A stretch of DNA of 64,000 nucleotides from an uncultured archaeon (GTDB lineage Archaea; Asgardarchaeota; Thorarchaeia; Thorarchaeales; Thorarchaeaceae): positions 128,001 through 192,000 of the forward strand of contig CAYYQL010000001.1 in the NCBI GenBank assembly GCA_964473825.1, given 5' to 3'. Below are positions 1-64,000 of this stretch, piece by piece. The translations under genes were made by a program, and so were the position numbers. Below the pieces are notes generated by a model. The model did no database searches and was not told where the DNA came from. It worked only from the letters and a program-made list of their open reading frames with translations. The first letter of the stretch is position 1. The number at the start of each line of letters is the position of its first letter.

Positions 1-137
1 TCGCAGTCATTCTCCTCAGCTAACTTCACGTAAACGTCAATGTCCCTTCGGGGGTCAATTACAAATGCATCATTCCCAGAATGTACGAAATAGGAGAGAT
101 GCGAGAGCCCTTCCGAGCGTATCTTTACAACTCTCAT
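1..137 (-). CDS. MBL-fold metallo-hydrolase (glyoxalase II/persulfide dioxygenase-rhodanese type), N-terminal part only; truncated by the window edge
   Basis: Not in the ORF track. Manual translation from ATG at 137 gives MRVVKIRSEGLSHLSYFVHSGNDAFVIDPRRDIDVYVKLAEENDC, the typical N-terminus (SY...AxVIDPRRD) of this family. Confidence 0.8.
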   Translation of the reverse strand, partial: MRVVKIRSEGLSHLSYFVHSGNDAFVIDPRRDIDVYVKLAEENDC

Positions 138-222
138 TTCAAATTCCCTACAATGCACAACTCGCCGGCTCGCTTTTAAGATGTGAGGTAACACATCGTG
201 CAAGCCGAAGCCTCTATCTCCA

Positions 223-1374
223 CTATGAATGGTCCCATCTTTTCAAGAGTCGAACAGCACTGTTCACCTTGTTCAGATGGGCATAGGAAAGCAGGAGGCT
301 AGAGTTCTCAGTATCAGGTACTACTTCAGTGAGCAGACCGGTCTTTGTACTTTCAATATGGGACTGGATCAAGCGATAGCCATCTTCATCAAGCTGATCT
401 TGCAGACGCGCAACATCGTCGACGCTATCCAATGCAGCAAGAGTTGCTCTAAGAATCGAGAGAGCTTTAAGCACAATAGTTTCGTTGCCGCGAGCATCAT
501 GGCTCTGCATCAACCTAGCAACCGTGCATCTGGCTTCTTCCATATCCGGCTCCTCGGCTCTTGTCGAAGAACCATCGTCGGCAAGCTGCCCGATTTCCCG
601 AAGCAACAGGTCGTGAAGCGAGTCTATTGTGGCTATGGTCGTTAAGGCGCTGTTGCCTAAAGCCGCCTCAAAGCCTCCTCTCGTGAGCGGATGACGAACA
701 ATGTCTTCGTGTAGAGAGAAACTGCTTCCAGCACAGAGTACAGGATGGTCTGGGTCAATATCTCGTGTCCTACATCCTGCAAGTATTGAAAGCAAATCAC
801 ATCCACAACACTCGCATACAACTGCACCGAGTATGACACTCTCAATCCTCTGAAATATCTCAGAGACTGATTCCTTGTTCTCGACTCTACGAATATTCAC
901 ACGGCCGTCCTGCAGCACGGTGATACTCATCTCAGAAGCCTTGATCCGCCCATACCCCAGTTCACGACTACACTTCACGTCTTCAAAGGGAACTTCTAAG
1001 CATTCTAACAGGTCACAGAGAATAAGAGGGTCGAACTGTTGGAAGCGAACGGGTTCACCAAGCTCTATCCCATTGTAGACTCTGAGCTCAGCCATGAGAC
1101 GCTTATCCGTGTCCTTGCAGGGTCTTGTATACAAGACGCCACCCTTTGGTCGGTCGGGTGCGATTCTAGGACGCGCCTCCATTCTTCCCGCGCGATTGGT
1201 TTCCAACTCCTCCCTGTCATCTGCGAACTCAGGTAGACCTAGGATGGGGCATGCCGCAACTTCCAAGTCGCCCACAAGAACCGCCCGCGAGAAACTCGAG
1301 CAGGTATTCCGCCCACATAGACCGCAGTCGATTTTCGGTGTGCTCTTCCATGTTCTGACCCAGATGCTGCTCAT
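223..1374 (-). CDS. (Fe-S)-binding domain protein
   Basis: N-terminal DCGLCGxxTC...ACP Fe-S motif, internal PC and CECCGC motifs. Start placed at MSSIW (1374), not 1518. Confidence 0.65.
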   Translation of the reverse strand: MSSIWVRTWKSTPKIDCGLCGRNTCSSFSRAVLVGDLEVAACPILGLPEFADDREELETNRAGRMEARPRIAPDRPKGGVLYTRPCKDTDKRLMAELRVYNGIELGEPVRFQQFDPLILCDLLECLEVPFEDVKCSRELGYGRIKASEMSITVLQDGRVNIRRVENKESVSEIFQRIESVILGAVVCECCGCDLLSILAGCRTRDIDPDHPVLCAGSSFSLHEDIVRHPLTRGGFEAALGNSALTTIATIDSLHDLLLREIGQLADDGSSTRAEEPDMEEARCTVARLMQSHDARGNETIVLKALSILRATLAALDSVDDVARLQDQLDEDGYRLIQSHIESTKTGLLTEVVPDTENSSLLLSYAHLNKVNSAVRLLKRWDHS

Positions 1375-1643
1375 GGTGGGGTGCCTCTTGGAAGAGAAAA
1401 GGCCCAGAGGCACAAATTTAAGCTTTTGTTGTGGGCCAATTCTCGGCTCTGTAGAATAATTCACATCAGGTGTGGGAGCGAGTCCTGTCCTTGTTCCAGA
1501 ATGTCCGGATGTGAACATTATGCTAGCAAACTGATGATGATCATGGTCATCGCGACCCTAGTCCCGTTGACTTTTTCTACAGAGCCCCAATTCTCAGAAG
1601 CCTTATTAGCCGACCAAAGTCCCCAGGTATCGAGCGTAGAGCC

Positions 1644-2213
1644 ATGGAACGTACCCGCAAAGCCCTTGACTGGGACAACAGGTCCGAGATGGTGAAGACA
1701 GGCATTCTCCTAATCCTTGTTGTAGGTGTTACACTGGGTGGTTATGGTGTCTTCATGGCTGCAATGGGCACGACCACACCGCTTGTTGTGGTAACAAGTG
1801 AGTCTATGGTTCCGTCAATCAATGTCGGAGACCTTCTTGTCCTCCAAGGCAGAACCGAAGAGGGGATACAGGTCGGCGATATAGTTGTTTATCAGGACGA
1901 CTGGAACCCAAATCCCATTGTGCATCGCGTCGTAGAGATTGAGGAGATAGATGGCGTCTTCTTCTATTACACGAGAGGGGATGCAAATTCGCAGAGGGAT
2001 CCCGGAAATCGAACCATCGATGATATCGTAGGAGAGGTTGTTCTCATCATTCCACAGATTGGCCATGTGAGCCTTTGGCTGAAAGAACCTCTTGGTCAGA
2101 TCACGATAGTGCTCATCTTCATCCTCATCCTCGTAGTGCCTGAGATTGCATGCAAGGAAGAGGAAGATGAAACAGAATCACCCGAGGCAAACGGTGAGGA
2201 AATCCTCGATTGA
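1644..2213 (+). CDS. Signal peptidase I, archaeal/ER Sec11 type
   Basis: TM helix, catalytic Ser in TSESMVP, GDL, His in IVHRV, TRGDAN, C-terminal TM. Confidence 0.92.
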   Translation: MERTRKALDWDNRSEMVKTGILLILVVGVTLGGYGVFMAAMGTTTPLVVVTSESMVPSINVGDLLVLQGRTEEGIQVGDIVVYQDDWNPNPIVHRVVEIEEIDGVFFYYTRGDANSQRDPGNRTIDDIVGEVVLIIPQIGHVSLWLKEPLGQITIVLIFILILVVPEIACKEEEDETESPEANGEEILD

Positions 2214-2238
2214 GAGGGGCAATGACGTCGGTAGAGAT

Positions 2239-3843
2239 TCACATCGCTTCAGATGGACCAAAGACACTGCCAATCAAATCCAGAAACACAGCCTTTCGTG
2301 CTTCACTGAGACTTGCCCGGTTCGTCATCTCAACCAGTTGTTTCGCAGTGGTCTCATTCAAGCGAAGCTTGAACAACCTTCTACCCAGTGAGGCACTGAT
2401 AGACTCGAATTTGGCACCACGCGACTCCTCAGGGATGGCGATAACAGCAATCTCAGCCTCGCCTTCATCAAGAGCACTCTGGAGTCTCTTTGCGGAGTAG
2501 TAGGCAGCCACACCACCGCTTCGATTCCAGTCTTTGACATTTGGCACATCAATTGACACCCTATGCTCATCTCCGTCCCGGTGCAGGACGACAGTGGCCG
2601 ATGTTTGGGATTTCTCGCCGCCTGATGCAGTATGCAGTCGCACCTCAACATCCATCTTCAGGCCAGCGATGAGGATAGCTTTCACAATGGCACCGATGAC
2701 CACATTCGGAGTCAACTTGACAACGTAATCGTCCTGTTCTTCAACAGCTGTTTCTTCCCGGCCGAGCAGAATCCCATCGAGACGATTGATGATGTGCCTT
2801 ATCGCCTCACGGGGAACACCCCTAGATTTGGTGAATGCAGTGTCAATATCCTCCTCTGAGAGTGGGAATAGTGGATTGGGTGGAGGGTCAACGTTCTTCT
2901 CTTCCCAATACCTGTTCATGGTGCGGGCCACGAATCCGGCCACGTCGTTCTTGGTGAAGTGGCGTAATTCCACAGGCTCTTCCATACGGGACTTCATTGG
3001 AGCATCAGCTAGCTCGTAGATTCTGGGCCAGATTTCAGTCAAGCAAGACGCCACAATTACGATGTTCTTTGATTCATTGTATAACCGTTTCATGACCTCA
3101 AGGAACTGCCTCTCACCGTGATCTCCATGTGTATTGTAAGGCCCCTCCATCTCGTCTATGAATAGTGTAAGCGGCTCCTGTGCCCCCTCCGATAAGACCT
3201 TGATTGTTGCTAATGTGACATCATCATCCTCTAGCACAGTATGGACATCTAGGCTATCAATCTCTTCTTGACTCAACGCGTCTCCAAGAAGCCATCTTCT
3301 GGCAAGCACCCTTCGCTTTGGATCTAGCTGATAATGAAGTAACACTTTGACTGCATCTGAGCTGATACCGGGATACTCTTCCAAGGCGCGGTCCATTATA
3401 TGGTCGATATCTTGACTGCCGTTATCGGAACCATCGCCAAAACGGGCGACTAACATTCTTCCGGCACTCGCAAACAACTCATCCCCCGCCTCGTCAACGA
3501 TGCAGGCGTGGAAGTGCAAAGGTACGCGTGCTGGACTCGGTGGAGAGGGAACGTAGATGGTGGTGTAAGGACCAAACTTGGGATCCACTTCTCGTTCCTT
3601 CAACACCCAGAAGAAGTGTGTCTTTCCCATCCCTGCACTGCCGAGCACCGGTTGAAACCGAGGGGTCCCATCGCTCTTCGTGAAACGGATAGCCCTAGCA
3701 ATCGATCGGTCTGCCTCTTCATGTGGTCCCCGGATGTCCACTCCGTCAGGCGTATCTCCTCTGGAAACATACCGTTTCATGGGAAGGTCATTCTGCAAAA
3801 TGTCAAGATACATCTCTTTGTCGAATTGAGTGCTTTCCTCCAT
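2239..3843 (-). CDS. P-loop/AAA+ ATPase with an uncharacterised C-terminal domain
   Basis: Walker A GSAGMGKT, Walker B LFIDEME, arginine-finger-like KSRM, sensor GVPRE. Confidence 0.8.
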   Translation of the reverse strand: MEESTQFDKEMYLDILQNDLPMKRYVSRGDTPDGVDIRGPHEEADRSIARAIRFTKSDGTPRFQPVLGSAGMGKTHFFWVLKEREVDPKFGPYTTIYVPSPPSPARVPLHFHACIVDEAGDELFASAGRMLVARFGDGSDNGSQDIDHIMDRALEEYPGISSDAVKVLLHYQLDPKRRVLARRWLLGDALSQEEIDSLDVHTVLEDDDVTLATIKVLSEGAQEPLTLFIDEMEGPYNTHGDHGERQFLEVMKRLYNESKNIVIVASCLTEIWPRIYELADAPMKSRMEEPVELRHFTKNDVAGFVARTMNRYWEEKNVDPPPNPLFPLSEEDIDTAFTKSRGVPREAIRHIINRLDGILLGREETAVEEQDDYVVKLTPNVVIGAIVKAILIAGLKMDVEVRLHTASGGEKSQTSATVVLHRDGDEHRVSIDVPNVKDWNRSGGVAAYYSAKRLQSALDEGEAEIAVIAIPEESRGAKFESISASLGRRLFKLRLNETTAKQLVEMTNRASLSEARKAVFLDLIGSVFGPSEAM

Positions 3844-3964
3844 GGTCGCGCAACCTCCAGTGGGTACATAACGGTATTCGGAGAAGGATTATGAATCTGT
3901 TGCCTTGAAGTTTCTAACCTCTGGAAGCACCGGGTTTATCAGATGGTGTCTATCTGGAAGAATC

Positions 3965-4945
3965 ATGACATCCGCCATCTCTGTTAAGGACCTCACGAAG
4001 AAGTTTGGAGATTTCACGGCTGTGGATCATATCAGTTTCGAGGTGCAACAAGGTGAGGTCTTTGGGTTCCTAGGCCCCAACGGAGCAGGGAAGACGACGA
4101 CGACCCGCATGCTGACTGGCATCTCTACTCCTACTGATGGAACAGCAAGAATCATGGGTCATGATATCCAGCATGAGGCCTTCGCTGCCAAAGAGATAAT
4201 GGGTGTCGTCACGGACCTGTCCAACGTGTACAACGACCTCAGTGCTTGGGACAATCTCATATTCACAGCCAAACTCTACGGACTCGACAGACACAGACGT
4301 GAGGAGAGGGCTGGGGAACTGCTGGAGATGTTCGGTCTGCAGGAAGTCAGAGATGATAACGTACGCGAGTTCTCTGGGGGTATGAAACGACGCCTCACTA
4401 TTGCAATGGCTCTGATCAACGACGCTCAAGTTCTGTTTCTCGACGAGCCCACTACAGCCCTTGATGTTCAAAGCGTGAGAACGATTCGAGGACTTGTGCG
4501 CGAACTCAATGAGAATGGCACGACTATCTTTCTGACCACACATAATATGCAAGAAGCAAATGAACTCTGTAGCAGAATTGCAATCATCAACCAAGGCCGA
4601 ATAGGAACCATCGGACCCCCTGAGAAGTTGAAACAGGCAATGGAGAAGATGCACTCAATAGAGGTCGCCTTTGATAGGGTAAACGATTCGCTCTCTTCGA
4701 CGTTAACAGATCTTGAAGGTGTAAGGGAAGTCCAGAAACGGGGAGATAAGTTCAGACTATTCACCCTGACTCCACCTGAAACCCTTACGAGCATCTTCGA
4801 ACTAGCGAAGCAAAATGGAATGAAGCTGCTAAGTGTGAACACCCTTGGACCCACCCTTGAGGACGTATTCTTGGAACTGACGGGAGAAGAGATTGTTCAC
4901 AGAGGGAAGTATCAGACAGGAAACATGAAGAAAAGGAGGCAATAG
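3965..4945 (+). CDS. ABC-2 exporter ATP-binding subunit (DrrA-like)
   Basis: GPNGAGKT, FSGGMKRR, LFLDEPT, TTH. Confidence 0.93.
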   Translation: MTSAISVKDLTKKFGDFTAVDHISFEVQQGEVFGFLGPNGAGKTTTTRMLTGISTPTDGTARIMGHDIQHEAFAAKEIMGVVTDLSNVYNDLSAWDNLIFTAKLYGLDRHRREERAGELLEMFGLQEVRDDNVREFSGGMKRRLTIAMALINDAQVLFLDEPTTALDVQSVRTIRGLVRELNENGTTIFLTTHNMQEANELCSRIAIINQGRIGTIGPPEKLKQAMEKMHSIEVAFDRVNDSLSSTLTDLEGVREVQKRGDKFRLFTLTPPETLTSIFELAKQNGMKLLSVNTLGPTLEDVFLELTGEEIVHRGKYQTGNMKKRRQ

Positions 4946-4948
4946 TCG

Positions 4949-5719
4949 TTGTCGAATGATGCAACAATCATCGCCAGAATCCGAAAGGAAGCGTCGCGAG
5001 CATGGGCAATTGGATGGAAAGACATCAAGGTCTACTACCTCTCACCCCCCACTCTGATGTTTGGAGTGATGTTTCCATTTGCATTGTTCTTCACATTCAC
5101 CGTGGGGAGAAATCTCAGCATCACCGAGATGCTACCGGTCCTGTTTGCACAGACTGTATTCTGGGCCGCCTCAACTGTAGGACCGGTTGTCATACCACTT
5201 GAGCGGAGAACAAAGACTTTTGACAGGTATCTCTCAGCCCCAATGTCATTGTTCTCAGTCATTCTGGGGAAGTCATTGGCTGGAGTGGCCTTTGGCCTGA
5301 TTGTATCAGTCATTCCATTTCTTGCGGGATGGTTGTTCTTCTCACTCAAGGTTGTCGATGTCATTCTCTTTATGTTGGGAATCTTCCTCTCATGTATAGC
5401 CTTTGCATCTATGGGAATCATGTTTGCTAGCATCCCTACAGAGAGTGTTGGGAACATCATGATGCCAATGAACTTCATCCGTATACCGCTACTCTTCATC
5501 AGCGGGATATTCATCCCCATAGAGAGTCTGCCTTTCGTCGGACAAGTAGTATCGATGTTTTCTCCCTTGACGCATACATTAATCCTCATCCGTCTAGGTC
5601 TCGGAGTAGAGTCATTCGCCGTGCCTCCTTTGATTAGCATCGCCGTCCTCCTATTCACAAGTCTGCTCTTCTTCTTCGTGAGTAAGCAGTTCCACGAGAT
5701 AAACAAGAGAAGAGAGTAG
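4949..5719 (+). CDS. ABC-2 type permease
   Basis: About 6 TM helices, ERR...YLSAP, SGIFIP and SPLT motifs; directly follows the ATPase. Confidence 0.9.
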   Translation: MSNDATIIARIRKEASRAWAIGWKDIKVYYLSPPTLMFGVMFPFALFFTFTVGRNLSITEMLPVLFAQTVFWAASTVGPVVIPLERRTKTFDRYLSAPMSLFSVILGKSLAGVAFGLIVSVIPFLAGWLFFSLKVVDVILFMLGIFLSCIAFASMGIMFASIPTESVGNIMMPMNFIRIPLLFISGIFIPIESLPFVGQVVSMFSPLTHTLILIRLGLGVESFAVPPLISIAVLLFTSLLFFFVSKQFHEINKRRE

Positions 5720-5832
5720 GACGAAGGGACTCCGATCACGACAAGCATCTCAACAGATGGCCGCAGGCCAATCATTTATGTAAATGTGCCACTCCGCCTA
5801 CTACAGTACCCCCTTGAGGTAGGTGAGATAGG

Positions 5833-7164
5833 ATGCCCTCAAGCCCAGATAGCTCTGTCATTGATGTGAATTCAGCAGAGAAGATGACGCGGCTTTCAAT
5901 TCTCACGGCTACGAGTCGACTAGGCTGGTCATTCAACATCGTTGTTCTTCCATTGTTCGCTATCAGCATCGGGCAAGATGAGGCGTTCTATGGCCTCATG
6001 GTGGCTGCGGCCGGCTACGTCCAGTCAGCGGTTCTCTTTCCTGCAGGGACCTTCAGTGATAGAGCCGGAAGAGGAAAGGCCATACTCATCGGCAGTGTCG
6101 CAAGCGGTCTATGTATGTTTGCACTACCCTTTACAAGTGGACTCTGGTCGCTCATGGTGTATGCCCTTACAGGAATAGGAACTGGATTCACCAGTACATC
6201 GGTAGACTCTCTCGTTGCCGATTATACCGAGAAGGGAGAGGAGAGAACAAGGTCCTATGGAGTGACGCAGGCAGCGGCAACTCTATCCGGTACTGTTGCA
6301 CCCTTTCTCGGAGGCTTTATTCTCGATCCCCTTGCAGCTCCGTTTCTTGATGCCATCAACATCCCCGGAGTGTCCAGTGCACTAACTCGATTTGCAGTCA
6401 TCTTCTTCATCATGGGAGCAATCACAGTAGTGACTGGCCTCTACGGGATTCGGACTGAGAGATGGTTGGAGCAGAACTATGTCATGGAAGCTCCTCCCGC
6501 AAATGAAGAATTGCCCAGACTGGAGAGCCTTGAGGACCCCACAGAGAATGATGCAAAGACCTCTCTCCTGTTTGGGGTTAATAGCCTGATCATGGGGCTG
6601 GCCTCGGGCATGGTCGTCCCCTATCTCATTCCCTGGATTAACAAGGCATTCACAACTAATCCGCTAATACTAGGAAGCGTGCCCACAATCTCAAATCTGC
6701 TTCTCACGACCGGCACCCTATTTGTTGGTTTTTCCAGTGAGAGAATAGGAAAGCTACGACTTGTGTTCCTACTGTACCTTATGGCGCCCATTCTAACAGT
6801 AGGGATGGTATATGCACCATACTTCTTCGTAATGGTCATCTTCTATGTCATTAGGATGGCTGTTGCTAACATGGCGAGACCGGCCACGCACTCGTTATTT
6901 ATGGGCGAAATCACGAGCTCAAGAAGAGGGCGCTCTTGGGCGGTGAATCGCATAATGTGGACATTTCCACGTCAGACAGGTACACTCTTGACCTCCCTGA
7001 TGTTATCTGCAGGAATCTTCAGCGGAATCGTGCCATTCGGGGTCTTTTTCTTCCCAATCGCGATGAGTCTGTACCCACTCTCTGTTCTTCCCATGTACAT
7101 TGCAGTAAAACGCAATGAAGGGAGAAGAGGGGAGATCCTATCTGTCGACGAGAATGGCGTCTGA
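5833..7164 (+). CDS. MFS transporter
   Basis: Motif A GTFSDRAGRG, 12-TM pattern. Confidence 0.88.
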   Translation: MPSSPDSSVIDVNSAEKMTRLSILTATSRLGWSFNIVVLPLFAISIGQDEAFYGLMVAAAGYVQSAVLFPAGTFSDRAGRGKAILIGSVASGLCMFALPFTSGLWSLMVYALTGIGTGFTSTSVDSLVADYTEKGEERTRSYGVTQAAATLSGTVAPFLGGFILDPLAAPFLDAINIPGVSSALTRFAVIFFIMGAITVVTGLYGIRTERWLEQNYVMEAPPANEELPRLESLEDPTENDAKTSLLFGVNSLIMGLASGMVVPYLIPWINKAFTTNPLILGSVPTISNLLLTTGTLFVGFSSERIGKLRLVFLLYLMAPILTVGMVYAPYFFVMVIFYVIRMAVANMARPATHSLFMGEITSSRRGRSWAVNRIMWTFPRQTGTLLTSLMLSAGIFSGIVPFGVFFFPIAMSLYPLSVLPMYIAVKRNEGRRGEILSVDENGV

Positions 7165-7250
7165 TCGCTCCGCCAGAGACCTCAGCAAGATTCATTATTC
7201 AGCAAGGACCTAGCAAAATCAACCAATCAGAAGGGAGCGAGATTGCAGAT

Positions 7251-7889
7251 ATGACCATCATCCGAGACAGCAGGGTTCGCACACTACCTCTGGTAGCATT
7301 AGTATTGTGTTACAGTCTAGCAAGTAGAAACGGGATTCTTACCATGCTATCTATCTTTGGGCTCATTGGCATTGTGTGCTCAAGAGAAGAAAGAGTTGAG
7401 GGGGCAGTGGCCTCATCCGCTAAGGTCATGGCCGTTTCCGAGGATGTCACCGAATCCTATGTCCCACAAGTTGAGCAACCTCGTGCCGAGCTTGTTGAAC
7501 TACCTGTTGAAACAGTCGAGGGAATCGGCCCCAAGTATGGGAAGAAACTCCGTGATGCAGGTATCAAGAACTTGGCAGATCTCCTGAGCAGCATGGCTGA
7601 CGAGGTTGCAAATGTCTGTAATGTGAGTCTGGAGGAGGCACAGATATGGATTGCAGTCAGCAGGTTCTGTTGGCTCCTATCGGTGTCGCAAGAAGATGCT
7701 GAGGCAATCGTATACGGTGGGGGCATTATAGACCTCAAAGAATTGGCCTCGGCGAATCCTCAATCATTGCTTGGACGCATCAACGATGCTGTGCAACTCG
7801 GGCATGTAACAATTCCTGAAGGGTACGAGTTCAAGATTAAGAGAGTCAAGGCTTGGATCTCCGAGGCTCAGGATCTCTTGAGCGACTAA
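7251..7889 (+). CDS. Membrane-anchored helix-hairpin-helix (DUF4332-like) protein
   Basis: N-terminal hydrophobic segment; VEGIGPKYGKKLRDAGI HhH; second degenerate repeat ending KAWISEA. Confidence 0.7.
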   Translation: MTIIRDSRVRTLPLVALVLCYSLASRNGILTMLSIFGLIGIVCSREERVEGAVASSAKVMAVSEDVTESYVPQVEQPRAELVELPVETVEGIGPKYGKKLRDAGIKNLADLLSSMADEVANVCNVSLEEAQIWIAVSRFCWLLSVSQEDAEAIVYGGGIIDLKELASANPQSLLGRINDAVQLGHVTIPEGYEFKIKRVKAWISEAQDLLSD

Positions 7890-8105
7890 TCCTGTCTGAG
7901 ATTCGGCTTTTCTCGGAACTGGGTAACGCCAGAACAAAGAGACCACGCCGCACCATGTCTTTCTACTCCAAAGAGAGATTCCATAAGAAAACAACAAGCC
8001 GATTAGTCACCGAACGAAGCCCATAAATAGCTAGCATATTGAGCCCGAGGCAGATACGACGCAATACTGTCTCGTAATAGTAACGTCACTATAACGGTGA
8101 AGATA

Positions 8106-9299
8106 ATGGCTAAGAGAGACCCAACGAAATGGATGAAAGATGAATATGAGAGTCTAGTTGAGCAGGACCTTAATTGGGAGATTAGAGAACTGCAGGGCCC
8201 AAGTGAGCCGATATCCAAGGTAGACGGTGTAGAGGTCATAATGCTCTGCAGCAACAACTACCTCAATCTTGCCAATCATCCGAAACTTAGGGAAGCAGCT
8301 TTAGAGGCTATCAGAACTCACGGTGTTGGCTCGGGTTCTGTGCGAGCAATCGCAGGTACCATGGACCTACATTTGGAACTCGAGAGAAGACTTGCCAATT
8401 TCAAAGGTGCCGAAGCCTCACTGACCTATTCAGCAGGCTTCACAGCCAACGAGGGGCTTATTCCTCAGCTTGTTGACAAAGAAGATGCCATCATATCTGA
8501 TGAGCTGAATCATGGAAGTATTATTGATGGCGTACGACTGACAAAGGCCAAGCGGTTCGTGTATAAACACAGTGACATGGCGGACCTTGAAAGAGTTCTG
8601 GACGAAGTCGAGAAGGATGATCCACGGCGAATGCTGATTATTACCGATGGTGTGTTCAGCATGGACGGAGACATCGCACCTCTCGATGAGATAGTGAAGC
8701 TTGGTAAGGAGCACGGAGCCATGATCTACGTGGACGATGCCCATGGTGAGGCAGTCCTTGGTGAGGGCGGAAGAGGGATTGTATCACACTTTGGCCTCAC
8801 TCACAAGGATGTTCATTTTGAGATGGGAACTTTCTCAAAGGCCTTCGGAGTTATGGGCGGTCATGTGTCTGGAAGCGACCACATGGTCAAGTATGCACTC
8901 AACAAGAGCCGTTCCTGGCTTCTCAGTGCTTCACATCCACCAGCCACGGCTGCCGCGTGCATTGCTGCAATCGATATTCTTGAAACAGAAGAGCAGCATG
9001 TTAAGACGCTGTGGAACAATCGCGAGTACTTCAAGAAAGGACTTCAAGAGCTTGGCTATGATACTGGCTTCAGTCAGACCCCAATTCTGCCTGCAATGGT
9101 AGGAGAGAGTTCCAAGGCCAACGAGCTTAGCAGCGGCCTATATGATGAGGGAATATTAGCGCTCCCCATTGTGTTTCCGATGGTTGCCCGAGATAAAGCT
9201 CGCATCAGAAACATGATGAACAGCGGCCTCACAAAAGAGCACCTGGACAAGGCGCTCAATGCCTATGAGAAAGTCGGCAAGAAGCTCGACATCATCTAG
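8106..9299 (+). CDS. kbl: Glycine C-acetyltransferase / 8-amino-7-oxononanoate synthase family PLP enzyme
   Basis: SNNYLNL, SDELNHGSIIDG, DGVFSMDG, DDAHG, GTFSKAFG; kbl vs bioF cannot be fully resolved. Confidence 0.85.
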   Translation: MAKRDPTKWMKDEYESLVEQDLNWEIRELQGPSEPISKVDGVEVIMLCSNNYLNLANHPKLREAALEAIRTHGVGSGSVRAIAGTMDLHLELERRLANFKGAEASLTYSAGFTANEGLIPQLVDKEDAIISDELNHGSIIDGVRLTKAKRFVYKHSDMADLERVLDEVEKDDPRRMLIITDGVFSMDGDIAPLDEIVKLGKEHGAMIYVDDAHGEAVLGEGGRGIVSHFGLTHKDVHFEMGTFSKAFGVMGGHVSGSDHMVKYALNKSRSWLLSASHPPATAAACIAAIDILETEEQHVKTLWNNREYFKKGLQELGYDTGFSQTPILPAMVGESSKANELSSGLYDEGILALPIVFPMVARDKARIRNMMNSGLTKEHLDKALNAYEKVGKKLDII

Positions 9300-9414
9300 G
9301 AACGCTATAAGATAGCTGAGGTGTTTCTCATCCGGGAAATACCTCATACCTCTTCTTCTTCGTAGAATTGCGAGAGGTCTAACCTTATCTGCATTGACAG
9401 CTTCTATTGATATC

Positions 9415-9651
9415 ATGAACCAACCAGATAAACTACCGAATCTTAGAGCAGTCTTAATCTGGGCGTCCAAGGAGGAAATCGACCTCAAACTGTATGGGCG
9501 CGACTCTAAGACTCTATCAGAAGGAAGAGTTGCATATATTGGTGACGATGTTGTTGCAATACTGCACAACAAAGATGACAAACCTGACGAGTTCTTACGT
9601 CTTGACGAGATAACCAAGATCACAATTCTCGGTAAGCGACCTCACGTCTAG
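9415..9651 (+). CDS. Small hypothetical protein (paralog of 9877..10110)
   Basis: ORF aligns end to end with the next small ORF. Confidence 0.7.
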   Translation: MNQPDKLPNLRAVLIWASKEEIDLKLYGRDSKTLSEGRVAYIGDDVVAILHNKDDKPDEFLRLDEITKITILGKRPHV

Positions 9652-9876
9652 AAGCACCTCGGATACCCAGTCTGACGCAACATGCTGAACACTGCAACAA
9701 TCCCAAGACAGAATCTGACACCAAGTTTCTCTTGAGGGTGTATAGCCCAAGCGCCAAAGCACTAACGATGAGGTCTTGCCGTATCATCTGGGCTAGATGA
9801 CAATCAACGGGCCATCAGCTCGAACCCGGAAATCGAATTGGAAACCGTTATTGCGATTGGAATTCAATGGCATACC

Positions 9877-10110
9877 ATGAATGAGAGCAATTTGCGATCG
9901 CTGGAATCAGTCCTCAGATGGAGCAAGGATACCGGAAAGAAGCTTCGATTCTTTGGACACGCAATGGTCATACTAGCAGAAGCCTTGGTCGCTGAAGTTG
10001 GAGATGACATCGTCGCCCTGAAACACCAAGAGAAGGAAGAGCCGAGCGAGTTCTTGGTGATGTCCGAGATTGTCAAGACTCAGATACTAGGCGAGTCACA
10101 CCATTTCTAG
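9877..10110 (+). CDS. Small hypothetical protein (paralog of 9415..9651)
   Basis: Shared VLxW, VAxxGDDxVA, PxEFL and EIxKxxILG motifs. Confidence 0.7.
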   Translation: MNESNLRSLESVLRWSKDTGKKLRFFGHAMVILAEALVAEVGDDIVALKHQEKEEPSEFLVMSEIVKTQILGESHHF

Positions 10111-10300
10111 GTTTCCTCTGAGTTTCATAGTAACCCGTTCGCGCATGAACAGAAGCGCATCACTCGAATGTGTACAGCCTTGAGATGCGTGAATAGGCAG
10201 GATGCTATGCTATCAGTAGTCTTCGGATATCTGTCTGGATGGAGTACTGCAACGGTGGCGGCTAGGTTCACATCAATGATCCGCTACACATATCGGTTTC

Positions 10301-10882
10301 TTAGCTGTCCTCCGCGAGGACGGTTCTCACAACATTCGAGGCGGTTCTACCCACGGCAATCACAACCATCTGCACAAGGAATGCGAGCATGAATCCACCA
10401 AGAGATATTCCAAAACCGAATACACTCAAAGAGGTGGCCGCCATTGCTTCAAAGAAGTACTTCCATACCAACCAGTAACCATACATGCCCATTACGAGAA
10501 CAAGACCTACAGCAAGCCCGTAGATGAGCACGACTGTCTTGACGCGTGGTTTAGATAGATCCACTTGACCCACACCCTCCCAGAAAACTGTGCGGCCCAG
10601 CTTCCTGTTGACCCTGACAAAGAAACCAATTGTCCCCAAGAAGAAGAATAGCGTAATCATGGAGCCTAGTAGGAATAGGAAGATCAACACATCATCCTCT
10701 AGAAAGTCCAAGAAGCCCGAGTTACTTACTACGAAAGCGACACCCGAACCGAGCATCATGATGGCCGTGACAACCTCGACCATGAATGTGACTGTAGCTG
10801 TCCCCCTGAATAGCGAGCCGATGTCGAGAGTATCGTCTTCAGGTTCAGGTCTGTCTTCAGCTGATTCATTGATGTCTGGCAA
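10301..10882 (-). CDS. Four-TM hypothetical membrane protein
   Basis: Four hydrophobic helices. TTG start at 10882 preceded by GGAGTGA. The 5' extension of the called 411-aa ORF is antisense to ppa. Confidence 0.7.
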   Translation of the reverse strand: MPDINESAEDRPEPEDDTLDIGSLFRGTATVTFMVEVVTAIMMLGSGVAFVVSNSGFLDFLEDDVLIFLFLLGSMITLFFFLGTIGFFVRVNRKLGRTVFWEGVGQVDLSKPRVKTVVLIYGLAVGLVLVMGMYGYWLVWKYFFEAMAATSLSVFGFGISLGGFMLAFLVQMVVIAVGRTASNVVRTVLAEDS

Positions 10883-11017
10883 TATGTGAATCACTCCGTA
10901 GAATAGGGAATAACAGTCCGTAAAAAACCCTTGCTGAGGATACCTATTCCAGCAAGCGAATGCCAAGTGGCAAACCTCATTAGAAGGGACACTATCGAGA
11001 GCATTAGGCAGAGACTG

Positions 11018-11560
11018 ATGACGAACTACCTTCACGACATACCTCCTGGACCAGATCCTCCAAGTGAGATATACGTCATAATCGAGATGACCAGAGCTAG
11101 CAAGAACAAACTCGAGTACAATGTAGAGTACAACTGCTTTCATGTGGACAGAGTCCTTTATACCTTTGCGCCGTTCGATTATGGTTTCATGCCGCAGTCT
11201 CTTGACTGTGATGGAGACCCTCTGGATGTTGTCTTGCTGATTAAGGAACCAACGTTCACCTCCTGCCTTGTGCATGCCAGACCCATTGGAATGATGGAAA
11301 TGGAAGACGCTGGACGCATTGATGACAAAATCATTGCAGTACACGTCAACGACCCCTATTATCGTGAAGTGAACAGCATTCTTGACCTCCCCAAGAGTCA
11401 GATCAATGAAGTCGCGCAGTTCTACCGCTTCTATAAGGTCTACGAGGGTGTTCACACAGAGGTCAAGAAATTCAAGCAACTCAAAGATGCATATGTATCG
11501 ATCAACAGATGTATAGAAGACTACAAGAGACATCAACGCGGAGAGGACACATCGTGTTGA
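11018..11560 (+). CDS. ppa: Inorganic pyrophosphatase (family I)
   Basis: KNKLEY, DRVL, YGFMPQS, DGDPLD, DDKIIAV, FYK. Confidence 0.93.
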   Translation: MTNYLHDIPPGPDPPSEIYVIIEMTRASKNKLEYNVEYNCFHVDRVLYTFAPFDYGFMPQSLDCDGDPLDVVLLIKEPTFTSCLVHARPIGMMEMEDAGRIDDKIIAVHVNDPYYREVNSILDLPKSQINEVAQFYRFYKVYEGVHTEVKKFKQLKDAYVSINRCIEDYKRHQRGEDTSC

Positions 11561-11672
11561 GTTCAGCAGTCTTCTGAAGGACGTGGCAAGATACCAAACC
11601 TGTATTCTGGGTCAACCTTGTACGACCAAAAGTGTTTAGAAGAACTATCTGAGTCATTGAAAGGCCTAGGCG

Positions 11673-12341
11673 ATGAACATGAAAGAGCCAATCCCGTGCA
11701 CTGCAGTCATCCTTGACTTTGACGGAACGCTAGCAGACAGCATGCCCTTTTTGGAGAGAATTGGTGTCAGAACCATGATGAAGTACTACGACATCACCAG
11801 CGAAGAAGCCACCAAGAGATACAGGACTACAACAGGATTACCATTCGAACAGCAGATACAAATCAACTTCCCTGACAGAACTGAGAATGAGCGTGCTATC
11901 GATGAGTTTGAGAAACTTAAGATAGACTGCATCTATGACCAGAGACTCTTCCCTGACACGGTCAGGACGCTCGCCACGCTTAACGACAGGGGTTTTTCAG
12001 TCTTCGTTTCCTCGTCGACTTTTCAGTCAACGATTGAGAAGTATTTCGACAGAAGGAACCTAAAGAACTTCTTCGATGAGATATTGGGATACAGGCCCGG
12101 GTTCGAAAAGGGTAAAGACCATTTCAAGTATGTGCAAGACCACCACAACATCAAGATGTCAAGCATTGTCTTTGCTGGAGATTCTATCAAGGACTATGAG
12201 AGAGCAGAGGGATACTGCTCCTTCGTGGCGGTTGCCGGGATGTTTTCTGAGGATGATTTCAGACAGGCGGGACATAACGGGCCCGTAATTGAAGAACTAT
12301 CTGAGCTGCTTGATGTAATCAGACTTCGAGAAGAGAACTAG
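11673..12341 (+). CDS. HAD-family hydrolase/phosphatase
   Basis: DFDGTLADS, VSS, K, GDSIKD. Confidence 0.88.
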   Translation: MNMKEPIPCTAVILDFDGTLADSMPFLERIGVRTMMKYYDITSEEATKRYRTTTGLPFEQQIQINFPDRTENERAIDEFEKLKIDCIYDQRLFPDTVRTLATLNDRGFSVFVSSSTFQSTIEKYFDRRNLKNFFDEILGYRPGFEKGKDHFKYVQDHHNIKMSSIVFAGDSIKDYERAEGYCSFVAVAGMFSEDDFRQAGHNGPVIEELSELLDVIRLREEN

Positions 12342-12526
12342 CTCGCCCGTCTGATACACACTCAGGACACCGGAATACTTCATTTCCAGAATAGAATTCT
12401 AAGTGGTCGGTTGTGTAAATTGGCCTAGTCCGTTCTCGGAGATTCCATCGCTTGAATTCGAGGAGCAACCTATCGCGATATCGAGATGGAGCTCCAGACG
12501 ATTGATGCAATCTGGTTCGATTCAGA

Positions 12527-13483
12527 CTAATGGGAAGCAGTGGCAGTTTCTGCCTCTTCGCGTGCCTTGAGGCGGTTCATCTTCTCTAACACACGGCGTA
12601 TATGATCAGTCATGTGACTCGGAACCGTCACTCGATAATCGGAAGGCAAGTCTTCTAAGACATGAAGAATCTTCTCAAGAGTAATCCTCTTCATAGTCCT
12701 ACATACTGCAGTCGGCTTTGCAGCCATGATTATCTTGTCAGGATGATCAGCCTGAAGCTGCTCTACTAAGCCTAACTCAGTGGCTATGATGAACTTTCGG
12801 GCTGAAGACTCAGCAACAACCTGAACCATTTTCCCCGTCGAACCAACAATATCCGATACGTCTTGAACCTCCGGAGGACATTCCGGATGGGCAATAGCAA
12901 TAGCATCAGGATGCTCGTCCTTCAGTCGAGTGATATCGTCTGGCACGAATTGGAGGTGAACATAGCAGCTCCCGCGAGGTTCTATGTCTACAATTTCACA
13001 GTCAGTCTGCCTCCGAACATACTCAGCTAGATTCCTGTCTGGACCGAAGAGAACCTGTGAAGCACCAAGAGATTCGATGACCTCGACGGCATTGCTGGAA
13101 GTGCATATGACGTCACATTCGGCCTTGGTCTCTGCAGTCGTGTTGACATAGACTACTACTGGAGCATCAGGATACTCTCTCCGTCGTGAACGAATCTTCT
13201 CAGGATGGATCCAAGCAGCCAAGGGGCAAAGAGCATCTGAATCCGGGATGTAGACCGGGATGTCCGTCAAGACAGCCGACATTTCTGCCATAAATCGTAC
13301 CCCTGCAAAGATGACCATATCAAAGCCCTCAATCTCTGATGATTTCCTAGCGAGCTGCAGTGAATCACCAACGAAATCTGCTATCTGTTGCACTTCAAGC
13401 GTTTGATAATTGTGAGCTAGGATGAGTGCATTACGCTTTGCTTTCATTTCGACAATGCGTTTCTGAAGTTCGTTGAGTTTCAT
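12527..13483 (-). CDS. nadA: Quinolinate synthase
   Basis: LAHNYQ, GDSLQL, GVRFMAE, YVNT, CTSSNA, CYVH, HPEC, three cluster Cys. Confidence 0.95.
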   Translation of the reverse strand: MKLNELQKRIVEMKAKRNALILAHNYQTLEVQQIADFVGDSLQLARKSSEIEGFDMVIFAGVRFMAEMSAVLTDIPVYIPDSDALCPLAAWIHPEKIRSRRREYPDAPVVVYVNTTAETKAECDVICTSSNAVEVIESLGASQVLFGPDRNLAEYVRRQTDCEIVDIEPRGSCYVHLQFVPDDITRLKDEHPDAIAIAHPECPPEVQDVSDIVGSTGKMVQVVAESSARKFIIATELGLVEQLQADHPDKIIMAAKPTAVCRTMKRITLEKILHVLEDLPSDYRVTVPSHMTDHIRRVLEKMNRLKAREEAETATASH

Positions 13484-13542
13484 CCTTGGTCAAATCCGTC
13501 ATAATTAAGCATCAAAGGGGGTATTTTAACAAAATCTCAACC

Positions 13543-13584
13543 GGCAATAATTGACCCATCAATGAAGCCTCGGCAATAATTGCC
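13543..13584. promoter_or_regulatory. Paired palindromic operators GGCAATAATTG(A/C)C in the nadA/nadK divergent intergenic region
   Basis: GGCAATAATTGAC at 13543-13555 and GGCAATAATTGCC at 13572-13584 (GGCAAT-A-ATTGCC inverted repeat). Confidence 0.6.
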
Positions 13585-13680
13585 CAAGAGTGTGAGTGTA
13601 ATCACTCTTACAATTTGGCACTCAATTTAAGAGGGTAAACTCAAACGTCAAGACACGGCCCCGTCTGGGAGGAATGAAAC

Positions 13681-14742
13681 ACGAAGATTGGTTTGATTTC
13701 CGGGAATGAGTCAAGCATGATTCAGGACGCCAAGTCAGTCCTGTACCTGTTGAATCAGGAGGGGGCCGACGTCATTCTGGAATATGCGCTGGCAGAAGCC
13801 TTAGGTTCGTCGGGTACACAGCTTGATGAGATAGATGCGGATATCCTGGCTATCGTTGGCTCTGACCGAACAGTCCTTAACACGCTACTGAAGATGGGCG
13901 ACTCCCCAATCCCGATTCTGCCCATTTCTTCGCGAGGGCAGCCAGACTTCTTCTTTGACGTTACAACAGGCAATTTCGAACTTGCCGTCGAAGACTTGAT
14001 TGCTGGCGAGTGGACTGAAGATCATCGTTCTCGGCTTTCAATCACTGTTGGCGATAGGGTATTTCCATCCGTACTCAATGAGGTGGCCATCTTCGCGAAA
14101 CGTAATGCTACACTGATTAGGTATTCACTGAATCTCGATGGAGAGGAATTCTGGAAAGACGGTAGTGACGGCCTTATCATAGCCACTCCTACCGGGAGTA
14201 CAGCCTACTCCTTGAGTACAGGTGGTCCCATAGTGCTATCTCCTGCCTCTGTTCTCTCTGTGATACCGGTGAACAGCACAAATCCAGCAAGAAGACCACT
14301 TATTGTATCAGACAATGTAGTAGTCGAGATTCGCAACCTGACCAGCCCGGTCATGGTAGAGGCTATACTAGATGGGCAGCTGAGGCATAACGTGAACTCT
14401 GGCCCGATCATTGCTAGAAGAGCAGATAGCGATGCAATATTCGTGAAACTTACTGAAGAGAGAATTGCCGCTCTACGCGGCAAGCTGCAAAAGAAAACAG
14501 ACATCCTTGAGGATCTTGCTCAAGATCTACCTCCCAGTGCGAAGCTCGTACTCAAAGTGCTGGAATACCATGAAAAACTGACAGCCAGACAGATTACAGA
14601 GGAAACCATGCTATCTGCGAGAACAGTAAGACATGCTCTCTCCATCCTGATGGCTGAAGGACTGGTCAAGAAGCACCTGTCACTCCGCGACAGCAGACGA
14701 GGACTATTTATGGCTGTCAAGCCAATCGAGCGCCAATCCTAG
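13681..14742 (+). CDS. NAD-kinase-family protein fused to a C-terminal winged HTH
   Basis: LNEV, DGLIIATPTGSTAYSLSTGGP, LDG; C-terminal LPPSAKLVLKVL...RTVRHALSIL...G wHTH. GGDGT is altered to GSDRT. Start uncertain (ACG 13681 or TTG 13693). Confidence 0.85.
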   Translation, partial: TKIGLISGNESSMIQDAKSVLYLLNQEGADVILEYALAEALGSSGTQLDEIDADILAIVGSDRTVLNTLLKMGDSPIPILPISSRGQPDFFFDVTTGNFELAVEDLIAGEWTEDHRSRLSITVGDRVFPSVLNEVAIFAKRNATLIRYSLNLDGEEFWKDGSDGLIIATPTGSTAYSLSTGGPIVLSPASVLSVIPVNSTNPARRPLIVSDNVVVEIRNLTSPVMVEAILDGQLRHNVNSGPIIARRADSDAIFVKLTEERIAALRGKLQKKTDILEDLAQDLPPSAKLVLKVLEYHEKLTARQITEETMLSARTVRHALSILMAEGLVKKHLSLRDSRRGLFMAVKPIERQS

Positions 14743-14755
14743 TAGATGATAAACC

Positions 14756-16891
14756 ATGACACTAATAGAACAACTCCGGGAAGATGCCTCCACAAAAGTG
14801 ATTCAGGATTTCTTCTCCCGGGTCTCGGCACATTCTTCATCCGAAGGAGGATCTGCTGTTTCAGACTTGGAGGGGCCATTGAAACGAAGCATGGAAATTG
14901 CAGTCTTACAGGCCAGAGAAGCCATCGATCAGGATATCGAGGGATTAGAACATGGTGAGAAGGTGAGAGAAACCTTACGCAAAATCTTTCTGAGCGAGGT
15001 AGACGGATTATCGTTGCAGGAATATCTCGATGCACTGGCAATGTGTTGCTATGGTTATATCTTCGGAAATTTCGATGAGGAAGACCTTCGATATGTATAC
15101 CGATACTCTCTCGGGAAGCTCCCTCATCAAGGCGTAGATACGCTTCTGAAGAGGGCCCTTCTTCTCATCGAAATCGCATCTGGAAAGGACGCGAGGCAGG
15201 CAATGACTTGTCTAAGAGAATGGATTGCGTTCTTGGGATCTCCCTACTGTATGCCGGAGGATTTCAAAGAACCTGCCACAGAACTTGGCTTGAATCTGGG
15301 AACAGCCCTGGAATCTGATGACTTCAGACTCACAGATTCCATCCGCAGATATCCGGAGTACTTGGAGGAGGCTCTGCGGGGCAAGGAATACTTGGATGTC
15401 TATAAGGCAACTCGAAGCTGGCTGCCTGACGTGCTGTCATCTAGGATTCTAGGTATATTCCGAAAGAGAGTCAATCAAGAAGCACAAGAGAAGATTGGCC
15501 CAGACACAGGTGTTTCAGAGGCATATGCTGTCATTCAGAGAGTCTATAAGAAGAGGGAATTCATGAGTGCTGAAGGTAGAGTACTGCCCATCCGCCTGCA
15601 AGATCTTGATTCGCCACCTCCTCCTGAAGCAGTTGAACCCGTCCTCTTTGAGATGATTCCACAGAAACTGCGAGTAGAACTGATGTCGTCAATTGCGTAT
15701 TCTAGAAAGACCAAGCAAGTAGAGATAATATTCCTTGGTGGGCCAGAAATTGGCAGAAGTGGCATCTTGGTGAGGACCGATACCAGTGCCATCCTCCTTG
15801 ATTACGGCCTTTCAGTTGCTAACCAGAGAATCCCTGAATGGGTTCCTGAACTTGAGATGATCGACTCTGTGCTTATCACACACTCACATCTTGATCACGT
15901 TGGAGGACTTCCTGCACTCTATGAGCACTATTCGGGGAAGTGGTGTGCAAGCGGGGTCACAGGGGCAGTCTCGATGACTCTTCTTGAGGATGCCCTCAAG
16001 GTAGGGACTCCACTTCCGCCAAGACGCAATGATAAGTATGACATGGTCTCGTGGTTCAATCGGACGAACATAGACAAAGTCAAGAGAAACTACGTACAAC
16101 TAGAAACGGGGACAGCAAGCGAATTAGCAGGAGGGATTGTTGTCACCCCGATTGAGGCAAGACACATTCCCGGAAGCTTGGCTTTCATCGTGGATGTGGA
16201 GGGAACCAGAATTCTCTACACAGGCGACTTCAATCTTGACAAATCCGTTCTCTTCCACGGGGCTACACTACCTACAGACTGTGATTTGACCATCTTTGAT
16301 GGCACATATTGGGAAAGGGAGGATTTCGACAGAAGACAGGTATCTGACCAGGTCTCGCAGACCATAGCCAGACACGGTCCAGTCATTATTCCAACCTTCG
16401 CCGTTGGCAGGTCACAGGAAGTCCTTGTCATGCTGGACGAACTCGGGATAACCTCATCGAGAAACGTGATTGTGGCCGGCATGGCAGAGCGAGTGACCAA
16501 GCTGACAGGGTACGATGGCGACTGGACAGGCATGAAAAAGAACAAAGTCGTTCTCGAAGATGACGACATTCTGGTGGCTGGAGGCGGAATGCTCGACGGC
16601 GGCTTTGCCAAAATGCACTATAATGAGCATCGACATAACCCAGATGCAGCTGTTATCTTGTGTGGGTACCTTGCACCACGCACAACTGGATGGAATCTCT
16701 TGCATGGACACGAAGATCACAAGTGTGCTGTTGAATATGCAAGGCTTAGTGCCCACTCATCAGCCTCAAGGCTTACAGAGTTCGTTGCTTCTTGCACGGG
16801 CAAGAAGGCCATGGTTCATACTCCAATCAAGAAGACCGGTGGCGATATCCTACTACCCCAATATAGGGAGAGGATCGTGCTTGACGTCTAG
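14756..16891 (+). CDS. beta-CASP MBL-fold ribonuclease-like protein with a ~320-aa N-terminal helical extension
   Basis: FLGG..EIGRS, LLDYG, THSHLDH, HIPGS, YTGDF, DGTY, FAVGRSQE, LSAHS. Confidence 0.85.
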   Translation: MTLIEQLREDASTKVIQDFFSRVSAHSSSEGGSAVSDLEGPLKRSMEIAVLQAREAIDQDIEGLEHGEKVRETLRKIFLSEVDGLSLQEYLDALAMCCYGYIFGNFDEEDLRYVYRYSLGKLPHQGVDTLLKRALLLIEIASGKDARQAMTCLREWIAFLGSPYCMPEDFKEPATELGLNLGTALESDDFRLTDSIRRYPEYLEEALRGKEYLDVYKATRSWLPDVLSSRILGIFRKRVNQEAQEKIGPDTGVSEAYAVIQRVYKKREFMSAEGRVLPIRLQDLDSPPPPEAVEPVLFEMIPQKLRVELMSSIAYSRKTKQVEIIFLGGPEIGRSGILVRTDTSAILLDYGLSVANQRIPEWVPELEMIDSVLITHSHLDHVGGLPALYEHYSGKWCASGVTGAVSMTLLEDALKVGTPLPPRRNDKYDMVSWFNRTNIDKVKRNYVQLETGTASELAGGIVVTPIEARHIPGSLAFIVDVEGTRILYTGDFNLDKSVLFHGATLPTDCDLTIFDGTYWEREDFDRRQVSDQVSQTIARHGPVIIPTFAVGRSQEVLVMLDELGITSSRNVIVAGMAERVTKLTGYDGDWTGMKKNKVVLEDDDILVAGGGMLDGGFAKMHYNEHRHNPDAAVILCGYLAPRTTGWNLLHGHEDHKCAVEYARLSAHSSASRLTEFVASCTGKKAMVHTPIKKTGGDILLPQYRERIVLDV

Positions 16892-16894
16892 CTT

Positions 16895-18868
16895 CTAAGC
16901 CACAATCTCAAGAACGCCAGAAAGCACAAGCTTGGTCGCGACGAACTTCATAGCGTTGTAGCTTACACCGACCTTCTTCACGACATCTTCCAGAGGTGTT
17001 TCGCCATCACAGTAATCCACGAATTTGACTACTGCAGTGCCATAAGCCTTGACTGTGTTAGGATCAGGATTCTTAACTTTCCTAGGAATGCTCTGTGGCC
17101 CGAGATCAACTTGGAAGCTGATCCATCCAAAGTGCTCCATGATCTGCAGCGCTCCAGTGACGTTCTCCCGGGGAAGGTCTAGGCTCCTAATCAAGCCTCC
17201 AATAGTTTCGGTTCCTTCTATTGCACTCTTGACCTCCACAATAGAACGTCCCACCTCTCTACTGTCGAATGATAGGGGACGACCAGCCTCACGGGCGCGG
17301 ACTACATAGTCGAAGCTAATGGGGCTCATTGGTATCTTCTGTAGAAGTGAAAAGACGGTGGGTTCAAAGATGGTCACATCGCCATCCCAGGTCTCCCAAG
17401 TTCCTTGATACGCTTCTTCGAACTCGAAGAGCAGAGAGGACATAATCTTTCGATACTTCTCCTCTTCACTGTCATTGGTGACTGTCACACCTAACAAGAA
17501 ATGGTCAGACTTCTCGACCATGACCAGGTTTCCTTCGTGCTCGATTCTCTTCAGGGCGTCGCTCTTATCGGCTATACCGCTGGGATCACCGTCGATTCCG
17601 CCGAAGGAATCAAGAGCTGAGATCAGAGATGTGATTGCGGTGGCGTCCACTTCCTCGTTGGCGTAGTTGAGCTCGTAGCAGGTATGGAACGTCCCGCCGT
17701 CTTGAACGATCATAATCACATGGAGAACCCGCGCCTGCTCAGCAATCTTGTCAGGAATCTCAACAACCGTATCAGATTCGGACTCGATATTGACGGGGTA
17801 GTCGATTGCCGAGTCCCCACTTACTCCGCCCGCTCTCAAGTCACCCGAGGGTGCGCTCTCTCCAGTATTCTGAGCTTCGACCCACTCCCCTGTCTCACCA
17901 GATGTGGCACCTGTAGCACTCCGAATATCACCAGGTCGTGGAGGTAACTCAGCCTCCTTGTCCTTTCTGTGAACAGTGATCATCTCACTCAGAGGCCTGT
18001 CGGGCAACTCAACTCCCACTGTCTTTGTAGCCACTTCCAGCATCAATCGAATGAATTCGTCCCTCCGAGTCTTGTCCGTTGCAACCATTGGGAACGTAGG
18101 AGCACCCAAGAGCCGCTGAATCTTCTCAGCTCGCATGGACTCTGGGAGGTCCTGCTTGTTTGCAATGATAAAGAGGGGAACCGCAGGAGCTTCCTTCCGA
18201 ATGGTTCGTAGCAGGCTCTTGGTCTGCATCACATTCCGGAAACTGCTGTCCGTAATCAGAAAGATGACGTCTGTTCCTGAGAAGTAGAAGGCCCAAAGAT
18301 CTTGAAATACCGCCTGCCCGGCGAAGTCCCATAAAGTTACCAGAAAAGTGCCGAATTGTATCGTTTCTGAGGAGTCTACGGCCACGTTGATGGTGGGAAC
18401 ATAGCCGCCAGGTGCTGGTTCCTTACCAAACAATAGTCTGAGCAATGTGCTCTTCCCAACACCACCGGAGCCAACAAAAGATACCTTGAACCTTGTGAAG
18501 ACCAGCTCATCTAGAATATCATCCAGATTGTCTTTCACATACCCTATGCTGTTGCCTCTCAGTGCAGTAGATATCCGGGCAGCCCCTTCTCGGGCCTTTC
18601 GGATAATTGTTCGATCCTCATCTCTGCCATCGGTAACAAGCATGAGCTGAATATCATCATCAACAAGAGAGTGGAATACCTTATGCTCACCGACATAGAC
18701 TGGCGTGTCTGGAGAGAGACCCTCAGTGTCCATGAGGTCCGAATACCCACTCATGAAATCATGTATATCATCATCAGTGAATTCTATCTTCCAGAATCTG
18801 ACCCTAGTGACGACCTCTCCAGTCGCCTTCTCGATGAGTATAACGTTGTGAATCAGATTGCAGCACAC
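16895..18868 (-). CDS. Longin - Arf-like small GTPase - longin - tandem wHTH multidomain protein
   Basis: G1 GSGGVGKS, G2 PTI, G3 WDFAGQ, G4 NKQD; longin-type beta-beta-alpha-beta-beta-beta-alpha patterns at both ends; two DG-x-T wHTH repeats. Confidence 0.85.
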   Translation of the reverse strand: MCCNLIHNVILIEKATGEVVTRVRFWKIEFTDDDIHDFMSGYSDLMDTEGLSPDTPVYVGEHKVFHSLVDDDIQLMLVTDGRDEDRTIIRKAREGAARISTALRGNSIGYVKDNLDDILDELVFTRFKVSFVGSGGVGKSTLLRLLFGKEPAPGGYVPTINVAVDSSETIQFGTFLVTLWDFAGQAVFQDLWAFYFSGTDVIFLITDSSFRNVMQTKSLLRTIRKEAPAVPLFIIANKQDLPESMRAEKIQRLLGAPTFPMVATDKTRRDEFIRLMLEVATKTVGVELPDRPLSEMITVHRKDKEAELPPRPGDIRSATGATSGETGEWVEAQNTGESAPSGDLRAGGVSGDSAIDYPVNIESESDTVVEIPDKIAEQARVLHVIMIVQDGGTFHTCYELNYANEEVDATAITSLISALDSFGGIDGDPSGIADKSDALKRIEHEGNLVMVEKSDHFLLGVTVTNDSEEEKYRKIMSSLLFEFEEAYQGTWETWDGDVTIFEPTVFSLLQKIPMSPISFDYVVRAREAGRPLSFDSREVGRSIVEVKSAIEGTETIGGLIRSLDLPRENVTGALQIMEHFGWISFQVDLGPQSIPRKVKNPDPNTVKAYGTAVVKFVDYCDGETPLEDVVKKVGVSYNAMKFVATKLVLSGVLEIVA

Positions 18869-18965
18869 TCCAGCAGAGCCCGTTTGTTTTATGTGAGATG
18901 ATGTTTTCCTTCAGGACGTGTAGTTAAATCAACCTCTATGAACCTTTGGTGGGGATACTGAGAGT

Positions 18966-20690
18966 CTATTTGAACGCAACCATACCCCGTTTATGAAGGT
19001 CTCTCAGCACATGAAGCACGACCCCAACATCGATTCCTGTCACTCCAGAGATGGCCTTTATTGTCTTGGCTCCGTCCACAGCCCTCAGGATACGCTCAAG
19101 GTCTGCATAGAGCTTGAGTACCTCAGGATCGGGGGGACTCGACATTTGAGGGATGTCCTCGGAAGTGATGAGTAAGTCAAAGCCTATGGAATCAAGCGCT
19201 TTGAGCAAGTGAATGGCACCCAAGCTCATCTTCGGACCCGCACCTTGCACAATTGTTTCGATAGTCAACGAACCATCAACCGTGTTCCAGACAGCCATCA
19301 GAAAGTCACGTACGAGCTCTGACTTGAACCGGTCCCAATCGGGAGCAGAAAGACGGTATGGAGCCATTCGATTCGAGAGTGTTTCGGGAGGGAGAGTGGC
19401 GAGAAGTTTGAGAGTAAAGGGTGGAGAGGCATAGAGGTCATCTCCTGCGGCAACCTCTTCGGGCTGCTCGTCTGCGTACAAATCTGGCAGAAACGAAAAG
19501 GTCTGTCTGAGCTCGTCCACATCACCCCTGTTGCCTGTTATCAGAGTAAAGATGAGGTCACCCCGTTCTATCATGATGTAGGTGAGATTCCCTGCTTTGA
19601 ACACCTCAGTCTTCATCTGCTGCATGGATTCCACATTGAACATGGACAAGGCCGCTACAATGTTTGGGGCGCGTGACAGAACGGTTGACTTTGATTCGTA
19701 GTAGTATGTATAGACTGCGTCACCCAAGTTCTTGTCAACAACGAAGAAGGCTTGGTGCCCGAGGACTTTCTCCTCACTAAGAACTCGGTCTTGTTCATCC
19801 TTCTCGAATAACTCGGTCCTCCATCGTTTCATTGCAAGCTCGGGATGCATGTCCGTGAGGCCACTCATTGCCAGTGTGGACAGAACCAGATGAGTTGAAT
19901 CGCCAGATGAAGCATCAGATAGCACAAGATCAAGTTCATACTCAAGGTTTCGAGCCAATTCCAAACACTCTTCGTGGCCGGGTACGATGACTATTTCATC
20001 GCTATGTACTTCTCTGACCCTTGATACAACGGAACGAATCTCGTCTGTTTCTGCCTCAGAATTAACGACAATGGTGTATACATTGCAGGACTGCATCTCT
20101 GAGGGCAGACCTTGGGAAGCAGCGGCATCAAGATCAATCTGGCAGAATCTCACACCTAAGGGACCGAACGAAAACGGCGATGTGAAGAAAGAACCGTTCT
20201 TCTTCTTTTGTTCGACGATTCGACTGACCGCGAGTCCAGTTCGGTTCCCCGGAAGAGGTTTCGAGGGACTGATGAAGCATACTCTGACTTCCTTTTGGAG
20301 AATGTCGGATGCCATGGAGGGAAAGCTGTCCTTCTCTTCGAGGGCTGAAGACGACGCTATCAAATCCTGAATTGCGGTTCTGAGCTTCTTGAAACTGGAC
20401 ATCTCTTCAGCATCACACTGCTCTCCCTCGATGACACAGAGCAACGCAGTCCGCTCATCCAGACGGCCAACCAGACACTTGAAGTCTACTGCACTGATTG
20501 TGGTACATTCTGCGTCGGGTTCACGCTCAACAACATCATAGACCCTCTCCATAATCAAGCCAAATCTCGTCTTCACTATACTCTCGTTCTCGAAGCTCAT
20601 CTCTGACAGGATTTTCGAGCCTATGAGGTCTATAAGATACGCAGAACGTATCACTGGATTGATTCTCCTTATTGGGGCAACGACGGCCAT
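18966..20690 (-). CDS. Paralogous longin - degenerate GTPase-like - longin - tandem wHTH protein
   Basis: Same order of segments as the neighbour; P-loop position reads RVCFISPSKPLPGNRT; C-terminal VDGSLTIE and VDGAKTIKAIS...LHKRGMV wHTH repeats. Confidence 0.65.
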   Translation of the reverse strand: MAVVAPIRRINPVIRSAYLIDLIGSKILSEMSFENESIVKTRFGLIMERVYDVVEREPDAECTTISAVDFKCLVGRLDERTALLCVIEGEQCDAEEMSSFKKLRTAIQDLIASSSALEEKDSFPSMASDILQKEVRVCFISPSKPLPGNRTGLAVSRIVEQKKKNGSFFTSPFSFGPLGVRFCQIDLDAAASQGLPSEMQSCNVYTIVVNSEAETDEIRSVVSRVREVHSDEIVIVPGHEECLELARNLEYELDLVLSDASSGDSTHLVLSTLAMSGLTDMHPELAMKRWRTELFEKDEQDRVLSEEKVLGHQAFFVVDKNLGDAVYTYYYESKSTVLSRAPNIVAALSMFNVESMQQMKTEVFKAGNLTYIMIERGDLIFTLITGNRGDVDELRQTFSFLPDLYADEQPEEVAAGDDLYASPPFTLKLLATLPPETLSNRMAPYRLSAPDWDRFKSELVRDFLMAVWNTVDGSLTIETIVQGAGPKMSLGAIHLLKALDSIGFDLLITSEDIPQMSSPPDPEVLKLYADLERILRAVDGAKTIKAISGVTGIDVGVVLHVLRDLHKRGMVAFK

Positions 20691-20729
20691 TGTGAAATAG
20701 TTATGTGCTATAAATCATGTCCAATGCTC

Positions 20730-22040
20730 TTACAAGGTTCTGGGGTCTTGCACTTGCGGGTCTGCTCGTCGCTTGAGAAAGTCACTGACATCTGTGATGC
20801 CTCTCATCGCTTTCTGATATTCATACTCTGGATCAGATATCGAATTCCCAGAGGCTTCATAGACCTCGCCGGTCTCCAAAGGAGGGAGATCAGAAATCGC
20901 CTCTTTGACCGAAACGGGCTTGGGCAGACCAGGCGGGTCATAGACGGGTTCCGATCGGTTAGTGCCAACTTTTACCGCTGAGAACAGGGATATCGGTCTT
21001 GCTGGTGGCTCACCTTCCGTAGAACCTACAATGAAGACGCGCCTTCTCCTCTGAGGTACGCCGAATTGTTCAGCCTTCAGAATGAACCAGTCTACCGCAT
21101 AACCCAGCATCTCAGTCCTCTCAATCAACCCTCTGAGGATTCCGCCCTTTCCAATCCATGAGAGGCCCGTCACATTCTCAATAACAAAGTAGTCTGGTGA
21201 CAAGTCTTCAATTGCTCTAACCATTATGCCGATGAGATTGTTGCGATTGTCTGACACACTCCACTTCCCGGCGGTTGAGAATCCTTGACAAGGTGGACCT
21301 CCCACCAACAAACTGGGCCTCTCCGTTCCCAGAGTCTCATCTATAGTAGACATCAATGCCGCATATTCGCTAGGGACAGACAGATCGGCCTGTATGGTCT
21401 TCACATTGGGATGATTGAATGAGTATGCTTCACACATCGCCTTCTCCACATCAGAGGCAAGAGCAATCTCATGTCCTGCGAGCTGAAGGCCACATGACAG
21501 GCCTCCCGCTCCAGAGAACAGGTCCACAGCTGTTCCCGGAGGGATTGTCATGCCAACAGCTCGTGCAAGCAGAGGTGGTACTGCGTTGCCGACCTGCTTG
21601 TACTGGGAACTTGCTGAGCCCAGAAACCTGTAGTCATCGAAGAAGGACTGGAGCCTAGCTGCCTCTCGAACCGAAATCATGCGGTCTTGCTCAGGGTGGG
21701 CAAAGCTACCATTTCCAGGACGATGGAAGTATGTGCTGACGGTGTAGCTTGGGAGGTCATTTCTCAAACGGCCATAATATGTGGTACGACCACCGGACCT
21801 TCGGATTTGCATGATTCTCTTGGACTTCTTGGCAATAGTGAGGGGGATGTCGTCCCAGTTGCCGCCAGGCGGCACCGACTTGATGATTTCTATGTCGAGT
21901 TCACTGAGAGAAGGAGCCACATGATTATAGAGAACAGCTCTAGTCTCATCCGTGGTTTCAAGTCCCAAGTCGATGGTCATCAGGTACACCAAGTCCAGAG
22001 TGGAATTCTCTGTCACACTGAAAAATGTACTGCGTGACAT
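20730..22040 (-). CDS. Circularly permuted DNA (cytosine-5)-methyltransferase, Alw26I/Eco31I/Esp3I-like
   Basis: TRD, motif IX (REAARLQSF) and X (KQVGNAVPP) precede motif I (DLFSGAGG), IV (GGPPCQGFS), VI (ENV) and VIII (GVPQRRRR). Confidence 0.9.
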   Translation of the reverse strand: MSRSTFFSVTENSTLDLVYLMTIDLGLETTDETRAVLYNHVAPSLSELDIEIIKSVPPGGNWDDIPLTIAKKSKRIMQIRRSGGRTTYYGRLRNDLPSYTVSTYFHRPGNGSFAHPEQDRMISVREAARLQSFFDDYRFLGSASSQYKQVGNAVPPLLARAVGMTIPPGTAVDLFSGAGGLSCGLQLAGHEIALASDVEKAMCEAYSFNHPNVKTIQADLSVPSEYAALMSTIDETLGTERPSLLVGGPPCQGFSTAGKWSVSDNRNNLIGIMVRAIEDLSPDYFVIENVTGLSWIGKGGILRGLIERTEMLGYAVDWFILKAEQFGVPQRRRRVFIVGSTEGEPPARPISLFSAVKVGTNRSEPVYDPPGLPKPVSVKEAISDLPPLETGEVYEASGNSISDPEYEYQKAMRGITDVSDFLKRRADPQVQDPRTL

Positions 22041-24217
22041 TACATGGCTTCATCCATTCTTACCACGATATCTTCAACTTCCTTCTCCTCTGCGGCAAGG
22101 TGAGATAGAACGATCCGGGCCTGTTCAGAAGATATCTTATAGAGTTGAAAGACATGGCCTTCCAATCTATAACTACAAGCCGTGTTTCCATTCAACATGG
22201 CTCCGACATCTTTCACAATCGCATCATAGAGATTCTCCTCTTTTGCTGTTAGATCAAAAGGAGGTGGAATCGGTAGGTGCCCCAATTCCCTATTGGAAAC
22301 ATGATTGTTGGTATTCGTAATGGCAAACCGCCAGTTCAGGAGTGAAGAGTTCAGAAGGCCCAAAAGGTAGAGAAGGAGAAACCCACGCTCCTGGGACGTA
22401 AGAGTCAGATAGTTGCAGGAGTTTGCCAACACTACATGAGGTTCTACGAGCGCGAATTTCAATCTCCAGCGTTGTTTGCGATTCGAGACCTGCTGACAAG
22501 CGATGCGTTCGCGCTCTGAATGAGCAATCCGCTCTGAGGTGCTATGCTTCTCTCTGAAAGCATCATAATCCACAAAGTCCTCTATCTCAATACTCGAGGT
22601 ATGAGCGAATCTTCTGATGTGTGACCCTCTGAGCAGCGGAGGCTTATCAGGATCTGCACTTATCAGATTCTTGTCCAGAGTGAGGTCAAGCTCCCCCCTA
22701 CATATTCGTACCCAGTCATGCCTGTTCAAGCTTGCTTGCTTGTGCATAATGTCAAGTATCTGCCAATCCTGTGAGTTCAATCGTGGAATGATATACTCAC
22801 TTCCTGAAAGGTTTTCTATCCTTTGAACAGAGATATTCTCAAGACGTGGCTTCGAACGGGAATGCAGATGCTGAAGACCGAAAGCAGCAGGGATGATACC
22901 GCTGGGTCTTCCCTTCTTCACACTCATAATACATAGAGCCTGTGTCACATTGGGGAAAAGCGAAGAGCCTTCTTGGTATTCTTCAAGGCGATAGATGGAG
23001 TGCTTGGTGAGAATCTCTTCTCTCAAAGCTGCAGCAGAGAGGTCTCCGAGAACCGATGCAGGAACGATGAAACCCAGTCGAGCATCACTTCTTGAGATAC
23101 GAAGTGCTCGCTCAATGAACAGCCTGTGAGTGTCTAATGTGTACTTGTTTGCAAGGGTGTACTCACCAGAGTTCCTGAAGTACCCGACTCTTTCCTTCAA
23201 CTCAGTCTTGTATGCCTCAAACCCTTCCATATCGACTTCGCGTTCGCCCTGAGAAAGACGCTCTCTGATGTACTCAGCACGGCTTGGATGGAGTCTGTCA
23301 TATGGAGGATTCATCACCACGAAGCGGAATCCGCCTTGGTCTAGAATCTCGCACTCGAAACGTTCGTTCCAATTAAGCTCATTTATCGATGGGGCAGATA
23401 GATACTCCTTTGGAGCACATGACTGCCCCCTAAGAGAGCCAATCAAAGAATCACCTTGAATTATGTGTCCACTAGGTATCCGCTTCTCCAGTCCAAGCTC
23501 TGTCAACCTGTGGTTCAGTACTCTATGCGCAACCTCCACACTAGCCCCATCAAGGTCAACTCCATAGAAACCGTCAAGAAACCAGGACAGATACTGTCCG
23601 TAGTCAGTCTTGTCACATGACCGCTTAAGCCGGCTGGACATATAGTCAACTGCGGAAAGAAGGAACGCCCCTGGGCCGCAGGCCGGGTCGATTAATGTGA
23701 ACTCATCAGCAGCGCGCTCCCAAGCAGAAGAGCTCTCCTGGAGGATTCTCTCTTCCAGCCAAGGTCCAAGAGTGATTCCAACGATATGTTGAGCTACAGG
23801 CATAGGTGTGAAGTAGCTTCCAAGAATGCGCCGTCGTTTCTGAACCGTAGAAGCGCTGACGGGTCTAAAGGCCCCTATTGAATGAACTTTAAGCATAAGG
23901 CTGGTAGGACTATAGCATGGAGAATGCCCAAGTTCTTCCATCAAGCTGCTACCGCAGAACTCCTCCAGCAGTTGCCGGACATCGTCGATAATACGCGGCT
24001 GATCGAGTCCTGATCTCTCTCCAAGGAATGTAAGCCTTCGAAAGAACAACTCATCATCCGCATTGTTGTTGCGGCGATAAAGCCAGTTGAGTGCAGCCAG
24101 ACGTGTGCATTCCATGACATGGCGCTGGGAGTGCTCAGAAGCGATTCCGAGACGGTCTGCGATCTGCCTTGTCTCGTCTACTATTCTCAGAGCAACATTG
24201 CCATCAAGGGCACTCAT
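22040..24217 (-). CDS. DNA N6-adenine methyltransferase (gamma class), Alw26I/Eco31I/Esp3I-like
   Basis: GSYFTP, DPACGPGAFL, NPPY, C-terminal CQQVSN...NSCNY...NNHVSNREL; stop overlaps the C5-MTase start (TAATG). Confidence 0.88.
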   Translation of the reverse strand: MSALDGNVALRIVDETRQIADRLGIASEHSQRHVMECTRLAALNWLYRRNNNADDELFFRRLTFLGERSGLDQPRIIDDVRQLLEEFCGSSLMEELGHSPCYSPTSLMLKVHSIGAFRPVSASTVQKRRRILGSYFTPMPVAQHIVGITLGPWLEERILQESSSAWERAADEFTLIDPACGPGAFLLSAVDYMSSRLKRSCDKTDYGQYLSWFLDGFYGVDLDGASVEVAHRVLNHRLTELGLEKRIPSGHIIQGDSLIGSLRGQSCAPKEYLSAPSINELNWNERFECEILDQGGFRFVVMNPPYDRLHPSRAEYIRERLSQGEREVDMEGFEAYKTELKERVGYFRNSGEYTLANKYTLDTHRLFIERALRISRSDARLGFIVPASVLGDLSAAALREEILTKHSIYRLEEYQEGSSLFPNVTQALCIMSVKKGRPSGIIPAAFGLQHLHSRSKPRLENISVQRIENLSGSEYIIPRLNSQDWQILDIMHKQASLNRHDWVRICRGELDLTLDKNLISADPDKPPLLRGSHIRRFAHTSSIEIEDFVDYDAFREKHSTSERIAHSERERIACQQVSNRKQRWRLKFALVEPHVVLANSCNYLTLTSQERGFLLLYLLGLLNSSLLNWRFAITNTNNHVSNRELGHLPIPPPFDLTAKEENLYDAIVKDVGAMLNGNTACSYRLEGHVFQLYKISSEQARIVLSHLAAEEKEVEDIVVRMDEAM

Positions 24218-24271
24218 GGATATTCGAGCGATTCATTCACAGGGGATAGAGATAGGTCTTGTGCAGTTGAC

Positions 24272-25540
24272 TCATAGAACTCCAATGGGCATGATGTATA
24301 CACAGGTGAACCCTTCAGGAGCTTGAACTACTTGGGCAACCTGATCCTTATAGAGCCCGCCTACTGCAACAGTACCCAGACCTAGGGACGCGCACTTGAG
24401 ATAGACAATCTGGCTCAGCATTCCGATATCGTAAAGCATCACCCTCCACTGAGAATCCGCATCATGGAATTGCCGCGTCCATCCGAAATCTGCAGAGATG
24501 ACCAGATTGACCTGTGCCTCGCGAATCCAGGGCTGGCTGAGACCTGCTTCGAAGATGCTTTCAACCAGATTCTCATCACTCAGCATTACAAGGGACCCAT
24601 TTGTCCAAGAGAATTCGTAGAGTCCTGCATGAAGCAGCGTAACATCTCGCGATACCAGATGTAAGTTGTAGTGTGATGCATCGCCTCCAATCAGAGGGGC
24701 CAAGGTGCAATTGCTGAGGATTTCAAGAAGATTCTCATTAGGAAGACTGGCGTTCAGGTAGTCTCTCACAGAACGGCGACTACTGATTGCCTGCTCGACG
24801 CTCATTTCAGTACCATCTAACGGAACGTTTCTCAATGGTCCAAGAGTCGCAGGTCTTCCAACAGGCAAGACGAGCATGGGATGATAAGCTGTATTCAGGA
24901 ACCTTTGAAGCATTCCCTCATCCAAAGTCAGTATCGGCCTGGTTCGCAAATCAAGGGCTGCCATCTGGAGAAAAGCATTCTGTAGTACATGCCCGACCTC
25001 CAGATGAACATACTGAATCCCTCTTGCACCGTACCTCTCCGTTGTTCGTGCATATTCAGCGAGGACTACCAACACAGCGGCCGCTTCCTCCAGAACCCCC
25101 CTATCATCAACAACAAAGCAATCTGCAAGAGCTAGGCTTTCGTTGATAGAAACTTCGGTCAAAGAATGACCATTGGGATTGTAGCGATAGAAACCGGTTT
25201 CTAGGTCTGACACGCGCTTCACAGCTACAAAAACCTCAAGCGGATATGTTCCCCCTGCAGAAGGAGCGACTCTAAACCCAGCAGCACTTGTTATCCCCTG
25301 CATCGACCACAGAAGTTGGGAAACATCGGTCAGGTCCAGAGCCTGAGATTGAAAAGAATCATCAATGACATCAATACCCAAGGCATCAGAGAGAGGGAGG
25401 TAACCCACCATGTCGGGTGCAGGCAATGGCGTAGTAGAAGGATCCTTTGTTAAATGCCAGATGAGAATCGGAGTAGAAAAGACAGCTATTGCTACGAGTA
25501 TGAGAATGCCGAAACGACCAACTTGTCGGGAGGTTTTCAT
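24272..25540 (-). CDS. SagB/ThcOx-type nitroreductase-fold oxidoreductase, two domains, N-terminal TM
   Basis: RVAPSAGGTYPLE, RYGARG, EVGHVLQN in domain 1; RRSVRDY and LGTVAVGG in domain 2; GAGGTG upstream of ATG 25540. Confidence 0.82.
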   Translation of the reverse strand: MKTSRQVGRFGILILVAIAVFSTPILIWHLTKDPSTTPLPAPDMVGYLPLSDALGIDVIDDSFQSQALDLTDVSQLLWSMQGITSAAGFRVAPSAGGTYPLEVFVAVKRVSDLETGFYRYNPNGHSLTEVSINESLALADCFVVDDRGVLEEAAAVLVVLAEYARTTERYGARGIQYVHLEVGHVLQNAFLQMAALDLRTRPILTLDEGMLQRFLNTAYHPMLVLPVGRPATLGPLRNVPLDGTEMSVEQAISSRRSVRDYLNASLPNENLLEILSNCTLAPLIGGDASHYNLHLVSRDVTLLHAGLYEFSWTNGSLVMLSDENLVESIFEAGLSQPWIREAQVNLVISADFGWTRQFHDADSQWRVMLYDIGMLSQIVYLKCASLGLGTVAVGGLYKDQVAQVVQAPEGFTCVYIMPIGVL

Positions 25541-25705
25541 CAATGACACCTCTCCATACGCATATCTCCACATCTATATCCAGTACCACTTAGATAAGAC
25601 CTCCGAATCAGTTACCATAGCATATCATGTGATTGCCTGTCGGCTCTGTCCATCTAGTCGGCGCGAGTCGGTGAGCACTCTCTTGACAATAGGCCAAAGA
25701 AGAAG

Positions 25706-25780
25706 TGGAGCCGGCTCTGGGATTTGCACCCAGGTGGTACAGATCTGCAGTCTGTTGCGTAGCTGCTCCGCCAAACCGGC
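25706..25780 (-). tRNA. tRNA-Cys (GCA), intronless, CCA encoded
   Basis: Reverse complement GCCGGTTTGGCGGAGCAGCTACGCAACAGACTGCAGATCTGTACCACCTGGGTGCAAATCCCAGAGCCGGCTCCA: acceptor stem GCCGGTT/AGCCGGC, anticodon arm ACAGA-CTGCAGA-TCTGT, U73 discriminator; TATA-like sequence ~30 nt upstream. Confidence 0.93.
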
Positions 25781-25896
25781 TTTCTTGTCAGAATCACCGT
25801 CAGACTCCTTAAAATAATATCGGCAATTCTTGCTCCAATAGAGCTAGGACCTCATGCAATGGTTAGTTTTATGTCAAGGAACCTGTCATCTATGAA

Positions 25897-26196
25897 GTGT
25901 GTATGACAATGAGGATCAAGTCAGTTCTTCGTGACAAGGATATCCTGAACATGGAAGAGGGGTCAGAAGAGAGAATCACGGCTACGGTCAGTAAAAACTT
26001 CGATAGGGCTGTTAACATCAATAGCCTGCTGAGAGTGATGGGGATGGATGCAGAACAGAGAATTGATCTTCTTAGGGCACTCGGAAAGAAGCCGTATCAC
26101 ATTTGGCTTGCGAATCAAGGCAATCAGCATGTTATCTATATCTCCGAAGCAGAGAAACCTCAAGATGAGGAGATTGTTGGCTATATGTGGCAATAG
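25897..26196 (+). CDS. Hypothetical protein (~95 aa)
   Basis: Protein-like ORF filling the gap between the tRNA and the TPR gene; start uncertain. Confidence 0.65.
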   Translation: MCMTMRIKSVLRDKDILNMEEGSEERITATVSKNFDRAVNINSLLRVMGMDAEQRIDLLRALGKKPYHIWLANQGNQHVIYISEAEKPQDEEIVGYMWQ

Positions 26197-26213
26197 ACCA
26201 ATGCGAGTTACTC

Positions 26214-26969
26214 TCACTCAGAAACTGACCTCTGCGATATCAGTTCATTCGCCGCAGCAAGGACACCGGGAGATAGCACATCTCTGTTGGACTCAATATG
26301 ATCCTGCAAAGAGCATACTTCAGCTATTACCCGGTCGATTTCATCATCGAGAATCTCACGTCTATCCTCAATCTCAAGCGTCTGTTGTTCAACCTGTTCC
26401 AGCATCCGTCGGTAAACCGAATACTGCTCAAGAAGATTTGAAAGAATTCTGAGAAGATTCTCGGGTCTCTCAAGATCGCTATCGAGGAAGGAGTCCATGT
26501 CGTCTTCAATCTTGAGCAGGACCACTCGAAGAGCGTAATATGCCTCATAGTCTCGCGGGTATGCCTCTGCATGTTCCCTAGCAAGGCTGAGAGCCTCAGG
26601 TGCTCTCCCTTCAGACACCAGCAACCGGACTAGGTCTTCAAAGACATGATGGCTCCTTGGTTCTAGCTCGATTATGTCACGATAGATGGCCTCGGCCTCA
26701 TCGCTTCGAAGACAACTATCAAGTAGATGTCCAAGAGCTCCTGCGGCTCTCTCATGTGTAGGATTGCCGTGAAGAACACTGCGTAGAACTCTTTCAGCCC
26801 TCTCATCCCGAGCCATTGACGCAAGAGTGATGCCAAGGTCAACCTTCAGCTCTTCGTTATCAGGATACGCCTCTAGACCTTCGCGGAGAATACTCTCAGC
26901 CTCTTCGTATCGCTCATCGCGGCGTAGTTCACGAGATCGTTCTATGAGCTTTTCTGCGTCTTCGTCCAT
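26214..26969 (-). CDS. Tetratricopeptide repeat protein
   Basis: Repeated YEEAE..L...L..YP, A..LG.LL and AL.L....YP helical pairs. Confidence 0.8.
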   Translation of the reverse strand: MDEDAEKLIERSRELRRDERYEEAESILREGLEAYPDNEELKVDLGITLASMARDERAERVLRSVLHGNPTHERAAGALGHLLDSCLRSDEAEAIYRDIIELEPRSHHVFEDLVRLLVSEGRAPEALSLAREHAEAYPRDYEAYYALRVVLLKIEDDMDSFLDSDLERPENLLRILSNLLEQYSVYRRMLEQVEQQTLEIEDRREILDDEIDRVIAEVCSLQDHIESNRDVLSPGVLAAANELISQRSVSE

Positions 26970-27255
26970 TCTAAGGTCTCCGCAGTCATCCTTCAGTACC
27001 GAACCACTGTGCTGGAATGATATAAAAGTCGCGACCCTCGGCAACCCATCGAAGAACAGCTAACATGTGAACCTGTCATCGATGCATCTAACAGGGCCAG
27101 TCAGAGTGTTGACTCGTCCTACAGTACTTTGCAGCTCAGTTAGTTGAAGTTGTGGATTATCATTGTATTCTGTCCAATAGTGTTCTCAAGAGAAGTATGG
27201 GCAAATGTTGCAGAGGCCTTTTTATGTCAACAAAGCTTTCCTCAAGTCGGTAGAT

Positions 27256-28692
27256 ATGATGATCGAACTCTACAACACCCGTACACGCAAGAAAGAAGAA
27301 CTCCGGCCGCTCAACGACAGGAAAGTTGGCATGTATGTTTGCGGTCCAACAGTGTACGATTACCCACATATTGGGAATGCTCGATCATTTGTTGTCTTTG
27401 ACATGATCCGACGCTATCTCGAGTATCGCGGATTCAATGTCTACTACGTCACGAATTTCACGGATATTGACGATAAGATGATCAAACGAGCAAACGAAGA
27501 AGGCATAGAGGTCTCCGAGCTCGCAGAGAAGTTCATTGCTGAGTACAGACAGATTGCCAATGAGCTTAATCTAAAACCGGCAAACATCAATCCCAGAGCA
27601 ACGGAACACATTCCTCAGATGATAGAAATGATCGAGAAAATCCTTGAACACGGCAAGGCTTACGTCGTGGAAAGTGATGTTTACTTCGATGTCAGCGAGT
27701 TTGAACGATATGGCGAGTTGTCCGGCGTTGACCCAGAAGAGCTATCGGCGGGCGCAAGAGTTGGAATTGATGATAAGAAGCAAGATCCTCGCGACTTCGC
27801 CCTGTGGAAAGCTGAGAAACCCGGTGAGCCTTCTTGGGATAGTCCGTGGGGGAAGGGTCGACCCGGCTGGCACATGGAGTGCTCCGTTATGGGGAAGCAC
27901 TATCTCGGAGTCCCATTCGACATCCACGGGGGCGGTCAAGATCTGATATTTCCACACCATGAAAACGAGATTGCCCAGACGTCAGCTGCATACGATGTGG
28001 ATGTGCCCGTCAGGTACTGGCTGCATAATGGATTTCTCACCATAAATACTGAGAAGATGTCCAAGTCCGAAGGCAACTTCTTCACCGCACGAGAGGTTCT
28101 GGATAATTTTGACAATCAAGCAGTGAGGTTGTTCCTCATGTCCGGTCACTATCGGCAACCGCTTGATTACAACACCCAAGCACTTCAACAAGCAGAACAG
28201 TCAATGGAACGACTCCGCAATGCAGCAGACACTATCCGCGGCAGAATCTCCATACTTGAACGGAAAGGTCTTGGTCATACTGATTCAGACGATATCTTGA
28301 GGACCGCAAACGAGGTTGTAAGACACAGCTTTGAAAGTGAGATGGATGACGATTTCAACTCACCCGGAGCGTTTGCAGCACTCTATTCTTTCGTTCGCGA
28401 AATCAATACTCATTCCTCAGAAGCCGAGAATCCAGCGGTGCTTCGAGAATCACTCGCTACACTATCAGAACTTCTTGCAGCTCTCGGACTCGACATAGAG
28501 AGATCAACGGATACCCGAACCGACGCGTCACAGAAGATGCTTAAAGAAACTGTTGAGCTACTCCTTGAACTCAGAGAGAGAGCACGAGAGGAGAAAGACT
28601 ACGAAACTGCTGACATGATCAGAGAGAGATTGGGCGACGCGGGAATATCTATCTCTGACACCAAGGATGGTCCCACCTGGAAAATCGAGTAG
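27256..28692 (+). CDS. cysS: Cysteine--tRNA ligase
   Basis: YVCGPTVYD, HIGN, DFALWK, GRPGWHMECS, DIHGGGQDLIFPHHENE, KMSKS. Confidence 0.97.
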   Translation: MMIELYNTRTRKKEELRPLNDRKVGMYVCGPTVYDYPHIGNARSFVVFDMIRRYLEYRGFNVYYVTNFTDIDDKMIKRANEEGIEVSELAEKFIAEYRQIANELNLKPANINPRATEHIPQMIEMIEKILEHGKAYVVESDVYFDVSEFERYGELSGVDPEELSAGARVGIDDKKQDPRDFALWKAEKPGEPSWDSPWGKGRPGWHMECSVMGKHYLGVPFDIHGGGQDLIFPHHENEIAQTSAAYDVDVPVRYWLHNGFLTINTEKMSKSEGNFFTAREVLDNFDNQAVRLFLMSGHYRQPLDYNTQALQQAEQSMERLRNAADTIRGRISILERKGLGHTDSDDILRTANEVVRHSFESEMDDDFNSPGAFAALYSFVREINTHSSEAENPAVLRESLATLSELLAALGLDIERSTDTRTDASQKMLKETVELLLELRERAREEKDYETADMIRERLGDAGISISDTKDGPTWKIE

Positions 28693-28797
28693 ACAGCCCG
28701 AAACAGATTGCGTCTTCTTAGTACAACGGCCTCTTGGTCGATATTGACAGTTGACTCGGTCGTAGTACTTTTCGGGGCAAACTCAATCGAAGCCTGT

Positions 28798-30183
28798 TCA
28801 ACGGTTCTTGACATTGATAAGGAGCCCAGGGTCATCCAGCACATAGATGCGTGGATTCTTGTCTTCAGTGTTCTCTTTCAAATACCGCTGAACCAGCTCT
28901 CTCAACACACGTTGACTATCTTCAGGAGTTTCAGGATTACAGGCCTCCATCCGATAGATATCACCCATTTGCTCAGGATCGAGCTCAGTCACAACTTTGA
29001 TGTTCTTCTCCGCCACATCAAGCAGGATTCTCAAAAGGTCAGGCGGCTTCTGATTTCCTATCTTGAATGTCTGTTCAGAGCCATACTTCTCAATCACAAA
29101 TCTAAGAGCGTCTTTCACCATCATGTCCTTAGCAGCAGTCATTGCCTCCTCATATGCTGCACTTCCCACGCCTTCTTGGCAAGGCGCAAGAAGAACAATC
29201 CAACCTTGGAGGTCATGACGAACAGCATTCCATGCGGCGTGGATCCCCTTGCCGGCCTGGTACAGATTGATTCCGAGCTCGCCCACAGATACAAACACAA
29301 CATCGGCGGGTTCCTGTACATCTACGACTCTTAGATCTCTGAGAGGAGCAGAAGCTGCCTTGTGGCAATCGATGATGTCACCCGCCTGAAGGTATACAAT
29401 CTCACCATGGTGTACAATGGTGTCAATGCAGAATATCATGAGATGCTCCTTCATCTGCTCAGTGATCTCAATCATATCTTGGATGACAGGATTGTCCTCG
29501 GTGTTCCCAAGTCGACAGCCGGGAACAAATCCCTTCTCTACATCAAACATTTTCGGATGATTGACTCGGATGGTCTCTCGGCCGGCCACACCAGGGCAGA
29601 AGAGCTTCACGGTACCTGCTTGCCCGGCGAAGTAATGGTATTCCGAGTCGCTCAGCGCTATGACAAGGCACGAATCTATGACCCGTTCATCAATGAAAAT
29701 CGGAGTACCTCGAGATGTCTTTCCCATGTGGCGGTTGCCTGAGTCACAATCATGAATCAGTATGTTATCCTTCCACTCCGCATAGAGCTCAGGATTGAGA
29801 ATCTTGTTTTCGAGTGCAGATGCCCTCGGTGGGACGTGTGACCCACTGGCAACGATAATCTTGATGTCCTCTTTGCTTACGCCATTCTTCATCAATCGTT
29901 CTGTCAATCTAGGCAGAATAGCTCTTGTGTGAATATTCGGACGTGTATTGTCATCAACTATGATGATGACCGTCGCTCCCTCAGAATAAAGGTCTGAAAC
30001 CATTGTGTCAAATGGCCTCGTTCCTAGAGGATTGGCAAGCACCTCATTGAGCTTCTCTTCAAAATCTGAAAAAACCGGTTCAAACTCTTCAATCTTGAGA
30101 ACCCGAACGTCAGTGAAGGATTTTGGAATGAATTCGTCAATAACGTAGTTCCCGTACTTCAAGGGTGTATTGTGATAATGCAT
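28798..30183 (-). CDS. larA: LarA-family (nickel-pincer) racemase/epimerase
   Basis: DDNTRP, ASGSH, HDCD, HYFAG...K, NH, NLYQAGKG, CQEG; substrate not determinable. Confidence 0.82.
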   Translation of the reverse strand: MHYHNTPLKYGNYVIDEFIPKSFTDVRVLKIEEFEPVFSDFEEKLNEVLANPLGTRPFDTMVSDLYSEGATVIIIVDDNTRPNIHTRAILPRLTERLMKNGVSKEDIKIIVASGSHVPPRASALENKILNPELYAEWKDNILIHDCDSGNRHMGKTSRGTPIFIDERVIDSCLVIALSDSEYHYFAGQAGTVKLFCPGVAGRETIRVNHPKMFDVEKGFVPGCRLGNTEDNPVIQDMIEITEQMKEHLMIFCIDTIVHHGEIVYLQAGDIIDCHKAASAPLRDLRVVDVQEPADVVFVSVGELGINLYQAGKGIHAAWNAVRHDLQGWIVLLAPCQEGVGSAAYEEAMTAAKDMMVKDALRFVIEKYGSEQTFKIGNQKPPDLLRILLDVAEKNIKVVTELDPEQMGDIYRMEACNPETPEDSQRVLRELVQRYLKENTEDKNPRIYVLDDPGLLINVKNR

Positions 30184-30291
30184 AGCAGCTCACCCTTTCA
30201 ATGATAGACACGAAGATAACCATTGCGGCCTTTGTGAAAACCCTCAGAATAAGGTCCGTGTGACAAGCCTTATATTGCTCTCCTCTTGGAT

Positions 30292-30328
30292 TTAGATAAG
30301 TCTAAGTTCGAGTTAGTCGTAGCTAACT
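30292..30328. promoter_or_regulatory. Two DtxR/MntR-type operators TTAG-N6-CTAA upstream of the feo operon
   Basis: TTAGATAAGTCTAA (30292-30305) and AGTTAGTCGTAGCTAACT (30311-30328), 21 bp apart and just downstream of a CTTATAT TATA-like box (~30269). Confidence 0.7.
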
Positions 30329-30404
30329 TTGGTGTCTAAGCTCAAAATCAAGCAGAGGGCTCTCCATAAGGTCAGATTAGTACACAGCAAGGAAGCAGAA
30401 GCAT

Positions 30405-30800
30405 ATGGATAAAACCGGTTCACATGACGAGAAAACTTCAGCAGTTCAGAGGCTTACAGAGGCAGAACCGGGCGCAGAATACGCGATAGTAGGTCTTGCA
30501 CGAAGCAAGTCGGATACGGGCGTCGGGGCTAGAAGAGGACGTGGTCACGGCCGCCGAGGTAGACGTCACAAGTCCATGAAAGGACCCTTCAAGCAGCATT
30601 TCGCAAGAAACCCTCATTCTGAGATGAGAGAGATAATGGGAAGACTTGTCGATCTGGGGCTTACAAGAGGATGTAAATTCAAGGTGGTTCAGGGAGGAAC
30701 AAAGGGACCTGTGCTTGTAGAGATAAGGGGAACCAGAATTGCCCTCGGACACGCGTTAGCTGAGAGGGTACTAGTTAAGGAGGCGACATCAGCAAGATGA
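30405..30800 (+). CDS. feoA: Ferrous iron transport protein A
   Basis: RLVDLGLTRG...GPVLVEIRGTRIALG...VLV. Confidence 0.88.
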   Translation: MDKTGSHDEKTSAVQRLTEAEPGAEYAIVGLARSKSDTGVGARRGRGHGRRGRRHKSMKGPFKQHFARNPHSEMREIMGRLVDLGLTRGCKFKVVQGGTKGPVLVEIRGTRIALGHALAERVLVKEATSAR

Positions 30801-31609
30801 AGGTTCGTGTTGCTCTGATAGGGAATCCAAACGTTGGAAAATCAGTGGTCTTCAACAACTTGACAGGTTTGAAGCAGCACACAGGGAATTGGCCGGGAAA
30901 GACCGTTGAGCAGAAGACAGGGTTCTTCGAGTACAAGGGGCATGAATTTGAGATTGTGGACCTCCCAGGTGTATATAGCCTGAGTGCACTCTCCGAAGAT
31001 GAGAGGGTTGCCAGAGACTATCTCATACACACAAGGCCAGATGTGGTTGTTGATATCGTCAATGCCTCTCAGGTCGAGAGGAATCTCTACCTCACTCTTT
31101 TGCTTGTGGAGCTACAGCTTAACCTCGTTGTAGTTCTGAACATGTATGACGTAGTCAGAAGTCGAGGAGATAAGATCGACACACAGAAACTTTCAGAGAA
31201 GCTTGGAACAAAGGTTGTCACGACTGTAGCCACAAAGGGGGAGGGAATGGACGACCTCAAGGAGGCGATTCTTGAGGCTGCTGAAGAACACGCACTGTCG
31301 AAGGAGAGGTATGAAAGAGCAGACCTCCACCTGCCAGGTGACATCAATGGAGGAGACCACCTTCACTATCATCCTCGAGAGCATCACCACGGAGAATACG
31401 AGCGATTGAAGCCACCAAGGATCAAGTACAGTACCGATATTGAGAGGAAACTGAAGCGGATTCTGGAGATTCTGCGAGATGAACGAGAGATTCTTGACAG
31501 ATTCCCGCCGCGTTGGCTTGCCTTGAGGATACTAGAACGTGATCCCGATGTTATGAGTTTGATTGGTGATGAGGAACTCCAAAGCCAACTGTTGGAGGTG
31601 ACCGTTTGA
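30797..31609 (+). CDS. feoB: FeoB N-terminal GTPase/GDI domain (split FeoB)
   Basis: GNPNVGKS, NWPGKTVE, DLPG, NMYD. Confidence 0.9.
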   Translation: MKVRVALIGNPNVGKSVVFNNLTGLKQHTGNWPGKTVEQKTGFFEYKGHEFEIVDLPGVYSLSALSEDERVARDYLIHTRPDVVVDIVNASQVERNLYLTLLLVELQLNLVVVLNMYDVVRSRGDKIDTQKLSEKLGTKVVTTVATKGEGMDDLKEAILEAAEEHALSKERYERADLHLPGDINGGDHLHYHPREHHHGEYERLKPPRIKYSTDIERKLKRILEILRDEREILDRFPPRWLALRILERDPDVMSLIGDEELQSQLLEVTV

Positions 31610-32934
31610 AAGCGACCGAGAATACCAGAAGGAATGGTGAAGCCCTTGTTGAGGAGCAGCTCATAATCGATCCTCAGATTGTATTGGCTGATGAGCGTTA
31701 TGAGGTCATTGGAGAAATCCTTTGCGAGGTATATGAACCTGGAGCAGGTAAGTGGCACCTTAGCGACATGCTCGACGAGGTTTTTCTTCACAAGTATCTC
31801 GGAGTGCCAATCTTCTTGGTAACCATGTGGGCCATGTTCACCTTCACCTTTGAGGCGTCACTAGTATTCATGACTATGATAGAGGCTCTGTTTGAATGGC
31901 TAGGAGGATTCACATCGCAGATCCCCGTTCCATGGTTAGCATCACTTGTTACTGAGGGGATTCTCGGAGGGGTGGGATTCATTCTGACTTTCATTCCACC
32001 CATATTCTTGCTCTACCTCGCCATATCTATCTTAGAAGACACAGGGTATCTCTCACGGGCAGCCTTCGTGATGGACAGATGGATGACAAAGATGGGACTC
32101 CAGGGACGTTCGTTCATTCCGCTACTCCTTGGATTTGGATGCAGCGTCGCTTCAGTCATGGCGGCCCGTACAGTGGATGGTGAATCGAATCGTTTGACAA
32201 CGATATTGGTCAGTCCATTGATGTCCTGCGCAGGACGACTGCCGTTGTACATACTCATCGCGGGGGTCTTCTTCCCGAACTTCGCAGGAACCATAGTATT
32301 CTTGATGTATATCATCGGAATTATCATGGCAATCATCATATCTATGGTCCTCAAACGAACTATTCTGAAGGAAGAGTCTTCACCCCTCATCATGGAGCTA
32401 TCTATGTATCAACTGCCAACGCTACACGGCTCTTTCCGACATATGTGGGATAGAGGAGTTCTCTTCTTGAAGCAGGCGGGCACCTTTCTTCTTGCAGGAA
32501 GCCTTATTGTCTGGGGGCTCTCTGCTTTTGGACCCGGAGGATACGGCGTTCCAGTTGAGCAATCATTCATCGCCATCATTGGTGCCAGCATGCAACCCTT
32601 CTTCGCTCATCTGGGATTCACATGGCATGTCGTTGCTGCGCTCATCTTTGGCTTTGTTGCAAAAGAAGCGGTTGTTCAGTCCCTATCAATAATCTTCTCT
32701 GTTTCAGGAGAGACCGCTATCGAGACCGCACTAATGGCAACTCTAAGTCCACTGTCGGCTTTTGCACTCATGCTATTCGTTCTTCTCTATGTTCCCTGTC
32801 TTGCGACTGTTGGAGCTGTCAAGAAGGAGACAGGTTCATGGGGGTGGACCGCATTTTCAGTAGCCTATCAGGTCCTTCTCGCGTATGGTATGGCGTCGCT
32901 CGTTGTTCTCATAGGGGGGTATTTCTTTGGCTGA
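31606..32934 (+). CDS. feoB: FeoB membrane domain (split FeoB)
   Basis: LEDTGYLSRAAF, GFGCSV, MSCAGR, AKEAVV, YVPCLAT; TTG start overlapping the upstream TGA, with GGAGGTG SD. Confidence 0.9.
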   Translation: MKATENTRRNGEALVEEQLIIDPQIVLADERYEVIGEILCEVYEPGAGKWHLSDMLDEVFLHKYLGVPIFLVTMWAMFTFTFEASLVFMTMIEALFEWLGGFTSQIPVPWLASLVTEGILGGVGFILTFIPPIFLLYLAISILEDTGYLSRAAFVMDRWMTKMGLQGRSFIPLLLGFGCSVASVMAARTVDGESNRLTTILVSPLMSCAGRLPLYILIAGVFFPNFAGTIVFLMYIIGIIMAIIISMVLKRTILKEESSPLIMELSMYQLPTLHGSFRHMWDRGVLFLKQAGTFLLAGSLIVWGLSAFGPGGYGVPVEQSFIAIIGASMQPFFAHLGFTWHVVAALIFGFVAKEAVVQSLSIIFSVSGETAIETALMATLSPLSAFALMLFVLLYVPCLATVGAVKKETGSWGWTAFSVAYQVLLAYGMASLVVLIGGYFFG

Positions 32935-33394
32935 GATTCCAGAGAACCTGAACAAGGACGCACTCATGCTGGCACTCGTGCTAGGAGGTGCTTACCTTGT
33001 AACGGGAATCGTGCAGATGGGAGTTTCTCTCGGGTTACTCCCACAGATCACAGGAATGACCGACTTCCTTGGAGGCCTCTTGCTAGTAGTGGTTGCCTCA
33101 GTCTTCCTTACTGGCGTAAGACCGATTCGAGGGGGAAAACGTGAGGGTGTATCCTTTGTGGTCGTTGGGATCATGATAGCGGGCCTAATCTGTGCGGTAC
33201 AGCTGGTCATAATTGGCACCGGGACGCTCGGTTGGTTACTAGGATATGAGGACTGGAGCGATTGGAAAGTGCAACAGTATTTCACTCCCTCCATCTGGCT
33301 TTTCGTCATCACACTCGCAGTCCTTGGCCTTTCCAGCGCATTTGGCCGACTCCGTGAAAATGAACAGCAGATATCAGGAGGGCAGGGTCATTGA
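32927..33394 (+). CDS. Four-TM membrane protein in the feo operon
   Basis: Hydrophobic helices; overlaps both neighbours. Confidence 0.7.
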   Translation: MAEIPENLNKDALMLALVLGGAYLVTGIVQMGVSLGLLPQITGMTDFLGGLLLVVVASVFLTGVRPIRGGKREGVSFVVVGIMIAGLICAVQLVIIGTGTLGWLLGYEDWSDWKVQQYFTPSIWLFVITLAVLGLSSAFGRLRENEQQISGGQGH

Positions 33395-33681
33395 TAAAGA
33401 AGATACTTCGTTTCATCATCGCTGAGGAGATGCTTACTGAGAAACAAATCGCGAAAAGGATGGGCATTCAAGAGGCCACACTTCAGGATATCCTCCAACT
33501 GCTGGTTCGCAGAGGTCTCTTACGACCTGGCCAATGCACTGCACCTAGAGACGCGGGCTGTTCATCATGCCCAATGGCATCTGGTTGCAATCTGATAGGC
33601 GATCTGGGTGAAACCTACTATGTAACCGAAAAGGGGAAGATGTACGCCCTTGCAGGAGAGGATCATCGTGACCCTAAGTGA
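33391..33681 (+). CDS. FeoC-like wHTH protein with a Cys cluster
   Basis: HTH followed by C...CSSCP....C. Confidence 0.75.
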   Translation: MIKKILRFIIAEEMLTEKQIAKRMGIQEATLQDILQLLVRRGLLRPGQCTAPRDAGCSSCPMASGCNLIGDLGETYYVTEKGKMYALAGEDHRDPK

Positions 33682-34054
33682 TGCCATGGAGATGTATGTG
33701 AAGACGATTCACAGACTGGAGGTGAAGAAGGGTTCAGCAAGCGTGTCGGAGATTGCTCAAGCAATGGAAGTCAAAGCGCCCAGTGTTACAGTGGCCCTAA
33801 GGAAGCTCTCCGACCTGAAGATGGTTGATTATGAGCGATATAAGACCGTGAATCTCACAAAGAAGGGCAGAAGAGTCGCCTTGGAGCTTGAGAAGACCTA
33901 CCACGTACTGAAGCAGTTCTTCATGCTTCTAGGCATTGATGAAGAGATAGCCGAAATGGATGCCTGTAAGATTGAACACATGATCCATACAGAAACATTT
34001 GAGAGGATTCTGGATTTTGTGAAGTCATCCACTGAGCAAAAAGGCAATCCGTAG
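33668..34054 (+). CDS. DtxR/MntR-family metal-dependent repressor
   Basis: EMYVKTI, KAPSVT, LTKKG, DACKIEH; GTG start. Confidence 0.88.
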   Translation: MTLSDAMEMYVKTIHRLEVKKGSASVSEIAQAMEVKAPSVTVALRKLSDLKMVDYERYKTVNLTKKGRRVALELEKTYHVLKQFFMLLGIDEEIAEMDACKIEHMIHTETFERILDFVKSSTEQKGNP

Positions 34055-34122
34055 GGGCGCAGCATTCAGTGAGCCAACTACAGATTGTTCTAGTGGTCTG
34101 GGCTCAGGCCATTGTTCTTGCT

Positions 34123-35460
34123 TCATGAAAGACATTTTGATAGAGAATCAACAGACTCTCTCTCAAGATTGTCAATCACGCCTATCATTTCGCGAGTCTT
34201 CTCGTCTCCAACGTATTCAGAAGCTACAAACAGTAGATTCTCTCGAACCTCCTCTGGACTAAGACTTGGAAAGTCCTCGCCTTCGATAGAGTACTTCGAA
34301 CCATCGTCCGTGAGTATCTCTACGGAGTTATAGAAGCTCTCATAGGATTCGTTCATCTTAACATCAACCAATGTTGCCAGAGTACTCACATCCTTGTTCT
34401 CGTACTTGGAAACGGTATGCGGGAGCACCGTGCCGAAACGCAACGCAATGCCTGTTGCGCACGGCAATGATTTGTAGGCCTGTGTCTTGTTTACGTATGG
34501 TCCAGAGTCAAGAATCGAGGCTGCAAGAGGGCCGTGAGTGACACGAGGCCCAGCTACAATCTCAATCGACTTTATGTCATCCCAGCTGATATCTTCTCTC
34601 TCACGAAGCACAACTACGTTGTGAATGACTGGGAGAATTGAAGTAATCACTGAATAAGGTTTGAGGGTGGCCTTGGGTGTTAGGAACTCCTTTGCCATCT
34701 TGTCCGGTAACTCCTCAGCTTCTTCGGGAACTAGACCGCAGAAGGCCTTCAGGAATCCCTTTGGGCCGGCAAAGGATGAACGAGCTCCGTTTGCTCCGCG
34801 CTCAGCAAGCAGCGCGCTCACGAGACCATTCTGAGCAGCAAGGCCACTAGCATATAGCCATTCAGGAGTCCCTTCTAGCCAACACTGCATCAAACCCCCG
34901 GCCATATTGGTAGAATGCGATAGAGCGTCAGCAATCTGTAAGCTATCGAGGCCTAGCATCTTGGCAGATGTTGCGGCAACCCCGAGAACACCGTAGATAG
35001 TTGTCCCCCTCCACCCGTTAGGGCTTGTATACTTGGCAAAGGCCTCTCCAACATGAAGATTAATCTCATACCCTGCGACTATCGACTCAAGCAAGGAGGC
35101 GCCGTTTCCCTCACGTTCCTCACCAATCGCAATTGCCGCCGGGATAGTATGAGGGCCGGGATGAAGGCCACGATAAGTGTCTTCTTGCTGAACTCCATGC
35201 ATCAATGTTGCGTTAACAAATGCCGCCAGTGGCGCAGAGGTCTTTCGCTTCCTACCAAGAACCGTGGAATTCCCCTCACCCCGAATGTCATCTAGCGCAA
35301 TCGATGCAGCAATCTGCGTCTCATCCTCACTTATCCCTGCATAGCCCGTATACAAGTGATGCAGAATCAAGGTCTTGGCATGTTCCACTACGTCTCCAGG
35401 AAGAGACTTGTAAGAAATCTCATCTACGAAGTTGGCAATCCTCTCATCTAATGTTGTCAT
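34123..35460 (-). CDS. MmgE/PrpD-family protein
   Basis: AAFVNATLMH..QEDT...HPG, GYEI, AAQNG, G..GF, KPY. Confidence 0.85.
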   Translation of the reverse strand: MTTLDERIANFVDEISYKSLPGDVVEHAKTLILHHLYTGYAGISEDETQIAASIALDDIRGEGNSTVLGRKRKTSAPLAAFVNATLMHGVQQEDTYRGLHPGPHTIPAAIAIGEEREGNGASLLESIVAGYEINLHVGEAFAKYTSPNGWRGTTIYGVLGVAATSAKMLGLDSLQIADALSHSTNMAGGLMQCWLEGTPEWLYASGLAAQNGLVSALLAERGANGARSSFAGPKGFLKAFCGLVPEEAEELPDKMAKEFLTPKATLKPYSVITSILPVIHNVVVLREREDISWDDIKSIEIVAGPRVTHGPLAASILDSGPYVNKTQAYKSLPCATGIALRFGTVLPHTVSKYENKDVSTLATLVDVKMNESYESFYNSVEILTDDGSKYSIEGEDFPSLSPEEVRENLLFVASEYVGDEKTREMIGVIDNLERESVDSLSKCLS

Positions 35461-35506
35461 TGCTTCCTACTCTCCATTCGTTCTTGAGAAGTGTCATATC
35501 TATGCT

Positions 35507-36292
35507 TCAAACTATATTCACTCCGTGAGGGCTCAGAACGGCTCTTCGAATGGAACCATAGATGGAAGCGAGGGTGTACTCTCCCGTCACCCCCTTGATG
35601 GCAGAAGACCGCTTTATCTCAAGGACTGTGCCCTCACCCCTTGCAACAATATGCTGTACTGCATCATCTGATGTGGGATCAGCTATGAGAACTGCACGAG
35701 TCTTGTCGAAGCCAATCCCTGCTAGGGCCACAATCGCATGTGAGTTCACGTTTCTAGGAAACATACTGCATATTCCTCTCGCGGGTCCATCGTATAGTAC
35801 GGTGGGCTTCGTGATGTCTGCCGTACTATATTTGTCTGTGTAGCTGAAGTCTATGTTCCGGGGGTTCTTTGTAGTGGTTATTGTGACTTCGTCAAGTGTG
35901 TGCTTCGCATCAAAAAGCCCATCCATTCCCAACAATGCGCCGTGTGGAATGAATAAACGTGTTCCATTCGTCGCACAGATATCCCCGAGCTCGTCATAGA
36001 ACTCTGCATCAGCCAGAGCTGTCACTGACAAAACCATCAAATCATTCGATTTCAAAATCTTGGGAGCCAACTCTCTGACAACAGCTGAGTTTGCTGCTTC
36101 CACAATTAGGTCAACAGCCCGATTCCCAATTTGCTCGGGACTGCTAAGCACCCTTCTCTCATCGAGCGCTTTCGTCTTTTCCGGATCTGCGTCAAGCGCA
36201 AAATCAAGAGAAACGTTCTCATCATTTTCAGTCATCTCATACACGTAAAATCCAATTCGTCCGAATCCAATTAGACCGATTTTCTTATCCAT
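35507..36292 (-). CDS. Aspartate-dehydrogenase-like (NadX/DUF108) oxidoreductase
   Basis: IGFGRIG, VEAA, LSVTALAD, GALLGMD, TKNP, FPRNVN. Confidence 0.8.
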   Translation of the reverse strand: MDKKIGLIGFGRIGFYVYEMTENDENVSLDFALDADPEKTKALDERRVLSSPEQIGNRAVDLIVEAANSAVVRELAPKILKSNDLMVLSVTALADAEFYDELGDICATNGTRLFIPHGALLGMDGLFDAKHTLDEVTITTTKNPRNIDFSYTDKYSTADITKPTVLYDGPARGICSMFPRNVNSHAIVALAGIGFDKTRAVLIADPTSDDAVQHIVARGEGTVLEIKRSSAIKGVTGEYTLASIYGSIRRAVLSPHGVNIV

Positions 36293-36792
36293 AGTATCAC
36301 CAGAAATCACTCTGTATTCGCCTTTGAATATCTACAGCAATGTAAGATTTTTATAATATTCCGATATTTAACTCTTGGCGACAAATATTCTAGGAATATT
36401 ATTGACCGATTGGTAATGGGGCGCTTCATGTGTATTTCAGTGTGATCACAACCGTTTCCCTGGTCTCGTTTGAACTGACAATCATAGAAACGTTGGGAAA
36501 GACATCAATGACACAAAAAAGGTGTAACTGCCGTCATCAGAGAAGCGCAAAAACAGCCACGTTTTCCCACATTCAGCCATTCCAATGTAATGGCCTCACA
36601 AATCCTGACTCTTTGTCTAATGACAGGGGATTGCTTTCACTCGGGTTTCAGATGAGCCGTAGGCGCAAGAAAGTTTCTCGGCGCCTCACCTCAGCACTAA
36701 AGAGAAAATAAGCTCGAAAACCGCGATGCTGACATTATTTATCCATTATTGCAATAGGGAAGTCTATTTTACTCTAAACGACACTTTTATAT

Positions 36793-36803
36793 CGAATATT
36801 TCG
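36793..36803. promoter_or_regulatory. Palindrome CGAA-TAT-TTCG abutting the TATA box of the dpp operon
   Basis: TTTTATAT (36785-36792) directly followed by CGAATATTTCG. Confidence 0.5.
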
Positions 36804-36835
36804 GCCTGTGCCCCTACGCCTGAGGATGATGACCC

Positions 36836-37843
36836 ATGGGTTTCAAGAAGTACATTCTGAACCGAATAGTAACGATGGCGCTCGTCATATTCTTCATGAT
36901 GACCTTCATCTTCATCGTGATTCACATAATCCCCGGTGACCCTGTTCTTAACATGGTTGGCGAGGATGCACCTCCAGAAGTAATTGAGAAAGTTCGAGCT
37001 GATCTAGGACTCGACCAACCTTTGCACTTGCAATACTTCGACTATATGCTGGGTGCCTTTACTGGAAACTTCGGAAGATCCTTCATTCTCAGGGAGGATG
37101 TTTCATTTCTGATATGGCAACGTGCAGGAGTCACTATACAACTGGCAATTCTTGCGTGGATTTTCTCTGTCGTAATCGGAATAGCAGTCGGAAGGAGGAG
37201 TGCTCGCCACGCAGGTAAGATGGAGGATCATGTGACTAGATTGGCAACTCTGTCTTTATACGCAATCCCGGTCTTCGTTCTTGGGGTTATTTGCCAGCTT
37301 ATATTCGGAGTCTACCTAGAGGTGTTGCCCATCTTTGGCACTCGAAGCCCAGGAATCAGGCCACCGCCTATTACTGGGATGATACTCTTCGATTCATTGC
37401 TTGCCGGGGATTTTGTTGCCTTTGTTGATGCGTTCTCACATTTCCTTCTGCCTTCCCTCGTACTCGCATCCGGGTATGCTGCAGTTACAATAAGGCTAAC
37501 ACGGTCTGAAACTCTGAAAGCGATGAAACGGAGTTATTGCCTTCTTGCAGAAGCAAAAGGCATGTCTGAAAAGACAATCGTGAACAAACATGCGTTCAGA
37601 AATGCGCTCCTACCTGTGGTGACGATTACGGCCATGCAAGCGGGGGCGCTTTTGACCGGCTCGGTTCTGATTGAATCCGTGTTCGTTCTGAATGGTCTAG
37701 GCTCACTATTGCTAACCGCTGCAACGTTAAGAGACTACATACTTACTCAAGGAGTGGTTACCCTATTCGTTCTAACTAATGCAGTTATCGGGCTTCTTAT
37801 CGATATATCATACTACTATCTGGATCCAAGAATGAGATTCTAA
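36836..37843 (+). CDS. dppB: Dpp/Opp ABC permease
   Basis: IPGDP, LGLDQP..QY, AKGMSE...HAFRNA, YYYLDPR. Confidence 0.92.
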   Translation: MGFKKYILNRIVTMALVIFFMMTFIFIVIHIIPGDPVLNMVGEDAPPEVIEKVRADLGLDQPLHLQYFDYMLGAFTGNFGRSFILREDVSFLIWQRAGVTIQLAILAWIFSVVIGIAVGRRSARHAGKMEDHVTRLATLSLYAIPVFVLGVICQLIFGVYLEVLPIFGTRSPGIRPPPITGMILFDSLLAGDFVAFVDAFSHFLLPSLVLASGYAAVTIRLTRSETLKAMKRSYCLLAEAKGMSEKTIVNKHAFRNALLPVVTITAMQAGALLTGSVLIESVFVLNGLGSLLLTAATLRDYILTQGVVTLFVLTNAVIGLLIDISYYYLDPRMRF

Positions 37844-37882
37844 TCTGAACAGCTAATAGACTGAGAGAGGTATAGAAAGACC

Positions 37883-38800
37883 ATGCAGATAAGTGAAAAC
37901 AGCAGACGGCCGTTAGAAGTACTAAAGGAATACTTCTCAAAGGCAGGGGACAGGATAAAGGAAAGCAAGTTGTGGTCGCTTCAGAGGGTAGACCAAGCTT
38001 CGTTCCTTCTTGGTCTGGGACTCGTCCTGTTTGTTGTACTCCTTGGGCTTGTCGCGGACTTTATAGCACCTTATAGCCCGACGACGATCTATCCTGAAAA
38101 CGTTCTCGAACCTCCTGGTTTCCGAAATATCTTCGGCACTGACACACTCGGTAGGGATGTATGGAGTAGGATTCTCTTCGGGGCAAGAGTATCATTGCTT
38201 GTTGGATTGATATCTGTGCTCATAGCCTCGAGTGTTGGGGTGTTACTCGGGGTCCTCGCTGGTTACTATGGTGGATGGCTAGACCGTCTTCTGACTTTAC
38301 CGATGGATGGTCTTTATGCGTTTCCAGCCTTTCTCACAGCTTTGCTTGTTTCTGTGGCCTTAGGTGGAGGGCCATTGTATACCTCTATCGCAGTTGCTAT
38401 TGGCCTCGTCCCCAGATTCTACAGAACGATAAGGAGCGCAGCTGTATCAATCTCTGAAGAGGAATTCATAGAAGCAGAAGTATCACTCGGTGCTAGCGAT
38501 TTGTACATCGTCTTTCGTCATGTACTACCGCTGACCTTCTCGGTTCTTGTTGTTGTGTTCACAATAAGTGTTGCTACAGCCATACTAAGCATATCGGGTC
38601 TTGGTTTCCTTGGCCTGGGAGTACCTCCGCCAACACCGGAGTGGGGTTCTGACCTAGCGGCGGCCCGCCCGTCCATACTATCGGGCGTCTGGTGGACGAC
38701 CATGGTTCCGTCGGCCTTCATATTCATAACAGTACTAGGATTTAGTCTGCTCGGAGATTCATTGAACAAGATTCTCGGAACTTCGTTAGAGGAGATATAG
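37883..38800 (+). CDS. dppC: Dpp/Opp ABC permease
   Basis: FGTDTLGRD, EEFIEAE.SLGAS, GFLGLG.PPPTPEWG. Confidence 0.92.
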   Translation: MQISENSRRPLEVLKEYFSKAGDRIKESKLWSLQRVDQASFLLGLGLVLFVVLLGLVADFIAPYSPTTIYPENVLEPPGFRNIFGTDTLGRDVWSRILFGARVSLLVGLISVLIASSVGVLLGVLAGYYGGWLDRLLTLPMDGLYAFPAFLTALLVSVALGGGPLYTSIAVAIGLVPRFYRTIRSAAVSISEEEFIEAEVSLGASDLYIVFRHVLPLTFSVLVVVFTISVATAILSISGLGFLGLGVPPPTPEWGSDLAAARPSILSGVWWTTMVPSAFIFITVLGFSLLGDSLNKILGTSLEEI

Positions 38801-38803
38801 AGA

Positions 38804-39772
38804 ATGAGTGAAATACTGACAGTCAAAGACTTGAAGACACGCTACTTCACTGCCTTGGGTCCCGTGAAAGCCGTCGATGGATGCAGTCTTGGCCTAAGCG
38901 AGAACGAAACACTTGGAATTGCAGGCGAGTCAGGATGTGGCAAGACAACTCTGGCGATGTCCATTCTGCGTCTAATCCACCCTCCGCATAAGGTAATCGA
39001 GGGGTCGGTCATCTACAAGGGTGTTGACCTGATGGCCCTCGATAAGAGAGAATTCGGTGAATACCGCTGGAATGACCTTGCACTGGTTTTGCAGCAATCG
39101 ATGCATGCCCTCAATCCCATGTTTAGGATTTCCGACCAGATGATTGAGCCTCTAACCAGATATGACGACTTCAATAAGCAGGAAGCACTAGACAAGGCGG
39201 GAAGACTTCTTGAATTGGTAGGGATGGATCCGTCTAGGATAAGTAACTACCCTCACGAGTTCTCAGGTGGAATGAAACAAAGAGTCCTCATTGCGATGTC
39301 ATTGATATCAGATCCAAAGGTCTTGTTCTTGGACGAGCCCACTACAGCTCTAGATGTTGTAGTTCAACATTCGATTCTCAAGATGATTCACGAGCTCAAG
39401 GTGAAATTGGGTCTCTCAGTGATGTGGATTACTCATGACCTTGCTGTCTTGTCAGAGGTGTGTGAACGGATTACGATTATGTACGCGGGCAGAATCATGG
39501 AAACGGGATATGCTGAGGATTTGATTCTAGATCCCAAGCACCCATACACAATGGGACTCCTCGGATCTTTCCCCACTATAGACCGGCTGGATAAGGAACT
39601 GACTGCAATACCGGGCAGTCCCCCGAATTTGCTGAGTCCACCTCGCGGATGTCCCTTCAATCCCAGATGCCCGTATATGACTGAAATATGCAAACAGGTC
39701 AAGCCAATCGGAGAGCCTATCGAAGGACGTAAGAAATCCTATATCGAATGCCATAACTGGAGAGAGGTTTGA
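38804..39772 (+). CDS. dppD: Dpp/Opp ABC ATPase
   Basis: GESGCGKT, YPHEFSGGMKQR, DEPTTALD, HPYT, C-terminal Cys cluster. Confidence 0.93.
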   Translation: MSEILTVKDLKTRYFTALGPVKAVDGCSLGLSENETLGIAGESGCGKTTLAMSILRLIHPPHKVIEGSVIYKGVDLMALDKREFGEYRWNDLALVLQQSMHALNPMFRISDQMIEPLTRYDDFNKQEALDKAGRLLELVGMDPSRISNYPHEFSGGMKQRVLIAMSLISDPKVLFLDEPTTALDVVVQHSILKMIHELKVKLGLSVMWITHDLAVLSEVCERITIMYAGRIMETGYAEDLILDPKHPYTMGLLGSFPTIDRLDKELTAIPGSPPNLLSPPRGCPFNPRCPYMTEICKQVKPIGEPIEGRKKSYIECHNWREV

Positions 39773-39776
39773 TTCA

Positions 39777-40805
39777 ATGTCAAGCAGAGATGAAGCCAAA
39801 TCGGCTATAATCCAGACTCAGAACTTGAAGAAATGGTTCCCTCTAAGTAAGGGACTGGGCGAGATCATATCCAGAGCCCCAAGCGCATATGTCAAGGCTG
39901 TCGATGGCGTTGACATTGTGATTGAAGATGGGACCACATATGGCATAGTAGGAGAGAGTGGCTGTGGAAAGACTACACTCGGAAAGCTTCTGATTCGCCT
40001 ATTAGAACCCACGGACGGATCTCTACAGTTCATCGGTCATGACATCACCCATCTTGGGAGAAAGGAGATGAAACCACTACGTCGCCAGATGCAGATCATC
40101 TATCAGGATCCATTCTCGAGCCTGCCCGTCAGGCTGACGGCAGACGAGATACTCACTGAGCCGTTCCGAATCCATAAGATATGCGAGTGCAAAGAAGAAA
40201 AAGACGAAAGAGTCTACAAGCTCCTTGAAGATGTTGGATTGGAACCTCCGGAAATCTTCCTCGGCAAACATCCCAATCAGATTAGTGGCGGGCAACGGCA
40301 GAGACTCAGTATTGCAAGAGCACTTGCGCTAAATCCTAAATTCATAGTGGCAGATGAGCCTGTTTCTATGTTGGATTTATCAGTCAGAGCTGGAATACTC
40401 AACCTACTTCGACAACTAAAGGATGAGCATGACCTCACCATGTTGCTCATAACGCACGATTTGGCTAGCGCCCAGTATATGTGCAAGACGATTGGCATTA
40501 TGTATCTCGGACGGATAGCAGAAGAAGGCCCAAGCAAGGATGTCTTGGAAGAACCATATCACCCATATACGATGCTCCTCAAATCCGCCTTGGCTACGCT
40601 CGACCCTAGAACCAAGCATCACCTACAGGAGCTCCCAACTGAAGCTGAGATTCCCAGCGCAATCGATCTACCACCTGGTTGCAGATTTAGTACACGATGT
40701 GTTTATTCTAAGGACATCTGCAGGAAAGAGGAGCCACAGCTAAGGGATTTTGGAGGAAGAAGAGTTGCTTGCCATGGGGTCGACAACTGGATTGAAGAGA
40801 ATTAA
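39777..40805 (+). CDS. dppF: Dpp/Opp ABC ATPase
   Basis: GESGCGKT, SGGQRQR, DEPVSMLD, HPYT, GCRFSTRC. Confidence 0.93.
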   Translation: MSSRDEAKSAIIQTQNLKKWFPLSKGLGEIISRAPSAYVKAVDGVDIVIEDGTTYGIVGESGCGKTTLGKLLIRLLEPTDGSLQFIGHDITHLGRKEMKPLRRQMQIIYQDPFSSLPVRLTADEILTEPFRIHKICECKEEKDERVYKLLEDVGLEPPEIFLGKHPNQISGGQRQRLSIARALALNPKFIVADEPVSMLDLSVRAGILNLLRQLKDEHDLTMLLITHDLASAQYMCKTIGIMYLGRIAEEGPSKDVLEEPYHPYTMLLKSALATLDPRTKHHLQELPTEAEIPSAIDLPPGCRFSTRCVYSKDICRKEEPQLRDFGGRRVACHGVDNWIEEN

Positions 40806-41249
40806 CTCAACTGCTACGTAATTTCATTCGCCATGATTGCAAGAGATACTTGCTGATGAGAAACCATTCACCCGTTTTGGACTAGAACAACCGAGGAGGC
40901 GGTTCTCAATACTGAAAGCATCGGTTCTCTAACGCACCCATACTGGTGAAATACCGCACCATACAGGTATCCGTGTTTCGACCAATGTCCTCCGTTTCTT
41001 CTCAGAACTCAGAGTTGCATTCACTGAACTTGATTAGAGAGGAAACCAACTACCCCATTGAAGAAGGACGCTGAAAGTAATATCGCTACACCGTTCATTG
41101 CATGTTGGACAGACTTGGATACCAGAGAGTTGTCCCCCAAATAACGGCACTGGGTGGTCTCCGTCGTGGCCAAGGATGGTGTGTGAGGGACCAGCCCTCA
41201 ATCATAGGTTGGAGGTATAAACTCGTATGCTGAAATGTCCACCTTTGTC

Positions 41250-41300
41250 CAAGGTTTCTGTAGCTGTTGGTGCACCCGTGAGCCGCACACAGAAACCTTG
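41250..41300. repeat. 12-bp perfect inverted repeat with a 27-nt spacer
   Basis: CAAGGTTTCTGT (41250-41261) / ACAGAAACCTTG (41289-41300). Confidence 0.75.
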
Positions 41301-41398
41301 AAGGCTACAAACTAATAATCAGTTTTTATTCTCAACAATAACAAGAGAAGTAACCTATTTATGGCGGAAATGTCTCTTTATTCCCGAGTCGATATAAT

Positions 41399-42526
41399 AT
41401 GACACAGAAAATACACCGATTCAAGGGTAGCCATTACGAAATAGGCGTGCAGCATGGTTCTCAGCTGCGAAGTATCATTTCGAACAACGTGATTCCCTTT
41501 GTGGAAACAGAAATGAAGAAGCTTGCCCTCTCAAATGAAGGCATCAGGAGAATAACCAAGAGATATGAAGATCTCATCGGATCTGAGTTTCCAGAAGTCA
41601 TTGACGAGGCCAAAGGGCTTGCTGAAGGAGCGGAATTGGACTATGAAACTGCAATGATGCTTCTGTTCTTCTGGGAGGTCCGAGATACAGTGAGCCATAG
41701 CAAAGGTGCATCTGTTGATTCAACGCCTACCGCTAAGGTTGACTCCGATTGCTCCTCTTTTGTCGCCGCCGGGGATGCAACAGTTGACGGAATGCCTATT
41801 GCAACACAGAACTCTGATTGGCCTCTTACGATGCATGGGAAGGGCTTAGCACAGGTCTTTCATATTAGTCCTGACAATCGATATCGTTTCATTGGAAGAG
41901 GATTAGCCGGTAACCTTGGTCGAAACTCCGTAATTGGATTCAATGAAAAGGGACTAGCATTCGTGGGTTCCGGCATTGTTCAATTCAGAGATGCCGACTT
42001 CGGTTTTCCACCTCTGATAATAACAAGGCTTGGTCTCGAAAGATGTAGTAGTGTTGACGAGTTCGTTCAATTGGTCAGAAGAATACCGTACTACTCACAC
42101 GCAGGAGAAAATGTCGATGTTGTGGACAGAGAAGGGAACATGGCAAGAATATCATTCTCAACCAAGAGAGTAATGACAATACAGACGAAGAACCATTTTG
42201 TTGTTTCAACAAACCACTATCACAATCCTGAGATGAGGAATTTCGGACCCAGAAGCGTCGAAGACTATATGTCGACTTTCAAGAGATATGAACGGCTCGT
42301 AGAGCTTGCTTGGGATAACCATGGTTCTATCGATCGGAGTGTCGTTCAATCCATCATGTCAGATCATAAATATGGAGACCAGCCACCAGATGGCAACAAC
42401 TCAATCTGCAGACATGGAGAAACCCACCACACGTTGTCCAATATGATTTCTCTACCCAGTCTGAACGAGTTTTGGATTTCAGAGGGAAACCCGTGCAAAG
42501 GCAATTACACCAAATATTGTCTATAA
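41399..42526 (+). CDS. C45-family Ntn hydrolase/acyltransferase (paralog 1)
   Basis: GSHYEIGVQHG, D|CSSF nucleophile, QNSDW, GFNEKGL, TNHY, SICRH. Confidence 0.88.
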   Translation: MTQKIHRFKGSHYEIGVQHGSQLRSIISNNVIPFVETEMKKLALSNEGIRRITKRYEDLIGSEFPEVIDEAKGLAEGAELDYETAMMLLFFWEVRDTVSHSKGASVDSTPTAKVDSDCSSFVAAGDATVDGMPIATQNSDWPLTMHGKGLAQVFHISPDNRYRFIGRGLAGNLGRNSVIGFNEKGLAFVGSGIVQFRDADFGFPPLIITRLGLERCSSVDEFVQLVRRIPYYSHAGENVDVVDREGNMARISFSTKRVMTIQTKNHFVVSTNHYHNPEMRNFGPRSVEDYMSTFKRYERLVELAWDNHGSIDRSVVQSIMSDHKYGDQPPDGNNSICRHGETHHTLSNMISLPSLNEFWISEGNPCKGNYTKYCL

Positions 42527-42660
42527 AGGTCTAGACTCGGAGGATAATTCATATTATGCACATAAAGAGTGTGAATTGTCTTTCGGTACTTTTTTATATG
42601 GCTCTAACGGAATGAATTATATTATTCCAACTGAAAAACACGAGAAGGAGTAAAAAAAGA

Positions 42661-44280
42661 ATGAAAAAAGAGAAGATGGTGATTACAGTCCTGGTGATTA
42701 TAGTTATAATCCAAAGTGCAGGCCTGCTTTACCTTTGGCAACTGACTCCTGGAACTACTGAGGACAGGACAACCTTGGTCCTTGGAGCTCCAGTAGAGAT
42801 TGGAAGAAACCTTCATCCTCAGACAGCGAGAGGAGGAGATAATGATCTCATTAGGCAAATCTACGAGGGTCTGTTTGGTTACGAGTACGGAGAGATCTTC
42901 GAACTTGAACCTGTTCTTGCGGCAGACATGGGCGAGGTTTCCCAAGATGGATTGACATGGACCTTTTCACTTCGCCAGGGCGTGAAATTCCATGACGGGA
43001 CAGACTTCAACGCAACAGCTGTCAAGGATCACTTTGATTCAATGTTTGATATCCAGCAAGGTATAACATACATGTTCCATCAAGCTCTGCTTAACAGAAC
43101 AGAGATTGTTGATACCTACACCGTGAAGTTTGTTCTCAATTATCCAAACGTTGCTTTTAGATACATGTTGGCAGCCGTCCCGGCTAAGATTCCCAGTCCA
43201 ACTGCATCAGAAGCCGCACGGGACCTAGGAATAGAAATCTATGAAGGCGAGTACATAGGTACTGGTCCATACCAGCTCACCAGCTATGTTACAGATCAAG
43301 AGGCTATACTCGATGCGTATTTCGACTGGTGGAACGCAGTTCCCGGTGAAACTCATCGTATTGAAACCCTTGAGTACATCGTGATTCCAGATGCCTCTAC
43401 ACTGAAGCTGGCACTTGAGCGGGGAACTATCGATCTAAGCCTAGGAGTTCTCAATGAGGACGACTATCCAGATCTTCTGGACAATCCAGACCTGAGAGAA
43501 TACGACATAAGCACGGCCTCCTCAGCTCGATGGCTTACTTTCAACATGAACAGCACAGTTCATGATACGTTCCCCAACAACAAACTCCTCAGACAGGCAT
43601 TTGCATATGCGATCAACTACGACGTTATAATCGACACTGTCTACGAAGGTGAAGCCGATCGTCTGTATAGCTACCTCCCAGCCGAATACCCTGGATATGT
43701 TGAGGCAGCACCTTACGAATATGACCCCGACACTGCACTAGCACTCATTGATGACGCAGGATTCGAGGCTCCAGTGGAAATGACTATCTACACCTCAGGT
43801 AGCTACACGTCTAGAGAGGCAGACATGCTACAAGTGATAAAGGAGTACGCTCTTGCGGCTGGATTCGATGTTACCATCGTCACACAAGAGATTGGCGTCT
43901 TCAGAGATCAGTACCGGAATACAGACAATCAAGAGATGACGTTGTGGCGTTGGAGAGCTGACTACCCAGCTGCAGACAACTGGAATGTGCCATTCATGTC
44001 CTCATACGGATATGGAACTGGCAGATGCAAGGTCACCGATGGAGACATGGGCCCACTCTATCCATACATCGATGATCTCATAGCAACCGCAGCAGGGACA
44101 ACCAATGAAACTGAATTCATTGAAACAGTCGGCGAGCTCCAGGAGTTGTGGGCAGAATGGGTTCCCAACATCTTCCTGTACCGACCCAAGTTATTCCAGT
44201 TCGGAGCTGCAAACTTGGAGGGTATCTGGTTCGGCGGCCTCCAGTGGGACGTGAACTATCACCAAGCCTATTTCGCGTAG
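42661..44280 (+). CDS. dppA: Dpp/Opp ABC substrate-binding protein (family 5), N-terminal anchor
   Basis: IYEGL, LA, WTFSLRQGVKFHDGT.FNA, GTGPY, LRQAFAYAIN. Confidence 0.92.
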   Translation: MKKEKMVITVLVIIVIIQSAGLLYLWQLTPGTTEDRTTLVLGAPVEIGRNLHPQTARGGDNDLIRQIYEGLFGYEYGEIFELEPVLAADMGEVSQDGLTWTFSLRQGVKFHDGTDFNATAVKDHFDSMFDIQQGITYMFHQALLNRTEIVDTYTVKFVLNYPNVAFRYMLAAVPAKIPSPTASEAARDLGIEIYEGEYIGTGPYQLTSYVTDQEAILDAYFDWWNAVPGETHRIETLEYIVIPDASTLKLALERGTIDLSLGVLNEDDYPDLLDNPDLREYDISTASSARWLTFNMNSTVHDTFPNNKLLRQAFAYAINYDVIIDTVYEGEADRLYSYLPAEYPGYVEAAPYEYDPDTALALIDDAGFEAPVEMTIYTSGSYTSREADMLQVIKEYALAAGFDVTIVTQEIGVFRDQYRNTDNQEMTLWRWRADYPAADNWNVPFMSSYGYGTGRCKVTDGDMGPLYPYIDDLIATAAGTTNETEFIETVGELQELWAEWVPNIFLYRPKLFQFGAANLEGIWFGGLQWDVNYHQAYFA

Positions 44281-44303
44281 TACATAACAAACACACTTTC
44301 TCA

Positions 44304-44333
44304 GGCGCCCCACGCGGGCGCCCCTTCATTTTT
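44304..44333 (+). terminator. GC-rich hairpin followed by a T-rich tract after dppA
   Basis: GGCGCCC-cacgc-GGGCGCC then CCTTCATTTTT. Confidence 0.5.
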
Positions 44334-44385
44334 ATCCAATCACATGTGGTTTCAACATGATAACGAATATGAAGTGAGTACAACC

Positions 44386-45672
44386 ATGAACAAGAGCTGG
44401 AAGGACAGAAACACAAAATCGTGTGCACGAAGTTATAGGTTCCCATCTATTGTCATTAACGAAGCCAAGGGCGTGCATCTCTTTGACAATGAGGGGCGTT
44501 CATACCTCGATTTCACATCAGGAGGGCAGACAGCGAATCTGGGCCACAATCCTCCAGAAATCATGACTGCGGTTAAGAAACAGCTCGAACTGACAGGTCT
44601 AGCATCCTTTGGATGGGTCTTGAATGAAAGAAGGATTGAACTAGCTGAGAAGCTGAAGAGAATCGCACCCGGAGAGCTCTCCTCCGGGAAAGTAGGTTTC
44701 TGCAACACGGGTTCACAGGCCACAGAGCTCACTCTACGATTGGCAAGGCAGCACTCCGGAAGACAACTGGCAGTCTGCACGTTCGGCTGTTTCCATGGAC
44801 AGACTTCGATGGGTGCTCTTGCTCTGAACACAAGCCCGGATGGTAGGAAATACGGGGTGCCGCAAATACCCGGTATAGTCTATGTACCGTACCCGTATTG
44901 TTTCAGATGTCCTCTGAACCAAGAGCCTGAGTCCTGCAGTGTTGAATGTCTAGAGCTCATCCGATATCAGTTTGATACAGAGGTAATTCCACCGGATGAA
45001 ACAGCTGTGTTCTTCATAGAGCCGGTTCAAGTTCATGGAGGAGTCATCCCACTGCCAGAGGGCTATATCAGAGGTCTCAGGGAAATATGTGACGAGCATG
45101 GAATACTCCTAGCAGTGGATGAAGTTGTGACTGGGATGGGTAGAACTGGTACATGGTTCGGCATACAGAACTGGCACGTCAACGCGGATATCCTCTACAT
45201 GGCAAAGCCCCTGGCATCAGGCCTTTCACTAGGAGCAGTAATAGGCAACGAAGAGATCATGGCTCACTTCAGAGGTGGTGGAACTTTCTCTGGGAATCCG
45301 ATTGCTTGCTCAGCCGCACTTGCTACCATAGAATCAATAGAGAATAGAGACTTGCTCCGCAGGTGTCTTAATGCTGGAAGCCTCATCCGAAAGAGACTAA
45401 ATGAAATGCGGGAGCAGTATCCCCTGATAGGAGACGTCAGAGGGCGGGGTTTGCTACTTGGGGTTGAGCTTGTCCAGGATGCAGTCACGAGAAGACCAGC
45501 AGTTGAGGAAACAACCGCAATAATCGAGTCAGCAGCCAGAAATGGGCTTCTTATGTTTCCCGGCGGAGTATATCACAACACCATCCGTTTATGCCCGCCC
45601 TTAACTATCACAGATACCGAGATAGAGAAGGCTCTGAATATCCTTGAACTAGCCTTCAAATGCTCGCATTAA
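44386..45672 (+). CDS. Class-III PLP aminotransferase (GabT/acetylornithine-like)
   Basis: YLDFTSG, NLGH, FHGQT, IEPVQ, DEVVTGMGRTG, MAKPL, GTFSGNP, VRGRGLL. Confidence 0.92.
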   Translation: MNKSWKDRNTKSCARSYRFPSIVINEAKGVHLFDNEGRSYLDFTSGGQTANLGHNPPEIMTAVKKQLELTGLASFGWVLNERRIELAEKLKRIAPGELSSGKVGFCNTGSQATELTLRLARQHSGRQLAVCTFGCFHGQTSMGALALNTSPDGRKYGVPQIPGIVYVPYPYCFRCPLNQEPESCSVECLELIRYQFDTEVIPPDETAVFFIEPVQVHGGVIPLPEGYIRGLREICDEHGILLAVDEVVTGMGRTGTWFGIQNWHVNADILYMAKPLASGLSLGAVIGNEEIMAHFRGGGTFSGNPIACSAALATIESIENRDLLRRCLNAGSLIRKRLNEMREQYPLIGDVRGRGLLLGVELVQDAVTRRPAVEETTAIIESAARNGLLMFPGGVYHNTIRLCPPLTITDTEIEKALNILELAFKCSH

Positions 45673-45992
45673 CACGGTCACAAGGCGCCCCTTTCGTCAT
45701 AGCTTCCACAAGTCTCACAGCGAGAGGACTTGATCTGGTCGAATCAAACTGAGGTCCGCGGCCTTCGCTCTAGCATTCGCGTATTAATGCCTCATCTATC
45801 AGAGGGCGAGTAAGATGCCAGGAGAGAGATTTTAGATGAAACAGGTCTATACGGGAGAACACATTCGGCATCCTCTTGTCAAATACATCTGCGAGCCCCT
45901 CACAATATCCAAAAGAAAGAAATAATAGTAAATATAAGGGACACCCGAGATATTTGCTTGGAATATCATAAATTATCCTTGGACCCGTTAAA

Positions 45993-46490
45993 ATGACCGA
46001 CGAACCGTATCAAAACAAGAAAATCCCGGACCACTGGGCGACTTCCGAGAAAACCTCTGTTGTTGGAAAGATGGTTGCTGTGTCAGGCGTAAGACTATAT
46101 CAGCGAGGGACAAACCTCATTTTCCCCAGAAGTAGGTCTTTTCCTAAACACAGTATTGTTGAAATCACCGCTACTGATGAAAAAGAAATCTCTCCAGGTG
46201 ACGATGTGAACTCGGTCCTCTACCTCGGTTTCTTCGAAGTGTCGACTGGAGGGATCATAGTGGTCGGCGAGCATGTATCAATTGGGGACACCGTGATAGG
46301 TGTAGTTGCGGGTTTCAGTGACGTTCATGAACCGAACCATATCAATATACTAGTCTGTCTGGAAACCGAAGACTTGCGAAGGATAATGGAAGAAACATCA
46401 GACAGATCCGTCGTAAAGCTTGATATCAAACTTAACGATGCGATAGAATTCGGTCACCGCAATCTTGACGAAACCGTACACAAAAAGTGA
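45993..46490 (+). CDS. Small beta-barrel protein (DUF6917-like)
   Basis: RG..LI..RSR, TDE, YLGFFE, GG.I.VG, GF..HEPNHINI pattern recalled for this family. Confidence 0.55.
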   Translation: MTDEPYQNKKIPDHWATSEKTSVVGKMVAVSGVRLYQRGTNLIFPRSRSFPKHSIVEITATDEKEISPGDDVNSVLYLGFFEVSTGGIIVVGEHVSIGDTVIGVVAGFSDVHEPNHINILVCLETEDLRRIMEETSDRSVVKLDIKLNDAIEFGHRNLDETVHKK

Positions 46491-47595
46491 AAGAGAGGAG
46501 CTATGCAAGACAATGAAGACATTTCCACAAGTCACTATCCATGGAATGCCATACGATAGAGGACATGAGTATGGCGAAAAGTGCAAAGACATCATAAGAC
46601 TGAGACTAGAGATTATTCGTTCGCTTTTCAACACAGAGGACTATTTCGGTGTTTCATGGAAGGAAGCTGTTGAGAGAGCAAAGAAGTATCAGGAACACAT
46701 AGAGCACTATGACTCATCCATCATAGAGGAGATGGAAGGCATCGCCGAAGGATCCAATAATACCCTCGATCTGATTGTCTTCCTCAATTCGGTTTACGAG
46801 TTCTTCAGCCTCAAGGTGGACGGAGTTTGGAACGGATGCACAACAGTGTCCCTTCTTCCAGAGCGTACACGTGAAATGAATACAATCATTGGACAAAACG
46901 ACGACTGGAATGAGTTGTTTCAGCAAACTCATATTCTTCTCAGAATAAGGCAAGAGGAAGGTCCTGACATCTTCCAGTTTACTGAGGCAGGAACGGTTGG
47001 AGGAAATGGGGTCAATTCGGCGGGAATAGGATTGTGCGCAAATTCATTGCTTTCGAGCGGCTGGTCGATGGAAGGAGTGCCCCATCTTATACTCAAACGG
47101 GGAATCCTTAGCAGCACAAACTTTTCCGATGCCATGAAGGCAGTGACATCTGCAAGAAGGTGCTCGTCCCACAACTACCTCATTACGCACGTACACGGAG
47201 AATGCGTCGATATCGAAGCTACGCCTCAGACGGCAAATTTCATTTTTCCACATCAAGGATTCTTGACTCATACTAATCATTTCGTTTCTAGCAACCCTCA
47301 CATAACCGACAATAAGGTTCTCAAGTCGCCCGACACGCTAATCCGAAAACATCGTGCAGACAAGATCCTGGCATCGGAAGAAGAATCCCTTTCGATTGAA
47401 AGCCTCAAGACTGTGTTTACTGACCACTTCAGCAAGCCTCATTCAATTTGCAGACACGGAGACGAGAAGCTTCCCCAGATGCGGCAGATGCAGACAAACG
47501 CATCCATGATTATCGATATGACCAATTCAAAGATGATAATCTCTCATGGCCCGCCATGTTCGAATCAATACCAGGAGGTCAATATATGGGGATGA
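46465..47595 (+). CDS. C45-family Ntn hydrolase/acyltransferase (paralog 2)
   Basis: G|CTT nucleophile, GQNDDW, TEAG, GVNSAG, HTNHF, SICRH. Confidence 0.9.
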   Translation: MTKPYTKSEREELCKTMKTFPQVTIHGMPYDRGHEYGEKCKDIIRLRLEIIRSLFNTEDYFGVSWKEAVERAKKYQEHIEHYDSSIIEEMEGIAEGSNNTLDLIVFLNSVYEFFSLKVDGVWNGCTTVSLLPERTREMNTIIGQNDDWNELFQQTHILLRIRQEEGPDIFQFTEAGTVGGNGVNSAGIGLCANSLLSSGWSMEGVPHLILKRGILSSTNFSDAMKAVTSARRCSSHNYLITHVHGECVDIEATPQTANFIFPHQGFLTHTNHFVSSNPHITDNKVLKSPDTLIRKHRADKILASEEESLSIESLKTVFTDHFSKPHSICRHGDEKLPQMRQMQTNASMIIDMTNSKMIISHGPPCSNQYQEVNIWG

Positions 47596-47675
47596 TATTG
47601 GTGAATGGGTGGACATGTATCGGAGTAACCATGAATGTTGCAGAGATCAGTGTTATACCTGGAGTGATGTAGAAA

Positions 47676-48761
47676 ATGAATGAGATGGTTCGACTTCAGG
47701 GTTCACATTATGACATAGGATTTGAGCATGGACAGAAGCTTCGCAGAACAATAACTGATACCGTAATTCCGTTTGTCAAGCAAGATATGGCCACATTGGG
47801 CATTTCTGAGGCTGCAGCTGACAAGATCGCGGCTCAATATCAGCAGCTAATAGCAGAAACATATCCAGAGCTGTTGGATGAAACAAGAGGAATCTCTGAA
47901 GGGGCCGAAATTTCATACGCGTCAGCTCTAATAGTTCTCTTCTTCTGGGAAATCAGAGATACCGTTTCTCATTCACTCCCGCAGTGTTCTTCTTTTGTAG
48001 CTACAGGTGCAGCAACACGGGACGGAGCCCAGATTGCAAGTCAGAACTCCGACTGGTCACCAGATATGATGAAAAAGCAGATTGGGTTCACTTTCCGCAT
48101 CAATCCAAGAAGTCGATATGGTTTCATAGGAAGGGGATTGGCAGGCAATCTTGGCAGGCCATCAGTGATTGGTTTCAATGAGAAGGGATTGACCTTCGTG
48201 GGATCGGGTATCCGACAGCTGAGGGGTGGAGGATTTGGACTGCCACCTTTGATAGCCACACGAATCGGGCTAGAATCCTGCAGTACAGTAGATGAATTCA
48301 TTGATTACGTGAAGCAAGTTCCCAAGTGGTCTCATGCAGGTGAAAATGTTGACATTGCGGATGCTGGCGGAAACATTGCAAGAATAAGCTTCTCGACAAA
48401 CAATCTCTTCATCGTTCAGTCTAAGGATCATTTCATTGTTTCCACTAACCATTATCACAATAAGGAGATGAGATACCTTGGACCTGCTTCGCGAGATGAA
48501 TACCCATCATCTTATTCACGATACGACAGACTCGTGGAGCTACTTACAGATAACTACGGTCAACTAGATCTTGAGAGAACTAGGCAAATAATGAGTGATC
48601 ACAAGTATGGAAATACGGCGCCAGACGGTGCCAATTCAATCTGTAGACACGGCGAAGGGATACAAACACGAAGCAACGTTATTCTTCAGCCAAAAGAGAA
48701 GATGTGCTGGGTGGCCAATTCATCCCCATGCAGTGGAGAGTACGTTGAATACAGGTTATAA
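47676..48761 (+). CDS. C45-family Ntn hydrolase/acyltransferase (paralog 3, close to paralog 1)
   Basis: Q|CSSF, QNSDW, GRGLAGNLGR, GFNEKGL, TNHYHN, SICRH. Confidence 0.88.
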   Translation: MNEMVRLQGSHYDIGFEHGQKLRRTITDTVIPFVKQDMATLGISEAAADKIAAQYQQLIAETYPELLDETRGISEGAEISYASALIVLFFWEIRDTVSHSLPQCSSFVATGAATRDGAQIASQNSDWSPDMMKKQIGFTFRINPRSRYGFIGRGLAGNLGRPSVIGFNEKGLTFVGSGIRQLRGGGFGLPPLIATRIGLESCSTVDEFIDYVKQVPKWSHAGENVDIADAGGNIARISFSTNNLFIVQSKDHFIVSTNHYHNKEMRYLGPASRDEYPSSYSRYDRLVELLTDNYGQLDLERTRQIMSDHKYGNTAPDGANSICRHGEGIQTRSNVILQPKEKMCWVANSSPCSGEYVEYRL

Positions 48762-48947
48762 CTGCTCTCGGCACCCTGATCTGTCATCTTGACCGTTGAA
48801 GCCTAGGATTGATTGACTCGAATTCATAGGCTAGCAACTTGCCCTGATTCATCAATGCAAACTACCATTCCATTCATCATGAAACTGGAACCAAGGTTAA
48901 TGACATCACAATCGACAATGAGTTTAGCAGGGACAAGTGAAACAAAT

Positions 48948-49997
48948 CTATTTCCATACATGACGGAAAACTCTTAGAAGGTTGTTACCCATGATTTTCG
49001 TAAGGTCTTCTTCAGAGTACCCATTCTCCAGCAGGCTCTTGCGCAGATTAGGCATATCAGCGATACTCTGGAACCCGTCAGGGTAATCAAACTGTATCTT
49101 CTTGTGACCCAGATCCTGTCCAGATTCCCATATAACCGCATGTTGTTCTTCAGGCCAGTTCTCAAGCAGATCGGGGCCAACCCCCACATGTTCTATACCA
49201 ACGAGGTCATCGATGTACTCAATATGTCTGACCATATCTTCGACTGATGCCTGTCCTGAATCAACAAGAAAAGAAGGTAGGCAGTGGATACAGATCACCC
49301 CACCATTTGATCCCACCTTCTCTATGACCTCGTCTTCAAGATTCCGCGGATGACCACAGCGTGATTTGGCATTAGAATTGGAAGCTATTACTGGATCTGA
49401 AGATAACTCAAGTACGTCATGGCATCCCTTCGGTGAGAGTTGTGAGATGTCTATCACCATGCCGATTCTATTCATCTCTTCTACAACGCTCACACCAAAC
49501 TCTGTCAGTCCGCCAGTGGTACGTCCCATGCAGCTATCAGATATCTGATTCCTTCGGTTTGCTGTGAGATGCAGGCACCGAATTCCAAGTCGATAGAAAG
49601 TCCGAAGAAGGGCCAAGTCTTGTCGAATCGGTGATCCGCCCTGCAAACACAATACTATGCCCAAGTTTTCCTCGCCAACGACTTGGTCGAAATCGCTATA
49701 CTGAGTGATTATGGAAATCCTCTCGGAGCTCTCTCGTGCTTCACTCCGCATGTAATCTATCCCACTCAGCGACCGCTCAAGAGGGTCCGCATTCGTAACT
49801 ATTTTGCTCAAGGGGAAAAGAGAGAACATGTTGGTGCCGCCGCCAACGTGATCGCAAATAACATTCACTCCTCCCTCTTTCAGAACAGGGTAGTGCCGAC
49901 GCTCCAAAACATGAGTTTCCCCGCGACTGCGCCTTTCAGCTACATCAATGAGATAGTCTGTGTGCGCAAGAATTGTAAAATTGCTGTCCTTCTTCAT
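48948..49997 (-). CDS. Membrane-dipeptidase (M19) family protein with altered metal ligands
   Basis: HTD, LGIR..LT, GLTEFG..VV.EMNR.GMVID, PRNL.D, HVG.G.D, KIMG.N. Confidence 0.85.
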   Translation of the reverse strand: MKKDSNFTILAHTDYLIDVAERRSRGETHVLERRHYPVLKEGGVNVICDHVGGGTNMFSLFPLSKIVTNADPLERSLSGIDYMRSEARESSERISIITQYSDFDQVVGEENLGIVLCLQGGSPIRQDLALLRTFYRLGIRCLHLTANRRNQISDSCMGRTTGGLTEFGVSVVEEMNRIGMVIDISQLSPKGCHDVLELSSDPVIASNSNAKSRCGHPRNLEDEVIEKVGSNGGVICIHCLPSFLVDSGQASVEDMVRHIEYIDDLVGIEHVGVGPDLLENWPEEQHAVIWESGQDLGHKKIQFDYPDGFQSIADMPNLRKSLLENGYSEEDLTKIMGNNLLRVFRHVWK

Positions 49998-50016
49998 TTG
50001 ATACACCATTCTCTCG

Positions 50017-51372
50017 TTATGTGTCCTTGCTGAGCAACGACGCCAGAGCTCTAACATCGTCACATCTTCTCAAATTCATGACTATTTTGATGATCTCTTC
50101 AACCCTATCCGCTTCCAGACAGTTCCGAGCAAGTTTCCTGAACTTCTCTAGGACTTCGTTCTGAGTCATCTTCTTGGGTTGAAGAACATAGGAGCTCTCA
50201 ACACTGAGTCCGTGCGTGGTTTCAATCTCTGCTTTCGCAGCCATCCTGTTGTCAAGCCCTCTCTCCTCTAGACTGGAATCAACTTCAGTTACAGTGCGTT
50301 GGACCATGGCTCTAAGGCTCGAGTCTTGTATCCTCTCATCAGTGTACTGGTCAATGCCTAGCTCCCCTTCGACAATCCTTGCCGCGACAGCATATTCCAT
50401 GCTCATCTGAGCGGAAGAAACATTGTCATAGGCATCACCGACGTTGTTCTTGAGCGCACCTGATGTTGTCCGAATCGTCACCCTCCTAATGTCATCAGAC
50501 TTCAACGAATGCTCATCGAGAATCTCGGCAACTGCGTCCACTACGGCATGGAAGCTTGTACAACACGGGTACTTTTTCAATCTGAGTTTTCTGATTTCAT
50601 AAACGTCCCCCAGTCCCTCAAGTATCTCATCAATCGTGCAATCTGGTGAATGAGCTAGACAGAATCCACCTTGGGGAGACTCGAGGATGTCTCTGAACCC
50701 GGTAAATCCCCGCCTTGCCAACAAAGATGCCATGATAGCACCTTGGGCTGAACGCGCATTTACAAGTCGTTTTGCCATTGCTCCAAAACCATAGGTAAGC
50801 AGACCTCCAACGTAAGGACCTGCAATTCCCATGGCATTGACGATTCCGTCTGTATCAAGAGCCATGATCTTAGCGGAAGCTACAGCAGCCCCAAAGGTCG
50901 AGCATATCGCAGTGCTATTCCATCCGTGCAGAACAGACCAGCCAAGCCCGGCCCTGACTCTGGCAGATACTTCGTGTCCAGCAAAAACAGCACCAAGGAG
51001 TTCGGTCCCAGTCACCGATTCGACACATTCAGCGGAAGCAATTGCTGAAGTTACAACAAGAGCGCCAGGGTGAATTCCTGTAGGAACATATGTGTCATCG
51101 AACTCAAAGGAGTTGACTGCATGAGCGTTGGCTAACACGGCATTCACGGCTGGCGCTTTCCAGTCATGTCCCCAGATGGTAGCTTCCTCTTTGCCGCTCC
51201 AATCCTTAACAAGTCCTGCGGATATCTGAACCCACGGCAGAGTAGAACCAAAAAGCCCACACCCCAATATATCAAGAATATCCATCTTGGCAGCTTCTAC
51301 AAACTCCTTGGGAATATTGTCCAAATCTATAGTGGCTGCCCAACCAGCCAGTACCTCACTTACAGTAGGCAA
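50017..51372 (-). CDS. MmgE/PrpD-family protein (second copy)
   Basis: DILGC, AVLANA, EFDDT..HPG, LARRGFTG, KKYPCC. Confidence 0.88.
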   Translation of the reverse strand: MPTVSEVLAGWAATIDLDNIPKEFVEAAKMDILDILGCGLFGSTLPWVQISAGLVKDWSGKEEATIWGHDWKAPAVNAVLANAHAVNSFEFDDTYVPTGIHPGALVVTSAIASAECVESVTGTELLGAVFAGHEVSARVRAGLGWSVLHGWNSTAICSTFGAAVASAKIMALDTDGIVNAMGIAGPYVGGLLTYGFGAMAKRLVNARSAQGAIMASLLARRGFTGFRDILESPQGGFCLAHSPDCTIDEILEGLGDVYEIRKLRLKKYPCCTSFHAVVDAVAEILDEHSLKSDDIRRVTIRTTSGALKNNVGDAYDNVSSAQMSMEYAVAARIVEGELGIDQYTDERIQDSSLRAMVQRTVTEVDSSLEERGLDNRMAAKAEIETTHGLSVESSYVLQPKKMTQNEVLEKFRKLARNCLEADRVEEIIKIVMNLRRCDDVRALASLLSKDT

Positions 51373-51390
51373 TCAAAATCACCATCAACT

Positions 51391-51711
51391 CTATTCTTTT
51401 CTTTCAGCCCTACGAATATGAAACACCACTGGCCTTGCTGCATCTGGACAGGCATGAACGATGACACCATCTTTTGCCCAAGGATACTGGAAACCAACTC
51501 TCATAGGATGAATCTTGTGCATCATCGTGACCAGCGCACTATAGCAAATCACGCCTTCTATCTCGGCCTCTTTGAAGAGTATCTTGTCACCGGGCTTGTA
51601 ATATCTACACGGGCCTTTTCCGCCTGTATCCTCACCGTCCAGTCCATGCACTGACACAACTTCGGCAACAATTTCGTGCGTTTCATAAGGAGTTTTATAT
51701 TCTTTAGCCAT
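51391..51711 (-). CDS. Small Cys-containing protein (TIGR04076-like)
   Basis: GPCRYYKPGD, IC..AL, CPD...PVVF.I.R. Confidence 0.7.
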   Translation of the reverse strand: MAKEYKTPYETHEIVAEVVSVHGLDGEDTGGKGPCRYYKPGDKILFKEAEIEGVICYSALVTMMHKIHPMRVGFQYPWAKDGVIVHACPDAARPVVFHIRRAERKE

Positions 51712-51758
51712 TAACGGACACCTTCGTGAATATACGAAAATATAGAAAAAACATGCAT

Positions 51759-52628
51759 TTATTTCTCTCTATCCTTCTTGATTCTTGAGAAATCCTCGGC
51801 AAGCATTCCAAGCTTGTACATGCAGGCAAGATGATTGCGGCATTGACGACAACCTTGCACGCATTCTTCAAGGCTTTCTGATGTTCCACTGACTATTGCT
51901 CCTTTGATAGAAACTATGGTATCAAGGATAGCTCTGACTTCATCTTCAGGTCCATCAATAACCATCGTAGTTGATCCTTCAGCTCCCTGGATGCCTCCCG
52001 CCCCAATGACGGTAACTCCGACATCTGCAAGAGTGGAGATGGCTTCCAATTCAGTGAATATTTCTCCAGTCAGTGGAATCAGGCCAACTGATGAACCCAA
52101 CGCAATGTCAATCGACTCTCGACCCGAGGCAAGGATGGCCTGCCTAATGGTCCCGGGGATCATCTTCTCCAGACCTACTGCAATTATCACCTTGCAGCCT
52201 TGACTAGAGAATCCACCCATAGCGCGACCAGGATAGTGCCCAAGAGGAGCTGCTGCCATCATAGCAGCGTTCCCGTCAGCATCGATTGCGTTTGCACTTG
52301 TGATAATAATGTCGTTTCGGCCTAGACCCCCGGTGATTTCTTCGATGCCTGTATCCGCATCTCGAACGGAACCTCTATCAATAAGAACACAATGCGACTG
52401 GTTATGTTTCTCAAGTGCGTTCTTAGTGCCCCTCGGTGTTATTCGCCCACCAATTCTCAGACTAGACCCGATGAGTTCCTCCGCAATAGCAGAAACCGTC
52501 GTCCCGCCTTTGAGGAGGATGCGACCTTGTTCAAGTGCGCTCTTGACATCAGTTCTGGATGTGATCCCTTTTGCTATAATCCTCTTAGCTTCCGAAACCG
52601 TCAGACTGACTTGTGCTTTCATTGACAC
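51759..52628 (-). CDS. Conserved hypothetical protein with a C-terminal 4-Cys motif
   Basis: LTVSEAKRIIAKG, GTT, ANAID, VGLEKMIP, GGIQGAEG; C-terminal CxxxCxxCxxxxxC. Confidence 0.7.
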   Translation of the reverse strand: MSMKAQVSLTVSEAKRIIAKGITSRTDVKSALEQGRILLKGGTTVSAIAEELIGSSLRIGGRITPRGTKNALEKHNQSHCVLIDRGSVRDADTGIEEITGGLGRNDIIITSANAIDADGNAAMMAAAPLGHYPGRAMGGFSSQGCKVIIAVGLEKMIPGTIRQAILASGRESIDIALGSSVGLIPLTGEIFTELEAISTLADVGVTVIGAGGIQGAEGSTTMVIDGPEDEVRAILDTIVSIKGAIVSGTSESLEECVQGCRQCRNHLACMYKLGMLAEDFSRIKKDREK

Positions 52629-52646
52629 TCAATTCCCTAATTGGGA

Positions 52647-53630
52647 TTATTCAATCCACTCAGCCACTCTTGCTATCGTAAGAATGTTATTGCCCGGATA
52701 AGCAACCGGGAGTACAGGGACTCCCAAGACCATGCCATCTTGAGGCGCCAAGACCTTCTCTAGCTCGTTGCCGAAGAGGTCATAGATTGTCACCATATGA
52801 TCGCCTTTCTTGACTTCAGTACGGATTCTACACTTTTCGGTAGGCATCATGATTCCTCCATATCTACACCGCACATTCGCTCCTTCAAGAATCCCCCATC
52901 GCTCTGGAGACACAACATCTCCCTCAATAATCCCCGCAGATCTCATGATGTTTTTCATCGCGTCCACAAAGGCACGGACATTTCTCATAAGAGCATCGGG
53001 GAGCCTGTTACTTGAACCACCGAGCTCGGCAATTACGCAGGGAATTCCTCTTTCAGCGCATTCATTTAGCAGCGTCCCCGGATGATGGCTCTGATGCAGA
53101 TAAGTCCACTCTGGGCCCATTGCCTTTGCCAGCTGTATCGACTTTGGATCTTTGCTGACCATGACGCGGTTCGCAAGGTAAAAGAGATTCCCGCCCCCAT
53201 GTAACGAAACGACGTAGTCTGCCTTGGATACTACCTTTGAAACATAAGCATGGATAATCCTCTGCGAGACTGATCCGCTCTCGTTACCCGGAAAGAGGCG
53301 ATTCATGTCATAGTTGTATCTTTCATCCGGATTTCCCCTTGTAGACGACTCGTATGCTCGAGTATTCAGAGCAGGAACCACGATGACCTTTCCTTTAATA
53401 GTACTAGTGCGCAACTCCGTCACCAGACGAACAGCAGCAAGTGTGCCCTCCGCCTCATCACCGTGACAGCAGGCCTCAACCAAGAAGACAGGTCCCGGTT
53501 CTTGCCCACACAGGATGTTGATAGGAATGCCAAGTGGTGAGCCATCTGACCGAGTCGATACTTCTAACCATCCAGATTCAACAATGTCGCGTTTTTCCAG
53601 AATATCATCAATATCAGAGAATATCTTCAT
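52647..53630 (-). CDS. Succinylglutamate desuccinylase/aspartoacylase (M14/AstE) family
   Basis: HGDE, DMNRLFPG, SLHGG, AELGG, C-terminal barrel-sandwich domain. Confidence 0.88.
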   Translation of the reverse strand: MKIFSDIDDILEKRDIVESGWLEVSTRSDGSPLGIPINILCGQEPGPVFLVEACCHGDEAEGTLAAVRLVTELRTSTIKGKVIVVPALNTRAYESSTRGNPDERYNYDMNRLFPGNESGSVSQRIIHAYVSKVVSKADYVVSLHGGGNLFYLANRVMVSKDPKSIQLAKAMGPEWTYLHQSHHPGTLLNECAERGIPCVIAELGGSSNRLPDALMRNVRAFVDAMKNIMRSAGIIEGDVVSPERWGILEGANVRCRYGGIMMPTEKCRIRTEVKKGDHMVTIYDLFGNELEKVLAPQDGMVLGVPVLPVAYPGNNILTIARVAEWIE

Positions 53631-53828
53631 TTTGACCAGCCAATGGATGATTATGTATGCAATATATAAACGTGTTTTCTTTATCCTCTGGGAAACAGCA
53701 TGCCCGTCGAATATTTCTCAACGTGTTATTGAAGAAGAACTCTTCATTGAATGAAATGGAGAGTGATGGATTGTTTGACCAATCATTTCCCGTACAGTGG
53801 TGCGCTACAGTATATCCGGTCTTATGCT

Positions 53829-55253
53829 CTACCCAGATTCTCCAAAACACTGAATGACTGAAGCGATGAGCTTCTCGTAGCCTGCCAACCCCTGGATATC
53901 ACCATATCCCTCAACAACGAAGAACTCATTGCTTCCATGAGTGTGGCCCCCGAGACCCACACAACCTGTGGCAAATGGAAGATTAAGTGGAGGTTGATTG
54001 AAGACATAGATGGGAATCGTAGCTAGTGAGCTGGGCCAGACTTGAGCGTGAACATCAATACTCTCATACGCCTGAATCAAGGATCTCGCGATGTCTTCAT
54101 CTACTGAGGTCCGACATGTTTCGACACTTGCCAATTCTTCAATAACAATCCCGTCGAAACCGTGCGATGAAAGGTGTTTCTCGATCAGCTTTCGAGTTCT
54201 TGTAGGGCTTTGGCTTGGGATTAGCCGCATGTCAAGCTTGGCCCTTGCTTCGGATGGAACTACCGCTTCCGCGCCTTCGTTTATGTAACCACCCCAGATC
54301 CCATCTATGTTGATCTGCGATGTGAAGAAGAGTCGTTTCAGCAAATTCAAAGGCTCTATTTCATCATCTATGAGATTAGCTACTCCCAGACCTTCTTTGT
54401 AGGAGTCAACATCGAAATCTTCAGCCAAGTTTTCTACCAGTTCCATGAAGGTTGCATCAGGAGGAACAATATCATCTCCGAAGCCATCAATTACTACCTC
54501 ATTGCCATTCTCGTTCGTCATGGATGCTAGTGCGTGAACCAGATGCCATACTGGATTGTCTACTGCTGCTCTATGCATGCTGTGAATCTCATCATCCGGA
54601 CCTCTATGCCATGTACCGCTTGAGCAGCTCAGCTCAAGGTATGAAACCCCCTTATAGCCAAGCTGAACCCGTGCCACTCCCTTAGAATTTTGAGAAGAGA
54701 AAGGCATGTAGAGAGCATCCGCATTCTTCAGATTCTCCGTGTAATCTGCAACAAAAGACGGGAGATTCGGACTGAACATCTCTTCTTCGCCATCAATAAC
54801 GACCATGATGTTTACGGGAAAATCGTCGGAAACACTCTGAATACTCGAGATGGCATTTAGGATGCCGGTCACCTTCATCTTGTTGTTGACGCCTCTAGCA
54901 ACCAAACACTTACCCAATCCGGGTTTCTCGACAATTTCGCCGCCGTATGGAGGGAAATGCCACTTCTCCTCTTCTACAGGATTACTATCATATGCACCGT
55001 ATAGCAAGAGGGTCTTATCAGGACTAATCGAGGAGGAATATTCACCGTAAACAGTTGGATTTCCTTCTGGATTGTAGAGTTCAACAATGTGAAATCCGAT
55101 TTCGACCATCCACTGGCTGATAAACCGGGCACACTCTCGTGTGCCACGACCTTCAACTGAAACACTTGGATGCTTGACAAAGTCCTGCAAGCCCTTAAGA
55201 TGAACATCGCTGTGACTATCGATATACGCATGAATTTCTTCCAATAATGGCAT
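53829..55253 (-). CDS. M20-family amidohydrolase with altered metal ligands
   Basis: PSVS, NPTVYGE, YGAYD, ARG, GEEE, HS, DMRL.P, HGSNE. Confidence 0.85.
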   Translation of the reverse strand: MPLLEEIHAYIDSHSDVHLKGLQDFVKHPSVSVEGRGTRECARFISQWMVEIGFHIVELYNPEGNPTVYGEYSSSISPDKTLLLYGAYDSNPVEEEKWHFPPYGGEIVEKPGLGKCLVARGVNNKMKVTGILNAISSIQSVSDDFPVNIMVVIDGEEEMFSPNLPSFVADYTENLKNADALYMPFSSQNSKGVARVQLGYKGVSYLELSCSSGTWHRGPDDEIHSMHRAAVDNPVWHLVHALASMTNENGNEVVIDGFGDDIVPPDATFMELVENLAEDFDVDSYKEGLGVANLIDDEIEPLNLLKRLFFTSQINIDGIWGGYINEGAEAVVPSEARAKLDMRLIPSQSPTRTRKLIEKHLSSHGFDGIVIEELASVETCRTSVDEDIARSLIQAYESIDVHAQVWPSSLATIPIYVFNQPPLNLPFATGCVGLGGHTHGSNEFFVVEGYGDIQGLAGYEKLIASVIQCFGESG

Positions 55254-55330
55254 TAATATCCCGACAGAAAGAAGCAACCACCCATTATTTGTTATTTTCG
55301 AATTGCGCGGCATGCAGACTCCTAGTTGAA

Positions 55331-56530
55331 TTAAGAGTGGAGAACATCTACTTGCTTCGTATCCCTTGTGATTGCGAGAGCTGCAATTGCGGCAGTAACC
55401 ATCAGTACTGCTGCTATCTTGAAGATTGATGGGATTCCGAGAATAGTTGCTAGAATTCCTGCAACTACAGATCCAAACCCTGAACCAATATTGAACATTG
55501 TGGATAAGTAGGCCGCTGAAACACTTCTGGCTCCTGGCTCTGAATGTTCAGCAAGCATAGTGTATTCGGCAACGACTCGGAGACCAATCATTACACCAAA
55601 CATAGCCATCAACACTGCCAATACTATGAAATCCGTCATCTCAGAGATAAGGTAGTAGATAGCAGAAAGCGAAAAGAACGCCACAACAATACACCATCTA
55701 TAGTCCGTCCTGTTCAGCATCTTCCCAACCGGAAGTCTCACCGCCATATCTGTTGCACTCCTCACACCAAAAAGCAACGCCACGAGAGCAGCCGGGATCA
55801 GGAGAGAATTCTCTGCGTGGATAATGAAGAAGGTTATGAAAAATGCATAGGTGATTGCGTAGGCCAGACGGAGATAGGAGAGCAATAGCATATCTCTCGA
55901 CCTCAATATGTTAGTCATAGAAGAAGCAAGACTCGGACGTTCTTCGCCACCCGTTGGCTTCCTCAGATACTCGCCGTTTCGAGCGACAATCAGAAGCACC
56001 AAACCTATCAGAGGAACAATCGCTGCCACTTGAAATATCTGAGCATAGTCCATCATAGTTAGAAGAAAGGAACAAAGAAAGCTCCCGAGCATCGAAGCGA
56101 CGCCGTATGATGTCAAGAAGGCCCCCATGGTTTCACTCTCGCGGCCGCGAGGAGCAAGATTTTGAGATATAGCAACTGCAACAGGTACTACTGGTGCGAT
56201 AATGACTGCATGAATGATCTGGATGGCGTAGAACGCGTCTGTAGTAGATGCAATCGAGTACATCCATTGAACTATGCTCTGGCCCACTGCTGCCAGACCC
56301 AGTATATTCTTAGCAGGAATTGCCTCGGAGAACGCACCCAGTGGAATCTTCGCAATCATCAATCCAAACGAGAGCAATCCTATGACAAGGCCTAACTCGA
56401 CAGGAGATGCTCCAATCCTAGTGACGTGTAATGGGAGAATGGGACGGGTTGTTTCGACAGCAAGGAAGACTGTTACTGACGTAACAATGAGCACATAGAA
56501 CTCTGATGGATAGGTTCTTTCACTCACCAT
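55331..56530 (-). CDS. MFS transporter (paralog of 61280..62467)
   Basis: 12-TM pattern; shared YPxEFxxL, PILPLH and RxDYRW. Confidence 0.85.
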   Translation of the reverse strand: MVSERTYPSEFYVLIVTSVTVFLAVETTRPILPLHVTRIGASPVELGLVIGLLSFGLMIAKIPLGAFSEAIPAKNILGLAAVGQSIVQWMYSIASTTDAFYAIQIIHAVIIAPVVPVAVAISQNLAPRGRESETMGAFLTSYGVASMLGSFLCSFLLTMMDYAQIFQVAAIVPLIGLVLLIVARNGEYLRKPTGGEERPSLASSMTNILRSRDMLLLSYLRLAYAITYAFFITFFIIHAENSLLIPAALVALLFGVRSATDMAVRLPVGKMLNRTDYRWCIVVAFFSLSAIYYLISEMTDFIVLAVLMAMFGVMIGLRVVAEYTMLAEHSEPGARSVSAAYLSTMFNIGSGFGSVVAGILATILGIPSIFKIAAVLMVTAAIAALAITRDTKQVDVLHS

Positions 56531-56875
56531 AGAACATCATGTCTCCCACGATTATTGCAAATCCGAGCGAATTTTCCATATATTCGGGAAATAAACCTTC
56601 ATATAAAAACCGGTATTCGCCACAGTTCCAGCCAGTCTTTCGGGAACTTAAGATGATTCAAACAATGAATGCCTGAAGAGGAAACATCACAAGTTGCCTC
56701 GAACGCCTGTCTAAGGCAAATTCTGTACCGAGTGGTTCAACTCGCGCGAAGAGTATCGCGAGAGAACTCAGATTATGTATCATATCTTCCACGTGGAATT
56801 TTTTTTGCGAATATTCATCGGAATGGCAAGGGAATATCAGAGAATATATTAAGGTGAATCATTGTATTTTAAAAT

Positions 56876-58339
56876 ATGCCAGGCAATAATAAGTTCAGGA
56901 TGTATCAGTATCTTCAGAAACACAAGTCTGAAATAATGTCAGATATAGCAGCGAAGTCGGATGAGGTGAAGGTACCAAAGGATCAGTACGGCAAAATCGG
57001 GATGGGCGGGGGTTCTGGAACGCCACCTACCATCGCGGATAACATTCTAGAAGCGATGCACAAGGCCAGCAAGGAAGTAGTATCGCTTGTTACCTATATT
57101 GATAGAGTCCGAGACATGGTCAAGGACTTCTACGGAGACGATTATGATGCCACCGTTATGAGTACGGCTGAAGCTGCGCTCTGGGTCTCGTTTGAGGCTC
57201 TTGTGACACCACCCACACTGGGGAGAGGAAGCTCATACAGAGCAGCATACATCGCACCCTATGAAAGACATTTACATCATCAGGGAGGATATGGACGGCC
57301 ATTCCCACCCAAATACAAGGAGCTGTTCAGTGATCGTGGTGTTACGTCAGGAGAACTCGGTTTATCTGGAAAGAGACTATCCAATCTGGATTCTCTCATT
57401 GTGCCTCTTGAGGGAGCTCGTTACCCCGCTCACGGCATTAAGTATCATCCTGTACCCATTCTCACAGAGGTTGACCCCGATGCTTCAGCTGAGAGAATGA
57501 GAACAGTTGCAGAGAGACATATTGACCGTCTGGCAGCCTTCACATCTTTGGGGTATGACACAATCGGTTATGGATACAACATAAAGGACAAAGACGGAAC
57601 CCCAATGCTTCAGAAACTCATTGGAGAACTCGCAATGAAGTACGATGTGCCCTATATTTGTGATAATGCAAGGGGCACCCCGTTCTTGGGAACAGATCCT
57701 AGAAAGAACAATGCAGATGTCATGATGTACAGCATGGACAAAGCTGCAGGAGGACCAACATGCGGTCTCATTCTCGGAAAGGAAGATGTGATGGTTCCTG
57801 TCCGGAAGGCAATGGGAGTCCACGGAGCACGCGAGGGCACATCCTCATCATTTGGAAAAGCCGCGTACGTCATGGCTGATCCAGGAAAGGAGGCTCTAGC
57901 GGCAGTAGTGGTGGCCCTTGAGAATATTATCGAAAGGGGTGATGTGATGGAAGAGAATGTCAAACAGATGCACAAGACGGTCAAAGAGGTGACCTCAGAA
58001 TCCAATCTCATGAAGCAGGATGGTTGGAGAATCACACCCACGATAAACGGAATGGCAGTTGAAATCAACTATGCAGATACCTGGAAGGGCAGCGATTGGG
58101 GAATGCCCATATTCAGCATTGAGGATATGTATGCTGCCAGCAACTTGATACAGAGGGGAACGCCTCAGCTAGGAATTCGACCGCCATTGTGCTATGACGG
58201 AAACCTATTCTTAGTGATGGGACAGGCTAATCTAGATTCGGAAGGACGACTGCTTCCAGATGTGGTTGAGCTCTGTGTGAGGGGTTTGGTCGCAACGCTT
58301 GAAACTATAGCCGAGTGGGCCAGCAAGATGGAGAAGTAG
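56876..58339 (+). CDS. Fold-type-I PLP enzyme, SelA/MJ0158-like
   Basis: CDNARG (PLP Asp), YSMDKAAGGPTCGLILGK resembling SelA SGDKLLGGPQAG. Confidence 0.65.
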   Translation: MPGNNKFRMYQYLQKHKSEIMSDIAAKSDEVKVPKDQYGKIGMGGGSGTPPTIADNILEAMHKASKEVVSLVTYIDRVRDMVKDFYGDDYDATVMSTAEAALWVSFEALVTPPTLGRGSSYRAAYIAPYERHLHHQGGYGRPFPPKYKELFSDRGVTSGELGLSGKRLSNLDSLIVPLEGARYPAHGIKYHPVPILTEVDPDASAERMRTVAERHIDRLAAFTSLGYDTIGYGYNIKDKDGTPMLQKLIGELAMKYDVPYICDNARGTPFLGTDPRKNNADVMMYSMDKAAGGPTCGLILGKEDVMVPVRKAMGVHGAREGTSSSFGKAAYVMADPGKEALAAVVVALENIIERGDVMEENVKQMHKTVKEVTSESNLMKQDGWRITPTINGMAVEINYADTWKGSDWGMPIFSIEDMYAASNLIQRGTPQLGIRPPLCYDGNLFLVMGQANLDSEGRLLPDVVELCVRGLVATLETIAEWASKMEK

Positions 58340-58372
58340 GTAACAAACGACCAAAAAAGGTGACTACAGAAG

Positions 58373-59443
58373 ATGGATTACAAGGAAAGCATGCTAGAAG
58401 TCATTGGAAACACTCCTCTACTCAAACTCAACAGAGTTGGCAAGGACGTTCCCGCAAACGTATTCGTAAAACTCGAACATCTCAATCCCAGTGGAAGCTA
58501 TAAAGACAGAATGGCACTATCCATGATTGAAGCCGCTGAGAGGGGCGACACTTGGAACGGAAAGAAGCTTGAACCAGGCGGCACTGTCTGTGACGCGTCT
58601 GCCGGAAATACAGCTCCTGCCCTAGCATTTGTCTGTGCCATGAAAGGCTACAAAATCAAACTCTGTACTTATGCTCACTTCCTTCACTCAGGCGACAAGA
58701 ACATGAGCGCTAGGCTAAAAATCAGCTCGGCCTTCGGGGCAAATCACTATCCTTGCCCGTTGCCGTGCGACGAAGTACTCGATGCGTTTGAAACAGACAA
58801 GGAACGCAGATTTGCGGTCATAATCGCCGGTAAGCATCACATGTATGAGATGGAACGTGATAATCCTGACGTTGTCTGGGTAGACCAGATCTACAACGAT
58901 GCAAACTGGAAGGGCCAGATGCCTATGGGCGAGGAGATTCACACCCAACTCGAGGGTAAGATCGACGCGTGGGGAGCCTCTGTGGGTTCTGGAGCAACAT
59001 TTCTAGGTGTTGCAACGGCCCTCAAGAACCATGGTGTAGAACCATATACATTCGGTGTAGTTCCTGACGAAGGAACAAGTCTTGTAGATATCAGCACCGA
59101 TATCATGGATAGCACGACCATGGGCCGACCCCCGCTCCGCATGAAGATCTGTGAGATGCTCGGACTTGATAAATGGGTAACAGAAGACTCGATTGTTGAG
59201 AAGATGTACAAGAGAGGTTATCCGGATGAATGGTTCGGAGTGACACAGGATGATGCTCGAAATATGGCCAACAGGCTATGCAAGGAGGAAGGCATCTATT
59301 GTGGTATGTCGTCAGGAGCAAACGTTCACGCAGCGCTGCAAATAGCTGAACGACTTGATGAGGGACAGAATATTGTGACCGTCATTGTCGATCGCCGTGA
59401 CAGATACATGGACGAGTATCCAGAGGACAAGTACGTGGTCTAG
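58373..59443 (+). CDS. Cysteine-synthase/CBS-family PLP enzyme (divergent)
   Basis: IGNTPL, KLEHLNPSGSYKDR, SAGNT, GSGAT, EEGIYCGMSSGAN, DRY. Confidence 0.87.
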   Translation: MDYKESMLEVIGNTPLLKLNRVGKDVPANVFVKLEHLNPSGSYKDRMALSMIEAAERGDTWNGKKLEPGGTVCDASAGNTAPALAFVCAMKGYKIKLCTYAHFLHSGDKNMSARLKISSAFGANHYPCPLPCDEVLDAFETDKERRFAVIIAGKHHMYEMERDNPDVVWVDQIYNDANWKGQMPMGEEIHTQLEGKIDAWGASVGSGATFLGVATALKNHGVEPYTFGVVPDEGTSLVDISTDIMDSTTMGRPPLRMKICEMLGLDKWVTEDSIVEKMYKRGYPDEWFGVTQDDARNMANRLCKEEGIYCGMSSGANVHAALQIAERLDEGQNIVTVIVDRRDRYMDEYPEDKYVV

Positions 59444-59497
59444 ATGATGCTCGCCGATACTTTCAAACTAAAGGAGATGTAAAAAACGCCAATCAAT

Positions 59498-60655
59498 ATG
59501 GAAAGAGCTAAGGGAATCATGAAGGAGAGGAATCTGGATGCACTCCTTGCTTCCTCCCCTGAGAATTTCTTCTACGCAGGTGACCTCTATATTCCGTTCA
59601 TAGACCGTTTTCGCGGGTTCTCTAGCGGATTCGGACAGTTCGTGCTGTTACCCCTTAACGGAGATCCCGTGTTATGCGTGACAGCCCTTGATGCAGATCT
59701 GGCCAAAGTGGTTTCACCCATTAAAGACCAGAGATTCACAAAGACATGGGCTTACTTCAAGAGGGAAGAAGGTGATGAAATCGATGTCTACGAGAACACG
59801 GTTGTGGCACTTGAAGACGTTCTGAAAGAGAAAGGGCTCATGAAGGCGAGAATTGGCATCGAAGAGAAAACACTCCCTATCGTTGACTACCGTAAGATTG
59901 TAGAGAAACTGCCAGATGCCAAGTTTGAGAATGCATCCAAGACCTTCTTAGACATAAGGGCGGTCAAAATCCAGGAGGAAGTCGACCGCATAAAGAGAGC
60001 CTGCGAAATCTCCGAAAAGGGATTCGAGGCTGCCTTCTCGGTGGCGAAAGAAGGAGCCACAGAAGCGGACTTCTTGGGAGCATTCCAGCTTGAAATCACC
60101 AAGCAAGGTGGTTACATGCACAAGGGCCTGATTCATCAGAATCTCACCATCGGAAAGGAATCTGCAACAGTCAGAAGGGGTTGGCCTCTGGAGCACAAAT
60201 TGAAGAAAGGAGATGTTATGAGGTTTGATGGGGGCGCCATATATTACGGCTATCGTTGTGATTTCGCTCGCTGTCGTGTACTGGGGAAGCCTTCTGAAAA
60301 AATTCTGAAACTATACAATGCCCTCACTGAGGCAGAGAAGCGTATCATCGACATGATAGAGCCTGGCGTCAAGTTCTCAGACCTCTTTAAGACCGGAATT
60401 AAGACAGTCCGAGAGATGGGATATCCCGACTTCGAACGGTCCCATCTCGGCCACGGACTCGGTCTGATAACAGAGGAAGAACCTCTAGTGAATCCCAACA
60501 ACGACATCGAGCTTGAGGAGAACATGGTCCTCTCTATAGAGGTCCCATACTACTGGACTGGGGTTGCAGGGTTCAACGTTGAAGATGTAGTCCATGTCAC
60601 TTCTGGTGGCCATGACATATTCACGCCCAATCTCCATCGAGGACTGGAACTCTAG
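59498..60655 (+). CDS. M24 Xaa-Pro peptidase/creatinase-fold protein
   Basis: RAVK..EE, D.G, Y..D..R, GHGLG, E.P, VED. Confidence 0.9.
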   Translation: MERAKGIMKERNLDALLASSPENFFYAGDLYIPFIDRFRGFSSGFGQFVLLPLNGDPVLCVTALDADLAKVVSPIKDQRFTKTWAYFKREEGDEIDVYENTVVALEDVLKEKGLMKARIGIEEKTLPIVDYRKIVEKLPDAKFENASKTFLDIRAVKIQEEVDRIKRACEISEKGFEAAFSVAKEGATEADFLGAFQLEITKQGGYMHKGLIHQNLTIGKESATVRRGWPLEHKLKKGDVMRFDGGAIYYGYRCDFARCRVLGKPSEKILKLYNALTEAEKRIIDMIEPGVKFSDLFKTGIKTVREMGYPDFERSHLGHGLGLITEEEPLVNPNNDIELEENMVLSIEVPYYWTGVAGFNVEDVVHVTSGGHDIFTPNLHRGLEL

Positions 60656-60667
60656 GAGTGCTAAGCC

Positions 60668-61069
60668 ATGAAATACGAAGATTGTGTGCTCAAACCACGG
60701 CCGAGTGAGGAAATCCAACACCATGATAGCTCTGTAATGAACAAGACAGGGCAATCGTATGTGCTGCTTGATGACATTCACTACGATGGCGCGGGGATTC
60801 GAGTCACCACACGGCACATTGATGATGTCCCTGAGGACATGCCAGACTATGTAGAGCTGCATACTCATGACGTAGACCAGGTCTTCATATTCCTCGATGA
60901 ACCAGGAAATAAGAATCCTCTACAGGCTGAAATTACGCTCGAAGACGAAAAGTACATTGTAACTGCTCCCGTTTCTGTGTTCATTCCCAAAGAGGTCCCT
61001 CATTCTCAAAGAGTGATCAAGGGTACGGGCAGAATGGTTACAATCTTGAAGAAGGGGAAATACCCCTAG
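60668..61069 (+). CDS. Cupin-domain protein
   Basis: HTHDVDQ and FIPKEVPH cupin motifs. Confidence 0.8.
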   Translation: MKYEDCVLKPRPSEEIQHHDSSVMNKTGQSYVLLDDIHYDGAGIRVTTRHIDDVPEDMPDYVELHTHDVDQVFIFLDEPGNKNPLQAEITLEDEKYIVTAPVSVFIPKEVPHSQRVIKGTGRMVTILKKGKYP

Positions 61070-61129
61070 CAACCATGGACTCTGACTCTGAGACCTCCTA
61101 TACCTCCAAGAGTCGAAAACGACCTCCTC

Positions 61130-61175
61130 GGGATGTGAAGGATGGGTAGACCTTCACATCCCCTACTTTTTTTTT
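61130..61175 (+). terminator. Hairpin + T9 intrinsic-type terminator
   Basis: GGGATGTGAAGG (61130-61141) / CCTTCACATCCC (61151-61162), then T9 at 61167-61175. Confidence 0.75.
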
Positions 61176-61279
61176 CTCCCATGAACGAGTTTCAAGCAGA
61201 TACTCAGTAGCTGAAAAGCGGTGGCAAGAATTCCTTCAATCTCCCGTGCAAGGACGACCATTGGATCTGACCATGGGAG

Positions 61280-62467
61280 CTATTCACTTGCGGCAAGATC
61301 CACTGAACCGCGCACTTGGGTGGATATCAGTGTGGCTGCAAACATTATTGCCCCCGCTATCTTGAAGCCGAGAGACATAGAGAAAATCATGACAATATAT
61401 CCGCCGACAATTGCTCCGAAGCCCCGGCCGATATTGTCTATTGTTGACATATAACCTGAGGTCATCGAGCGGGCACCCTCGGGAGAGTTATCCGCCAGCA
61501 TTATCCATTCTGATGTGACCCTTACACCCGTTGCCAGGCCAGTCAAAAAGAGAACAGCTGTGAGCTCAAAGGGAGCTTGAATCTCCGATAGCACATAGTA
61601 GAGGAATCCAAGTACTGCATAGGAACCCACAAGGGCCCATCTGTAGTCAATCCTGTCAAGCATGCGCCCCAGAGGAAATCGAGCAATCAAATCAGCTGCA
61701 CCCATCGCGGCAAGCATAAGTGTTATTGTAGATGGAAGAAACAAGAGATTGACCTCTGCATGCACTACGAAGAATGCCCCAAAAAACCCGAAAGTTGTAG
61801 CATAGAGAAAACGGAGAAAACTAACGAAATTCACATTCCTAGAGCGCACAAGTAAGCCCAGCTCTTTAATCACGTTGCGCTCAGAACCAGTTTCAGCTAT
61901 ACCTAACTGAACAGACCCCTTCACAAACAGAAATGGAAGAACACCCAGTAAAGGTATGGAAGACGAAATGAGGAATATCTGTGCATAATTCATAGAAAGG
62001 AGTAGCAGCGAAGAGATGACTGGACCGATTGTCGCCGCTATTCCGTAGGCACACAAATAGAAACCCATTGCTTCTCCCCTTCTACCATCTGGCGCCATCT
62101 TCTGAGAAGCTGCAATGCCCACAGACACCAACGGGGCTATGGTTATTGCATGAAAAATCTGAGTAAACAAGAAGCAGTTTGAAGTAGTACATACGGAATA
62201 GAGAACCTGAGTTATAGCCTGCCCACTCGCCGAAAAGGCAAGGGCCTTCTGCATCGTCGATCTTTGTGCAAGGATTCCTGCTGGTAGCTTAGTGAAGGTA
62301 AGGACAAAAGACAATATGCCCATTACAGCCCCTATCTCAAGGGACCCAGCTCCCAAGACTAAGAGGTGAAGAGGTAGAATTGGCAGACTGATGTTGTAAG
62401 CAAGAAAGATGGCCAGCGTGGAGATCACTAAAAGAAAGAACTCTTTCGGATAATCCTGGAATTTCAA
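61280..62467 (-). CDS. MFS transporter (paralog of 55331..56530)
   Basis: 12-TM pattern; TTG start chosen by alignment with the paralog. Confidence 0.85.
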   Translation of the reverse strand: MKFQDYPKEFFLLVISTLAIFLAYNISLPILPLHLLVLGAGSLEIGAVMGILSFVLTFTKLPAGILAQRSTMQKALAFSASGQAITQVLYSVCTTSNCFLFTQIFHAITIAPLVSVGIAASQKMAPDGRRGEAMGFYLCAYGIAATIGPVISSLLLLSMNYAQIFLISSSIPLLGVLPFLFVKGSVQLGIAETGSERNVIKELGLLVRSRNVNFVSFLRFLYATTFGFFGAFFVVHAEVNLLFLPSTITLMLAAMGAADLIARFPLGRMLDRIDYRWALVGSYAVLGFLYYVLSEIQAPFELTAVLFLTGLATGVRVTSEWIMLADNSPEGARSMTSGYMSTIDNIGRGFGAIVGGYIVMIFSMSLGFKIAGAIMFAATLISTQVRGSVDLAASE

Positions 62468-62695
62468 AGATATTCTTCTCCTAAATACCGTCAAGTGTAT
62501 ACAGCTACCCCCTCCTAAGAGCAATATCGGGTATATCACGGTTATTATTCAAACATCTGAGAAATACCGTGTCTGAGCAGAAAAAACTGCCGCCGTCTCC
62601 TCATTAAGTAGAGCTGCCCTCACCAGGGAGAAAGCCTCAATGTGCATTTAGAAGTCCATGAACCAAAGTGTTGAGGCTCAGTCAAATTGGTGGTA

Positions 62696-63661
62696 CTATC
62701 CAATTGCGCCACGGATTCTTGCATGGTCATCTCTAAAGCGCAAGTCTATGAACGAATTCAGCTCTCCTAATTCAGGATGATGGAGTTGCGGATCGAGAAT
62801 TGTACGGAACTCCCATTTTTCATCGTCAGCGGGCTTCATCTCTATCAGTCCAACACCTAGACTCTTGGCCTCTGATAGGATGTTCCTTGCGTCTCGTCCG
62901 CTTCTTTCAAAGTCAACATCCTTTATCCATTCGAAGATTAGATAGGGTCTATGGCTGTATATGCTGTTGGCCTTGGTCTCATACACTGCCTCCAGAACAA
63001 GGGTGTTATGTTTCCATACATCAGCTGTAATAACCTCAAGATGCGTGCCCGGAACGAAGTCGTATTTCATGATGGTCAAGATTGAAATATCAGGAACGAG
63101 GGGAGCCCGTCGCCCCGTCCTTGATTGTACTGTAATTTTCGAGATGTAGAGATTTGGTGGCGACGGCTCATAGTTTGGTTTCAGCTTTCTATCAAAGTAG
63201 CTCTTCACTGCTTCATGGAGTTCCTCATCGCTTGTTGCTCCTAGGCCATTATTATAGTGCTCTTCATCTCCAACAGAAGAGTCATCAACAATCAGGGCTG
63301 TCCTCCCGTAACGCCCTCTCCCAACCACAACCTTCCCCTCATTGACGAGTTTGGCTTGAACAGCATAGAATTCCTCCGGAGCCATCCCAAGGGATTCGTA
63401 GATCTTGTCATTAGAAACAAACGACCCATCCCTCGGAAGCTTGGAAAGAACTCTCTGTCTTGGAGTCCCCATCCGCCTGATCGGTCCGCCTCGACCTCGG
63501 CCGATCTTTGCCAAACCAGCTTCTACTAGTTCTCGCTTGGCCTCAGAGTAGTCAGGATCCTCAAGACTGGAGAGCTCTCGCAGTTTGCTGTCAGCAATGA
63601 AATCAAGTGAAAGAGGTAAGTTGTCCTCCAGTATTCTGGCGTTTTTTGAGAGGCCGACCAT
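62696..63661 (-). CDS. Tandem wHTH (GRGRxG repeat) + restriction-endonuclease-like domain protein
   Basis: Two repeats LP.....(S)..L...Y......LV..G....GRGR.G; C-terminal PDI...LEVITADVWK, AVYE, SHRPYL, LGVGLI. Confidence 0.6.
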   Translation of the reverse strand: MVGLSKNARILEDNLPLSLDFIADSKLRELSSLEDPDYSEAKRELVEAGLAKIGRGRGGPIRRMGTPRQRVLSKLPRDGSFVSNDKIYESLGMAPEEFYAVQAKLVNEGKVVVGRGRYGRTALIVDDSSVGDEEHYNNGLGATSDEELHEAVKSYFDRKLKPNYEPSPPNLYISKITVQSRTGRRAPLVPDISILTIMKYDFVPGTHLEVITADVWKHNTLVLEAVYETKANSIYSHRPYLIFEWIKDVDFERSGRDARNILSEAKSLGVGLIEMKPADDEKWEFRTILDPQLHHPELGELNSFIDLRFRDDHARIRGAIG

Positions 63662-64000
63662 TATTCACAATCCCCATGCATCAATTCCGATTCTGATTCA
63701 CTAAAAGTCTTTCTATGTGAAGCATAACGACCAATGAGAGCAACTCTAGACCCATTTTCCTACCTTTGGTGTTACGGCGAAACCATGATGGTACCAGATC
63801 AGATAGCCTTTCGCTCATAATAGTAAAAGAAAAAGGATGCCGTCGTTTATTCGTCTTCGCTGCATTTATCAGTGCCTGATTATCCGCCCTCTTCATGCCC
63901 CCAAGATTGGATTATTCATTAATCGAAAAATACTGGCCAGCTATGAAGGCAATGCTCTATCTCAATACTGCATCCACAGGCGTTCCGTCTCAACCAGTTG

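What the first reader, a model, noticed from the sequence alone, without database searches (positions are those of the whole stretch)
13484..14742. Probable NAD-sensing transcription factor: degenerate NAD kinase fused to wHTH, divergent from nadA, with two palindromic operators
Seen in sequence: the NAD-kinase catalytic GGDGT motif reads VGSDRT and the usual G.LGFL motif reads GQPDFF, while the NAD-binding NE and TPTGSTAY motifs are intact and a wHTH is fused at the C-terminus. The intergenic region with nadA carries GGCAATAATTGAC (13543) and GGCAATAATTGCC (13572), just upstream of a TTAAAATA TATA-like box for nadA (~13522-13529, minus strand). Established: known NAD regulators (NadR, NrtR, NiaR, NadQ) use other sensor domains. 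Inference: a kinase-fold NAD(P) sensor controls de novo NAD synthesis. Similar fusions may exist in other archaea, but I know of no functional characterisation.
Basis: partly seen in the sequence, partly recalled or inferred. Interest (0 to 1): 0.7.

Follow-up and report, generated by a model that had tools for sequence, protein, structure and literature searches.

The report
NAD-kinase-derived regulator of archaeal nadA
A Thorarchaeota (Asgard) archaeon carries a second, remodelled copy of NAD kinase fused to a DNA-binding winged helix, head-to-head with the NAD-synthesis gene nadA across two conserved palindromes, so it is very probably a transcription factor, not described in the papers I could search, that couples NAD synthesis to the NAD(P) pool.

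Summary
The protein has a full NAD-kinase fold (AF2 pLDDT 93; TM 0.88-0.90 to solved NadKs) followed by a C-terminal winged helix.

The phosphoryl-donor motifs are remodelled: GGDGT reads GSDRT and NxGxxGFL reads SSRGQPDFF. The new forms are themselves over 90% conserved in 117 orthologues. Every NAD-contacting motif is kept, including the catalytic Asp.

A canonical NadK lies elsewhere in the genome. The gene is divergent from nadA in all 25 sampled Thorarchaeota-family loci where both genes could be located, and in three other Asgard families. In two further families it sits beside a nicotinate-phosphoribosyltransferase-like gene.

The GGCAA-N3-TTGCC box is 98% conserved in its arms against 40% for flanking DNA. 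It sits at a gap-free distance from the nadA TATA box. It is the only intergenic copy in the 3.27-Mb genome. It is missing from 7 of 10 related loci that have lost the gene.

Still inferred: DNA binding, the effector (NAD(H) or NADP(H)), loss of kinase activity, and whether the protein activates or represses.

I found no paper describing this family. The scan has reported the same family many times on other genomes. In passing: the gene probably starts at an ACG codon.

The parts
12527..13483 (-). nadA (quinolinate synthase), the predicted target gene
   Evidence: PF02445 at 9.7e-101 and TIGR00550 at 1.9e-99, above cut-off. It is divergent from the regulator in all sampled orthologous loci where both genes could be located.
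13522..13529 (-). TATA-like box of nadA (TTAAAATA on the minus strand)
   Evidence: Conserved as TTAAAA/TTAATA in 25 Thorarchaeota-family loci, 39-46 nt before the nadA start.
13533..13540 (-). Conserved block TTGAGATT (minus strand) between TATA box and site 1; possibly a BRE
   Evidence: 60-99% column conservation. Also kept in loci that lost the regulator. Its function is inferred.
13543..13555 (.). Operator site 1, GGCAATAATTGAC (one arm mismatch), 13 bp from the nadA TATA box
   Evidence: Arms are 86% conserved in 25 loci. No gaps between it and the TATA box.
13572..13584 (.). Operator site 2, GGCAATAATTGCC, a perfect 6-1-6 palindrome, 29 bp centre-to-centre from site 1
   Evidence: Arms are 98% conserved, against 57% for the spacer and 40% for the inter-site DNA. 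It is the only intergenic exact GGCAA-N3-TTGCC among 11 in the genome. It is the only pair of sites with this 29-bp spacing in the genome; three weaker pairs at other spacings (24-32 bp) were not followed up.
13626..13632 (+). TATA-like box of the regulator gene (ATTTAAG)
   Evidence: Over 90% conserved in 25 loci. Its distance from site 2 varies, from about 6 to 45 bp.
13668..13672 (+). Shine-Dalgarno sequence GGAGG
   Evidence: Conserved 7-9 nt before the aligned start position in orthologues.
13681..13683 (+). Probable ACG start codon
   Evidence: It aligns with ATG in 10 orthologous loci, TTG in 2 and TCG in 1, and is ACG in 14 of 27. An in-frame TGA lies at 13675-13677. The conserved [KR]-I-G-[VI]-x-S-G strand is encoded after it. 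That stretch is strand 1 of the fold, with pLDDT 97.
13681..14742 (+). Regulator gene (353 aa counted from ACG; the mechanical ORF call is 13693..14742)
13858..13872 (+). Remodelled motif I, G-S-D-R-T (canonical G-G-D-G-T)
   Evidence: [IV]GSD[RK]x in 117 orthologues. In canonical NadKs both Gly are 100% conserved.
13927..13959 (+). Remodelled motif II, SSRGQPDFFFD (canonical N.G..GFL..)
   Evidence: S.GQPDFLF[DE] is over 90% conserved in orthologues. The canonical N, G and G are lost.
14077..14082 (+). NE motif (N133, E134), which contacts NAD
   Evidence: N is invariant and E/D 100% in the fused group. Residue roles are taken from PMC9763689.
14185..14208 (+). Conserved region II, TPTGSTAY, which contacts NAD
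   Evidence: Kept at canonical levels in the fused group.
14533..14715 (+). C-terminal winged helix-turn-helix (about aa 285-345)
   Evidence: Pfam MarR_2/GntR/HTH_5. AF2 gives H-H-H-strand-strand with pLDDT 91-97. R314 and T315 in the third helix are over 90% conserved in 82 diverse fusions. The weak nearest solved relatives are the TFE winged helix, Lrs14 and MarR.

Best explanation
The gene encodes a metabolite-sensing transcription factor built from a duplicated NAD kinase.

The NadK-derived body keeps the complete NAD(P)-binding pocket. Its phosphoryl-donor site (motifs I and II) has been rebuilt, so it most likely binds NAD(H) or NADP(H) as a signal rather than turning it over.

The C-terminal winged helices of an oligomer (NadKs are dimers or tetramers) bind the two GGCAA-N3-TTGCC palindromes. 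These lie 29 bp apart and immediately upstream of the nadA BRE/TATA region. Through them the protein sets transcription of nadA, the Fe-S enzyme that makes quinolinate, and of its own gene.

Shown here: the fold, the motif pattern, a canonical NadK paralogue, synteny with NAD genes in six Asgard families, a conserved operator at a fixed distance from the nadA promoter, and absence of the operator from most related loci that lack the gene.

Inferred: DNA binding by this protein, the ligand, loss of kinase activity, and the sign of regulation. My lean is about 55:45 for activation of nadA by the ligand-free form over NAD(P)-dependent repression.
For: 1. Fold. AF2 gives pLDDT 93.1 and pTM 0.77. 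Foldseek top hits are all NAD kinases, at E 1e-25 and TM 0.88-0.90 relative to the target. None of them has the wHTH extension.

2. Motifs. All residues conserved in the NAD-binding half of canonical NadKs (N133, E134, D163-G164, T169..Y176, S179, G181-G182-P183, D231-G232) are kept at equal frequency in 55 fused-degenerate representatives. G61, G63, N83, G85 and G89 of the donor site are lost. The new motifs are over 90% conserved in 117 orthologues.

3. A canonical 301-aa NadK lies on contig 11. NCBIfam NadK equivalogs score 138 bits against a 326-bit cut-off.

4. Synteny. The gene is divergent from nadA in all 25 f1 (Thorarchaeota-family) loci where both genes could be located, and in families f2, f15 and f5 (in f5 with nadA-nadC). 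It is in an operon with a NAPRTase-like gene in f20 and convergent with one in f16.

5. Operator. Site 2 arms are 98% conserved against 40% for neighbouring DNA, with no indel between the nadA TATA box and site 2 in 25 loci. In four of the five f5 loci the single exact GCAA-N3-TTGC in about 6-9 kb lies in the reg-nadA spacer; the fifth has a one-mismatch copy there. One f20 locus has the site upstream of the NAPRTase-like gene.

6. It is the only intergenic exact site and the only site pair with 29-bp spacing in the 3.27-Mb genome.

7. Of 10 Thorarchaeota-family loci where the gene is missing between nadA and the beta-CASP gene, 7 have no site within one mismatch. The other 3 keep relics, one of them with a truncated wHTH remnant.

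8. The third-helix residues R314 and T315 are nearly invariant across 82 fusions, which fits the conserved operator core.
Against: - No binding, ligand or expression data exist.
- The five residues named as critical for NadK catalysis and NAD recognition, including the GGDG Asp, are all present (PMC9763689). Residual or altered kinase activity is therefore not excluded.
- Both operators lie upstream of BRE/TATA, so simple occlusion is not obvious and the sign is unresolved.
- Repeated loss of the gene with nadA retained shows it is dispensable.
- nadC and nadX have no site, so the regulon seems to be one gene plus itself.
- In f16, neighbourhood to the NAPRTase-like gene is only convergent, and no GCAA-N3-TTGC site was seen there.
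Confidence: 0.75

Rival explanations
1. It is a bifunctional 'trigger enzyme': still an active NAD kinase that also binds DNA, like RbkR, BirA or NadR.
For: The catalytic Asp (D62) and all NAD-contacting residues are kept (roles from PMC9763689). A sister subclade of fusions, including Micrarchaeota and Diapherotrites proteins, keeps an intact GGDGT and NCGxxGF. The fusion therefore probably began as a working enzyme.
Against: Both Gly of GGDG that are 100% conserved in 55 canonical NadKs are replaced by Ser and Arg, and the three conserved N/G/G of motif II are replaced. The gene scores far below every NadK equivalog cut-off. A canonical NadK paralogue is present. The gene has been lost repeatedly in relatives.
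Confidence: 0.15
2. The protein is a transcription factor, but its effector is not the NAD(P) pool. It could be a precursor or related nucleotide (NaAD, NMN, ADP-ribose, ATP), or a redox ratio (NADH/NAD+).
For: The donor-site remodelling introduces a conserved Arg/Lys and Asp (GSD[RK], QPD) near where the 2'-OH and phosphoryl groups sit in NadK. That could change what is bound. NrtR senses ADP-ribose rather than NAD (PMC2330246, found).
Against: Every residue that recognises adenine, nicotinamide and the nicotinamide ribose in NadK is retained. The simplest ligand is therefore a complete dinucleotide.
Confidence: 0.2
3. The palindromes belong to another regulator or to the promoter itself, and the wHTH of this protein serves another purpose such as protein contacts or non-specific DNA binding.
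For: The half-site next to the BRE-like block (TTGCC-G-N-TTGAGATT) persists in several loci that lack the gene.
Against: The full palindrome is present in 27 of 27 loci with the gene and absent from 7 of 10 without it. The same core motif follows the gene to different targets in other Asgard families. The recognition-helix residues are nearly invariant.
Confidence: 0.07

Closest known systems
RbkR, the archaeal riboflavin kinase/wHTH regulator (Rodionova et al. 2017, PMC5397151)
   Same: An archaeal cofactor-pathway regulator made by fusing a small-molecule kinase of that pathway to a winged helix. It was found through synteny and conserved palindromes upstream of biosynthesis genes. Cofactor control is at the transcription-factor level in a domain that lacks the bacterial riboswitches.
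   Different: RbkR is described as a bifunctional, active CTP-dependent riboflavin kinase. Its kinase fold is unrelated to NadK (from my own knowledge). Here the wHTH is C-terminal, the donor site is rebuilt, and a separate canonical kinase exists.
NrtR, the Nudix-related regulator of bacterial NAD metabolism (PMC2330246; PMC6800001)
   Same: [quoted passage not shown] It controls nadA/B/C and salvage genes. The enzyme domain is often catalytically impaired and acts as the sensor.
   Different: The sensor is a Nudix fold that binds ADP-ribose, and the family is bacterial. Pfam reported no Nudix family for this protein at E up to 0.01.
NadR (enterobacterial HTH-NMNAT-RNK) and NiaR (PMC2330245)
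   Same: They control de novo NAD synthesis genes, including nadA, through an end-product or vitamin signal. NadR is an enzyme-HTH fusion.
   Different: The folds are unrelated and both act as bacterial repressors. Neither uses an NAD-kinase fold.
ThiR, the archaeal thiamine regulator with a ThiN-like sensor domain (Rodionov et al. 2017, J Bacteriol; recalled from memory, not in the searchable library)
   Same: An archaeal wHTH regulator whose sensor is a catalytically altered copy of an enzyme of the regulated pathway.
   Different: A different enzyme fold and a different cofactor.
Canonical NAD kinase (NadK/PpnK; e.g. PDB 1SUW, 4HAO, 7QVS)
   Same: The same two-domain fold and the same NAD-binding motifs.
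   Different: Solved NadKs have no DNA-binding domain. Here motifs I and II are rebuilt and the NCBIfam equivalog cut-offs are not met.

Membership tests
NAD kinase (NadK/PpnK, EC 2.7.1.23) | Two-domain NadK fold | tested here: met
   Foldseek E 1e-25, TM 0.88-0.90 relative to the target, against 4HAO, 2AN1, 1SUW and 7QVS. phmmer gives 5e-22 to 7MH7.
NAD kinase (NadK/PpnK, EC 2.7.1.23) | GGDG(T) signature with both glycines | tested here: not met
   It reads G-S-D-R-T, and the Asp is kept. Both Gly are 100% conserved in 55 canonical representatives.
NAD kinase (NadK/PpnK, EC 2.7.1.23) | Motif II, N-x-G-x-x-G-F-L | tested here: not met
   It reads S-S-R-G-Q-P-D-F-F. The canonical N (84%), G (98%) and G (98%) are replaced.
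NAD kinase (NadK/PpnK, EC 2.7.1.23) | NE/D motif and conserved region II (TPTGSTAY) | tested here: met
   N133-E134 and T169..Y176 are intact.
NAD kinase (NadK/PpnK, EC 2.7.1.23) | Score above a curated NadK equivalog cut-off | tested here: not met
   The best is NF002984 at 138.3 bits against a cut-off of 326. All 18 NadK models are below cut-off.
NAD kinase (NadK/PpnK, EC 2.7.1.23) | Phosphorylation of NAD by ATP or polyphosphate | not testable with these tools
   An enzyme assay is needed.
Winged-helix (MarR-like) transcription factor | wHTH domain | tested here: met
   Pfam MarR_2 scores 27.3 bits against a cut-off of 27, with weaker GntR/HTH_5/HTH_24 hits. AF2 gives three helices plus a two-strand wing, pLDDT 91-97.
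Winged-helix (MarR-like) transcription factor | Conserved palindromic operator in the promoter region of neighbouring genes | tested here: met
   GGCAA-N3-TTGCC is present in 27 of 27 orthologous spacers with arms 98% conserved.
Winged-helix (MarR-like) transcription factor | Sequence-specific DNA binding by the protein | not testable with these tools
   EMSA or footprinting is needed.
NrtR / NadR / NiaR (known NAD regulators) | Nudix, NMNAT-RNK or 3H sensor domain | tested here: not met
   Pfam and NCBIfam scans report only the NAD_kinase_C domain, NadK models and weak HTH-type matches.
RbkR-type bifunctional kinase/regulator | Riboflavin kinase domain fused to a wHTH, with enzyme activity | tested here: not met
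   No riboflavin kinase domain was reported. It works like RbkR in principle but is not a member.

The most novel reading that the evidence does not exclude
This would be the first NAD(P)-responsive transcription factor family of Archaea. It is a pseudo-kinase sensor that arose from a bifunctional NadK-wHTH 'trigger enzyme', still intact in DPANN lineages. After duplication it lost phosphoryl-donor binding but kept the NAD pocket. It now acts from a fixed position around -50/-79 as a ligand-controlled activator of nadA, and of NAPRTase-like genes in other Asgard families. In about half of the orthologues its own translation starts at ACG.
Probability: 0.4. Interest if true: 0.75.

Novelty: new variant of a known kind. 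Interest (0 to 1): 0.62.

Why it matters
How Archaea regulate NAD synthesis is essentially uncharted. The four known regulator families (NadR, NiaR, NrtR, NadQ) are bacterial.

This gives a concrete candidate that can be expressed. It comes with a defined 13-bp operator, a one-gene regulon and a short list of candidate ligands, so the question can be tested directly by EMSA, ITC and a kinase assay.

It is also a clean example of an enzyme becoming a sensor. Both stages appear to survive: fusions with intact motifs in DPANN and remodelled ones in Asgard and Bathyarchaeota.

Current annotations call these proteins NAD kinase, sugar kinase, MarR regulator or hypothetical protein. Metabolic reconstructions of Asgard genomes may therefore count a kinase that is not one.

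Tried and rejected
- Complex prediction with two copies of the protein (alignment A1): no verdict, score 0.39 against a mark of 0.42. This is not evidence either way.
- The look-up of sequencing runs: the only holders are DNA runs from microbial-mat metagenomes and no RNA holder is listed. I therefore laid no reads and have no transcription start data.
- Regulon extension. Genome-wide, 11 exact GGCAA-N3-TTGCC sites exist (about 3 expected from base composition), but 10 lie inside ORFs. No other pair with 29-bp spacing exists. No site lies upstream of nadC, nadX or the NAPRTase-like gene on contig 51.
- Literature. Four searches for a NadK-HTH regulator or an archaeal NAD regulon found no description. 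The library lacks many subscription papers, so this is 'not found', not 'absent'. The ThiR paper could not be retrieved.
- The f16 loci (L039, L050) show no GCAA-N3-TTGC site near the gene, so the operator there is unknown.
I could not measure where R63 and D89 sit relative to the NAD pocket, so the idea that the Arg reads the 2'-phosphate of NADP stays speculation.
- Rejected: simple decay into a pseudogene. The frame is open, the remodelled motifs are conserved, and there are 117 full-length orthologues at 53-64% identity.

Full report
**Observation**

The window carries nadA (12527..13483, minus strand; PF02445 at 1e-100). Divergent from it is an ORF called mechanically at 13693..14742. The ORF product matches NAD_kinase_C (3.7e-20) and a C-terminal MarR_2-type winged helix at aa 278-336, just over Pfam's cut-off. 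The N-terminal NadK Pfam domain is not detected. All 18 NCBIfam NadK models score far below their cut-offs; the best is 138 against 326 bits.

In the correct register, motif I is G-S-D-R-T against G-G-D-G-T, so the Asp is retained. The two palindromes lie at 13543-13555 (one mismatch) and 13572-13584 (a perfect 6-1-6). That is 2 matches against 0.17 expected, and none of 100 shuffles reached 2.

**Organism and family**

The nearest proteins are more than 100 full-length orthologues at 53-64% identity. NCBI attributes them to Thorarchaeota. They are annotated inconsistently as NAD kinase, sugar kinase, MarR regulator, wHTH regulator or hypothetical protein.

A search of 1.84 billion cluster representatives gives 79 clusters at E below 1e-30. 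About 70 of the listed representatives carry the C-terminal wHTH. Named members include Bathyarchaeota, Kariarchaeaceae, Micrarchaeota and Diapherotrites.

**Structure**

AF2 on an 82-sequence alignment gives pLDDT 93.1 and pTM 0.77. The model is a complete two-domain NadK body (residues 1-258), a long helix (261-280) and a three-helix, two-strand winged helix (285-345). Foldseek returns only NAD kinases, at E 1e-25 and TM up to 0.90 relative to the target. None has the extension. The wHTH alone has only weak sequence relatives among solved structures: the TFE winged helix, Lrs14 and MarR.

**What changed and what did not**

I compared 55 canonical (unfused, GGDG-intact) representatives with 55 fused-degenerate ones.

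- Kept at equal frequency: every residue conserved in the NAD-binding half, namely N133, E/D134, D163-G164, T169-P-T-G-S-T-A-Y176, S179, G181-G182-P183 and D231-G232.
- Lost: the donor-site residues G61, G63, T64, N83, G85 and G89.
- D62 is kept in 82% of the fused-degenerate group.

A review assigns the GGDG Asp to catalysis at the ribose 2' position, N/E to adenine and ribose, and T/Y of region II to adenine and nicotinamide (PMC9763689). All five are present here.

Within 117 Thorarchaeota orthologues the altered motifs are themselves fixed: [IV]GSD[RK]x and S.GQPDFLF[DE], each over 90%. The site was rebuilt, not left to decay.

Fusion and motif status go together. GGDG[TS] is kept in 14 of 69 fused representatives against 54 of 61 unfused.

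A quick FastTree on the kinase body, with motif I columns removed, gives three groupings:

- Canonical NadKs, including this genome's own, on one side.
- All fusions on the other side (support 89).
- Within the fusions, a subclade made up mostly of motif-intact proteins (97) and a nearly all-degenerate subclade (90).

This fits one fusion event followed by loss of the donor site. The tree is unrooted and quick, so I treat this as a lead.

**A working kinase exists elsewhere**

PF20143 hits three places in the 3.27-Mb, 96%-complete assembly:

- this gene;
- a 301-aa canonical NadK on contig 11, with GGDGT, NRGTVGFL, NE and TPCGSSAY;
- a 377-aa ATP-NAD-kinase-like protein on contig 7.

Many of the Thorarchaeota-family genomes that carry the fusion also show a second, canonical-length match.

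**Genomic linkage to NAD metabolism**

| Asgard family | Arrangement |
|---|---|
| f1 (Thorarchaeota family) | divergent from nadA in all 25 loci where both genes could be located |
| f2, f15 | divergent from nadA |
| f5 | divergent from a nadA-nadC operon |
| f20 | followed in an operon by a QRPTase_N/QRPTase_C (NAPRTase-like) gene |
| f16 | convergent with a NAPRTase-like gene |

Three other families (f8, f14, f22) showed no NAD gene next to the fusion.

**Operator**

In the alignment of 27 spacers the order, read in nadA sense, is:

1. site 2, GGCAA-N3-TTGCC;
2. 16 nt;
3. site 1, G[GT]CAA-N3-TTGCC;
4. a conserved TTGAGATT block;
5. the TATA box, TTAAAA or TTAATA;
6. about 40 nt to the start codon.

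In the 25 f1 loci the site 2 arms are 98% conserved, the 3-nt spacer 57%, the site 1 arms 86% and the DNA between sites 40%. There is no gap from the nadA TATA box to the end of site 2. By contrast, the distance from site 2 to the regulator's own TATA box (ATTTAAG, 13626-13632) varies from about 6 to 45 bp. The geometry is therefore fixed relative to nadA.

The same core follows the gene into other families:

- In four of the five f5 loci the only exact GCAA-N3-TTGC in about 6-9 kb lies in the reg-nadA spacer. The fifth has a one-mismatch copy there.
- One f20 locus has the site about 14 bp upstream of a TATA-like box of the NAPRTase-like gene.
- R314 and T315 in the third helix are nearly invariant in 82 fusions.

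In this genome, 11 exact GGCAA-N3-TTGCC sites exist. Only this one is intergenic, and it is the only pair with 29-bp spacing. nadC and nadX have no site.

**Natural loss experiment**

Ten Thorarchaeota-family genomes have nadA but no fusion gene. In nine of these loci nadA directly faces the 713-716-aa beta-CASP gene that follows the regulator in this window, so the regulator has been excised.

- Seven of the ten loci have no palindrome within one mismatch.
- Three keep relics. One of these also keeps a truncated wHTH remnant.

Operator and gene thus tend to appear and disappear together. The gene is also dispensable.

**Mechanism**

I conclude that this is a NadK-derived sensor and regulator of nadA that also autoregulates (confidence 0.75). 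The ligand is most simply NAD(H) or NADP(H). A conserved Arg/Lys in GSD[RK], lying beside the catalytic Asp that acts on the ribose 2' position (PMC9763689), makes NADP(H) attractive. I could not test this because no model coordinates were available.

The sign of regulation is open.

- For activation: both sites lie upstream of BRE/TATA at strictly fixed spacing. They are centred about 23.5 and 52.5 bp upstream of the TATA centre, which is about -50 and -79 if the TATA box is centred near -27. This is the layout of archaeal activators (from my own knowledge of Ptr2, TrmBL1 and SurR).
- For repression: the nadA promoter elements look the same in loci with and without the gene, the gene has been lost repeatedly, and all bacterial NAD regulators are repressors.

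I lean 55:45 towards activation by the ligand-free form.

**Comparison with known systems**

It works like RbkR (PMC5397151), NrtR (PMC2330246) and, from memory, ThiR. In each, an enzyme of the pathway is fused to a wHTH and used as the sensor. It is a member of none of them, and it fails three NadK membership features. I found no paper describing a NadK-wHTH regulator.

The scan has independently noted the same family in many other genomes. Its follow-ups reached the same reading, and some favoured an activator. I re-derived the evidence here on this window's own loci.

**In passing**

The conserved first strand ([KR]-I-G-[VI]-x-S-G, pLDDT 97) begins at 13681. The codon there is ACG, placed 8 nt after GGAGG and two codons after an in-frame TGA. 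The aligned codon is ACG in 14 of 27 orthologous loci, ATG in 10, TTG in 2 and TCG in 1. In several loci no canonical start lies between the upstream stop and the conserved strand. ACG very probably serves as the start codon.

Noticed in passing
window 13675-13695: The regulator's conserved N-terminal strand starts at an ACG codon (13681). It lies 8 nt after GGAGG and two codons after an in-frame TGA. The aligned codon is ACG in 14 of 27 orthologous loci, ATG in 10, TTG in 2 and TCG in 1. This is probably a non-canonical ACG start that gene callers miss; they call TTG 13693 or ATG 13717 instead.
   Followed up: partly
window 14756-16891 (+): A 711-aa metallo-beta-lactamase/beta-CASP protein (an aCPSF1/Cas14-like core behind a roughly 320-aa N-terminal extension with no family match) starts 13 nt after the regulator's stop, so it is probably co-transcribed. 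In most relatives that lost the regulator, this gene sits directly head-to-head with nadA (L053-L060).
   Followed up: partly
L056 3960-4400 (G152:C17): A relic of the regulator: only the last ~60 residues of the wHTH survive as a short ORF between nadA and the beta-CASP gene. Site 2 is one mismatch from consensus and site 1 is decayed.
   Followed up: partly
L055 2845-3055 and L058 2780-3045: Two genomes of one Thorarchaeota genus keep one or both operator boxes in front of nadA, although the regulator gene is gone from the locus and was not found elsewhere in these roughly 90%-complete assemblies.
   Followed up: partly
L003 1492-2625 (G000:C7): A third NAD_kinase_C-containing gene in this genome: a 377-aa ATP-NAD-kinase-like protein with an intact GGDGT and a long C-terminal extension. 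Its role is unknown.
   Followed up: no
window 35507-36310 (-): L-aspartate dehydrogenase (nadX, PF01958) lies 22 kb from nadA in the same window. It has no GGCAA-N3-TTGCC box upstream. nadC is on another contig (C2:30320-31174), apparently inside an operon.
   Followed up: partly
P0138, P0194 and relatives (Micrarchaeota, Diapherotrites): NadK-wHTH fusions of DPANN archaea keep intact GGDGT and NCGxxGF motifs. They may be true bifunctional kinase/regulators and possibly the only NadK of those small genomes.
   Followed up: no

Follow-up and report, generated by a model that had tools for sequence, protein, structure and literature searches.

A live and a degenerate small GTPase, encoded side by side with NPRL2-related C-terminal modules, as a candidate heterodimeric switch in Thorarchaeota

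What might two adjacent genes do when one encodes a complete small GTPase, the other a similarly built protein without G motifs, and both end in a module that recalls NPRL2? We addressed this question for a pair of genes in a 64,000-nucleotide stretch of a Thorarchaeota (Asgard archaeon) genome, called the window here. The pair consists of P0001, a 657-aa live GTPase protein, and P0002, a 574-aa putative pseudo-GTPase protein. A sequence-only reading of the window had proposed a heterodimer in which the GTPase is fused to its own GATOR1-like regulator and joined by a dead partner.

Two paralogous genes and their domains

The two ORFs occupy exactly the coordinates given below, on the minus strand and 97 nt apart. 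At E<=1e-3 each has more than 190 homologues, most of those with a name coming from Thorarchaeota, which on sequence grounds makes both real genes. Their features, in window coordinates, are as follows.

16895..18868, minus strand: P0001 gene, with longin, Arf-like G domain, acidic linker, NPRL2-like longin, junction, WH1 and WH2 (ORF, translation, Pfam Arf 2.3e-17)
18497..18856, minus strand: P0001 N-terminal longin, residues 5–124 (model topology bb-a-bbb-a-a; VIA-align)
18011..18496, minus strand: P0001 Arf-like G domain, residues 125–286, G1–G4 (Pfam Arf/Roc/Ras; profile against PDB)
17741..18010, minus strand: P0001 acidic linker, residues 287–376, poorly conserved and predicted disordered (pLDDT, pI, consensus)
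17399..17740, minus strand: P0001 second (NPRL2-like) longin, residues 377–490 (model bb-a-bbb-a; homologous to P0002 306–410)
16898..17398, minus strand: P0001 junction and two winged helices, residues 491–657 (model; family profile against NPRL2/Npr2)
18966..20690, minus strand: P0002 gene, full-length paralogue of P0001 (ORF, translation, hhalign)
20346..20654, minus strand: P0002 N-terminal longin, residues 13–115 (VIA-align)
19821..20303, minus strand: P0002 predicted pseudo-GTPase domain, residues 130–290 (VIA-align, column counts, ESM-Atlas)
19461..19775, minus strand: P0002 second (NPRL2-like) longin, residues 306–410 (model bb-a-bbb-a; weak Pfam; profile)
18969..19460, minus strand: P0002 junction (FTLKLLATLPPE...) and two winged helices, residues 411–574 (model; profile alignment to NPRL2)

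Both proteins have a longin, a G domain, a second longin, a junction and two winged helices (WH), and the secondary structure of both models runs bb-a-bbb-a(a), G-type alpha/beta domain, bb-a-bbb-a and two H-H-H-E-E units. The shared four-part layout noticed earlier is upheld by BLASTP of the C-halves (E 1e-5), by family profiles (A1 and A2) that are collinear throughout (hhalign probability 97.6% over 551 columns, E 2.9e-12) and by model secondary structure, which agree. On this sequence evidence, P0001 and P0002 are full-length paralogues. A tree of the C-terminal modules, built by maximum likelihood, does not join the live and dead proteins as sisters and gives the dead copy a very long branch (2.88 changes per site), so that direct duplication of one gene from the other is only a possibility.

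The N-terminal domains of both proteins are predicted longins by topology and structural match. In VIA-align, that of P0001 matches the longins of delta/zeta-COP and sigma/mu-adaptin (Z 12–14.2, rmsd 2.5–2.9 Å, about 116 residues aligned) and that of P0002 those of delta/zeta-COP, VAMP7, sigma-adaptin and Sec22b (Z 11.3–13.3); overall, the two align with solved longins at 2.5–3.3 Å over about 115 residues. Four arginines of the P0001 N-terminal longin, R24, R82, R98 and R104, are invariant. The P0001 linker has pLDDT <50 over residues 290–376, a median pI of 4.2 and a consensus that is mostly 'x'.

An intact G domain beside a degenerate one

The complete Arf-like GTPase that had been seen in P0001 is borne out: the quoted motifs are present (GSGGVGKS at residues 133–140, PTI with T159 as G2, WDFAGQ at 180–185 and NKQD at 237–240) and all are invariant in the 58 sequences of the P0001 family. 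Pfam assigns Arf (2.3e-17; 63.5 bits, cut-off 22.3), Roc (2.2e-15) and Ras (1.7e-12), NCBIfam small_GTP scores 60.3 bits (cut-off 42.5), and a profile search of the PDB reaches Arf1 at 8.7e-15. Gtr1_RagA, recorded for some orthologues, gives P0001 2.1e-4 and 21.3 bits, under its cut-off of 22; G4 is NKQD. By its motifs and by family HMMs above their cut-offs, P0001 is classed as an Arf-like small GTPase of the Ras superfamily. Assignment as a eukaryote-type Arf or an Asgard ArfR was considered and rejected, since a 120-residue N-terminal longin takes the place of the amphipathic helix and G3 reads WDFAGQ, not WDxGGQ.

For P0002, column counts found GxxxxGK[ST], DxxG and NKxD at the aligned positions in none of the 56 family members. 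Acidic, variable residues occupy the P-loop position, and a conserved PGSD-type motif stands in place of NKxD. In the AlphaFold model (pLDDT 82), residues 130–281 superpose on Rheb, Rab, Rho and Rac in VIA-align, the central domain matching Rheb/Rab/Rho with Z 10.8–11.5 and rmsd 3.1–3.6 Å over 135–142 residues. ESM-Atlas gives a shape match between residues 13–298 and a Thorarchaeota longin-Arf cluster. The earlier suggestion of a pseudo-GTPase is thus supported, in that G1, G3 and G4 are gone from the family and the modelled domain keeps a small-GTPase fold at Z about 11; nucleotide binding would have been lost with the motifs. Given that the motifs are lost, the fold is kept and P0002 has invariant residues of its own (e.g., P237, R247, E250, D259 and W290), the pattern points to purifying selection for a non-catalytic role.

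Relation to NPRL2, GATOR1 and other longin systems

NPRL2–NPRL3 (Npr2–Npr3 in yeast) are the longin subunits of GATOR1/SEACIT, the GAP for RagA/Gtr1. Profile A5, built on the C-terminal module, was searched against 177,635 PDB sequences, of which the best three were human NPRL2 (two chains, E 3.7e-5 and 4.1e-5) and yeast Npr2 (1.7e-4). The alignment covers NPRL2 residues 153–254 and Npr2 residues 256–316, the longin-WH junction and WH1, and it passes through the junction (FTLKLLATLPPE...), where the sequence-only reading had seen a likeness to NPRL2, and on through the winged helix after it, which contains DG. Profile A4 aligns with NPRL2 residues 171–328, which hold both winged helices (E 0.0036), profiles A3 and A4 match each other at 99.7% in hhalign, and the last WH of P0002 aligns with NPRL2 residues 172–236 (E 0.054). 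The Foldseek comparison suggested by the sequence-only reading ranks NPRL2/NPRL3/Npr2-type chains first for both models, with Npr2/NPRL2/NPRL3, RagA/C, Gtr1/2, LokiRagO and Mon1–Ccz1 at E 1e-6 to 1e-4. Judged by these profiles, the C-terminal modules of both proteins are homologous to NPRL2/Npr2. Stand-alone 280-aa copies of the module are encoded in the same genome, residues 309–574 of P0002 shape-match a 291-aa Thorarchaeota family in ESM-Atlas (TM 0.68), and the P0002 second longin has weak Pfam Fuz_longin_1 matches in 12 of 56 members and a profile resembling the MON1 longin (E 0.01).

Is the pair then a true GATOR1-like GAP, in which the NPRL2-like halves form a longin heterodimer and an arginine finger stimulates GTP hydrolysis, either by the fused G domain itself or by other, Rag-like GTPases of the cell? 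The profile homology and the top Foldseek matches would fit, as would two tandem Gtr1/RagA-type GTPases encoded elsewhere in the genome and a single second-longin arginine that is invariant across all sub-families (R473 in P0001, R395 in P0002). However, in both models this arginine falls within the helix that follows the last strand, and the sequence alignment to NPRL2 begins at residue 153, past NPRL2 Arg78. A GP motif before strand 2 has been described as a mark specific to GAP-type longins (PMC12290439); the strand1–strand2 region of the NPRL2-like longins has it in 0 of 58 and 0 of 56 sequences, and the N-terminal longins of the P0002 family in 12 of 56, P0002 itself not among them. Pfam NPR2 (PF06218) and NPR3 (PF03666) gave no match, at E up to 1–5, to either protein, their halves, the 56 family members or 16 distant relatives, the sole trace of this type being a match of one stand-alone paralogue to HTH_NPRL3 (E 0.052). 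A search for DEPDC5/Iml1 by PF12257 returned nothing from the genome (95.7% complete) or from any control genome, and so had no positive control. We consider a GATOR1-like GAP quite improbable. With no GP motif, no NPR2/NPR3 match and no DEPDC5/Iml1 match, the 'GATOR1-like regulator' and 'nutrient signalling' of the sequence-only reading stay analogy.

The winged helices raise another possibility, that the proteins are GTP-switched transcription regulators whose tandem WH domains bind DNA, gated by the G domain and longins, with upstream co-directional methyltransferase genes as possible targets. The H-H-H-E-E units of P0001 (residues 537–597 and 603–656) are modelled at pLDDT 82–94, both of its WH regions give MarR-type HTH matches in profile searches of the PDB, weak matches are found to the MarR, TrmB, Rrf2 and HTH_47 families, and one relative of the module, from Hodarchaeales, carries the label 'predicted transcriptional regulator' in its source. 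Yet the domains are acidic to neutral (median pI 4.7–5.7, net charge −1 to −3), the alignments make their last and would-be recognition helix hydrophobic, as in NPRL2, which is not known to bind DNA, and it is NPRL2/Npr2, rather than any DNA-binding regulator, that come out as the closest relatives at significant scores. Moreover, a bacterial wHTH domain, the DUF742 of conservons, reportedly serves as GEF for a GTPase (PMC11343762). A role in transcription seems to us very doubtful.

How does the pair compare with known systems? Like NPRL2–NPRL3, it has a longin, conserved junction and tandem winged helices in two paralogous subunits, here encoded side by side. Unlike them, it carries this module behind a longin and a G (or dead-G) domain, and it does not have the C-terminal extension of NPRL2 beyond the two winged helices. 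Rag/Gtr heterodimers (RagA/B–RagC/D, Gtr1–Gtr2) and LokiRagO (PDB 8yl2, a homotetramer by its PDB title) likewise place a roadblock/longin-type dimerisation domain after the G domain, Rag/Gtr in two paralogous subunits, and the dead protein matches RagA/C, Gtr1/2 and LokiRagO at Foldseek E 3e-6 to 1e-4 over 300–330 columns. A Rag-type architecture (G domain plus C-terminal roadblock/longin) would suit the fold matches about as well. However, both Rag subunits are live GTPases, the P0001 G domain is closer to Arf than to Gtr1_RagA, and P0001 and P0002 have an additional N-terminal longin and two C-terminal winged helices. Tri-longin RabGEFs (Mon1–Ccz1, Fuzzy–Inturned, HPS1–HPS4; Foldseek E 5e-6 to 5e-4) are pseudo-symmetric dimers of multi-longin paralogues that act on a small GTPase, which our pair may resemble by analogy; its middle domain, in contrast, is G or pseudo-G rather than longin, its client GTPase is built in and winged helices are present. 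In the actinobacterial conservon, a roadblock GAP (CvnB/MfpD), a DUF742 wHTH GEF (CvnC/MfpC) and a GTPase (CvnD/MfpB) (PMC11343762, PMC9769811) supply roadblock/longin, wHTH and Ras-like GTPase parts to one switch, as we propose here, and the P0002 family has weak DUF742 matches in 9 of 56 members. The conservon differs in being bacterial and made of separate small proteins plus a sensor kinase, with no pseudo-GTPase, and the Pfam-level likeness is weak.

Closer to home, longin-GTPase-roadblock fusions are published in Lokiarchaeia (PMC10933270), and an 'NPRL2-like' family with a longin and an NPRL2-specific C terminus occurs in most Thorarchaeota genomes (bioRxiv 10.1101/2020.10.19.343400). 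The building blocks and phylum are the same; the consulted text of these two sources describes neither a single chain that joins both module types nor a conserved pair of live and dead paralogues. In agreement with the earlier suggestion of novelty, no paper on a live/dead pair was found in the literature searched, and the paired arrangement seems undescribed there.

Gene order, lineage and the case for a heterodimer

The two genes are co-conserved, as the sequence-only reading had supposed. Dead gene followed by live gene, on the same strand with a gap of ~100 nt, recurs in at least 22 genomes from at least 12 genera of one Thorarchaeota family, within which both genes are present in 27 genomes and neither in 2. 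Two genomes of one genus, G116 and G124, lack both, and two other genomes of that genus have both, adjacent. P0001 orthologues are found in 41 of 41 genomes of the order, and P0002 in 24 of 26 sampled genomes of its own family, with a full-length copy in no other sampled family. In the sister family the GTPase orthologue lies at the same chromosomal position without a dead twin; evidently the GTPase protein is able to function with no such partner.

These data bear on whether the proteins are simply independent, neighbours left by tandem duplication in a strongly syntenic lineage, each working alone or as a homodimer, with the dead copy an unrelated scaffold. Since the whole 15-kb neighbourhood (two methyltransferases, the pair, a beta-CASP RNase, NAD-kinase-wHTH and NadA) is syntenic in the family, adjacency alone is weak evidence for pairing. 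The lone GTPase of the sister family points the same way, as do an A/T-rich, TATA-like stretch 25–45 nt upstream of each gene's own start and, in one genome, a 528-aa ORF that lies between the dead and live genes and reads from the other strand. Independence is nevertheless at odds with the co-presence and co-absence of the genes and with a dead copy that is strongly conserved from end to end, and relatives with such a combination of folds are heterodimers of paralogues. We therefore think it unlikely.

It is also conceivable that the pair belongs to a four-gene DNA-modification or defence-like unit, since the N6-MTase, m5C-MTase, dead and live genes are co-directional and tightly spaced, in an order kept in two relatives at only 38–39% identity. 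However, no PADLOC model matches P0001 or P0002, a nuclease domain is present in neither, the synteny reaches unrelated housekeeping genes, and in the sister lineage the GTPase adjoins a caspase/PPC protein, with no methyltransferases. Such a unit is highly improbable.

The explanation we favor, with confidence that is only middling, is that the two paralogues act jointly as a heterodimeric GTP switch of pseudo-symmetric build. The closest structural relatives (Rag, NPRL2/3 and Mon1–Ccz1) are dimers of paralogues that act on small GTPases. We infer physical pairing from gene order, paralogy and analogy; which way regulation runs, what the output is and what signal is read are proposals too. 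Contact between the partners would be made by their longin domains, in the manner of RagA–RagC, NPRL2–NPRL3 or Mon1–Ccz1. The 657-aa subunit, with intact G1–G4 and catalytic Gln185, would bind and hydrolyse GTP, and the 574-aa subunit, free of nucleotide, would play a structural or regulatory part. The longin platforms may read or determine which nucleotide the one live G domain carries, whether in cis or in trans, and the acidic NPRL2-like winged helices may serve as protein-binding scaffolds for output and not as DNA readers.

The distribution of the two genes suggests that the GTPase first functioned alone or as a homodimer and that the degenerate twin was gained in the ancestor of one Thorarchaeota family. 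As a live/dead GTPase pair in which both members have an NPRL2-related end, the proteins may be seen, by analogy, as archaeal relatives of the eukaryotic Rag/GATOR1 switches.

A GTPase gene and its degenerate neighbor

The two genes are co-oriented on the minus strand of the window, with a gap of 97 nt:

16895-18868 (-): P0001, a 657-aa ORF carrying the live GTPase domain
18966-20690 (-): P0002, a 574-aa ORF, its dead twin

Both are real, conserved genes. Each protein has approximately 200 homologs at E ≤ 1e-3, whose source names, where given, are almost always Thorarchaeota, and G+C is even throughout the region. P0001, annotated at source as "ADP-ribosylation factor-like" or "small GTP-binding protein", matches Pfam Arf (2.3e-17), as well as Roc and Ras, over residues 125-286; NCBIfam small_GTP matches too, and Arf1 ranks first when the P0001 family profile is compared with solved structures (8.7e-15). 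The complete Arf-like GTPase noticed in the sequence-only reading was borne out, as the G1 (GSGGVGKS(T)), G2 (T159), G3 (WDFAGQ, which holds the catalytic-type Gln185) and G4 (NKQD) motifs are unchanged in 58 of 58 orthologs. From these motifs, P0001 should bind and hydrolyze GTP. It is not a canonical Arf, since its N terminus is a longin domain and lacks an amphipathic helix.

P0002 had been proposed to be a likely pseudo-GTPase, and this too held. When the P0001 and P0002 family profiles are aligned with each other, the match runs collinearly along 551 columns (97.6% probability, E 2.9e-12), with a variable acidic stretch opposite the P0001 P-loop and a conserved P-G-S-D opposite NKQD; none of the 56 P0002 orthologs has the G1, G3 or G4 motif. 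In the AlphaFold model (mean pLDDT 82), residues 130-281 form a central alpha/beta domain onto which Rheb, Rab, Rho and Rac can be superposed (Z 10.8-11.5, rmsd 3.1-3.6 Å, 135-142 residues aligned), and residues 13-298 match the shape of a Thorarchaeota longin-Arf cluster in the ESM Atlas. Since the motifs are gone, the modelled fold is that of a small GTPase and the domain retains invariant residues of its own, the label "pseudo-GTPase" is justified. Pfam, NCBIfam and PADLOC gave P0002 no name beyond weak Fuz_longin_1, HTH_47 and DUF742 matches, and an ESM-Atlas feature search returned unnamed archaeal clusters only.

The collinear alignment also upholds the four-part layout read in both proteins, namely a longin, a G or pseudo-G domain, a second longin and two winged helices. 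The N-terminal domains are longins (Z 11.3-14.2 to delta/zeta-COP, sigma/mu-adaptins, VAMP7 and Sec22b), and residues 287-376 of P0001 are acidic, weakly conserved and predicted to be disordered. The C-terminal halves correspond as well: in each, the second longin leads through a conserved junction into two winged helices of H-H-H-E-E type. An unlikely alternative is that these helices make the pair DNA-binding regulators; against it, they are acidic (pI 4.7-5.7), and the third helix is hydrophobic, like that of NPRL2.

Elsewhere in the same genome, a 601-aa paralog (contig C11, 22993-24798; L013 1494-3299, minus strand) has an N-terminal longin and an Arf-like G domain (Arf 1.1e-21), followed by an unrelated C terminus of approximately 320 aa that lacks the NPRL2-like module. 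Nearly every genome of the family has an ortholog of this type.

Relation of the C-terminal module to NPRL2

In Foldseek searches, longin subunits of GATOR1/SEACIT rank first for both models (8fw5_C, 3.6e-5; 8adl_S, 1.4e-6), in keeping with the NPRL2/NPRL3 likeness suggested earlier; VIA-align re-alignments of both models were taken up by the N-terminal longin and G domain rather than the C-terminal half. The next matches of P0002 are RagA/C, Gtr1/2, the Lokiarchaeal LokiRagO, Mon1-Ccz1 and CPLANE. Full-length family profiles of P0001 and P0002 found no NPRL match in the PDB. The NPRL signal came only from profiles of the C-terminal module, and grew stronger as the profile was widened:

Profiles of the C-terminal module and their PDB matches
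A3: Thorarchaeota C-terminal halves; best PDB sequence NPRL2, E 0.054
A4: related Asgard family of approximately 410 aa (Hodarchaeales, Heimdallarchaeaceae and others); Npr2, E 0.0029; NPRL2, E 0.0036
A5: combined profile; NPRL2, E 3.7e-5 and 4.1e-5; Npr2, E 1.7e-4; the top three of 177,635 PDB sequences

A4, which aligns with A3 at 99.7% in hhalign, matches NPRL2 over residues 171-328, spanning both winged helices. The A5 alignment takes in the first winged helix, which contains a DG, as well as the junction (FTLKLLATLPPE... against NPRL2 ...LKVIEQRPDPP...). These are the segments in which the sequence-only reading saw a resemblance to NPRL2, and the resemblance is now a tested result.

The description of these halves as "GATOR1-like" stands in part: they are NPRL2-related by profile and by fold, but neither the pair nor the relatives searched ever matched Pfam NPR2 or NPR3, and the NPRL2-like longins of both families lack the GP motif, reported to be specific for GAP-type longins (PMC12290439). 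The C-terminal half is thus a module related to NPRL2 and not a demonstrated GATOR1 subunit. These observations bear on the less likely alternative that the pair is a true GAP, as the kinship with NPRL2 would allow and the missing motif would not lead one to expect. A search for Iml1/DEPDC5, run without a positive control, found none.

At E ≤ 0.01, the module's only matches in the window are the two genes of the pair, with further copies at 315-317 kb of contig C1 and on contig C7. The former are tandem, co-oriented, stand-alone proteins, each with a longin and two winged helices (37% mutual identity; BLASTP 4e-57); the latter is a third stand-alone copy, of 302 aa:

C1, 315284-316126 (L004 584-1426, -): 280-aa NPRL2-like protein
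C1, 316186-317028 (L004 1486-2328, -): 280-aa NPRL2-like protein

As they lack a G domain, these tandem proteins are a closer formal analog of the NPRL2-NPRL3 pair than are P0001 and P0002. Two tandem small GTPases above the Pfam Gtr1_RagA cut-off (C8, 57132-58168, plus strand; open frames of 193 and 206 aa) could be Rag-like clients of this genome's NPRL2-like proteins. In other proteins that a profile search retrieved (P0345, P0349 and P0375), the NPRL2-like longin is fused to PCI/UFM1-ligase-like winged helices, a KaiC-type ATPase and TPR repeats, which would fit a preprint's report that Asgard archaea have shuffled this longin widely among domain architectures (bioRxiv 10.1101/2020.10.19.343400).

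Distribution and gene order

Of 26 genomes sampled from the window's own family, 24 have the full-length dead protein; of 124 sampled from the phylum's other families, none does. Full-length orthologs of the live protein occur in nearly all of the order's 41 genomes; exceptions such as G116 and G124 carry only a longin-GTPase paralog. Wherever contigs permit, the dead gene, approximately 100 nt and the live gene follow one another on the same strand (at least 22 genomes of at least 12 genera), and in one genome a 528-aa ORF on the opposite strand is inserted between them. Within a single genus, both genes are missing from G116 and G124 and both are present and adjacent in G151 and G152. This conserved adjacency and joint absence confirm that the two genes are co-conserved.

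In the sister family, the GTPase ortholog occupies the same chromosomal position, adjoined by the beta-CASP RNase gene and then the NAD-kinase-wHTH and NadA genes, with a caspase/PPC gene upstream and no twin. The twin is therefore either a family-specific addition or was lost in the sister lineage. In a tree of C-terminal modules, the dead copy lies on a long branch, and it may or may not be sister to the live copy.

The neighboring genes in the window are:

13693-14742 (+): 349 aa, NAD-kinase C-terminal domain fused to a MarR-type wHTH; nadA is adjacent in relatives
14756-16891 (+): 711-aa metallo-beta-lactamase/beta-CASP protein, convergent with the pair, with an N-terminal region of approximately 330 aa
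20730-24217 (-): 725-aa N6-adenine MTase (Eco57I/TaqI_C type), overlapping a 436-aa m5C MTase by one base

The layout of the beta-CASP protein suggests an archaeal CPSF-type RNase. The m5C MTase has its target-recognition part ahead of the catalytic motifs, and no nuclease gene lies beside the two MTases.

Since the whole block, from the N6-MTase and m5C-MTase through the pair to the beta-CASP RNase, NAD-kinase-wHTH and NadA genes, is syntenic at 38-39% protein identity, adjacency alone proves less about pairing. A less likely reading is that the two proteins act independently; the sister family has the live protein without a twin, while the joint absence in G116 and G124 speaks against independence. 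For the C-terminal halves (P0001 residues 377-657, P0002 residues 306-574), complex prediction supplied with alignments scored 0.10 and 0.01, where the mark is 0.32; this speaks neither for nor against binding. A remote possibility is that the pair is linked functionally to the upstream methyltransferases, whose genes precede it in two relatives (38-39% identity) and not in the sister family. A scan for sigma-70 promoters and intrinsic terminators, ill-suited to archaea, gave background levels, and the sequencing runs listed over the stretch are of DNA only, with full coverage from microbial-mat metagenomes alone.

A possible heterodimeric switch

What goes beyond architecture, paralogy and co-conservation, we infer. 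The reading we favor, about as likely as not, is that the live and dead paralogs together make up a heterodimeric, pseudo-symmetric GTP switch, in which the subunits would be joined through their longin domains and the NPRL2-like winged helices would serve as a protein-binding output or scaffold. A bolder proposal, which we consider improbable, is that the heterodimer is obligate, with a live small GTPase that carries its NPRL2-type regulator in the same covalent chain and has the dead twin as partner, and that it is a surviving archaeal form of an arrangement that could have given rise to Rag-type heterodimeric GTPases as well as to the NPRL2-NPRL3 longin dimers, which lack a G domain. If true, the pair would be the first direct "Rosetta stone", predating eukaryotes, to tie NPRL2-like modules to one particular client GTPase.

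Parts of this picture are already known. The same preprint places an NPRL2-like family in "most Thor MAGs", an asCOG label "NPRL2-like longin domain" exists (PMC9834061), and for MK-D1, fusions in which a G domain lies between a longin and a roadblock domain are described (PMC10933270). Our search, which covered the main text of openly available papers, found none on a single chain that unites an NPRL2-like module with a GTPase and is accompanied by a conserved dead twin.

Asgard genomes are rich in longin, roadblock and small-GTPase genes, and because these are seldom linked, most regulators cannot be matched to their GTPases (PMC10933270). The present pair supplies such a link, since an Arf-like G domain and an NPRL2-related module share one chain and a conserved dead twin adjoins. 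It reduces to two proteins the question of how archaeal relatives of the eukaryotic Rag/GATOR1 nutrient switch work, and of whether modules combining a longin with winged helices serve as GAP, GEF or scaffold. As the sister lineage has only the live protein, the pair would in addition illustrate how paralog heterodimers with one degenerate subunit come about in nature.
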